Of a stretch of DNA of 64,000 bases, positions 1 through 64,000 are shown piece by piece. The notes below the pieces were generated by a model that saw only the letters and a list, made by a program, of their open reading frames with translations, made no database searches and was not told where the DNA came from. Where the stretch lies: contig NC_086380.1 of the NCBI RefSeq assembly GCF_036588685.1, forward strand, positions 5,704,001-5,768,000, written 5' to 3'. The position numbers and the translations under genes are program-made. This DNA is from Mytilus trossulus (taxonomy: Eukaryota). Within the stretch, counting starts at the first letter, position 1. Each line of letters starts with the position of its first letter.

Positions 1-2972
1 TTTTTAACATACTACCAGTGATTATAATTATCCTAAGTATGAGTTCTATTGAAATATGAAATATGCTTTTGATATATTAAAGTCTTCTAAATTTATCACA
101 ATGCATTAAATACACCTAATATGCCTATTGATAGATTGAAACCCCAAAAAATTGAGTTGTTTGAGTATGCATTGGTGGTAGATGAAACTACAAGCAAGTG
201 AAAGTATGCAGTGGCAGATCAAGAACTTTTCTTAAAGGGGGGCTCCTGTCATGCATCAGTGATTCCCAATATAATCAACCAAGTATTTCCCCCCAAAAAG
301 GGGGGGTTGCCCTGAATCCGCCTATGGTATGGTTAAGCTTGTAAGGAGTTATGATATTATAAATGTACATGTAATAAAATGATGACTGATTATGATTTAA
401 AGGAGATGTTGGGTACATGTCAATGAGACAGCAACCACACAACGTAAACATTTAAAAGACATTTTGATGCATTCTACAAGATGTCAACATAAGAATTGTC
501 CAGTTACAAAAAGTTGTGAATAAACTAGACAGATATATATTCAAGATCTACTTTCAATCCAAATTCTTCAACAAAAAAAAGTCAGTTCCCTTATGACTTG
601 TTTTGAAATGTCAATATTTTGAAAATTTTCAAAACATGAAAAAGTACATAGTTTAGTGCAATAGTTCAACGACCTGAGCTTGTATCTTATGCTGTATTAT
701 TGACAAAGATTACGTCACGTTACACAATAGCTCTGATTGGATAAAAAGTAAACCAGGTCACCCAGTTTTCCTTATTAGTAAAATCCATTGTAGAATTCAT
801 AACCAACTTACAATTTGGAATAGTCCCGAGTAGGTCAAGTGAACTGGTTTATGGATAGGGTTAAATCATTGTTTTGATTGTTTGTTTTCACTTTATGACG
901 AAATTTCCTTCATCAATCCTCTAGGAAAGGAAACATTTATATTCCTAATGATTAAAGTAGCTTGAAAATCAGCCAGTTTAGTTTTCTACACAAGCTAATA
1001 GGAATTTAATTGTATAAACAATAATTTACAGATTTGACATTTCATTTTTGTTTTGCTTCTAGGAAAAGTTTCTCTTGTGTATTAAATAGATGAAGTTGAT
1101 ACTTTTCTATTGCTATTGGAATAACTCTTATTTTTTGCAAATATTTTACTGAAGTGGAGGGATACATTGAACAGTGTCAACTCTATACATTTCAGTTTAG
1201 CCTCTCAGTTAATGGTGATGGATTGTTAAATCTACCTATAAATAATATTCCAGATTCGCTTCTTTTGGAGTTCAATAGGAAAACTGTGCAAGATTAGTTG
1301 TACAGCAGATGTCTTCATATAGGTTTCTGAAAACTGAAAACCAAAGTATTGAAATCTTAAGCAATGCTCTTTGGTCGGGTTGTAACTGTCTATTTGACAT
1401 ATTCCCCATTTCCTTTCTCAATTTAATAAGAATTATGATGGCTTACTTTTTTTCAAATTATGACTTGGATTGAGAGTTATCTCATTGGCACTCATACCAC
1501 ATCTTCTTATATCTATAGATTTCAAAATCATTTTTTTTTTTTCTCATCCTGAAATTACATGAAAAATTTACCACTGGATGTTAAGCTCAATCATTTCATG
1601 AACCACAGTTTAAACTGCTAAAAATGTTTTTCGGATTTGTACTTTTCAATTTTATTTTGAAGAACATTTTAATTCTATAGATGTGATCTATCATCTACTC
1701 ATAAATTCCTATTCATATGTGACCACTGTTCACCTTTCAATCAGCATTAAAGCAGAAGTTCTGGTATATAGTTTCAATAAAAAGTAAGTCATGAACAATT
1801 CAGTATACTTACAACCTATCTTAGTCGTAAGTTTTTTTTGTGCGACTAGTGCTTATAAGTTACTCTGACAGACACAGTTATTTTGAAGTGGAAACAATTT
1901 GGCAATGAACCTGGGTGTATATAAGAGTTTGGCCATGAACCAAAGGCATCAGGAGATCTCTTAATAATAACTTTTGTTACATAGTCATATGAATGGGAAG
2001 ACACGTGAATAAGTAAACACGTGTCCAAGTAGGCACATGAATTCAATAACATTACCAGTCATCTTTGTTTTAATTTCTGGTCACATGGTGTTTTCCATAA
2101 GTGTTCCCCCCTATATGTTGTTTAGAAATCGGGTATTTTCTTGATTATTGTCGATTCAAAATTATTTAATGCATCTTTCAGTAAAATATTTATTAATCTT
2201 TATTCACTAAAAACAAATCTTCAATCAACATTTTTTTAATTAATTTGTAAAATGGTTTAAAGATGAAATTAAATCACAAAATTCTAGATTTTAAAATTAA
2301 AAAATTTATATAACCACCTTCATAACAGGTGTTGACCTCTGGTCAGAGGAAAGGTGTAAACATGTTGTTGCTTTGTAAATGTAAACAAACAGTATCACAT
2401 GATAGTGATTATAATTGTACTGACCAGATGACTGTGGTCAGTTAAGTGTAAACAATGTAAGTCAGTCAAGGTAATATGGTCATATCTGTTTTGTTGACAA
2501 TTTGTCATTATTAAACATGGAAAAATTAGGAGGAAGATTTGATATTGTTGTCAGTGATCTTGATTCAGAATCAATGTTTTGATGATTGAGGTCAAAAGTT
2601 TACCGCCAGTGTTACAGTGAGATTGCAATGTAATCTCAAATGATATCACAGAACTGTAATAAGTCTTACAATATTGTTTTACAAAACAGAAGATGTGGTA
2701 TGATTTCCAATTAGACAACTTGCCACAAGAGACCAAATGACACATAAATTAACAGCTATAGGTCACCACATGGCCTTCAACAATGAGAAATACCCATACT
2801 CCTGTCTTTATAATAAAGTCTCCATGTTTTATTTAATTAAGCTAAAACATTGAAATGGTAACTGTTTCAGTGGTGGCAGCTATATTACACATGTTTTATT
2901 TATAAATTACTTTGAATTATTCAACTTGTAAGCAAGCATGTTATGTATGAAAATGTTTGTTTTTCTTTTCAG

Positions 2973-5900
2973 ATGTAAACAGGGTGAATTGTTTGACTAT
3001 CTGACACAGGTTGTAACATTGTCAGAGAAGAGAACGAGGTACGTTTACATTTTAGAGCGGAAAAGATTTTTAGCTACCATTGCACAATACTGTTTAATCC
3101 ACCATTTTCTACATTTGAAAATGCCTGTACCAAGTCAGGAATATGACAGTTCTTGTCAATTCATTTTTTATGTGTTTTGTTATTTGATTTTGCTATGTGA
3201 TTATGGACTTTCTGAATTGATTTTCCTCTAAGTTCAGTATTTTTATGATTTTACTATTTTCATATTCATGGGATACCAATTACCGTGGATTTCATGGTTA
3301 TAGGGATTACAAATTTTAATGTTAAACGAAGTACAAATTTTCTATTTGCTTTTTATACGACCGCAAATTTTGAAAAAATTTTCGTCGTATATTGCTATCA
3401 CGTCGGCGTCGTCGGCGTCGTCGTCCGAATACTTTTAGTTTTCGCACTCTAACTTTAGTAAAAGTGAATAGAAATCTATGAAATTTTAACACAAGGTTTA
3501 TGACCATAAAAGGAAGGCTGGTATTGATTTTGGGAGTTTTGGTCCCAACATTTTAGGAATTAGGGGCCAAAAAGGGCCCAAATAAGCATTTTCTTGGTTT
3601 TCGCACTATAACTTTAGTTTAAGTTAATAGAAATCTATGAAATTTTGACACAAGGTTTATGACCACAAAAGAAAGGTTGGGATTGATTTTGGGAGTTTTG
3701 GTTTCAACAGTTTAGGAATTAGGGGCCAAAAAAGGGCCCAAATAAGCATTATTCTTGGTTTTCGCACAATAACTTTAGTTAAAGTGAATAGAAATCAATG
3801 AAATTTAAACACAATGTTTATGACCACAAAAGGAAGGTTGGTATTGATTTTAGGAGTTTCGGTCCCAACAGTTTAGGAATTAGGGGCCAAAAAGGGACCC
3901 AAATAAGCATTTTTCTTGGTTTTGGCACCATAGCGTTAGTATAAGTAAATAGAAATCTATGAAATTTAAACATAAGGTTTATGACTATAAAAGGAAGGTT
4001 GGTATTGATTTTGGGAGTTTTGGTCCCAACAGTTAAGGAAAAAGGGGCCCAAAGGGTCCAAAATTAAACTTTGTTTGATTTCATCAAAATTGAATAATTG
4101 GGGTTCTTTAATATGCCGAATCTAACTGTGTATGTAGATTCTTAATTTTTGGTCCCGTTTTCAAATTGGTCTACATTAAGGTCCAAAGGGTCAAAAATTA
4201 AACTTAGTTTGATTTTAACAAAAATTGAAACCTTGGGGTTCTTTGATATGCTGAATCTAAAAATGTACTTAGATTTTCGATTATTGGCCCAGTTTTCAAG
4301 TTGGCCCAAATAGAGGTCCAAAATTAAACATTGTTTGATTTCATCAAAAATTGAATAATTTGGGTTCTTTGATATACCAAATCTAACTGTGTATGTAGAT
4401 TCTTAATTTTTGGCCCAGTTTTAAAATTGGTCTAAATTAAAGTGCAAAGGGTCCAAAATTAAACTAAGTTTGATTTTAACAAAAATTAAATTCTTGGGCC
4501 TCTTTGATATGCTGAATCTAAACATGTACTTAGATTTTTGATTATGGGCCCAGTTTTCAAGTTGGTCCAAATCAGGATCTAAAATTATTATATTAAGTAT
4601 TGTGCAATAGCAAGTCTTTTCAATTGCACAGTATTGTGCAATGGCAAGAAATATCTAATTTCACAATATTGTGAAATAGCAAATTTTTTTTTTAATTAAG
4701 AGTTATCTTTCTTTGTCCAGTATAGTAAGCAAGAAATATCTGCAAGAATTTTTTTTAATTGGAGTTATCTTTCTTTGTCCAGAATCAACTTAAATCTTTG
4801 TTATATACAATATACAATGTATATTCACTTTTTACTACCAACTGATAAATTTAAATAATCTTTACCATTCAGTGATAACAAGCAGTTTTTTTACATCTTA
4901 ATATTTTATGATGTATTTAAATGAGTAGTAATTGTTGCAAACTCCATTAGAATATTTTAATTGAAATTAGTTTTGGAATAAGGGAAAGGGGGATGTGAAA
5001 AAAAAATTGGGTTCAATTTTTCTCATTTGAAATTTCATAAATAAAAAAGAAAATTTCTTCAAACATTTTTTGAGAGGATTAATATTCAACAGCATAGTGA
5101 ATTGCTCTAAGAGAAAACAATTTTTTTTAGTTCATTTGGATACATTCATTCTGTGTCAGATACCTATGCTGTGTCAACTATTTAATCACAATCCAAATTT
5201 AGAGCGGAATCCAGCTTGAATGTTGTGTCCATACTTGCCCCAACCGTTCAGGGTTCAACCTCTGCGGTCGTATAAAGCTACGCCCTGCGGAGCATCTGGT
5301 TAGCAGATTATGTTTACACCACGAAATCAAATATCCATGAATACTATTTTCCCTCAAACCACAAAAATTGGCACCCACGAAAATAAATGACTCCACAGTA
5401 TTCTACTCTCATTTATATCACACATGTCTGATTTCTAGCCTTGACTTCTGCTGCCATGCAACATCTTGGTAGAATGTTTTCATTTACCATTAATACTGCT
5501 CAACAACTTTTCATTTTTGATTCATGGTCTTTTATATTCGAACAGTTGAAAATCTTTCATTCTCTTAAACTTCATACAACATGAATTAATAAAAATTCTA
5601 AAACTTTCGTTCCCTTTTTAAGTAGAATTTTGGCTTGAGAAGAACAAGCATGCATCTTATTTTTGAAAATAAGGATATCCAATTTGTACTGCCTTATTTA
5701 AATTATATGTTGTAATGTCAAATGATATATTAACTAATTTTTATTTGACATAAAGTTCAGTTCCTTTTTATTACTGTCAATTTCAACAAATGAAATTTAT
5801 TTGTTTTTTTTCTCTAATTGATGACATCTGATATGATGTAAAGGTAACCACAAAACATCACATTACGCCCTTCAGGAAATCCTTCAAAGGTCATTATACA

Positions 5901-8900
5901 TTTCCTTTTATGTTTCTATTTGTGATTAAACTTATAAATGTGCAATTTTACAATAACATTCTAAGTAGTGTTTGCATTGAGTCACCTTAGTTTATATATA
6001 TACAATGGAAATACAATTCCTCAAGTCTGTTGCTATACAAATTGTTATTGGGTTACGTCACAACAAAAATAGATGATGCATTTTCTTAAAACTGTTTTAT
6101 GTGAAAAAGCAATAGTACACGACAAATTGCCCAATAAAAAAATGGATGACACTTGTTCTTCAAACTTTTCATGGGAAAGAGGCAAAATTACTGGACAAAT
6201 AGTTATTGAGTTATGTCACAACAAAAATAGAAGATGATTTTATCTAAATCTATTTCGTGTGAAGAAAAAAATAGTACTAGACTAATTGCCAAAAAAAAAA
6301 ATAGATCATGATGGTACACCAAAACTTTTCATGGGAAAGAGGCAAAAGTACTGGACAATTTTTTTTTGAGTTACATCATGATAAAAATAGACGATAAGAT
6401 GTTTGTACTTCAAACTCTTACTTTTACGTGGGAAAATAGCTACAGTAATGGACAAATATTTATAATGTTACATCACTTACATAAATAGATGATGTATGAG
6501 AATTTATTGTAATATTATAAGTAAATTAAGCAATTTCGCTACCAGGCAAAATATATTTGTCATGACCATGCATTAACCAGAATTAAGTACAAATTCTACC
6601 AATTTCTCTCATTCCAAAGAATAGATTTCAAATAAGTTTCAAATAAGAATTTTATTTATCTAATCAAGAACCCATAAAGGGCATCATTTTACAACACAAT
6701 ATAATAATTGGAACAAAACAACCCAGAAACCTAATGCCATACTATAACGTTATGGACAGGATCAGAGCCTGACACAACATGTGTCTTACATAACTATTAC
6801 ATCAAATCTTTGACCATTCTCCTTCAAAAACTATATATTTAAAGCAAGTCTTGTGTTTTGAAATTTAACTGCCTCACATAGAGAAGTATCAAACTCACCT
6901 GACATAGTTTTATATTGGTCTTTTCAGGTATGAACTGTTAAAAAATATAATGGTTCTGTTTTTTTTGTATATTTGTATTTTACACGTTTGATAGTTGTTT
7001 CTTCTGAATGTTAATGTATTGATTTGTATTACAGAATAATAATGAAACAGTTATTAGAAGCAGTAGACTTTATACACAACAAAAATATAGTACATCGAGA
7101 TTTAAAGGTAAGAATTGAAATTCAGACTTATTAAACAAAAGAAAAGAAAATGAAAAAGTGCCAAATTGTGAACAAATTTCTCTTATTTATATTCAAATGA
7201 ACAAAAAATGAAATGAAACCTACAATATTTAACATTATCGACTGCAAGAAGAGTAAGATATACAACATTTTCTGTGTGATTTTGATAAAATTATATAACT
7301 AGGATATTTTCTATCAGTAACTCCCTAGCAGAATATAGCTATTATAGGGATTAAAAAATACTGCTGCTGAGAATATCTGTTGTATATCCTTTTTGTCTTA
7401 GATTTTTAACATATCAGGAAAACTGGCAAGACATACTGTAAACTAATTTTCGCAAGTGATTTGTTTTCGCGACTTTTGCGAATAGAAAACTATAGCGAAT
7501 ATAAATTGTCCCAAATATGTAAAACTTTAAATATTTCTTACTTCACTACATTAAGCAAATTTTAGAATCGCGAAATTAAATCGCCGCTAAATGGAATAGA
7601 AAGGGCTAAACGGGATAGAAAGTATCCGCGAAAATAAGTTGGCTTACAGTATTCCAAAGTACCTTCTTGTTTTAATTTTCAATTTTGGTTTTGAAACCTT
7701 AACATTAACTCATTCGACCCATATTTTCTCGTGGGTTTGAACCCACCCCCACTGAAAAATGGTCATTTTCCGTCTATTTTCCGATTTTAAAACGACCTTG
7801 AGAGGTGAACATTGACCAGACTGTGTGTCTTTGTCATTTAAGTCTTACCCTGTAGTTACTGCAGTCCGTTCATGCTAACTGGGAGTATATGGGACTTACG
7901 TGTCTTGTTGGCGAATTATTATTGTCAAGTCAGGTCTGCCGAAATGTGTGTTTTTACGGATTTTTGACAAAACGGTGACCTAGATTTTACAGACTAGTTC
8001 CCTATTGGCCATATTATGCCTCTTTGTGTTCCTATACCACCTATGCATGTATTTATGATAATAGTTTATACCTACAGTGACTACCAGTTACGCAGTGGCA
8101 ATTACAAGATGCCCACCCCCACCTGATTTTGGCTACTTTTCACTTTTTTCCGATTTTTAATTTTTAAAAGGCTTTAAAAGTGCCATATTTTTATAAATAG
8201 ACGTCTGACAAAAGTTTATGGACCATGCACTGCTTGGTTGAAGTCCCTGCTATCATGACACTACAGGTGGTGCCGTTCAAAAAATGTATGGAGGGTCATA
8301 CGGACCATCAAAGAATGGTTGGTCGCCATCACGCCTACAGGCGGGATTGGGGGTTAAAGGGTTAATACATGCATTATTACATATCTGAAAACTAGAATAT
8401 TGAGAAAAGGAAAATGATTGGACATGACTATTGGTAGGTTTTCAAATGACGTAGGATTTTTTTCCCTGGATATCTGACCAAGTTGGTTTATTTGTGTTAC
8501 ATCTTTTATTAATAGATTTAGGGATAAAAAATATAATAAATATAAATGGAAAGGGTTCACATAAACCATATGTTAGAAGCTCATGACATATTTTTGCAAG
8601 TTTAGTTCTCAAAGGTGTAACAAACTTTTGTTTCTAATTTCAGCCAGAAAATATTTTATTAGACGACAATTTAAATATAAAGTTATCAGACTTTGGATTT
8701 GCTACAGTATTAGCGCCAGAGGAAGAACTAACAGGTAACTAATTATAAACTAGAGAAACCTATCTATTGAATATAGTCAGTTTATTTGAACATTGTAGTC
8801 ATCAAAGTCCATCATAAATTTACAACATTTTATCCTTTAAATTTAGAAGGGGATGTGATTGGCTCTAGAAAATAAAAAACTTTGGTGAACTAAAACTCTT

Positions 8901-11900
8901 TCAATTGCTTTTGTGTTTGTTGTAGTTTAGGTAAATAAGGGAGACAACTTTTAATGAAAAAACTACCTAAAAAACTATGAAAATAGAAAATGAAAAGGTA
9001 AGGTATTTACATGGACGTTAAATGTTTCAACGTCTAATCCACAGTGGTAGAAAAAACATACTAGGATGAATGTATATCCACAAGTGAAGTTATTAGATAA
9101 GATTTGAGATGGTTAAAATTTAAAATTAACTTTATACTTTCAGAATTATGTGGTACGCCAGGTTACCTAGCCCCAGAAGTCTTAGCTGTATCTATGTATG
9201 AGAATGTCCCAGGGTACAGACTTGAAGTAGATATGTGGGCTATTGGTGTAATTATGTACACACTCCTATGTGGAGCACCACCTTTCTGGCATCGTAAACA
9301 GATGCAAATGTTGCGGATGATTATGGAAGCTAAATATTCCTTTGGTACTCCTGAATGGGATGATATATCACAGCCTCCAAAAGATCTGGTACGACAATTA
9401 TTTATACTTTATTTATCTGAATAATTCTGTCATTATGATCCCCTATTTTTTGAATGCAACATTAATGCCTGAAGGCCTAGTCAATGGAAGATCTTCAAAT
9501 AATCTTTCAGAATATGCTCTGAAACTACCTATCTAGATATCATTGTGCTTCAGGTTTATTTGCTGTTTTATCTAGAGTCGAGAGCACATTCGAAGTACTT
9601 GATTCATAACTAATTTTTATCTTGTTAAGGATTCAGGCTCTTGCAAATGGGACAATAGATTGCCGGGCCTGAATTTTTCAGGTTATATTTTTAACCAGAT
9701 TTTGGAAGAAATAATTAGTTATTGATTTGGAGATGTACGGGGGTTGGACGGGTGACAGCCAAATGTTTTCCATGCATTTACTCATGAACCATTCAACCAT
9801 AGTATAAAATTGTTGATAGCTTCCCAGTCACATTATTTGCATTATTAAAAACCTACCAATAATTTCTGAATTTTCACTAATTGAACGATTTCTGTTAAAG
9901 CAATATTCAATGAATGTTTCTGAATGTAACTTCTGTTATTTTTTTTTAGATATCTAAATTACTAGTCAAAGAAGCCAAAAATAGATTAACTGCCACCCAA
10001 GCTCTTCAACATCCCTTCTTTAAACGAGAGGTTAGTATCATCATACTGTCCAGATTATACTTTTATTTCAGGTTCTAAATCTTAAATTCATGATGTTTCA
10101 GTTATGAAGAGTTTAGAGATTAACCTTGTTTGCATCCTGTGGAGTTATAAGAAAGAACAATTTATTTAAATTTGATGAAAAAAACAGAATTTCAAAGTTA
10201 AGTTTGAAGTCACTCTTTAAATTTATAGATCTAAGAACATACCTATATAAAGTATATGAAACAGGATGTTATGCATGTGTAATTTGATATGAGGGTGTTA
10301 AATTCAAAGAATTTAATTTAGTTTTATTGCATATTTAGAATAGTTGATTTAAAATGAGATGTGATAAATCTCTACAGGGTCTTCAAAATTGAAAAGTTAT
10401 TTTAAAATACAGATTTAGTTAAATATTCAACAGAATTTCTTAATTAATGAAAAAAAATCTTCTAAGAAATTGTATTTTGTAAAGTACACTTGTTAAGAAA
10501 AAAGAAACATTCATTAAAAAGTCTGTGATTTCTGGGAAATTATAACATTTGTACAGTACAAATATTTTGCACATTGCAGGTGGTTTAACTTTTGATTGTA
10601 TTTAAAAACTTATTGACATAACCCATTTGCTTTTCAAAATTAATGTTAGAGTATTTAAATCACAATTTAATTAAAATTACATTTGATTTTATTGTAATTG
10701 TAATAGGCTAAATTGTCTCATAAATCTATTTTTAACTTGTTTTTCTTGTCAATTGAGTAAGAGTAAGTAATATAAAGTAATAATTATATGACATAATTTC
10801 TCACCTGAGTATTTATTACACCTGAGAAGGTGATCAAAAAGTATAATTAGATAATAAAAGGTAATAATTGACCAGTAGTTGTATATGTCCAGGTAGTAAA
10901 CAAATATGACAGGATCAATAGAAGAATTTAGCCATAAAAAGGCATGTGAAGATGAAATGGGAGAGGTCAAAGAGGTAGACATTTTTTGTTTCTGAAAAAA
11001 GATATTTATGTTTATGTAAAACTGTACTTAAGGGGGGAAAGTTTGGCAACATATATTATACAGTTATATTACTAAACTTTAAATTCAAATTTTCTAAAGT
11101 TGTGGCTGTTTCTTTGAGTAAGGAAAACATTGCACATTATGGTTAATCCTTTTATCTATTTATTATTGTATTTAGAAGTTTTAAAATATTTTTGAAATCT
11201 AAAATTGAATTTGAATTTGAAAACTAAAAATTTTGAAATCTAAAATTGAATTTGAATTTGAAAAATAAAAATTTTGAAATCTAAAATTGATTTTTTTTAT
11301 TTGTAAACCTTTTTTTTTACTCAGTATATGTATGTTAATTTACATTCTGATTTTTCTTTTATAACAGGTTGCCTCTGTATTAATTTGAATGTTTTTTTTG
11401 TATTTTCAGTTAAAACCAGAGAAGCAATTTTACCCCAGGAAAGTGTTCAAGGTGAGATTTTTTTTTAAAAGCAATAGTAACATAACCAAAAACGAGATTT
11501 AGAGAAAAGGTGTTGAAAGGCATCTGTCACACATCATATTCACACGTTATATAAAAAGGTTTGAACAATGATTACTTTGAGCTATTCAAAAGTCAAAATG
11601 ACCACTTATTATAGGTTTAATAGTAAAGCTTTTTAAGGTATTTGCCATCATCAAATTGATTTTAATGTTCTTTTGTTGAGACATTATCAGGGCAGATATT
11701 GAAAAAGGACCATTTGGTGTTCACTATATATGTGGAAATAACATTGCACGTGATCTCATATACAGATATAAGAAGATGTGGTATGAGTGCCAATTAGACA
11801 ACTCTCCATTAAAGTCACAATTTGTAAAAATAGACCATTATAAATCAAAGTAAGGCCTTTAAAACAGAGCCTTGGCTCACACTGAACAACAAGCTTTGAA

Positions 11901-12564
11901 GGGCCAGGGCCCCCAAAAGAATAGTGTAAAAATAGTCAGAAAAATGAGAAACAAGAAACACATATGTATCGCTCTAACAAACAACAAACACTGAACATCG
12001 GGTTCCTCCTGACTTAAGACAAGTACAAACCAAAGCAGCGGGTTTAAACCTGCACCCTAACTGAAACAAAAGTGTAACATCACAACATAGAAAGACACTC
12101 ATGCTAACATTTCTTGTACATGTAATATATTTATTTAAAAGTTATTGCCTTTGGACAGATATGCACATATAAATCATAGAAGCAAAAAAGAATGTGTGTC
12201 TGAAGTTTTTAAGATTGTAATTTTTTTAGTGTTCATATACCAATCATGTTTGCTGCATACTTACAAAATTGTTTTTCTATCATTTCAGGCTGCAGTTATA
12301 TGTGTGAACTTTTTCTATAGACTAAGATTTTATTTCAACAATCCACCTCCGATATCAAGGGAAGTAATTAAATCTAATCCATATAGTGTCAAAATGATCC
12401 GAAAACATATTGATGCTTGTGCGTTTAAAATGTACGGACATTGGGTAAAGAGGGGAGATAATCAAAATCGTGCAGCATTATTCGAACATACGCCAAGAGA
12501 CGATTGGAAAAATGTGAGCCTAAATACGAAGACAGAATTGATGGGGATTAAATCTGATTTATGA
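2973..12564 (+). CDS. PHKG: Phosphorylase b kinase gamma catalytic subunit, 3' part (5' exons lie upstream of the window)
   Basis: Phase-consistent GT-AG exons 2973-3038, 7035-7107, 8644-8734, 9144-9388, 9950-10030, 11410-11451, 12289-12564. They give kinase motifs [31 protein letters not shown] and DMWAIGVI, plus the PhK-gamma C-terminal signature [26 protein letters not shown]. Stop TGA at 12562-12564. Confidence 0.95.
3350..5301 (+). mobile_element. Helentron-type non-autonomous element (HINE/pearl-like) carrying two internal tandem arrays
   Basis: 5' TTTTATACGACCGCA is inverted near the 3' end (TGCGGTCGTATAAA, about 5263-5276). (CGT)n/CGGCGT microsatellite at about 3401-3425. About 160-bp repeats at 3440-4057 and about 130-bp alternating repeats at 4058-4590. 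Ends in TT with no TSD. Confidence 0.8.
6037..6495. repeat. Degenerate ~160-bp tandem repeat
   Basis: Recurring acaaat..ttattg.gtta.gtcacaacaaaaatag and aaacttttcatgggaaagaggcaaaa. Confidence 0.7.
7436..7649. mobile_element. Older copy of the 33805-34019 MITE
   Basis: ta|ctgtaaactaattttcgc ... cgcgaaaataagttggcttacag|ta, with collinear internal sequence. Confidence 0.85.
7709..8361. mobile_element. piggyBac-like non-autonomous element
   Basis: TTAA on both sides (7705-7708 and 8362-8365). Right end ggggttaaaggg; degenerate left end ctcattcgaccc. Confidence 0.6.
11191..11291. repeat. 41-bp tandem repeat, about 2.5 copies
   Basis: tttgaaatctaaaattga starts at 11191, 11232 and 11273. Confidence 0.85.
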
Positions 12565-15500
12565 TTAAAAGTACCTGTTTTTAGGTATATCAACATTTTA
12601 TACTCAAATCTCAACAGATTGTCGGGTATATTTCTAATCCTTAGCAGACAGTGCAAGATTTATCCAATAATCCAGTTTTCTGTATACACGGTCAAAGAGA
12701 CACCTTATGAACATTTAAGGGAAAAGTTGTACTTGGACTATAGGAAACAGAGAACAAAATGCTATTTAAACCTATTCTAGTGATAGTTGGAAAATTATAA
12801 ACTGGCGAAGAAATATTCAACGTTTATTCATCAAACAGAAACAGTGCTAAACTATAGTGTTCAATGCAATTATTTGATTTTTGTCTTTGTGACCAAAGGG
12901 GAGATAATATGAAGATTTTCTTATTATTTGATTGTGATTTCGTTTTTAACTTATATTTGGTTAAGTTTTTTTTCTCAATGTTTTAACAGTGCTGTTAACA
13001 TGATTAACTGGTTTACATATAGTCCTCAATAAGGTATAACTGCTGTTTGTTTTCCTCTATGGTATAAATAGTACTATTGTTACAGTACTAAGTGGGTTTT
13101 TTTACACATTTCTGGTAGAATCTGAATTTCATTCTGTTTAATTGGCTATTTTAAGAATTTTCTATGAAAACAGTTTGGTCAAAAGAAATTGATAAAGAGA
13201 TAAAATTGAGGGTAAATTCAAAATCTACTAAAGAGATAATAAATGCAAAAGGACTTTGATGCTTTAATCTCTTAAACATATCAAAAGCATTTTAAATTAG
13301 ATATAATGAGGTTTTGAAATGCTTCAATTCAATTTAACTCCTGTGTATGCCTGTTTTAAGGTATCCAGAATTATATAATGACACCAATACACTAATCAAG
13401 GGTTTTTTCTCAAATAAGGGAAAAACCTTCTCAATAAGGGAAGTTGGTAGGTCTAAAAAATAGCCACTATAAGAAAAAGAGTTCATAATTTAAAATGGTT
13501 GATTGAATTTTTGTACCATGTTTATCATACATCTATAAAATACTGATTAATCCTGAAAGAAAGAGAATTGAGAAGTAAGGTATTTCTTCTGACTTGAAAT
13601 GTTGATCAAATTTATGTTTGTAAAATGATTTTTTTGGTTGAACTTATAACAAGAATTTAACTGCTGTAGACATTATTTAGGGCCACTGAAAAAGAATCTT
13701 TAAAAACAATTTTGAACGCACATTTTTTCCAAAGGATTTGTTTAGAAAATAAATTTTCATTGCAATATAAATAGGGCAATAGTTTAACCATTTTTGATGT
13801 CTTTATGCAATTTCTGCTCATTTTATTGTTAATTTTTTGTTAGTGTTGAATTGTTCAAGATATTCAAATAGATTTACACATCAGAAAAACTTCTTGCTTC
13901 TTTGGCTCAAAACTTGAAATGCTCAAAGCTGTCTGCTCATGCCAAAGATATTGCTTGAAAAACAGATATACTCAGATGTTTTAATGAATTATTTATTTGC
14001 AGAAAAAAGTTAAATCTTGGAACTTTCAATATCTTTTTTTTCTAATGGTTCTTGGATTTTGCATTTAATACATGTAGTGGAGCTTGCAGCCAAAATATTA
14101 CGGGAAACTATTTGAAATTTATTAATTTTCTCTTTGCATACATAGTTCAACTGAATTTTTTTTGTAAATCCTTATTTTCAGTATAAGAGGGAGTTTTAAA
14201 AGTTGAATGTCTCAAAATTGTTTTACCCTTTTAATCTGTTGAGCGTGTCCCCATCATTTACATGTATATAGCTTTTCATTAATCTTATTTATTTTTATCA
14301 TCATGTAAAAGTTAAAGTTTGCCTGAGTTGTTATTATGAGTCTGTCTGTCTGTCTGTTGTACAAATGTTGTGTTATACTGTGGATTCATTGATATTTGCG
14401 GGATACCAATTTTTATGAATTTTGCGGGAAAGAGGAAATGGTGAATTTAATTTCTTTTTATATGCCCATTTTCCATTTTTCAAACAATATCCTTGAAATG
14501 CTTTGAGAAGATTTCATTAAACTTTGTTGACTGATTTATATCTAATAAGATAACCTCCCTTTAGATTTTCATAAGTTTCTGATATGTCTTGAAAAATTAT
14601 TGATCTTTATTCTTTGAAAAAGCAAGGGCAATGCATAGCTGTATTTTTGTGGTAAGTAGTAAAATGTTAACATGATATTAGGTATTATCAAAATAACTAA
14701 TCTTTCTCCAACAATGAAAATTGATGACAACGAAAAATAAAATGAATCCTCAGTAGATATTATCATCAGTTGTTAATGATTGAACAAACCATTTTAACAT
14801 GCTACTTTTGAATAAAAAATTTAAACCTTATTCTTTATGTTCTTAATTTTTGCTACAACATAGGTAACATTAATATTACATGTATACACATGATACATGT
14901 GAAAGATAAACACGATTTGATTGATTGGTGTCTAACACCACATTCAGCACTATTGTACTATTTCGTGGCGGTCAGTTATTATTAATGGATGAAGCCTGAC
15001 AACCATCATTCTTTGGTAGAAAAACTGACAATCCTAGCCAATTAAGATTTGGGACTCCAGCACATCTGCCACATGCAGGATTCAAACTCGCAACCACAGT
15101 GTTGACAGGGTATTGATACATGTGTAACAGGAATGTGATGTTTCTATAGACTTACTTGACTCCCTGTTGTCTATCCAAGTTCTCAGATATACAACAAACT
15201 ACATAATTACGTAAATAATGAGATGTTTAATTATAGACACATACATGTATGGTTGAATATAATTACATACATGTACATTAAATATGGTGGCTGCTGGTCT
15301 ACTGGTCGTTGTGAGGGTTCCATATATGCCAGTCTAAGTATAAGAGTATCTGCTCATTCTAAATCCTAAGCCATAGACTGCTTGAACCCATCTAGTGACA
15401 TCATATTTATAGTTCCTAGGAACAACAAGCCTAGCTGGGATGTTGAGCATGTGCAGTAAACAAAAAGTAACATGGGAAAAGTATTTACATGGCTAATCTC

Positions 15501-15710
15501 AGGACAAATAGTTGAGGAACAATTATAAAAAAAAATAAACAATACTATTTTTAACCAATTTCTTCATATACATAGTATAAATAACAAGTTGAACAAAATT
15601 TTAAGACTCCAAGCATCAATACACATAATTTCCACTACTTAGCCCACTTGGCCTGACAGGCCCCTAAATACATGTACATGCAGAAGAAGAAATAAAATTC
15701 CCTAGTTTTG

Positions 15711-16310
15711 AACAAAAGTGCACAGGCTAAAAAGTTTAGCCCGTCTTGCTTATCATTGAATTTATGTTGAAAGTCTGTAACATGAGGGTTTTACAAGTGT
15801 CACATAAACTTAACATTATTGATTTTCTATGATAGTGAGGGCATGGTCATATGAACCAGATCAGACAGACATGTACAACTTACAATCATTCCAAACACCA
15901 AATATAGTTGCCATGTTGCTTATAGTATCTGATAAACTGACAAAATTAGGAAACACAAAAACCTAACATTGACCAATGAATCATGAAAATGAGGTCAAGA
16001 TCAAATGATACATGCAAGTCTGACATGTACATCTAACATTCGTTCCATATACCAAATATAGTTGACCTAATGCTTAAGGTACTTGAAAAACAGATCAAAA
16101 TTTAGAAACAAAATATTGTTCAATGAACCATGAAAATGAGTTTCAAGGTCAAACGATACCGGCTAGTCAGACTGTACACCTTACATTCATTCCATACACC
16201 TAAAATAGTGGTCCTAATTCTTTTTTTTAAGAGTTCTTAAAAAACATGCCAAAACATAATAAAAACTTAACATTGACCAATGAACCATGAAAATAAGATC
16301 AATTTGAAAC
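15711..16310 (-). mobile_element. Truncated HINE-like element related to, and inverted relative to, the 16366-17300 element
   Basis: Repeated catgaaaatgaggtcaag units (reverse complement of the neighbour's unit). Hairpin GCTAAAAAGTTTAGC near the left end. Confidence 0.6.
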
Positions 16311-16365
16311 CTTCAATAATAGTCTCAAGCAAAATTTTACATTGATAACCAACAGTAAGTACTGT

Positions 16366-17300
16366 GTTTTTGTCGAGCCTGCAGCAGAAAGCTAGATATA
16401 GGGATAGTGATCCGGTGGTGTTAGCTCACTTCTTAAAAGCTTTATATTTAAGAAGGTGGAAGACCTGGATGCTTCATACTTTGTATATAGATGCCTCATG
16501 TAATAAATTTTCCGTCAGTCACATGTTCAATGTCCTTGACCCTATTTTCATGGTTCAGTGACTACATGAAAAAAAGTTAAGATTTTTTGTAATGTTAAAT
16601 TTTCTCTTATTATAAGTAGTAGGATAGCTATATTTGGTATGTGTGTACCTTGCAAGGTCTTCATGCCTGTCAGACAGTTTTCACTTGACCTCAACCTCAT
16701 TTCATGGATCAGCGAACAAGGTTAAGTTTTGGTGGTCAAGTACAGAACTCAGATACTATAAGCAATAGGTCTAGTATATTTGTTGTATAGAAGGACTAAA
16801 GTGTACATGTCCAACTGGCAGGTGTCACCTGACCTTAACCTCATTTTAATGGTTCGGTGGTTGTTTTGGTCTGGGTTTTTTTATACTGTATGCAATAGGT
16901 CTACTATATTTGGTGTATGGAATGATTGTAAGGTGTTCATGTCTAGCTGGCATGAGTCATCTGACCTTGACCTCATTTTCATTTTTCAGTGGTCAAATTT
17001 AATAGTTTTTGAGTTTTGATCTTTTTTTCTTATTCTATATGCAATAGGTCAACTCTATTTGATGTATGGAAATATTTAATGATCTAAATGTCAGTTGTGC
17101 AGGTTTTATTTGACCTTGACCTCCTTTTTACAGCTCATTGCTCAATGTTAAGTTTTTGTGTTTTGGTCTGTTTTTCTCAATCTTATATTTGTTGCATGGA
17201 AGAATTGTTAGCTGTACATGTCTGCCTGGCATGTCCATCTGACCTTGACCTCATTTTTATATGGTTCATTGGTCAATGTTATTATTTATGTTGGAAATAG
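16366..17300 (+). mobile_element. Degenerate HINE-like element with ~130-bp TGACCTTGACCTCATTTT repeats
   Basis: Starts TTTTTGTCGAGCC, the same terminus as the 29748-30428 element. Repeated tgaccttgacctcatttt units. The end is approximate. Confidence 0.7.
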
Positions 17301-17477
17301 CACACTCTTGTCAACACAACAGTTTAGTTAATACTCAGATAAAAATACTTTTAAGACGTAATTTTACTCTTTATTGCATCTCGAAATTAACAATGAAATT
17401 CTACACTTTTTATACATGCAAATATCTACTGGTAACATTAACAAAGCAGTATAACAATATTTCTAAACTTTTTTTGG

Positions 17478-17598
17478 CAATAACATGATTCGTCTGTCAC
17501 ATGACAATAACATGAGTCATCTGTCACATGACAATAACATGAATCATCTGTCACATGACAATAACATGATTCGTCTGTCACATGACAATAACATGATT
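17478..17598. repeat. 27-bp minisatellite, about 4.5 copies
   Basis: caataacatgattcgtctgtcacatga units start at 17478, 17505, 17532, 17559 and 17586. Confidence 0.93.
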
Positions 17599-18426
17599 TG
17601 TATGACTATATAAAACATTTATTCTAAAATTGTAAAATGATTATAGAATAACTACGAAAGAATTTGCAGAAAATGAGGATGGAAAAATGCACAATCAAGG
17701 ACCAAAAAACACATTAATCAACATGATCAATGACAATGCATGATATAGGAGCTGATTTATTGCTATTGTTCTGTCTAGCTATATTTTCCCTATTTGGACT
17801 AATGGGTATTTACCCTATACCATGGATTCTGGTAAAAACAAGAATACTTGCTTTGTACTAAGTGTAACTCTTAAACTGAAGGGCAACTAGACCTCTTCTT
17901 TTTTTTTTATAATCAAGATTTACACTTACAATGCATCTGGACCCAGAAATATTTAATTATTTTTCAGGATCCAAAAAATAATTGCAATTGTCAAAACTAT
18001 GTTGATTGACTTTTTTTGTTGACCTCTGGATTGGACCTTTATTTTTGTTTATAATCAAGATTTACACTTACAATGCATCTGAACCCAGGAATAGTTAATT
18101 ATTTTTCAGACTTTATTAGATTTCCATCATTTTAGTTGCAGAAGCTTGAGTACCTGGAGAAAACCCCTAAACATGGCATTAAAACTAAAATCTAGTCAAT
18201 TCAGATTAGTGGGTTATACACAACCTAACAGAAGTGAAATTAATTATCATGCAAAAAATGGATTTATTTCATGATCATTATATTATATTTCACAGCAAAT
18301 ACAAACGTAATCTTAACATTCTTATATTCTAAAATCTAGTCAATTTAGATTTAATAGTGGGTTATACACCTTGTGAGCAGGGTTTTAACTCACATACTAA
18401 CATAAGAGAAATAAATTATCATGCAA

Positions 18427-18721
18427 AACAAGAATGTGTCCCAAGTACACGAATGTCCCAACCCCACTATCATTTTCTATGTTCAGTGGACCTTGACATT
18501 GGGGTAAAAACTCTAATTTGGCATTAAAATTAGAAAAATCATATCATAGGGAACATTTGTACTAAGTTTGAAGTCGATTTGACTTCAACTTCATCAAAAA
18601 CTACCTTGACCAAAAACTTTAACTTTGAAGCAGGACAGACGGAAGGATAAAAGAACGGACGAACGGCCGCACAGACCAGAAAACATAATGTCCCTCTGCT
18701 ATAGTAGGTGGGTCATAAAAA
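18427..18721 (-). mobile_element. Short HINE-like element inserted in an A-run
   Basis: GACG/GACA microsatellite at about 18635-18678 and a TGACC-type core. It interrupts one copy of a local duplication whose other copy shows the empty site. Confidence 0.75.
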
Positions 18722-18976
18722 ATGGATTTATTTCATGATCATAATATTTCACAGCAAATTCAAACATACTCTTAACATTCTTATATTATAAAATCTATTC
18801 AACAACATGTAATGAAAGACTGACAATAGCACTATCTAGAATTAACTAATAATAACTCTAGATATCAATTTTGATTGACAAAAATCATTATATTATTTAT
18901 GAACCAAAATATTAGACAGTAGTTCAACCTAGTTCACTGTCAAAAGCATACTGGCACATCAATCATAGTTAATGGG

Positions 18977-19197
18977 GGGTCTCATGGGGGGTTTCGATCC
19001 TGGATCCCGCTAATTGTTTTGTCAGAATACTGTATCCGGCTTACACTATGTACGTAAGCAATTATAATTTTTTTTGTCATTTCCCGGGTCCCGCTAGACC
19101 TCATTTCCCGTTTTCACGACACAATAATTTGGCTGTCACGTTTCACGCTTACGAAAAATTGACAATCCCACGTCAGGCTTAGACCCCAATGAGACCC
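18977..19197. mobile_element. MITE with GGGTCTCAT(T)GGGG TIRs
   Basis: gggtctcatgggg ... ccccaatgagaccc. A second, inverted copy lies at about 57638-57816. Confidence 0.75.
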
Positions 19198-19351
19198 AAA
19201 TAATGATTCATTATGCTCAAATAATGAGAATACAGGTAAATGCTGTAAAGACATTTATATTTGTTATACACAAAATAAAATAAATAAATTGTATCATGAT
19301 GTTTGTAATTGTATTTTGTATTCACAAACTTAAACTTTTTCACAGTACAAT

Positions 19352-37109
<17,758 letters not shown>

Positions 37110-39535
37110 TGGCTAAATGTCTTCAATTCTTCAATGCTACATTTTTCTGAAAAAAAGACACAGGTTATAATGATATATAATATCATAAATTGTATAAGTA
37201 AAATGAAGGTGTGTGACTGCATTTTTTGTTTGTTTAAGAATGAATTGTGATACTTATCTAAGATAATGCATATAGATTTCACTTGGACCCATGTATATTT
37301 TTCAGTATTGATGTTACAGATTTTTATGTTTATTTTAAAACTGTTTCAATATTTAATCAGTGGACTGAGTTTGAAATGGCTTGTCAACTTATCATTAATT
37401 TGAGAGGAGTCATGGGCGAGGCTCAGACAATTTTTTCGTTTTCTGGAATATTAGTATATGCAGGATTATCAGTAATTGAAAAGTTTGTTATTGGCATTGG
37501 TTCAACATATTTAAAAATTGAAATTGAAAAATTGTCTACCAGTAAAAAAGGAAAGTAAAAATATTTCCAAGTTTGATCAGCAGTTCAAAATTATAGCACA
37601 AAGGCATATCCAGGTCTAAGAGCAATTTTGATTAGAATTTATACATTTTGTATTTGGTTGATCTATTGATTTCAAAATTGAATAGTGAAATGTGGAAAGC
37701 AGTAGGTTCAATAAGACCCCTTTTTGGTCCCAAAATATAACAGTTTTACAAAATTTTGAAAATTTAATCTTTTAGCAATTTTCTGGAAAATACAATGCTT
37801 CTGCTACATAGATATGGGCTGTTTTTGAAAATACAATGCACATACATGTATATCGGCTGGTACTAGCATCATTAAGTCATGCTACATTACTGAAATCTTC
37901 TCAATTTTGGCATTTCAGTTAAATTTTAGCATTTTCTGTCTGAAACGAGGATGAACATGGATTTGACAAAAACCATGAAAAGTGATGTTTTTTGGCATAT
38001 TTGACAGATTTTTCATATTTAAGCTTCAACGGAGCGTTTTAATGACTAAGTCAGTTTAAATCTTTCACATAAACTAATTCATGTAATTGAATCAATTGAA
38101 ATAGACACTTACATGACTTAAGTGTTTAAAAAGTGTCCAAAATCTTTTTTAGATGAACTTGAAATTTGAGGCCAAAATCGGACCTTACCCACCCTTCTCC
38201 TTTGTATATTTGAATTGAACATTTTATGAATATTTATTTGTATATATTACTTTTTTATATAATTTTTTTTTTTTTTCAAATGTTATTTAATAAACATTTT
38301 TCTTATGTTCCTTAATCATGATCATGTTAATCTATTTAACATTTGCAAATTTAGCAATGTTATTTATTTTTGCTTACCATATTAAAAGAACTTATTGTAA
38401 TGAAATAATTAAAATATATTTGAATATCAACTAATTGCCAGTTGCCTCAGTGTCAGAGTGCAATGCAGACTAAAGTTCAGCCAGATAGCATCACAATGGC
38501 TATTCTAATTTGGTTTTCAATTTGCAGTAATGTCTACTAATCTATGAAAAGGGTTTTGATCTTCTTCTTCTTCTTCCGTTAAGGAGTAATTGACGTTATA
38601 TTTGAGTGATCAACTAAATGTTGTGAGGATGTTTTGATACATGCAATAAACTTAGTCAGTGTATTGAATACATCTTTACTTTCTTTTCATTAGATTGTAA
38701 ATTGTATTTCTGTCTTGAGTTTTATTTGAAGTGCAATTGAATTGAATATCCCCCATACACTTAGTCCAAATAATTACCATGTCTTGGAACATGTGGAAGG
38801 CTAATTTAAATTGTTTGCTCTTTCGCTTTTCGTTGATGTAAGGCATCAAAGAAAAAATATAATAGCCTTTCAAGACGTCATAATAGGGCTCTTCACCGTT
38901 AGCTTGGCCATATGGGATAGGGGGAAGATTTTCATAATGGAGGTAAAAATGGTATGAAAAATTCAGGAAAACATCATTAAAACAGAGCAGTTGCTTGGAA
39001 ACACACATACTTTCATACTACATGTACTATTTAATTTCCAAAACATCTCCCCCCTATCTAAATTATATGGTCGAACTAACAATGCATAAAGCATAAAAGA
39101 TTTATTGAAAGTCGGTTATACATATAACAATACAACATAAGCTCTGTAGAGCTTTTATCCGATGAAGAGCCCTATTATTTGGACTACCATACACTGTCAC
39201 TGTATCCAGAACCACTCCCCGTACATGACAAAAATACTACTAAAGGTTGCGAGTTAATATAACCAGGCCCCTATTTGACTAGGTGCAGATCTGACTAGAG
39301 CTAGTGCCGATTTGACCAGGGGCCGAAGTGACCAGAACAGTAGAAATCTATGTTTCGTCTGAACTTGGGCCTCTTTTTAAAAACTTTTCCTGTGTGAAAT
39401 TTAATGAACAAAAACAAGTGTACCCTCTGATCTCATACCATAAATTCTATTTTCTTCTCGTTTTTTTATCAATTCATCTACATTTTTAACATCATTTGGT
39501 CCAAATTTTCATTCTTTCATGTGTTTACAAAATGA

Positions 39536-39544
39536 CCGGAAGTG
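39536..39544 (+). promoter_or_regulatory. ETS/GABP-type motif CCGGAAGTG in the putative CYP4 / LZTR1 promoter region
   Basis: Exact consensus match about 115 nt upstream of the CYP4 ATG, in a locally CpG-containing patch. Function is inferred only. Confidence 0.45.
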
Positions 39545-39656
39545 GCGATCGGAACCTCTCGTTTCTGAGCTATTCCGAAAGCACTCATGTGCTGTTTACT
39601 TTTTGATCATTAGATTAGAATGGATTAATGATCCAAAATATTAATTGGCAGTCAAA

Positions 39657-42600
39657 ATGGCTATAGTATTCACGTTAATAGTTTCATCTGTCATATTGTT
39701 TTCTATATATTACCTGGCTACTAAATTTTCAGAATGGTTTTTGTGGACATCAAAAAGAAACAAAATGATAGAAAGTTTTCCAGGAAGACCGGCTCATTTG
39801 ATTTGGGGAAATCTCAAAGAAGTATGTATGTGCCTTATTAAGCAACTAAAAACTTTTTTAGTATCCGTTACAAGCTTGATTTTTCCAATCAGTTACCTAT
39901 TTGCATTAATTTATACTTACCCCAAGCATTTTTCAGTTTTTACATTTAATATGGGAAGAGGGGCGGAAGACATTTTTTAGACATGTATGTATGTACGTAG
40001 ATCCCTCCGTTTACGGTGCACCCCTCCAGATCTGCGAGGGTACAGTGGAATCCGTGTACACTCCCTATCGGGATTAATGGAGATGTGTCACTAACGTATT
40101 TACAATGTTCAATATTTACAAGGACAATCCCCACCCAACACCAGGGAGTGTTAGGACACAGGGTAGAGTCTGTTTTTATGGTGGAGGAAGCCGAAGTACT
40201 CGGAGAGAACCACCAGGCTGCTCGATACAGATATCAGCAGATTGATCTCCAGGTCAAAGTCGGGAGCAACTTTGATCAACCGAGGCCCCCATAGTACCCT
40301 TCTGATGTACTGATATTTTTAGCATCCCGAGTGAGAATCGAACTTGGGACCTTCAGCACTGTAGCAATCGGTCTTAACCACTAGACCACGAACTCACACA
40401 TGGTAATTGAACCGTTCAATTTGCCTAAACTCAGAAATAGCTGCTTTAATTGCCAAAATTCAGGATTTAATTATATTGTGATTTGGAAACAGTCACATTA
40501 TTTCTGGGGGAAGTCGCAATCAGGAACATCATTTCAGCGTGAAACAGGGATTTCATTTTATAGCAATGGATATTTGTCACTCCATTAATTACCTCTCAAA
40601 GCAAAAATTACCTACAAAACTACAAAATTGTATATCAGTACAATCTTCAGAGAAAGTGTAACAGAATTGTATCATCATTACAATATTTTTTAACATTTTA
40701 TTATATATTTCAGAGTTGTCTTATAATATTATGTAGTCGATATTTATTCTTGGTCCCTTCTTTTCTCTGGTACAATGAAACAAAAGTGAAATTTGGAACA
40801 GCATGAACAGTATTGAAACTTATAATATTGTGACGACATTTTTTTTTTACATGTCTATCTATGATCATGCATGGCAATTTTAATAGCATCCACTTTAAAT
40901 TTTACAGTAATACAGGATTTGGCATATATAGGCTTTGTAATTTGGGATGTGGCACCTGTTTACATCTCTCTAGAAAGGATAATTTGTAACCTAGCTATAT
41001 CTTGCTTTATCATCATACATGTATATATATGATTATATATATACAAATGTAGTTTTATTACCCTAATGGCCTTATATTTTAATGAAATCTGAAAGTACAT
41101 GTATTCTTGTGTTGGAAATGATGATTACTATTTTTTTTTAAGTAAATGTAAATACCCTGCAATAACAATAGTTTGGTAAGTTATACCCTATGTCATGTAT
41201 GTTTACAATGGTAAAAGAATGATGTTTGACAATTGATCTTTAACGATCAATAAGAATAAACAACAACCATGACAACCATATTTAAAGCACTTTTCTGTGT
41301 TTACAAAATTATTCATTCGGTACCAGTAATAAAAATGAAAATTACAAAAGAGGGTTTTGCAAAAAAAATATTATTTGAAAGGAGAGGATTGAAACTGAAG
41401 TTAAAGAAACAATTGCCTAAAATGAAATTTATATAAGATGCTGATTTATATACATGTCAGAATAGATTGATGTCAGGTAAGCAGGTAAGGATACAATCAA
41501 ATATCTGTCTTTGACTTTCTAAATCAACAATTTACAGAAATTTAAACTTACACCAATTTGTGATCCCTCCATTTATCCATTTGCAGTTAAATTTGATGGT
41601 TGACAAACCAACATTAAAGGTACATGTACTAAAATGTATACCCTGAAAAAAACTTAAATTCTAATATTGGAAGACCGCTCAGGATAACAGATGAACATGC
41701 ATTGTCTTTGTGTTTCCATGTGAGATCCATGGCCTAGTCAGACCTGACGTGAAAAATCTAAGTAATTTTTTTTCTAATTCAGTGACAGTCCAAATTTTTA
41801 GTTTATAGTTAATTGTCGCATATGCAAGGGAATGCATACATGATGGTTATGTAAAACGGTATTTAACTTTGCCTTACAAACATTTAGTGTATATATATAC
41901 TGTGGATTCATTAATTTTCGTTGGATACCAATTTTCATGGATTTCGTGGTTACAGGTGAACCACGAAATTAAATGTTCCACGAATGAGAAATTTACTATA
42001 AGCTTGTATGTAGACTGTATCAAAACCACGAAATTAAATATCCACAAACATGCAAGTTTTCCCTAATCCACAAAAATTGGTACCCACGAAAATAAATGAA
42101 TCCACAGTATTCTATTTAGCTTAAATTTAAATATTTTAGTATCCAGGTCCAAACGAGGCAGGTTTACAATGGGCTCGAGAATGGGTGACAGAATTTCCAT
42201 TGGCATCTAGATTTTGGCTTGGACCTTTTATTCCACTCATCTGTATATATCATCCTGATACAACTAAATTAGTTCTAAAATCCTCAGGTAAATATTTCTA
42301 AATTTACTATTTATTTATAGTTCCCAGGTATTAATGATGAAGGACTCAAGTTCCAGAGAGAAGAGACTGGATTATTTCCCAAAGTGTCTCGTGGTTGGTT
42401 AGGACCCTTTTTGCCAATGTTATTTGTCTACCATCCAGAAACTACCAAAATTGTCTTGAAATCATCAGGTATGTTTCAATCCTTCCAGTGAATAAATTCC
42501 AAGTGTCTGTCCAATTTTGCATCCTTTCCCCCCCTGTCTACCCTTTATACCATTACTTTTAGAACCTTATCTATTGTGTTAATTATAAATTACAAAAAGA

Positions 42601-45600
42601 CAACCACATCCATAACATATACCACTGTTCACTTCCTTTATTTATTGTGTTTATTGATCATTTGCTCTTACTTACAATGACTTATATATGCATGTAATAT
42701 TTGCCACTGGACAAACAATCATTAAATAATGCTACTCATGAAATATACTAAAAACACACATCAGTAAAAGATATGGTAAATGTTTGGCCCTCCAATAAAA
42801 ATAGATTTCCCAATTGCAGTTAGTGATGCATGCATAAAACAAAAAATATATGAAGGTTAAATGACAAGGTGACAGCAAGCATGCAATCAAAGATGTATGC
42901 TTATGTTTGTTAAATAAAGCAATTAACAATAATACCATACGTTTTTTTAAGTTCTAAATTAATAAACACAATTTACTCTTAATCCTTTATATTACTACGA
43001 TAGTAAGTTTTTTTTTGTCATATATGTTTACAGAGCCAAAGTCCCATAATGCATACAGACTGATAGAGCCATGGATTGGGACCGGATTATTAGTTGCTAA
43101 TGGAGGCAAATGGAAGAGGAATCGTCGTCTGCTAACTCCAGCTTTCCATTTTGAAGTTCTAAAAAATTACCAATTGATAATGAACAAGACATCAGATATA
43201 TTGCTGGTATTTGTCAAATTAGATTTAAATATTTTGATCAGATATTTGTTATTGATGAAATATGTGCAGATAAAAATCAAGCACTATATCAACAAAATTC
43301 AGTAAAAAAGAGCTAAAGAAATTATGGGAGTACAATTTTGGCTAATAATGTCAAATTACATGTAGATAATAAGTTATATTCTTAATATTCGAGAACTGAA
43401 AATCTGGCAAAGTCTTAATATGGAAACTTCAAACAATGTATAACAAGAATCAAATTCTGAAACTATTTTAACTCTGTTTTCCTAGAAATATAAGCTATTC
43501 ATTAGTAATTGACATCATATAGAAACTGCTATATAAATATGTGACTGGATATCATCTCTTGTCATGTGTGTTATACAAAGGAAAAAAGAAACTCAAATAT
43601 AGGCAATACACAGTTTAGACGAATTAAAAGTTGCAACACAATTTAATGGACATATCATTGGCACTCATACCACATCTTCCTATACCTATAAAAAAGATGT
43701 ATATGAACAGTAAACACAAATGTCTTAAGCTTTAATCAATACAAACATACCAATTGGGGAGGGATAGATATCATGTTCTCTGGAACTTAACCATAAGTTG
43801 GTTTTTAGCTCACCTGACCTGAAAGGTCAAGTGAGCTTTTCTCATCACTTGGCGTCCGTCGTCCGTCGTCCTGCGTCCGTCGTCCCGCGTCCGTCGTCCG
43901 TAAACTTTTACAAAAATCTTCTCCTCTGAAACTACTGGGCCAAATTTAACCAAACTTGGCCACAATCATCCTTGGGGTATCTAGTTTAAAAAATGTGTCC
44001 GGTGACCTGGTCATCTAACCAAGATGGCCGCCATGGCTAAAAATAGAACATAGGGGTAAAATACAGTTTTTGGCTTAGAACTCAAAAACTAAAGCATTTA
44101 GAGCAATTTGTCAAAGGGTAAAATTGTTGTTCAGGTCAAGAACTATCTGCCCTGAAATTTACAGATGAATATGACAACTTGTTGTTGGGTTGCTGCCCTG
44201 AATTGGTTATTTTAAGGAAATTTTGCAATTTTTAGTTATTATCTTGAATACTATTATAGATAGAGATAAACTGTAAACAGCAATAATGTTCAGCAAAGAA
44301 AGACCTACAAATAAGTCAACATGACCGAAATTGTCAGTTAACCCCTTAAGGAGTTATTGCCCTTTATAGTCAATTTTTAACCACTTTTCGTCATTTTTTG
44401 TAACTTGTACAAAAATCTTCTCCTCTGAAACTACTGGGCCAAATTAAACCAAACTTGGTTACAATCAATCTTGGGGTATCTTGTTTAAAAAATGTGTCCG
44501 ATGACCACGCCTTCCAAACAAAATGGCCGACATGGCTAAAATTAGAACATGGTGGTAAAATGCAGTTTTTTATTTATATATTTGAAACTAAGACATTTAG
44601 GGTAAATCTTACAAGATGTAAATGTCCATCAGAAAAAGATCTATTCCCTCACAAATTTTCAGATGAATCTGACAACTCGTTGTTGGGTTGCTGCCCTAAA
44701 ATTGGTACTTTTAAGGAAATTTTGCAGTTTTTTGTTATTATCTTGAATACTATTATAAATAGAGATAAACTGTAAACAGCAATAATGTTCAGCAAAATAA
44801 GATCTACAAATAAGTCAGCATGATCAAAATTGTTAGAGGACCCCTTAAGGAGTTATTGCCCTTTATAGTCAATATTGAACAACTTGTAAATACAGTAACA
44901 GGTGAGCGACACAGGCTCTTGAGAGCCTCTAGTTTTATTTACTGATAATGACTTTTATATTTCAGACCAAACTTGAGAATTATGCGGAGACTGGTGAGAT
45001 ATTTGAGGTGTTTTCTAACATCAGTTTATTTACATTAGATACCATGCTACAGTCAGCTTTTGCTTATGAAATTGATTGTCAAACCACAGGGTAAGATATA
45101 CCAGGGAAATTTTATTGTGTTGCTCTGTCATTTCGGGGCCTTTATTATAGCGGACTATACAGTAAGTGCTTTGATTATTGTTGATAAGATAAGAGTATGG
45201 GTATTTCTCATTATTAAAGGCCATGTGGTAACCTATAGTTGTTAGTTTCTGTATCATTTGGTCTCTTGTGGAAAGTTGTCTCATTGGTAATCGTACCACC
45301 TCATCTTTTTTTATCATGTTTATCATAGCTGTTGTCTGTTTAGAGGCGAATCAAATTTATATCAACAGAATATGTTACCATGATTTATGTTTGATGTTGG
45401 CTCAATATCTAAGCATAATTGAGATAGCATTACTGAGTATATGATGAATTTTGAATTTGTGAATTTTTAAGAAATTATTTGTGCCAGCTTTAAATTTATT
45501 AAAGATTTTATTATGGATAACATTATTTTTGAAAAATTCATGCCCTGTTGTAATGAGCAGTAAAATTGAAACTATGTTTCAGTGTTAAAATATAAAATAA

Positions 45601-48600
45601 ACTGAATTAAGTTTGTTAATCTATAAATCAAGATTAAATAGAAGGGGGAGGTTAAAATCTTATAAGTTTGTTTTTTTATAAAAATTTTATAGCTTGTCTC
45701 AAGTTAGAAAGTACATCTGTAGTTGTTTTACTTCCTACTGTGGATCTATTATTATTGGTGTGAGACCAATTTCTCTAGATTTTGTTGTTGTAGGTAAACC
45801 ACAAATTCAGATGTTCAAGAATTTACAAATATTCTATTTTGGTACCCAGACTCAACCATGAAATCAACTATCCAAGAAAATGCAAGATTTCCTCATTCAG
45901 AAAACATTGATACCCGCAAAAATAAAAGAATCAATAGTATTTGAAAGATTTTTGTTAATTGGAGAACTGAGTTTTGATGATAAATCATTGAATGTTTCTG
46001 TTAAATTAATTCACAACTTTTATCAGCCATAATTTTACTGTTATAACTTTTACTATTACAATGAAGTTGTCTTTACACTTGTTACATTCCAGGGAAAACG
46101 ATCCTTATGTTGTAGCTGTTCATGAACTTGTAGAACTAGTAACAGAAAGATTTTTGTAAGTACTTGTAGAATATTTCTTGCTTCTCACAATATTATTTAC
46201 CATCCGTTACAGGCTTTACCTTTGTGCATTTCTTTCAATATATTTTATATCCAATGAAACAACAAAAGTGCTGCTGATACTATATACTATTAATTCAGAT
46301 ATAATAGAAATATTAAAAACAAAATTGACAAAATTGTGAAATAAGTTATTGAGCTTTCAGCAAAAGTGGCATTCATATTTTTGTATAAGATATCAAAATG
46401 CGATACTAGTAACATTAAGTTGCATTATTAGTATATATAAATACCTCACAATAATTTCTGAATTTACAGACACAGTACCTGGTACCTCATTCTTACTTAT
46501 GGTAATTTTTTGTTATATATCATTTTATTCTGGTATCACCTAAGTTGGACAAAGGTATACAGAAAAACGCATTAGTTTACATTACATTACATATAAGTAC
46601 ATTTGTTGAGGAAGCATTAAATAATATTATGAGGTTTTTTTTTACAACGGTATGATCAGTATAGTCGACAGGTTAACATCAGAGAGAATCCAGTTTGTCA
46701 TATATAATTCTGATAAATTTGCACAATTTTTGGAGTTTAGATTTCTGTTTTTGGTTCATAATAGCATTAAATTTTATAACATTGCAGTTCGTTAGGTATT
46801 TATTGTCAATTAGTAGTGTTCTATCTGCCAGGAGACTGCTGCATTCCATTACATAGTGGTATTCATCACCTATAGCAGCTCTGCATAACTGACACTTTCT
46901 CTGTTCACGGGGAATGTTTTGCCATCTGCCATTTTCAATCGGCAGTTTATGGTTCATGGTCCTAAACCGCGACATTGTTATCACATCTTTATCGTCAAGT
47001 ACATTAAGGTAGTGTTCGAAATTTTGTAATGTCTTGAATAGGCAATAATTCAGGGCTTTCAGCGAATCGTTTACCTTTCCTGTCCATAACTGTGTAAACT
47101 GATCTTATAGTCTTTGTTTAATTGTCGATTTAATGTTAGGTGGTGTATTTTGGAATGACCATAAGTAAGAAACTCCACAATTGTCTAGAATACTTTTCAT
47201 CTTGTCTAATGATCGCGATCGAAATGTTGTTTCTTGTGATAACTTCAAAAGGTATCTAAACATGACAGCAGCGAGCTTACTTTCTTTACCGGTAATTAAC
47301 TTTGTCCAATAAGATATAATTCTAATGTTTATATCTATTTCTAGGGGATACCGACCCAATTCTCCGTAAATGAATTCGTTTTGAGTAGATGGCTTAAGAT
47401 GTAAAAGTAGCTTAAAAAATTTAGTTTGAACTCTTTCTAGTATATCTATGTTTTCGTAACCCCATATTTCGCATCCATATAGCAGAATAGGTTTTACCAG
47501 TATGTCAAATAAATCTACGTGGCATTTAATTGATAAATTGTGAATTCTTCCCTTCCTTAAAACTTCGTACATTGCACTTATAGCTTTGTCCTTTAAATTT
47601 TGTTTGCATTGTTTAAAGCTGCCTGTTTTGCTGAAAATAATTCCTAGGTAGTTAAAGTGTTTTACAGTTTCAATATGATGATTGTTGAATCGGAAAAGTG
47701 GAGGGTTTGTCGTTCTTCCTTTTGAAAAAATTAAGATTTTAGTTTTAGCAACATTTACTCGCATCTTCCAGGTTTCGCAATACTTTTTAAATTTGTTAAG
47801 TGCATGTTGTAGTTGTTCAGGTGATTCTGCCAGGATTACAGTGTCATCCGCGTAGAGAATTATGAATAATTTCATTAAAGTTCCAAGTTTTTCTTCTATA
47901 TCTTTACTTATTGTCTTCATGCCTAAAACATTTTCTGAGATGAGATAGTCTTCTAGGTCATTCAAGTATAAAGCAAATAAAAACGGTGACAGATTTTCTC
48001 CTTGTCTGACACCGATTTCACAAGCGAACGGCTCACAAATTTGACCATTATAGCTCAAGCTGGATTTAATATTCTGGTACATGCTGAAAATAGTATTAAA
48101 CATTTTCCCCTTTATATTGCTGTTCAACATTTTAAACCATAGGAAATTACGATTAACCGTATCGAAGGCCTTTTCAAAGTCTACAAATGCGCAAAATAGT
48201 TTCTTTTTTGAGTGTTGTAAAACTTCAATTAGAGAGTTCAGAAGAAACGCGCAATCAATTGTTGAGTATTTTTCTCAGAAACCATTTTGATTTTCTTTAA
48301 GAAGAGATGTTTGTTCTGAGAATTTTTTAAGGCGTTCATTTAATACCGCTGTAAAGACTTTTCCGAAACAGCTCACAATAGTTATTGGTCTGTAATTTTT
48401 GGGGTTGCGTTTGTCACCTTTGTTCTTGTAGACAGGTTTTATCATTCCTTGGACCCATTGTTTTGGGATTTTTCCGGAGTTGAAAACTAGGTTGAAAATT
48501 TTCACATATATGTCTATAAGAACATGAGCTGATGTTTTTAAATATTCATTAATCAGTTTGTCTTCGGCGCATGCTTTGTTATTTTTCAGATTTTTCAGCG

Positions 48601-51600
48601 CTTTAAGAATTTCATGTTTTGTAATTCTGCTATTTAACTCATCGTTTATTTCTTCATGGGAAATATTACTTTCAATTTGTTGATTTTCTGTATCATCTCT
48701 CAGATCACTGTTTAATTCTTTGAAATATGAGACTAATTTGTCGAAATCGATCTTGGGCTGAGCTGTACTTTTGTTTCCATTTAGAAGTTGCCAAAATTCC
48801 TTACCATCCTTTTGCTTTAAATCATCCATTTTCTTTCTGAAATCGCTTTTGTATTTCTTATGTGCTTTGTTCATTGTATTTTTATATCTCTTCTCGGCAT
48901 CTAACACAAGTGCTCTGTGGAACGGTGACTTATTTTTATTTCGTTTCATCTTACGGAATTCTGACCTAGCGGTTTTGCAGTCATGGTCAAACCATGGTTT
49001 ATTTTTTCTATGTTCTGACTTCTTTCCTGCACTGATTTTAAACCCAAAAGTGTTTCTTGCTGAATTTATTAACACTTTGCCTATTTTACCTATTATCGTA
49101 TCTACTGTTTCTTGCGTCACTACTGTCGTGCCATCAATTTCAGAATTAATATTTTCTATTTCTGTAAGGTTCAAGCATTCTAAGAATTTGTGTGATTTTT
49201 CATTAGTCCAATTATTTATTTTTTGTTCATTTGTTCTAGTATCATCGCTATATTTGGTGCTAACTTCTTGATCTGTTTGTTTCAGCGATATCTCGATTGG
49301 GGAATGAACATCTGAATAGAGACTTGAAAAATCAAGTACTTTAAAATCAGTAAAATTTTGAATAAGTTCTGCGCTGCATAGGCAATAATCAACAACGCTT
49401 GAATTTCGGCATGTGAACTTTCCATCTATCTCACCTAGAGTTCTACCATTCATGATGAAGAAGTTATTTCCCTTGCAAAATTCTAGTAGTTGATTTCCAA
49501 ACCTGTTCTTGATTTTATCTCTACTGTTCCTTTTGCGAGAGAAGTCATACTGGTCTAAATTGCAAACAGCATTTATTTGTATATTTTCGATATCTACGAC
49601 ATGAGACTCACTGTCGGGAACAAATATAAAATCATCCTCTGACCCGGTTCTTGCGTTAAAATCACCAACAAGTAAACATTTTGAAAACCTATGTGATAGT
49701 TCGAATAATTCCATCTCAATTTCGTTTATTGCATCAATGGATGAATATGAAGTATATTCAGGGGGGATGTAAATAATTCCCAAAAGAATATCATCTGATC
49801 TATTTATTACTTTCGTTATTTTACACCACAAAACAAATTTACTTTCAGTTTTGATATATTCAATATTATCTTTGAGATGGTTTTTGTACGCTACAGCTAA
49901 ACCCCCCGACCTTCTTTTGCCAATTTTATTTCTGTTTTTATAAATCAATTCATATCCCTGTAATTGTATATCATCGATATCGTCTAGTTTTGTTTCTACA
50001 ATGCCAGCAATGTCCGTTTTATGCAGCAGTTCCGTAAATTCAGGATATTTGAGTTTTGATTTAATTCCACAACAATTAATACAAGTAAGATTTAGATAAT
50101 TTAACTGATCATTCTGATTTTTCGAGGACTCCCTCCTACAGTTGCGTGGTTAATGTTGCCTCCTTAATGGCGTCATTGTTTCCAGATTCCTGTCGGGACC
50201 TTTTAAAAGGGCGTTCATTTACAGTTTTGTTTCTATGCAAATTTTGTTGGGCTTGACGTAGTAGAACATCCCTATATTCAGTGCTGTTTGGTTTTGTGTC
50301 GGTTGATACATGCCGTTTCCCATTGATATATAATTTATCTCTTACCAGTTTTACTTTTTTACCCTCATTCTTGGCCATCTTCATTACAGGGTAGAGTTCT
50401 TTCCGTTTTCTTTCAATTTCGATCAGGAATTGATCGCTTATCCCAAATGTTTTCCCTTTCAGCTTGAATGTATTTTTAAGTACATCTTCAAGCTCATCTC
50501 TGTGGATAAATTTGGCTACAATAGGACGGGCTCCGTTCAGTCCGGGTTTTCCAAATCGATGAACGCTACCCAGATTTACGTTATAGGGTATGTCCAGTTC
50601 GTTTAATAAAAAGTTCTGAATTTTCAATTTGCACGATTCTTCCCGCTGAAACGCTAACCCGGCGAATACTAAGTTATCGCTCATGCTTCTGCATTTTAAG
50701 TCTAACACTTCCGCTTTTAATTCCTGAATGACTATGTTTGAGACTTTTCCGTTTTCCTCCCCTATCGTCTCCATTCTGTCTTTTATTTGAGATATCTCTT
50801 CAGCATTTGCTGAATATTTGTCTACTACAGTATGAACGATCTGACCCATTTTTTCAACACTTTCTTCAACTTTCCTATTTCGGTCTTGGATCTCGACAAT
50901 TGTTTCCTCATTTGTCTGTACTCTTGTAGACAAATTTGACAGGCCTTCCTTTATACCATCGATTTTCTGTACTTCTATCTCTATTTTCTCGATCCTATCC
51001 GTTAGGACTCGTAGCGACTTCAGGATCTCCATAAGGATAACTCTAGCATCTTTGTCATATAAGAGGTTTCCCGATAATTCATCGTCGGTTTGTTGGGTAT
51101 TTGTAGCCATTTTGACGTTGCTTTGGTTATCCGATTGTTATCAATTGTTCCGACGTATAGTGACGTTATGACTATAGATACAAATTCCTTCTTGTTTTGC
51201 ATAAGTTTTGAAGAAAACGGTTTTAAGAGAAAAGGACCAAATATCATATAAAGATTGGAGTTAATATCAAGCGAAATCTTCTTACCGTTTTTATATCGTA
51301 TATTTAAGTTGTTCGGCTGGTTATAGTCAATATTGTAGCGATTTTGCTCAAGAGCAAATTTTGCGTGCTGCTTCCTCAACAACGTCAAAGTCAAAGTGAT
51401 AAATGATATACAGTTTAGCTTAGATGACACTTAATTTATTTTCTATCAATCTTGTTGCAGGAAACCATGGCTTCACAATGACCTTATATATCTGTTGACC
51501 TCAGATGGTAGAAAGTTTAAGAAACATTGTGACTTTGTACATAAAGTGGCAGAAGATATAATATCAAAAAGGAGAAAAACTATAGTATGTGTTTTATTCC

Positions 51601-54600
51601 TATAAACTGCAAGTATGTCTTTAAACATGGTTTATTACTAGAATAAATTTACAAAAAACAATTTTGTTTTTGAAAGTAAATCTTATGTTTCTGACATTAT
51701 TGACAGAAAAATGAATAACTACACTTTGGTCAATGTGGGTATTCTAATCTGAAATCTTATAAGGGATCCAAATCCTGAGGAATAATAGACAACTTGCAAG
51801 TTTGATGCATTTCCGTCAAAAACTCTGGTTTAAGTGAACGTCATTTGTGCGTTTAGGGGTGTCGTTAAGATTTGTCAAAGTTTAGGTAAACAATAACAAA
51901 CAAATGAATATATGATAGTAATGACATAATTACTGAAAAATCAGAAATGATTGCATGCATTTATAATTGGGATTTTTGAAAAATGGACATAAATGCAAAA
52001 TTAATTATTGTATAAACTATCAGAATGTGAATTCTTATTATAGTGATATTCACCCAGTTGCATTATTCATATTGATAAAAACCTCACAATAATTATTGAA
52101 TTAAGGTGGTACCCAACACTTAAAATTAATTTAAGTCGTATAATTTTCTTAAAATTTTGACAACGTATTAACTTTGACTCTTTGACAAAAATTAGAAAAT
52201 AAAATTAAAATTTGAACCAACCGCTTTATCAGAAAAATTACACCGGTTATGTAGCAGTTTGACAAAAACTTATTTTGACTTGAACAGCTTTATTTTCCAT
52301 AAACAACACAACATAATTAAAACGTTTAGCTGATTTTACAGAGTTATCTTCCTGTACTGTTAGGTACCACATTAATACATGTAGTATTTTTTTTACAGAA
52401 AAAAGAGGCTAAAGGTTATTCACAGAAGAAGAACTTGGACTTTTTGGACATCCTTTTATCAGCTAGAGATGATAATAATCAAGGATTGACAGATTTAGAA
52501 ATCAGAAATGAAGCTGATACATTCCTGTTTGAAGGTATTATATCATATTTTCAAATTTAAGGTTAAGATTCAAAAACATAGAAGTATCTAGTCATTTTAT
52601 GCTTAAAGTCATTTTTATTCAATTTAATCAGTTAAATCTTTGCTTCCTAGGTTTAACTAATTGATTTATTGATTTTTTACCAATCAACAGAGAAAAATGT
52701 GAAAGTTAAATTTACTTGTCAAACTCATATTTAAGGGAAGTAAATTGTGCCAACAAAAAGTTTGCATCATGCTATTCTCTCCTGAGTAGATAGTATAATT
52801 TCAAAAAGTAAAGCAGATTTCATTTTTTTTTAAATTGATTGCACCAATTTGAGAAATACCTTGTCCCATTTGATTCTATTTATATCTTTAAACAGCATGT
52901 ATCATTCTTTTAAACAGGGCATGACACAACAGCCAGTGCTCTGTCATGGGCCTTATATTCCCTAGCAGAACATCCAGAGATACAGAAGAAGTTACAGGCT
53001 GAAGTAGATGAGGTTCTAAAGGGAAGGGATTCAGATGAAATTCTATGGTTAGTTAAAATGGGTACTTTTAGCTGCTAATCATTGAAAATCAAAATGAAAC
53101 ATCAATTAGTTTGTGATTTGTTAAATGATAAGACATAAATAAATGTAAAATGTGTTAATGGCACAAATAATGCACCGCTTGCATATACTCATGCAACAGT
53201 AGAATTGAAGTAACCCAAATTTGCACTAAATATGAGTTTTATAGTGATCAGCATTGAATTTAAGTTACATAACATTTGGCTGAAGAAAACTAAAGTAAGA
53301 GAATGGAGAAAAAAGTTTGGACGGCAATAAGGGTTACAGATGTCCCTTCCTCGGCACAGTCCACATAGACAAATATCAAGAACTTAAATGCAGAATTGCT
53401 GATCTCACTACAATAGGTTGCATGTGGTGAACATAAAAGCTATCTCCTAGGAAGGTTAAGGTGAATTTTCCTTATTGGACCATACTTTGGATTCTTTTGA
53501 AATCTGTAAGCATTTATAACTTTTTGAATTTCATGATTTGGTTCTCCAACTTTGTACATACAATCTGATATTTGAAAACAAATTTATTAAACATACTTTA
53601 ACTAATTTTGAAAATCATTATGCATGGCAAATCTGACAAGTGCTTACATATTCACTACAAGTTTTGGATAATTTATCAATTTATTTTCAGGGAAGATCTA
53701 CCAAAGCTGCAATACACCACTATGTGTTTGAAAGAAGCCATGAGGTTACACACCCCTGTACCTTTTATCCAGAGAGAATTGACAGAACCGATGGAGTTAG
53801 ATGGACATGAGGCACCTGCAGGGACACAAATCAGTATTATGTTGTATAACTGTCATCATAATCCCCTCGTCTGGCCTAATTCTATGGTAGGTTTTGGATG
53901 GAGCTTGAAAATGTACAGTAGATTAAGGATAGTCCTTATGGAATTTGGGAAGTGATGACATATTATAGCTTACTTTATGGTATGAGTTTTTTTGTCATTG
54001 TAAAAGGCAGTACAGTGCCCTGAAGTTGTTTTACATCCTCGTCTTGTTTCATAAGTATTGAAAAAATCCTTTAGAGAAAAGGACCGAAAAAGTAGATTAA
54101 AGAATTGAGGACAATTTGATGTAGTTTGAAAATATATAAAACCATTGTAAGACATCTGATTTTACATTGACATGGTACAATCAGCAAAAGATACTAAAGG
54201 GATAATCAAACTCAAAAACAAACTGACAATGCCATGCAGAAGACAAAAATTCTCATGACTGTGTACAAAACAACATTAAAAACTAAATACTGATCAACAT
54301 AAATCCCACCAAACACCAGAGCTGACCTCATGTTCTCTGGTCTGGAAGGGTAAGCAGATGCTGTTCCAAAAGTAACACCTTTCATGTTGCTCATGTTAGT
54401 ACAAAGCCAATGATAAGTCATATTTGAAATATCACTTTTCAAGACAATTGTGGCATATCATTCATCTTCTGTGAAACAGATATTCCATCAAGGTGGATTA
54501 GAAAATGATGCATTCATTAAATTTAACATGTTAAAGCATGTATTTATTATAGTGTGTGATAACATTGTGTGAGGGAATTTGACGTTTGCTGCACCACTGT

Positions 54601-57600
54601 TCACTCCAGTGCAATTTATGACAATACCACTGCCTCAATCAGAGTTATTTGTTTTGCAGTGTTTTAAGAAATGATTTTGCTTTGTTGTCGCGTATTATTT
54701 GTGAAACATTCAATGTTTTAAAAAGGCGAATTGTCTGTATAAAGTCAATGATTATGTTGACTTTTGAAGGCCAAACTTTCTACAGCCTTAAATACGCTAA
54801 TGAAAGATTCAAAAACTATACCAATACATAACGACATGTTTATGAAATTATATTCGTTATTGCAAAATAATGAACTTAAAATATCTGACATTTTCTCCCT
54901 ACCCAGTTTACCCCTACACATTTTTATGATGTGGACTGGTCATTGTTATTGAATCGTAGGCAATGTGATTGGATTAAGTTGTTATTAGTTTACCTTCAAA
55001 CTTGTTTATGCTTTTCATACATGACTATTGATTAATTAGAACGTGCATGAATGTGTAAGGTAACTAAAATGACCTTCAGACTGGACACTGAACGAGTCAA
55101 TATTATGTTTTATCAATGAAAGTTAAGGTAGGAAAGGTAAGAATTGCCACTTATTCTATTTTCACAAAATTTTCGGAATATACAGTTGAAAGGTTATTTT
55201 TTAAAAGCCTATTGTGAAGATTAAAGAGAAAGTTTTCCATGAAACAAGTCATTTTCTTAAGAGAAATGCTGAAATACATTTTACGCACGACTACAGCAGG
55301 TAAAATTATTATTTATCATAATAAAAAAAAGCATTTTTCAGTCACATTGGAATATGTTGATTAATATAATCCCAAATTTAAGAAGTAAGTAAATAAAGTC
55401 AAAATGTGTCCGATCTGCCTATTTCTGCACATCAAAAGTCAATATGATCGTTTTAAAGTCAATTTCGTTATCTCTCAAAATCTTGTTAGGCACTATAGTC
55501 ATGATAGTTATATGCATTTATTTAAAAAAAATAATAATAATCGCATATAATGTTTGAGTTATCTCCCTTACAACATATGTGTGCAGTGTTATTCAATAGA
55601 CTAAGTTGCATCCCGCTATATTTATTAAAAAAAAAGTCCTTTTCATTTGTAACAGTTGTGAACCAAAGTGTAATTGAAAACAGTCCAAAATATAAATCAG
55701 TACATGTCCAAATAAAAAAGTTTTCTAAGTCACATTTGTGGCATTTGGCTGTTTCCTGCACTTTGGTGGTATCTTCCATCACAGCTCTTTGACACATTCT
55801 TCATTTTCATTCTCAATTTTAATCATATTGTAGTGGGTCGATAAAATGGACAGCAATAAAAAAATAATTGAATTTGTCAAGATATGTACATGTCTGTTGA
55901 CAACTATCACTCATTCTCACAAACTTCAGTTTATTTTATAATCTAGCAACTGTATAAGATATTTTACATTATTTTTCAGGACTATATACCAGAAAGATTT
56001 TCACCGGAGAATGTAGAGAAAAGAGATGCCTATGCTTTTATACCATTCTCAGCAGGTCCAAGGTAACATTTGTATATTTATTTTTAAAATTTACCAAAAA
56101 GGGGACTGTATTAGTTGCTTACCTTCAGAGATCAGTAGCATATCAACTTTAAGGGTTGTGAGCTAGAACCATGGATTCTTGATGTTGAGCTGGTTGATGT
56201 CTATGCTGTGTTGAAGCTTTGACATAGAGGGATCTATAAAAGAAAAGGATTTAAATGTTCAATCTACGGTAAAGTTGGAAGTTTTCATTACAGGGTTATG
56301 TTTGCTAGTTCTGTGATTAAGGTGGTACCCAACACTCACTAAAATTAATTTGGCTTGTTTAATTTTCATGAAATTTTGTTTAAGTATTTACTTTGACCCT
56401 TTTATAAAATATAAAAATTTCAAAAATTTTGAACCAACCGTTATGTCAAAAAAATTACACTGGTTATATATAGCAGTTTGGCAAACACCAAGTTTGATCA
56501 TTCAGAAGCTTAATATTCCTTTTACAACATAACGTAATTAAAGCGTTTAGCTGACTTTACAGAGTTATCTCCCTGTAGTGATAGATACCACCTTAAGGAA
56601 AAATAGCAAAATATCCCCTTGCATTCAAATGATCTCAAAGGAAGACCAGAAATTAAGGAATAGAAATGCATGATATCTAAACCCAACATACAGGTAAGGC
56701 CAAAGAGTTGACAGACCAAAGAAATCAGAAAACTTATAGATGCCATAAAACGAATTCAATTTATAGTATGAAGCATAATACTTTGGAAATACTGCATATA
56801 GAATAAATATAATAAGCTAAATTTGTATCTTTGTGGCACCTACCCTGTTAAAATGTTTTCACAATAGCTAAACAATTGCAGAATTTTTTAATTTTAAAAA
56901 GTTTGATCTTAAATGGATATACATCTCAAATTGCAAACACCTGCCACTGTATTTAGGATACATTAAAAATGATTTAGTTTCACATTATTATTTTAAACAA
57001 CATTAGGAATATGCATCCAGATGTTTGCACTCCCATGTTCAAGTGGTAATGGGTCATGGTAAAACATTGACATTTGTGTACTGACATTTTTAAGAGGGGG
57101 GATGGAGGGGTCCTGATCCCGAAATCCTGGACTTAAAACCATGAAATCCAGAGGTCTGGAATTTAAAAAAACATAAATCCTGACATCCCAAAATTTGAAA
57201 AAAGAAATCCCGGATCCCGATTACTGATCCTGTCATTAATATTTATATATAAGCGATTGACGATCTTATTAAATTTCAACAATGTCATGTGATTGTCATG
57301 AGATTGCTGTCTCATTGATATTTGTATGCCCTACATCTGATTTTCTTCTTGTTAGCGGTATACATGTATGCTCTTTCATGACTTTTGTCTGGTTGTTGTC
57401 TCTGGAACACATTTCCCATGTGTAATGCTCCCACATATTTACATTGTTTAGAATAGCATGAATTATAGGTTTTTTTCTGTCAAAAACATCCACAATATCA
57501 TAATAAAAATAATATTTATATACAAGCAATAGGTTACCAATGCAATTAAAGATAAGAGATATACTTTACCACTAGATACATACTGAAGATACTTTTAACA

Positions 57601-60600
57601 GTTTAGTTGACCTTTTTGTTGGTACAGATTATAGAGTGGGTCTCATTGGGGTTTAAGTGTGATGTTGGATTGCTGATTTTTTGTGTGAGCGTGACACGTA
57701 AAAGTCAAATTATTGTGCTGTGAAAACAGGAATTTACAAAAAAAACAAGAATTGCTTACGTACATAGTGTAAGCGAGATACAGGAATCAGACAAAACAGA
57801 ACCCCCCAAGAGACCCCCTATGGATAGATTGTAGTTGTTTAACCCCACTTTCAGATACCTCGGCTCTTTTGACCTTTTATTATTGTTGGAAGAAGCACTA
57901 GAGGATAAACCAAATTTCCAGTAGAAAAACTGGATATCCTTGTCAATTAGGATTTTGATCAAACACACCTCACCGTTAACAAGGTTTAAATTCACAACTC
58001 CAGAGTTGACAGGCTGGTGATCGCTGTAGTAACATTAACGATACCAATTTTCCTGATGATCTACTAAGACCACTAGGCCATCTAGGTTCTGGTCAGATAT
58101 AAAAGATATTGAATAACATAGTCAAAGTAATAAATAGAAAGTTTGACATGACTTTTACTATCTACATGTATGTGTACATTTGTTAGAAGCCGGATTATTA
58201 CAGATTAGTGAATAGATTCAGAAATAATTGTTGACATTTATTGTTATCAGCCCCCCCCCCCCCTTTTTGGGGAAAAAATTTGGTTGCTTATATAGGGAAT
58301 CACTGAAGCGTGACTGGAGCATGTCCCCTCTTAGGTCAGTCAGTGGGCCCCCAGTCCCCCCACTTATGAAAATTTCTGACTGCCACTGATTTATGTAGTT
58401 CTTATTATTGGGACTCTCACCAAGTAACATTATTCCCCATAATAAAAGGCTCTCAATAATTTCTGAATTTACAGTATGCTGTATTTCTATTCAGCTTCAG
58501 CAAAATCTATCTTTTAACCTTTTAATGGAGCTTACACCTGACAAATCATAACTTTTTAGCAGTTAACTAAGTTGGAATTGCTTTTTGGTAATAAAATTAG
58601 ACAAATTAGTAACCAGTTGTTCTAACTACTTAAATTTTATAACTAACATATCTTCACAATTTGAATACTTTAAAACATATGGCATGCTTGGTTTTAATTC
58701 TTTTATTTTCTACGATTCTTCAACAAAGTGTGTTTTCAACAAGAAATATTTGCTATTTTTTACACCTTTACTCATCAAAAGTTGAAAATTAGTTTGAAGT
58801 ATGGCATATAAATGTGTTTTATATAACATTTTAACACCAGTTACAACTTATTAACCCACAAATTTATTATGTATTAATCCATAAATCATTTTATGGTGGC
58901 TTCAAGGATTTTGAGGTTACCATCGCATACAGCTGTAGTAATTAACAACAGCATTGGGAGAATATTTCAAGATTGACTTCAAATGAAAATGGCCTTTAGA
59001 TATTTAAGTTTATCAGGAAATGAACATTTACACTGGGTGGTGTAAAATGGTGTAAAAATCATAAGGGCCTTTCAGTGTAAATGAAAAGTCAAAGAATATA
59101 CGGTCTTTGTATAGTTCTAAGACACTGTGTCTCAGGTTAACGATTGGTATTTAGTGGAACCAACTTAAACTTAAATTAATTGCACATCTTTCATTTTTAG
59201 ATAGCAACCATAGAACATGAATATGCCTATTAAAGTGTTTGTTGAGATTTGCCTCTTTGCCCTGTCCTGGTTATTTTTGTCATCCATTCTTTGTGAATGC
59301 ATGCATTTTATTTTGTTTTCCTCTAGTCTTATGGTTAGGTTGTCCTGAGTCCTGTGTTGAGAGCTCTATAAAACTGTACAGCATTTCATCAATTTGCAAA
59401 TCTAAAAGTGAAATTAATATGTTTTTATACATGAGTGTCTTTTATACAAAATATAAATAGATAAGATGTTATTTTCAGAGAGACATTTCTATTAATGGTC
59501 ACTGTGCTTAAACGGCCGTGGGTAACTTAAGTTACCCACAGCCCAAGATGGCGGACTCTAAACTTATTGATATGATAGTTGATACGAAATCAACTTTTTG
59601 CAACGTTTTTCATGATCTATGTAAATATTGATAGGATTTTAGAATAAAAAAATCACTTACCATCGCTACAAATTTATTAATTTTGACTTCTTTTTAGCGC
59701 AAGGCCAACTTTTAAAAAATGCATAAGATGTCCGTAACTTATAAGTCAAAAATAATCAGACTGTCCGTAACTTTATTTTCGGATGTGGGTAACTTTATTT
59801 TCAAAATTGTAAGATTAACAATTTTAACACTTAAAGGACAATAAACACTATGAAACCCCTTAATTAATACATAGATTTATACAATAACGATATGCTTCAA
59901 ACTAAACAATTGAAAAAAGCAAACCAGAGTGTCACGGATTTTCCGTTAAATTCTTAAAAAATGTTCCCGGAATAAAACGGGATCTGACGTTACGGCACAA
60001 TTTATCTAACATTCTTCTAGCTTTATAGATTGTTCACTGACGAGTCCTTGGCCTGTGTAGCCGCGGAAAACAAATGATATCCTTTCCTTTAAATAATTTC
60101 TGAATTGTTCGCCAAAAAAGTATGGTCTCTTCACTGTATGTAGTGTGATGTGTTGTTGATTGAAAATTCCTGTACCAAGTCAGGAAAATGGCAGTTGTTA
60201 TCCATTCGGTTGAGCTTTGGATTTTCTCATTTGATAAGGGAATTTCCTGTTTTAATTTTCTTCAGAGTTCAGTATTTTTATAATTTTACTTTTTAATGCT
60301 GCCTGTACCAAGGCAGGAATATGACCGTTGTTTTCCATTCGTTTGGTGTGTTAAATTGAGCGTTTGGCTTTGCCATTCCATAAAGGACTTTCCGTTTGAA
60401 TATTCCTAGGAGTTCAGCATTTTTGTTATTTATCATTTATTTGTTTAAATAATTACATCCACGAATAAAGATTCTTTGAAAGTTACTGTCATCATGCTAA
60501 AGTTACGGACATCCTTATTGGTACAAGGAAAAAAGTTACGGACAATTTGTTTTGAAGTTACGGACATCATAAGTGTTTTTGAAAATCGTGCTGTAATCGT

Positions 60601-63600
60601 TTATTTTGTAGTAACAAACCATGTTTTACATTGCAGAGTTTCCCTAAAAGATTTATAAAACTTTTTAATTACTGAAAATTTCTTTTGTTTTCATGGTATT
60701 GTAATTATATAGGAGCAAACTTCCTAAACGAAGCCAGGCGGCTCCATCTTGGGCTGTGGGTAACTTAAGTTACCCACGGCCGTTTAAGCACAGTGAATGG
60801 TGAAGTATTTCAGGGTTTATTTCATCAATTGTTGGATAATGATAAATTGTAGAAAATATTGCTTAAGGCAGCGACCATTTGATTTTCTGGGGGGGCTATG
60901 GTTTTTTTTCTGTGCAAACTTCTTTTTTCGCCTTCGGAAGAACAATCACTTTTATTAGCGACAAACCGAAAACAACTTTTTTCTTTTAATTTTAGCATTA
61001 CATAAAGTGGCAGCTGAGGGTGAAACAAACAATTTTATTTTCTCAGGGTCCAAAACAATTTTTTTTTTTCACCAAAACCTGGAAACATACCATAGACCCC
61101 CCCCCCCCCCCCCCCCCTCAGAAAATCAAATGGTTGCTGCCTAAGGAAGATCAGAGTTAGCAAATATTTTGTATACCACTTTAAATATTTAGTTGCACAT
61201 TTCTCCAACTCTACTGCACATAATGATTTATTATATGTCAGAAGATCAACAGTGAAGAGTTTGTGGAGATTTTCAGATTTGTCTAATACTTACTCTAGGT
61301 TTTCAAATGAGGGTCTGCTAAGCATAGCAATGCATTCAATCTTGATATACCAGTAAAGGAACACAATTCCATGCTTTAGAATCTAATGCATCCTGGGTAA
61401 TATTTTCAAAAGTGTACACCATAGCATCGTGATTGGTTAAAAATGTCATAAACAATGGCAAATCAACCTATGACGTTACGTTATTTTCATTTTGGGGTAC
61501 GAAAATGAAATTACCCATGATTCTTTAGATTCTGAAAAGGCGAATTCCTGTTTCATTTTAAACAAATGATTATTGATTGATGTTTTTCTTGGTATTTTTC
61601 AGGAACTGTATTGGACAACAGTTTGCTCTACATGAAATGAAAACAGTTCTTGCCAAAATATTTAGAAGGTTAGTCCTCAATATAATTTATTCAACATTTT
61701 TAAAAGATACCTTGCAAAAACAAATAAATACCCAGATCCCTAAAAAAACTATTCAAATACATTGATAAAGACACATGCAATTTTGAAGTCTGTGTTGCAT
61801 GTCATTAACCACTAGTATAAACATGTTTAACCCTGCCACATTTTTGCACCTGTCCCAAGTCAGGAGCCTCTGGCCTTTGTTAGTCTTGTATTTTTTTAAT
61901 TTTAGTTTCTTGTGTACAATTTGGAAATTAGTATGGCGTTCATTATCACTGAACTAGTATATATTTAGGGGCCAGCTGAAGGACGCCTCCGCATGCAGAA
62001 ATTTCTTGCTACATTGAAGACCTGTTGGTGACCTTCTGCTGTTGTTTTTTCTATGGTCGGGTTGTTGTCTCTTTGACAGATTCCTCATTTCCATTTTCCA
62101 TTTTATTTGTTAATTTATGTATCATTGTCGTTATGCTTAGTTTCTTTTGTTACCTATTCTCACATCTGACTCATACTTTTTATAAACTGAATATAACTGT
62201 GCATATTGTTGTGTGTTGAACTGTTTGTTTATTCTACATTGGCTAGAGGAGTAGGGGGAGGGTTGTGATCTCTGACACCAAACATGTTTAAAAAGTAAAA
62301 TCAGAAAAATACTGAACTTAGAGGAAAATCAATTCCGAAAGTCCATAATCACATGGCAAAATCAAATAATAAAACACATCAAAAACAAATGGACAAGAAC
62401 TGTCATATTCCTGACTTGGTATAGGCATTTTCAAATGTAGAAAATGGTGGATTAAACCTGGTTTTATAGCGCTAACCCTATCACTTTGATGACAGTCTCA
62501 TCAAATCCCCCCCCCCTGCATTTTAGTGCCTGACTTAGACATCTGGTCTTTGTAAGCCTTGGTTGTTTTTAAATTTTAGTTCATTAATATGTTTTGGAGT
62601 TTGGTGTGATGTCCATTTTCATTAAACTAGTATACACATTGTTAAGGGGTCAGCTGAAGCACGCATTTGAGTGCAGGATGTTCTCGCTGTGTTGAAGGCC
62701 CATTGGTGGCCTTGTACTGTTTTCTGCTCATGGTCAGGTTGTTGTCTCTTTGAAGCATTCCTTATTTCCATTCTCAATTTTAATCTTGTTGAAATTATAA
62801 TGTCTTTCTTATATGTACAGGAGGAAAATAAATCTTATGATTATGACATCTTTCGGAAAAATATCAGGTGTCTAACTAAATGCACTAATAAACCTTGCCA
62901 AATAACTGAGAAAAAATGTGTTAAAAAAGGTGTTTACAAATTTATAGAACATTACATTGAATTCTTATGGTTAAATCTGATGATATCTGGACATAAATCA
63001 AGCACATTTTTTATAATTTATAAGGTAATAAAGTAGAAATATATGATATACAGATGTTCAAACTTGTAAAATCCTGCCCCTTTAATTGTAAAATACTAAG
63101 TTGTTTGCAGATAGGAACGATTTGTAAGTGATAAAATTGTAACTATGTGCTTCAAATTAAAAATGAGTACCGCTATTGCTTAACCGATTATTAATTTAAG
63201 AAATATTTAACTACTGATGGGAGATAATTTGAATAAATAGATCGTAAAGAATGACATACAGCAACGTTATCTTGGAATGATCGTGATAAATGTTTGATTA
63301 TCTCCCCTTTACACATTACAAGTACCAACAACTTATATTTATCGTCATGTGCTGGCCTGTGAGAAGTGTCCACTTATTGTAATGTTCATATTAACGTGCC
63401 TCCAAAACTTAACCATACTATAACACTAATTTCAAGATGCATCTTAACATTGTACCCGACCACCTTATACCATTGTGGTATCTTGCTGCTTTATCTTGAA
63501 AAATATGAAAATATACTCCATAATTGCTTATGAATATAAATAAATTGTTATTTTTTTGAAGAATGTTTAATGTTATTGACTGGAATCATTGGTAACATTG

Positions 63601-63991
63601 TTTTATGTTGAAAAATACCAAAGATACTCCATAATTAATTATGATTAAAAATTAATTGAAATTTATTTGAAGAATTTTTATGATATTTTAATACAGAAGT
63701 CATTGGTCAGACTTATGCAAATAAAATAGTTTCAACTTAAGAGAGATTTCTTTCTTTCCTCGACTAAAATTGTTCTTTCAAAGATCTCAACATTGCAAAA
63801 ATTACTGCCTTACATCCTGGCCTGATATATCTGAATTACTGTATATCATTTTTGTGGTATTGAAGAAGAAATCTATGTTTTATATTTGCAGATACTCATT
63901 AGAATTAGACCCTACCCACAAGGTGGAGAAATATGAAACATTGGTTATGAGATCACAGACTGGTATAAAGATGAAGGCATATAGAAGATAA
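39657..63991 (+). CDS. CYP4: Cytochrome P450, family 4 (CYP4F-like), 502 aa, with alternative exon 2A/2B
   Basis: Exons 39657-39821, [42140-42287 OR 42321-42468], 43034-43206, 44966-45090, 46093-46155, 51461-51584, 52399-52534, 52918-53047, 53691-53886, 55980-56062, 61603-61668, 63892-63991 (1509 nt). Motifs: N-terminal TM anchor, [17 protein letters not shown]4 I-helix [18 protein letters not shown] (ExxR), PERF and heme motif FSAGPRNCIG. Subfamily cannot be fixed without a tree. Confidence 0.95.
39983..40395 (-). mobile_element. tRNA-derived SINE
   Basis: Minus strand: A box TGGTCTAGTGG, B box GTTCGATTC, conserved-core-like GGTGGTTCTCTCCGAGTACTTCGGCTTCCTCCACC, (TACA)n tail. More degraded relatives at about 14915-15110, 32516-32705 and 57830-58070. 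Confidence 0.8.
41900..42107. mobile_element. MITE with TA TSD and CTGTGGATTC TIRs
   Basis: ta|ctgtggattcattaattttcg ... cgaaaataaatgaatccacag|ta. Related or partial copies at about 45737-45938, 28168-28715, 14377, 25355-25403 and the split copy at 3261-5400. Confidence 0.9.
42140..42287 (+). CDS. CYP4 alternative exon 2A ([49 protein letters not shown])
   Basis: ttttag acceptor, 148 nt open frame, phase 0 in and phase 1 out, CAG|gtaaat donor. Confidence 0.92.
42321..42468 (+). CDS. CYP4 alternative exon 2B ([49 protein letters not shown])
   Basis: tttatag acceptor, 148 nt open frame, phase 0 in and phase 1 out, CAG|gtatgt donor. Paralogous to exon 2A. Confidence 0.92.
43802..44934 (+). mobile_element. 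HINE/pearl(CvA)-like element
   Basis: 5' TTTTTAGCTCACCTG with subterminal inverted CAGGTGAGC (about 44899-44907). CGTC-rich microsatellite. Two ~499-bp internal repeats starting at about 43909 and 44408. 3' hairpin AGGCTCTTGAGAGCCT, then TT. Confidence 0.88.
46679..50163 (-). pseudogene. LINE ORF2 (AP endonuclease, reverse transcriptase, C-terminal CCHC) with two in-frame nonsense codons
   Basis: One reading frame throughout. APE motifs [34 protein letters not shown] motifs [42 protein letters not shown] motif CQLC...H...C. Stops TGA at 48275-48277 and TAA at 47105-47107; no frameshifts. Confidence 0.92.
50136..51110 (-). CDS. LINE ORF1 (coiled coil plus L1-ORF1-type RRM/CTD), 324 aa, intact
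   Basis: Heptad-rich N-terminal half, then the SDNLVFAGL...HRFGK...RPIVAKF...GISDQF...DKLYING pattern typical of L1-like ORF1 proteins. Confidence 0.85.
   Translation of the reverse strand: MATNTQQTDDELSGNLLYDKDARVILMEILKSLRVLTDRIEKIEIEVQKIDGIKEGLSNLSTRVQTNEETIVEIQDRNRKVEESVEKMGQIVHTVVDKYSANAEEISQIKDRMETIGEENGKVSNIVIQELKAEVLDLKCRSMSDNLVFAGLAFQREESCKLKIQNFLLNELDIPYNVNLGSVHRFGKPGLNGARPIVAKFIHRDELEDVLKNTFKLKGKTFGISDQFLIEIERKRKELYPVMKMAKNEGKKVKLVRDKLYINGKRHVSTDTKPNSTEYRDVLLRQAQQNLHRNKTVNERPFKRSRQESGNNDAIKEATLTTQL
52105..52371. mobile_element. Copy of the TTAA/GGTGGTACC MITE
   Basis: ttaa|ggtggtacccaacac ... tgttaggtaccaca|ttaa. Opposite orientation to the 30440 copy. Confidence 0.85.
56321..56592. 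mobile_element. Copy of the TTAA/GGTGGTACC MITE
   Basis: ttaa|ggtggtacccaacac ... gataccacc|ttaa. Confidence 0.85.
59500..60795. mobile_element. Non-autonomous DNA transposon with 52-bp perfect TIRs (CACTGTG termini) and apparent 6-bp TSD AATGGT
   Basis: TIRs at 59500-59551 and 60744-60795. aatggt at 59494-59499 and 60796-60801. Subterminal GTCCGTAACTT / AAGTTACGGAC repeats. No transposase ORF. Confidence 0.9.
60867..61141. mobile_element. MITE with GGCAGC/AACCATTTGATTTTCTG TIRs and G/C runs
   Basis: ggcagcgaccatttgattttctggggggg ... ccccctcagaaaatcaaatggttgctgcc. Confidence 0.85.
61365..61547. mobile_element. Small MITE-like repeat (second copy at about 19581-19763)
   Basis: Imperfect inverted ends agaatctaatgcatcctgggtaat / attacccatgattctttagattct. 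Collinear with the copy in the last LZTR1 intron. Confidence 0.65.
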
Positions 63992-64000
63992 TTAGCATCC

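What the first reader, a model, noticed from the sequence alone, without database searches (positions are those of the whole stretch)
42140..42468. Mutually exclusive duplicated exon in an invertebrate CYP4: one gene, two substrate-channel variants (CYP4F3A/B-like switch)
Seen in sequence: two tandem 148-nt exons with identical phase (0/1) and intact splice sites, separated by only 33 nt (42288-42320). They share 28 of 49 residues, and 15 of those 28 codons differ synonymously, which points to an old duplication with both copies kept under selection. Including both exons shifts the frame (148 mod 3 = 1). Retaining the spacer hits TAA (GGT AAA TAT TTC TAA). A 33-nt intron is also probably too short to splice, so the exons should be mutually exclusive. 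Established knowledge: human CYP4F3 uses mutually exclusive, equal-length exons for the equivalent N-terminal region to make CYP4F3A and CYP4F3B, which differ in substrate preference and tissue distribution. Inference: this mollusc-like gene makes two enzymes differing at residues 56-104 (A helix/beta1, substrate entry region), by convergence or deep homology. Gene predictors would normally report only one.
Basis: partly seen in the sequence, partly recalled or inferred. Interest (0 to 1): 0.88.

Follow-up and report, generated by a model that had tools for sequence, protein, structure and literature searches.

The report
Mussel CYP4 gene's alternative exon pair
A mussel (Mytilus trossulus) cytochrome P450 family 4 gene carries two back-to-back copies of one exon and uses one or the other to make two enzymes with different substrate-channel mouths; this is real, but public annotation already records it and it is common among related invertebrate genes.

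Summary
Two 148-nt exons (42140-42287 and 42321-42468) with AG/GT sites lie 33 nt apart. They share 28 of 49 residues, and 15 of those conserved residues use different codons.

They are alternative coding exon 2 of an intact 12-exon CYP4 gene. The genome is Mytilus trossulus. RefSeq already lists both products: XP_063448740.1 carries 2B and XP_063448741.1 carries 2A, and they differ only at residues 56-99. Matching isoform pairs are annotated in M. galloprovincialis, M. edulis and M. californianus, so the claim that predictors report only one is wrong here.

Including both exons or neither gives an early stop. The 33-nt spacer is probably too short to splice out.

The swapped segment encodes helix A, strands beta1-1 and beta1-2, and helix B.

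The same exon is duplicated in a second mussel CYP4 gene. It is alternatively spliced in clams, abalones, a whelk and Lingula, and is triplicated in a mis-joined Capitella gene model. Trees indicate separate lineage-specific duplications, not shared ancestry with human CYP4F3.

An earlier scan note on another CYP4 gene in this genome (duplicated K-helix exon) was partly confirmed.

Verdict: real, ordinary, and already in the databases.

The parts
39657..39821 (+). Coding exon 1 (residues 1-55: membrane anchor and proline hinge), phase-0 donor GTATGT
   Evidence: 100% match to residues 1-55 of XP_063448740.1 (P0233)
41897..42110 (.). MITE-like element with 39-nt inverted ends; it ends 29 nt upstream of the exon 2A acceptor. 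It is a neighbour of the exon cluster, not shown to act on splicing
   Evidence: Inverted repeat I1; hairpin -77 kcal/mol, z -8.5; at least 4461 candidate copies in the genome, scored copies 89-96% identical
42140..42287 (+). Alternative exon 2A (148 nt, 49 codons plus 1 base); used in isoform X2 (XP_063448741.1)
   Evidence: its translation is contained exactly in P0230
42288..42320 (+). 33-nt spacer with GT..AG ends between the two alternative exons. It is probably too short to be excised and reads into TAA if retained
   Evidence: the smallest true intron of the gene is 383 nt; thresholds from PMC4165533 and PMC5740500
42321..42468 (+). Alternative exon 2B (148 nt); used in isoform X1 (XP_063448740.1). 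An internal AG at 42326-42327 is the site that some ab initio models used to join 2A and 2B in frame
   Evidence: its translation is contained exactly in P0233; mis-joined M. coruscus model P0236
43034..43206 (+). Coding exon 3 (residues 105-162: B-C region), phase-1 acceptor
   Evidence: Pfam p450 E = 2.2e-7
44966..45090 (+). Coding exon 4
   Evidence: Exact match to P0233 residues 163-204, GT-AG
46093..46155 (+). Coding exon 5
51461..51584 (+). Coding exon 6. The preceding 5.3-kb intron holds an antisense retrotransposon
   Evidence: RVT_1 E = 5.8e-20 at 47108-48130 on the minus strand
52399..52534 (+). Coding exon 7 (start of the I helix)
52918..53047 (+). Coding exon 8 (I-helix EGHDTT motif continues)
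53691..53886 (+). Coding exon 9 (K helix, ExxR, beta1-4). It is single here, but it is the exon swapped in scallop orthologues
55980..56062 (+). Coding exon 10 (start of the heme-binding loop)
61603..61668 (+). Coding exon 11 (heme-ligand cysteine motif, L helix)
63892..63991 (+). Coding exon 12 with stop codon TAA

Best explanation
The two units are a tandemly duplicated coding exon 2 of one intact Mytilus trossulus CYP4 gene (RefSeq name 'ultra-long-chain fatty acid omega-hydroxylase-like'). They are spliced in a mutually exclusive way.

Shown:
- The exons are homologous, equal in length and phase, and have intact splice sites.
- Public annotation of this gene lists exactly two 502-residue proteins that differ only in this segment.
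- The segment forms helix A, beta1-1, beta1-2 and helix B of a CYP4B1-like fold.
- Both copies are conserved across five Mytilus species.

Inferred:
- Exclusivity is enforced in two ways. The 33-nt spacer is too short for a spliceosome to remove (steric interference). Because 148 is not a multiple of 3, transcripts with both exons or with neither hit a stop within 5-10 codons and would be lost or useless.
- The two isoforms probably differ in substrate entry or membrane-proximal channel properties. Of the 21 differing residues, 9 fall in helix A and 5 in beta1-2, while the WLGPF turn and most of helix B are unchanged.
- The duplication arose in the mussel lineage. It happened after the split from scallops and before the Mytilus species diverged.
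- It is independent of the vertebrate CYP4F3 pair.
For: - Sequence anatomy.
- Gene model: all 12 coding exons match XP_063448740.1 exactly and have GT-AG borders.
- Species: contig C12 is 60,198,110 bases, the same length as the contig of M. trossulus XP_063410748.
- Annotated isoforms: P0233 contains 2B exactly and P0230 contains 2A exactly. X1/X2 pairs in M. trossulus, M. galloprovincialis, M. edulis and M. californianus differ only between residues 56 and 99. Independent annotations of M. galloprovincialis, M. coruscus and M. edulis also carry both forms.
- Transcript evidence for 2B: a 502-residue ORF with a 2B-type exon sits on a contig of at most 3.1 kb, while the gene spans 24 kb, so that contig is spliced RNA.
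- Selection: 2A vs 2B gives dN 0.42, dS above 1.5 (saturated) and dN/dS 0.13-0.29. Between Mytilus species there are 0-4 residue changes per exon and no stops or frameshifts.
- Frame consequences.
- Spacer size: 33 nt against a smallest true intron of 383 nt in this gene.
- Literature on steric interference and NMD in mutually exclusive exon clusters: PMC4165533 and PMC5740500.
- Structure: pLDDT 92.9; helix 61-73, strands 77-82 and 86-91, helix 94-101. Best structural matches are CYP4B1 entries 6C93/5T6Q, TM 0.89-0.93, with sequence E = 4e-115.
- Parallel case in the same genome: the C12 paralogue has two intact 148-nt exon-2 copies, and its X1/X2 isoforms are annotated in two sister species.
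Against: - Junction usage, relative abundance and the absence of 2A-2B joins therefore rest on database annotation.
- No transcript-derived protein carrying 2A was seen directly. A search with 2A alone found nothing in its length range.
- 2A changes slightly faster between Mytilus species than the rest of the protein: 3-4 changes per 49 residues against 1-2 expected. This could mean weaker constraint.
- The minimum spliceable intron length in Mytilus is not known to me.
- The paralogue keeps its pair with a 373-nt intron, so a short spacer is not required for such a pair to persist.
Confidence: 0.85

Rival explanations
1. One copy, most likely 2A, is a little-used or decaying duplicate. Its annotated isoform would then be a by-product of homology-guided prediction, and the gene would effectively make one enzyme.
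For: - 2A accumulates somewhat more residue changes between Mytilus species than 2B or the rest of the protein.
- No transcript-derived protein with 2A was recovered.
- A young MITE sits 29 nt from the 2A acceptor in this genome.
- In the C12 paralogue, M. trossulus is annotated with only one of its two copies.
Against: - 2A is intact, with good splice sites.
- It is 92-100% conserved in five Mytilus species without stops or frameshifts.
- dS between the copies is saturated while dN/dS is 0.13-0.29.
- Four separate annotation efforts include a 2A isoform.
- 2A keeps the family-wide N-terminal and turn motifs, and it is 63% identical to a limpet CYP4 exon.
Confidence: 0.08
2. Both exons are included together, using the AG inside 2B (42326-42327) and a 40-nt intron. 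This would give an in-frame protein with a duplicated helix A/beta1 segment, as in the 513-residue M. coruscus and 201-residue Capitella models.
For: The join is in frame (sequence). Such models exist in GenBank: P0236, P0253 and P0001.
Against: - A 40-nt intron is still far below any true intron of the gene.
- RefSeq lists no such form in four species.
- A P450 fold has one helix A/beta1 unit, so a tandem copy would probably not fold.
- These models come from pipelines that also list the single-exon forms.
Confidence: 0.02
3. The pair is anciently homologous to the vertebrate CYP4F3 exon 3/4 pair: one duplication in a bilaterian ancestor, retained in both lineages.
For: The same exon position and boundaries are involved in mussels, the brachiopod, the annelid and primates.
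Against: - Vertebrate units form their own clade, separated from all invertebrate units (99/97 support).
- The Lingula units form one clade (97/91), and the C12 pair forms one clade (97/91).
- A single clade holding 2A and 2B is not rejected (p-AU 0.47).
- Scallop orthologues of this gene have a single exon 2 in all annotated isoforms.
- PMC4494069 dates the human pair to Catarrhini.
- Caveat: only 49 columns were available, so the deep branches are unresolved.
Confidence: 0.03

Closest known systems
Human CYP4F3 exons 3 and 4 (CYP4F3B / CYP4F3A)
   Same: Mutually exclusive, homologous exons at the same position of a CYP4 gene, at the start of the P450 domain (helix A to helix B). One gene gives two enzymes (PMC9658179; PMC4494069; unit alignment).
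   Different: The duplications are independent. The mussel pair is 33 nt apart. For the mussel, no tissue, promoter or substrate data exist. That CYP4F3A and CYP4F3B differ in substrate preference is taken from the literature cited in PMC9658179 and was not tested here.
Short-intron (steric interference) mutually exclusive exon clusters, e.g. C. elegans let-2 exons 9/10 (30 nt) and egl-15 5B/5A (14 nt)
   Same: The intervening intron is below the spliceable minimum, so the two exons cannot be joined. Clusters whose exon length is not a multiple of 3 also rely on nonsense-mediated decay (PMC4165533; PMC5740500).
   Different: For the mussel, non-excision of the 33-nt spacer is inferred and was not observed. 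The species' minimum intron size is unknown here.
Second M. trossulus CYP4 gene on contig C12 ('cytochrome P450 4F6-like')
   Same: Two intact 148-nt exon-2 copies in tandem, with 34/49 residues identical and dN/dS about 0.12. X1/X2 isoforms that differ only there are annotated in M. galloprovincialis and M. californianus.
   Different: It has a 373-nt intron between the copies, so there is no steric lock. Its copies group with each other, which indicates a separate duplication. M. trossulus is annotated with the downstream copy only.
Exon-2 clusters in other lophotrochozoan CYP4 genes: Lingula anatina X1-X5; Mercenaria X1-X3; Ruditapes, Babylonia and Haliotis X1/X2
   Same: RefSeq isoforms of equal or near-equal length differ only in the exon-2 segment.
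   Different: Most belong to other CYP4 subclades and some have three or four variants. Their genomic DNA was not examined here.

Membership tests
Cytochrome P450, family 4 (clan 4) | P450 domain (Pfam PF00067) | tested here: met
   Exon 3 alone scores E = 2.2e-7, above the gathering cut-off. The 90%-identity cluster that holds this gene's proteins has a representative, P0127, that carries PF00067.
Cytochrome P450, family 4 (clan 4) | Heme-ligand cysteine motif (F-x-x-G-x-R-x-C-x-G) and ExxR in the K helix | tested here: met
   FSAGPRNCIGQ spans exons 10/11, and EAMR lies in exon 9.
Cytochrome P450, family 4 (clan 4) | I-helix EGHDTT motif, whose glutamate makes the covalent heme link in CYP4 enzymes | tested here: met
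   FLFEGHDTTA is present at the exon 7/8 border and aligns to the same motif of CYP4B1. The covalent link itself cannot be tested with these tools.
Cytochrome P450, family 4 (clan 4) | Closest solved relative is a CYP4 enzyme at about 40% identity or more | tested here: met
   Rabbit CYP4B1 5T6Q: E = 4e-115. Foldseek: TM 0.88-0.93 at 40-41% identity. This is borderline for the 40% naming rule.
Mutually exclusive (tandem duplicated) exon cluster | Adjacent homologous exons with the same length, phase and intact splice sites | tested here: met
Mutually exclusive (tandem duplicated) exon cluster | Mature products contain exactly one of the exons | tested here: inconclusive
   Met at the level of annotation: isoform pairs in four species differ only here, and no RefSeq form has both or neither. 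Reads could not be examined.
Mutually exclusive (tandem duplicated) exon cluster | Both copies are kept under purifying selection | tested here: met
   dN/dS is 0.13-0.29 with saturated dS. Each copy is 92-100% conserved among Mytilus species.
Steric-interference type of mutual exclusion | The intron between the exons is shorter than the minimum that can be spliced | tested here: inconclusive
   The spacer is 33 nt, against a smallest true intron of 383 nt in the gene. Published limits are about 40 nt in C. elegans and under 50 nt from donor to branch point in human. The limit for Mytilus was not measured.
Orthologue of the vertebrate CYP4F3 alternative exon pair (same ancestral event) | A- and B-type units group by type across phyla | tested here: not met
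   Units group by lineage, and the vertebrate units are separate (99/97 support). The human pair is dated to Catarrhini (PMC4494069).
CYP4F3-like functional switch | Isoforms differ in substrate preference and tissue distribution | not testable with these tools
   This needs expression data and enzyme assays.

The most novel reading that the evidence does not exclude
Coding exon 2 of CYP4 genes (helix A, beta1-1/beta1-2, helix B) may be a recurrent hot spot where tandem exon duplication followed by mutually exclusive splicing has arisen independently many times in Bilateria. Cases seen here:
- two genes in Mytilus;
- venerid clams (up to three variants);
- abalones and a whelk;
- Lingula (four variants);
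- Capitella (three units);
- primate CYP4F.

Scallops and another Mytilus gene swap the K-helix exon instead. If this holds, CYP4 enzymes would be modular at the channel mouth, with splice-level diversification acting as an alternative to gene duplication. I found no paper describing this for invertebrate P450s in the library searched.
Probability: 0.55. Interest if true: 0.5.

Novelty: already known. Interest (0 to 1): 0.3.

Why it matters
- For this gene, the result means that expression and toxicology studies of mussel 'CYP4' should distinguish two isoforms. Primers or read counts that span residues 56-104 will otherwise mix them.
- Ab initio models that join both copies, such as the 513-residue M. 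coruscus entry and the Capitella entry, are wrong.
- More broadly, the same exon has been duplicated repeatedly across phyla. That makes CYP4 a useful natural experiment on how the substrate-channel mouth tunes fatty-acid or eicosanoid omega-hydroxylases.
- The event itself is an ordinary tandem-exon substitution and is already captured by RefSeq.

Tried and rejected
- **RNA evidence:** No junction counts are available.
Genomic loci of the Capitella, Littorina and other hits could therefore not be fetched, and the exon pairs outside this genome rest on protein isoforms only.
- **The search for homologous proteins with exon 2A alone** found nothing. That search sees only proteins of 27-86 residues, so the blank says little.
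- **The search for homologous proteins with the 2A segment of P0230** found only an M. edulis 2A form and one limpet protein. No 2A-type exon was shown outside Mytilus.
- **Competing RNA structures (docking/selector type):** the inverted repeats around the pair are either the MITE or short AT-rich matches. Nothing convincing was found.
- **A third, decayed exon-2 copy at 40502-40642:** E = 0.03 within 3.2 kb, and it contains a stop. I treat it as chance.
- **Deep homology with CYP4F3:** rejected.
- **Tree rows:** two spurious Mercenaria rows (positions 170/171) entered the second tree through a loose HMM threshold and should be ignored.
- **Spliced model:** Exons were searched by reference, and full-length comparisons used database proteins by their ids.
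Full report
**1. The observation**

The sequence holds two 148-nt units on the + strand.
- 2A is 42140-42287. It is preceded by AG and followed by GTAAAT.
- 2B is 42321-42468. It is preceded by AG and followed by GTATGT.
- The spacer between them, 42288-42320, is 33 nt.

The two translations are 49 residues each. They share 28 residues, and 15 of those use different codons. Nucleotide identity is 87/148, with the third codon position the most diverged: 20/49 sites identical, against 30 and 36 at positions 1 and 2.

In a six-frame search of the whole 1.3-Gb assembly, 2B finds 2A at E = 8.7e-13, so the similarity is not chance.

- Retaining the spacer reads into TAA after four codons.
- Joining 2A to 2B gives TAA at 42332-42334.
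- Skipping both gives TGA at 43061-43063.

**2. What gene and what genome**

Exon 3 alone hits Pfam p450.

A profile of the two units was searched against 1.84 billion representative proteins and returned molluscan CYP4 proteins and fragments. One hit led to a full-length Littorina protein. A search with that protein reached a cluster of Mytilus proteins.

Two members of that cluster contain the window exons exactly:
- XP_063448740.1 (isoform X1) carries 2B.
- XP_063448741.1 (isoform X2) carries 2A.

Both are named 'ultra-long-chain fatty acid omega-hydroxylase-like' from Mytilus trossulus. Contig C12 of the window's assembly has the same length (60,198,110) as the contig of another M. trossulus RefSeq protein. 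The genome is therefore M. trossulus.

All 12 coding exons of X1 match the window exactly with GT-AG borders, from 39657 to the TAA at 63989-63991. True introns range from 383 to 5540 nt. The gene is intact: it has the EGHDTT I-helix motif, ExxR and the cysteine loop.

I did not build or search a joined model. Exons were searched by reference, and full-length work used database proteins by id.

**3. Are the exons mutually exclusive?**

X1 and X2 are both 502 residues and differ at 21 positions, all between residues 56 and 99. The same holds for the X1/X2 pairs of M. galloprovincialis, M. edulis and M. californianus. Independent annotations of M. galloprovincialis, M. coruscus and M. edulis also list both forms.

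A 502-residue ORF with a 2B-type exon lies on a contig of at most 3.1 kb, while the gene spans 24 kb. That contig must be spliced RNA.

Exclusivity is therefore shown at the level of annotation and reading frame, not at the level of junction counts.

**4. How exclusion probably works (inference)**

The 33-nt spacer is more than ten times shorter than the shortest true intron of the gene. It is below the roughly 40 nt reported as the minimum in C. elegans. There, clusters with 14-nt and 30-nt intervening introns are never spliced together (PMC4165533). It is also below the 50-nt donor-to-branch-point criterion used for human clusters (PMC5740500).

Independently of this, 148 is not a multiple of 3. 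Double inclusion or double skipping therefore gives a premature stop. This is the situation in which nonsense-mediated decay backs up exclusivity in other species.

An AG inside 2B (42326-42327) would allow an in-frame 2A+2B join through a 40-nt intron. That is exactly what the 513-residue M. coruscus model and the Capitella model did. I regard these as prediction artefacts, because a P450 fold has a single helix A/beta1 unit.

**5. Selection and age**

Between 2A and 2B, dN is 0.42, dS is saturated (1.6-3.2) and dN/dS is 0.13-0.29.

Among four Mytilus species, 2A shows 0-4 residue changes and 2B shows 0-3. The rest of the protein would predict 0.5-1.9 changes per 49 residues. A fifth species, M. 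coruscus, also carries both units without a stop or frameshift. Both copies are constrained, with 2A slightly less so.

Scallop orthologues show a single exon 2 in all isoforms. A transcript-derived protein 77% identical to the mussel protein carries the derived 2B-type N-terminus. Parsimony therefore places the duplication after the mussel-scallop split and before the Mytilus species diverged.

An AU test does not reject 2A and 2B forming one clade (p = 0.47).

**6. Structure**

An AlphaFold model of X1 built with 93 homologues has pLDDT 92.9. Its best matches are CYP4B1 entries, with TM 0.88-0.93 and sequence E = 4e-115.

Residues 56-104 cover the loop after the proline hinge, helix A (61-73), beta1-1 (77-82), beta1-2 (86-91) and helix B (94-101).

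Of the 21 differences, 9 fall in helix A and 5 in beta1-2. The WLGPF turn and most of helix B are unchanged.

From general knowledge of P450s, the beta1 sheet and helix A line the mouth of the substrate channel.

**7. Comparison with known cases**

The human CYP4F3 pair (exons 3 and 4) is mutually exclusive (PMC9658179). It lies at the same place in the protein: a primate CYP4F read-through model has two units that align to the same profile.

The events are not the same duplication.
- In trees of the 49-residue unit, the vertebrate units are separated from all invertebrate units (99/97).
- The Lingula units form one clade (97/91), and the two copies of the second mussel gene form one clade (97/91).
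- Abascal et al. date the human CYP4F2/CYP4F3 pair to Catarrhini (PMC4494069).
- Convergent origin of tandem-exon substitutions in orthologous genes is itself a described pattern (PMC9741552).

With only 49 columns the deep branches are unresolved, so the argument rests on lineage-wise grouping and on the single-exon scallop orthologues.

**8. The event is not isolated**

In the same genome, the 'cytochrome P450 4F6-like' gene on C12 has two intact 148-nt exon-2 copies separated by 373 nt. They share 34/49 residues and have dN/dS of about 0.12. X1/X2 isoforms that differ only there are annotated in two sister species.

RefSeq isoforms that differ only in the exon-2 segment also exist in:
- Mercenaria (three variants);
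- Ruditapes;
- Babylonia;
- three Haliotis species compared here (a fourth, H. cracherodii, is annotated the same way);
- Lingula (four variants).

A Capitella model strings three units together.

Scallop orthologues of the window gene instead swap exon 9, the K-helix exon. An earlier scan note on another CYP4 gene of this genome (s1-821030) describes a duplicated K-helix exon. I confirmed two tandem hits 67 nt apart at C8:19930265-19930709.

I found no paper describing these invertebrate P450 events in the library searched.

**9. Verdict**

However, the feature is already in public annotation for this very gene and species, it is one of many similar events in related genes, and it is convergent with CYP4F3 rather than homologous to it.

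It is a sound and ordinary example of a known kind. The cross-phylum recurrence at the same exon is the only part that might merit a small comparative study.

Noticed in passing
window 41897-42110: MITE-like element with 39-nt inverted ends. It folds into a long hairpin (-77 kcal/mol, z -8.5) and has thousands of copies in the genome at 89-96% identity. It ends 29 nt upstream of the exon 2A acceptor, where the branch point should lie. Whether it affects the choice between 2A and 2B is unknown.
   Followed up: partly
window 47108-51110, minus strand (intron 5): Antisense non-LTR retrotransposon remnants inside the 5.3-kb intron. One ORF has a reverse transcriptase domain (RVT_1, E = 5.8e-20, 47108-48130). 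Two further long ORFs (48278-49948 and 50139-51110) have no Pfam hit.
   Followed up: partly
G000 C12:3197596-3198264, minus strand (L003, L004, L012): A second CYP4 gene has two intact 148-nt exon-2 copies separated by 373 nt. M. trossulus is annotated with the downstream copy only, while M. galloprovincialis and M. californianus have X1/X2 isoforms using either copy. The upstream-copy isoform is therefore probably missing from the M. trossulus annotation.
   Followed up: yes
G000 C8:19930265-19930453 and 19930521-19930709, minus strand: Two tandem K-helix (exon 9-like) units 67 nt apart in another CYP4 gene of the same chromosome, matching the earlier scan note s1-821030. Scallop orthologues of the window gene have X1/X2 isoforms that differ in exactly this exon.
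   Followed up: partly
database proteins P0001 (Capitella ELU04871.1), P0236 (M. coruscus CAC5410444.1), P0253 (M. edulis CAG2232923.1): Gene models that string two or three alternative exon-2 units together in frame by using an AG just inside the next unit. They are probably annotation errors caused by the exon clusters.
   Followed up: partly
window 40502-40642: Weak exon-2-like stretch in intron 1: 35% identity to 2B over 49 residues, one stop, E = 0.03 in a 3.2-kb search. It is most likely chance, but could be a decayed third copy.
   Followed up: partly
window 27705-28162: An earlier scan note (s1-823768) reports an amplified splice acceptor in an LZTR1 gene upstream in this window. I did not look at it.
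   Followed up: no
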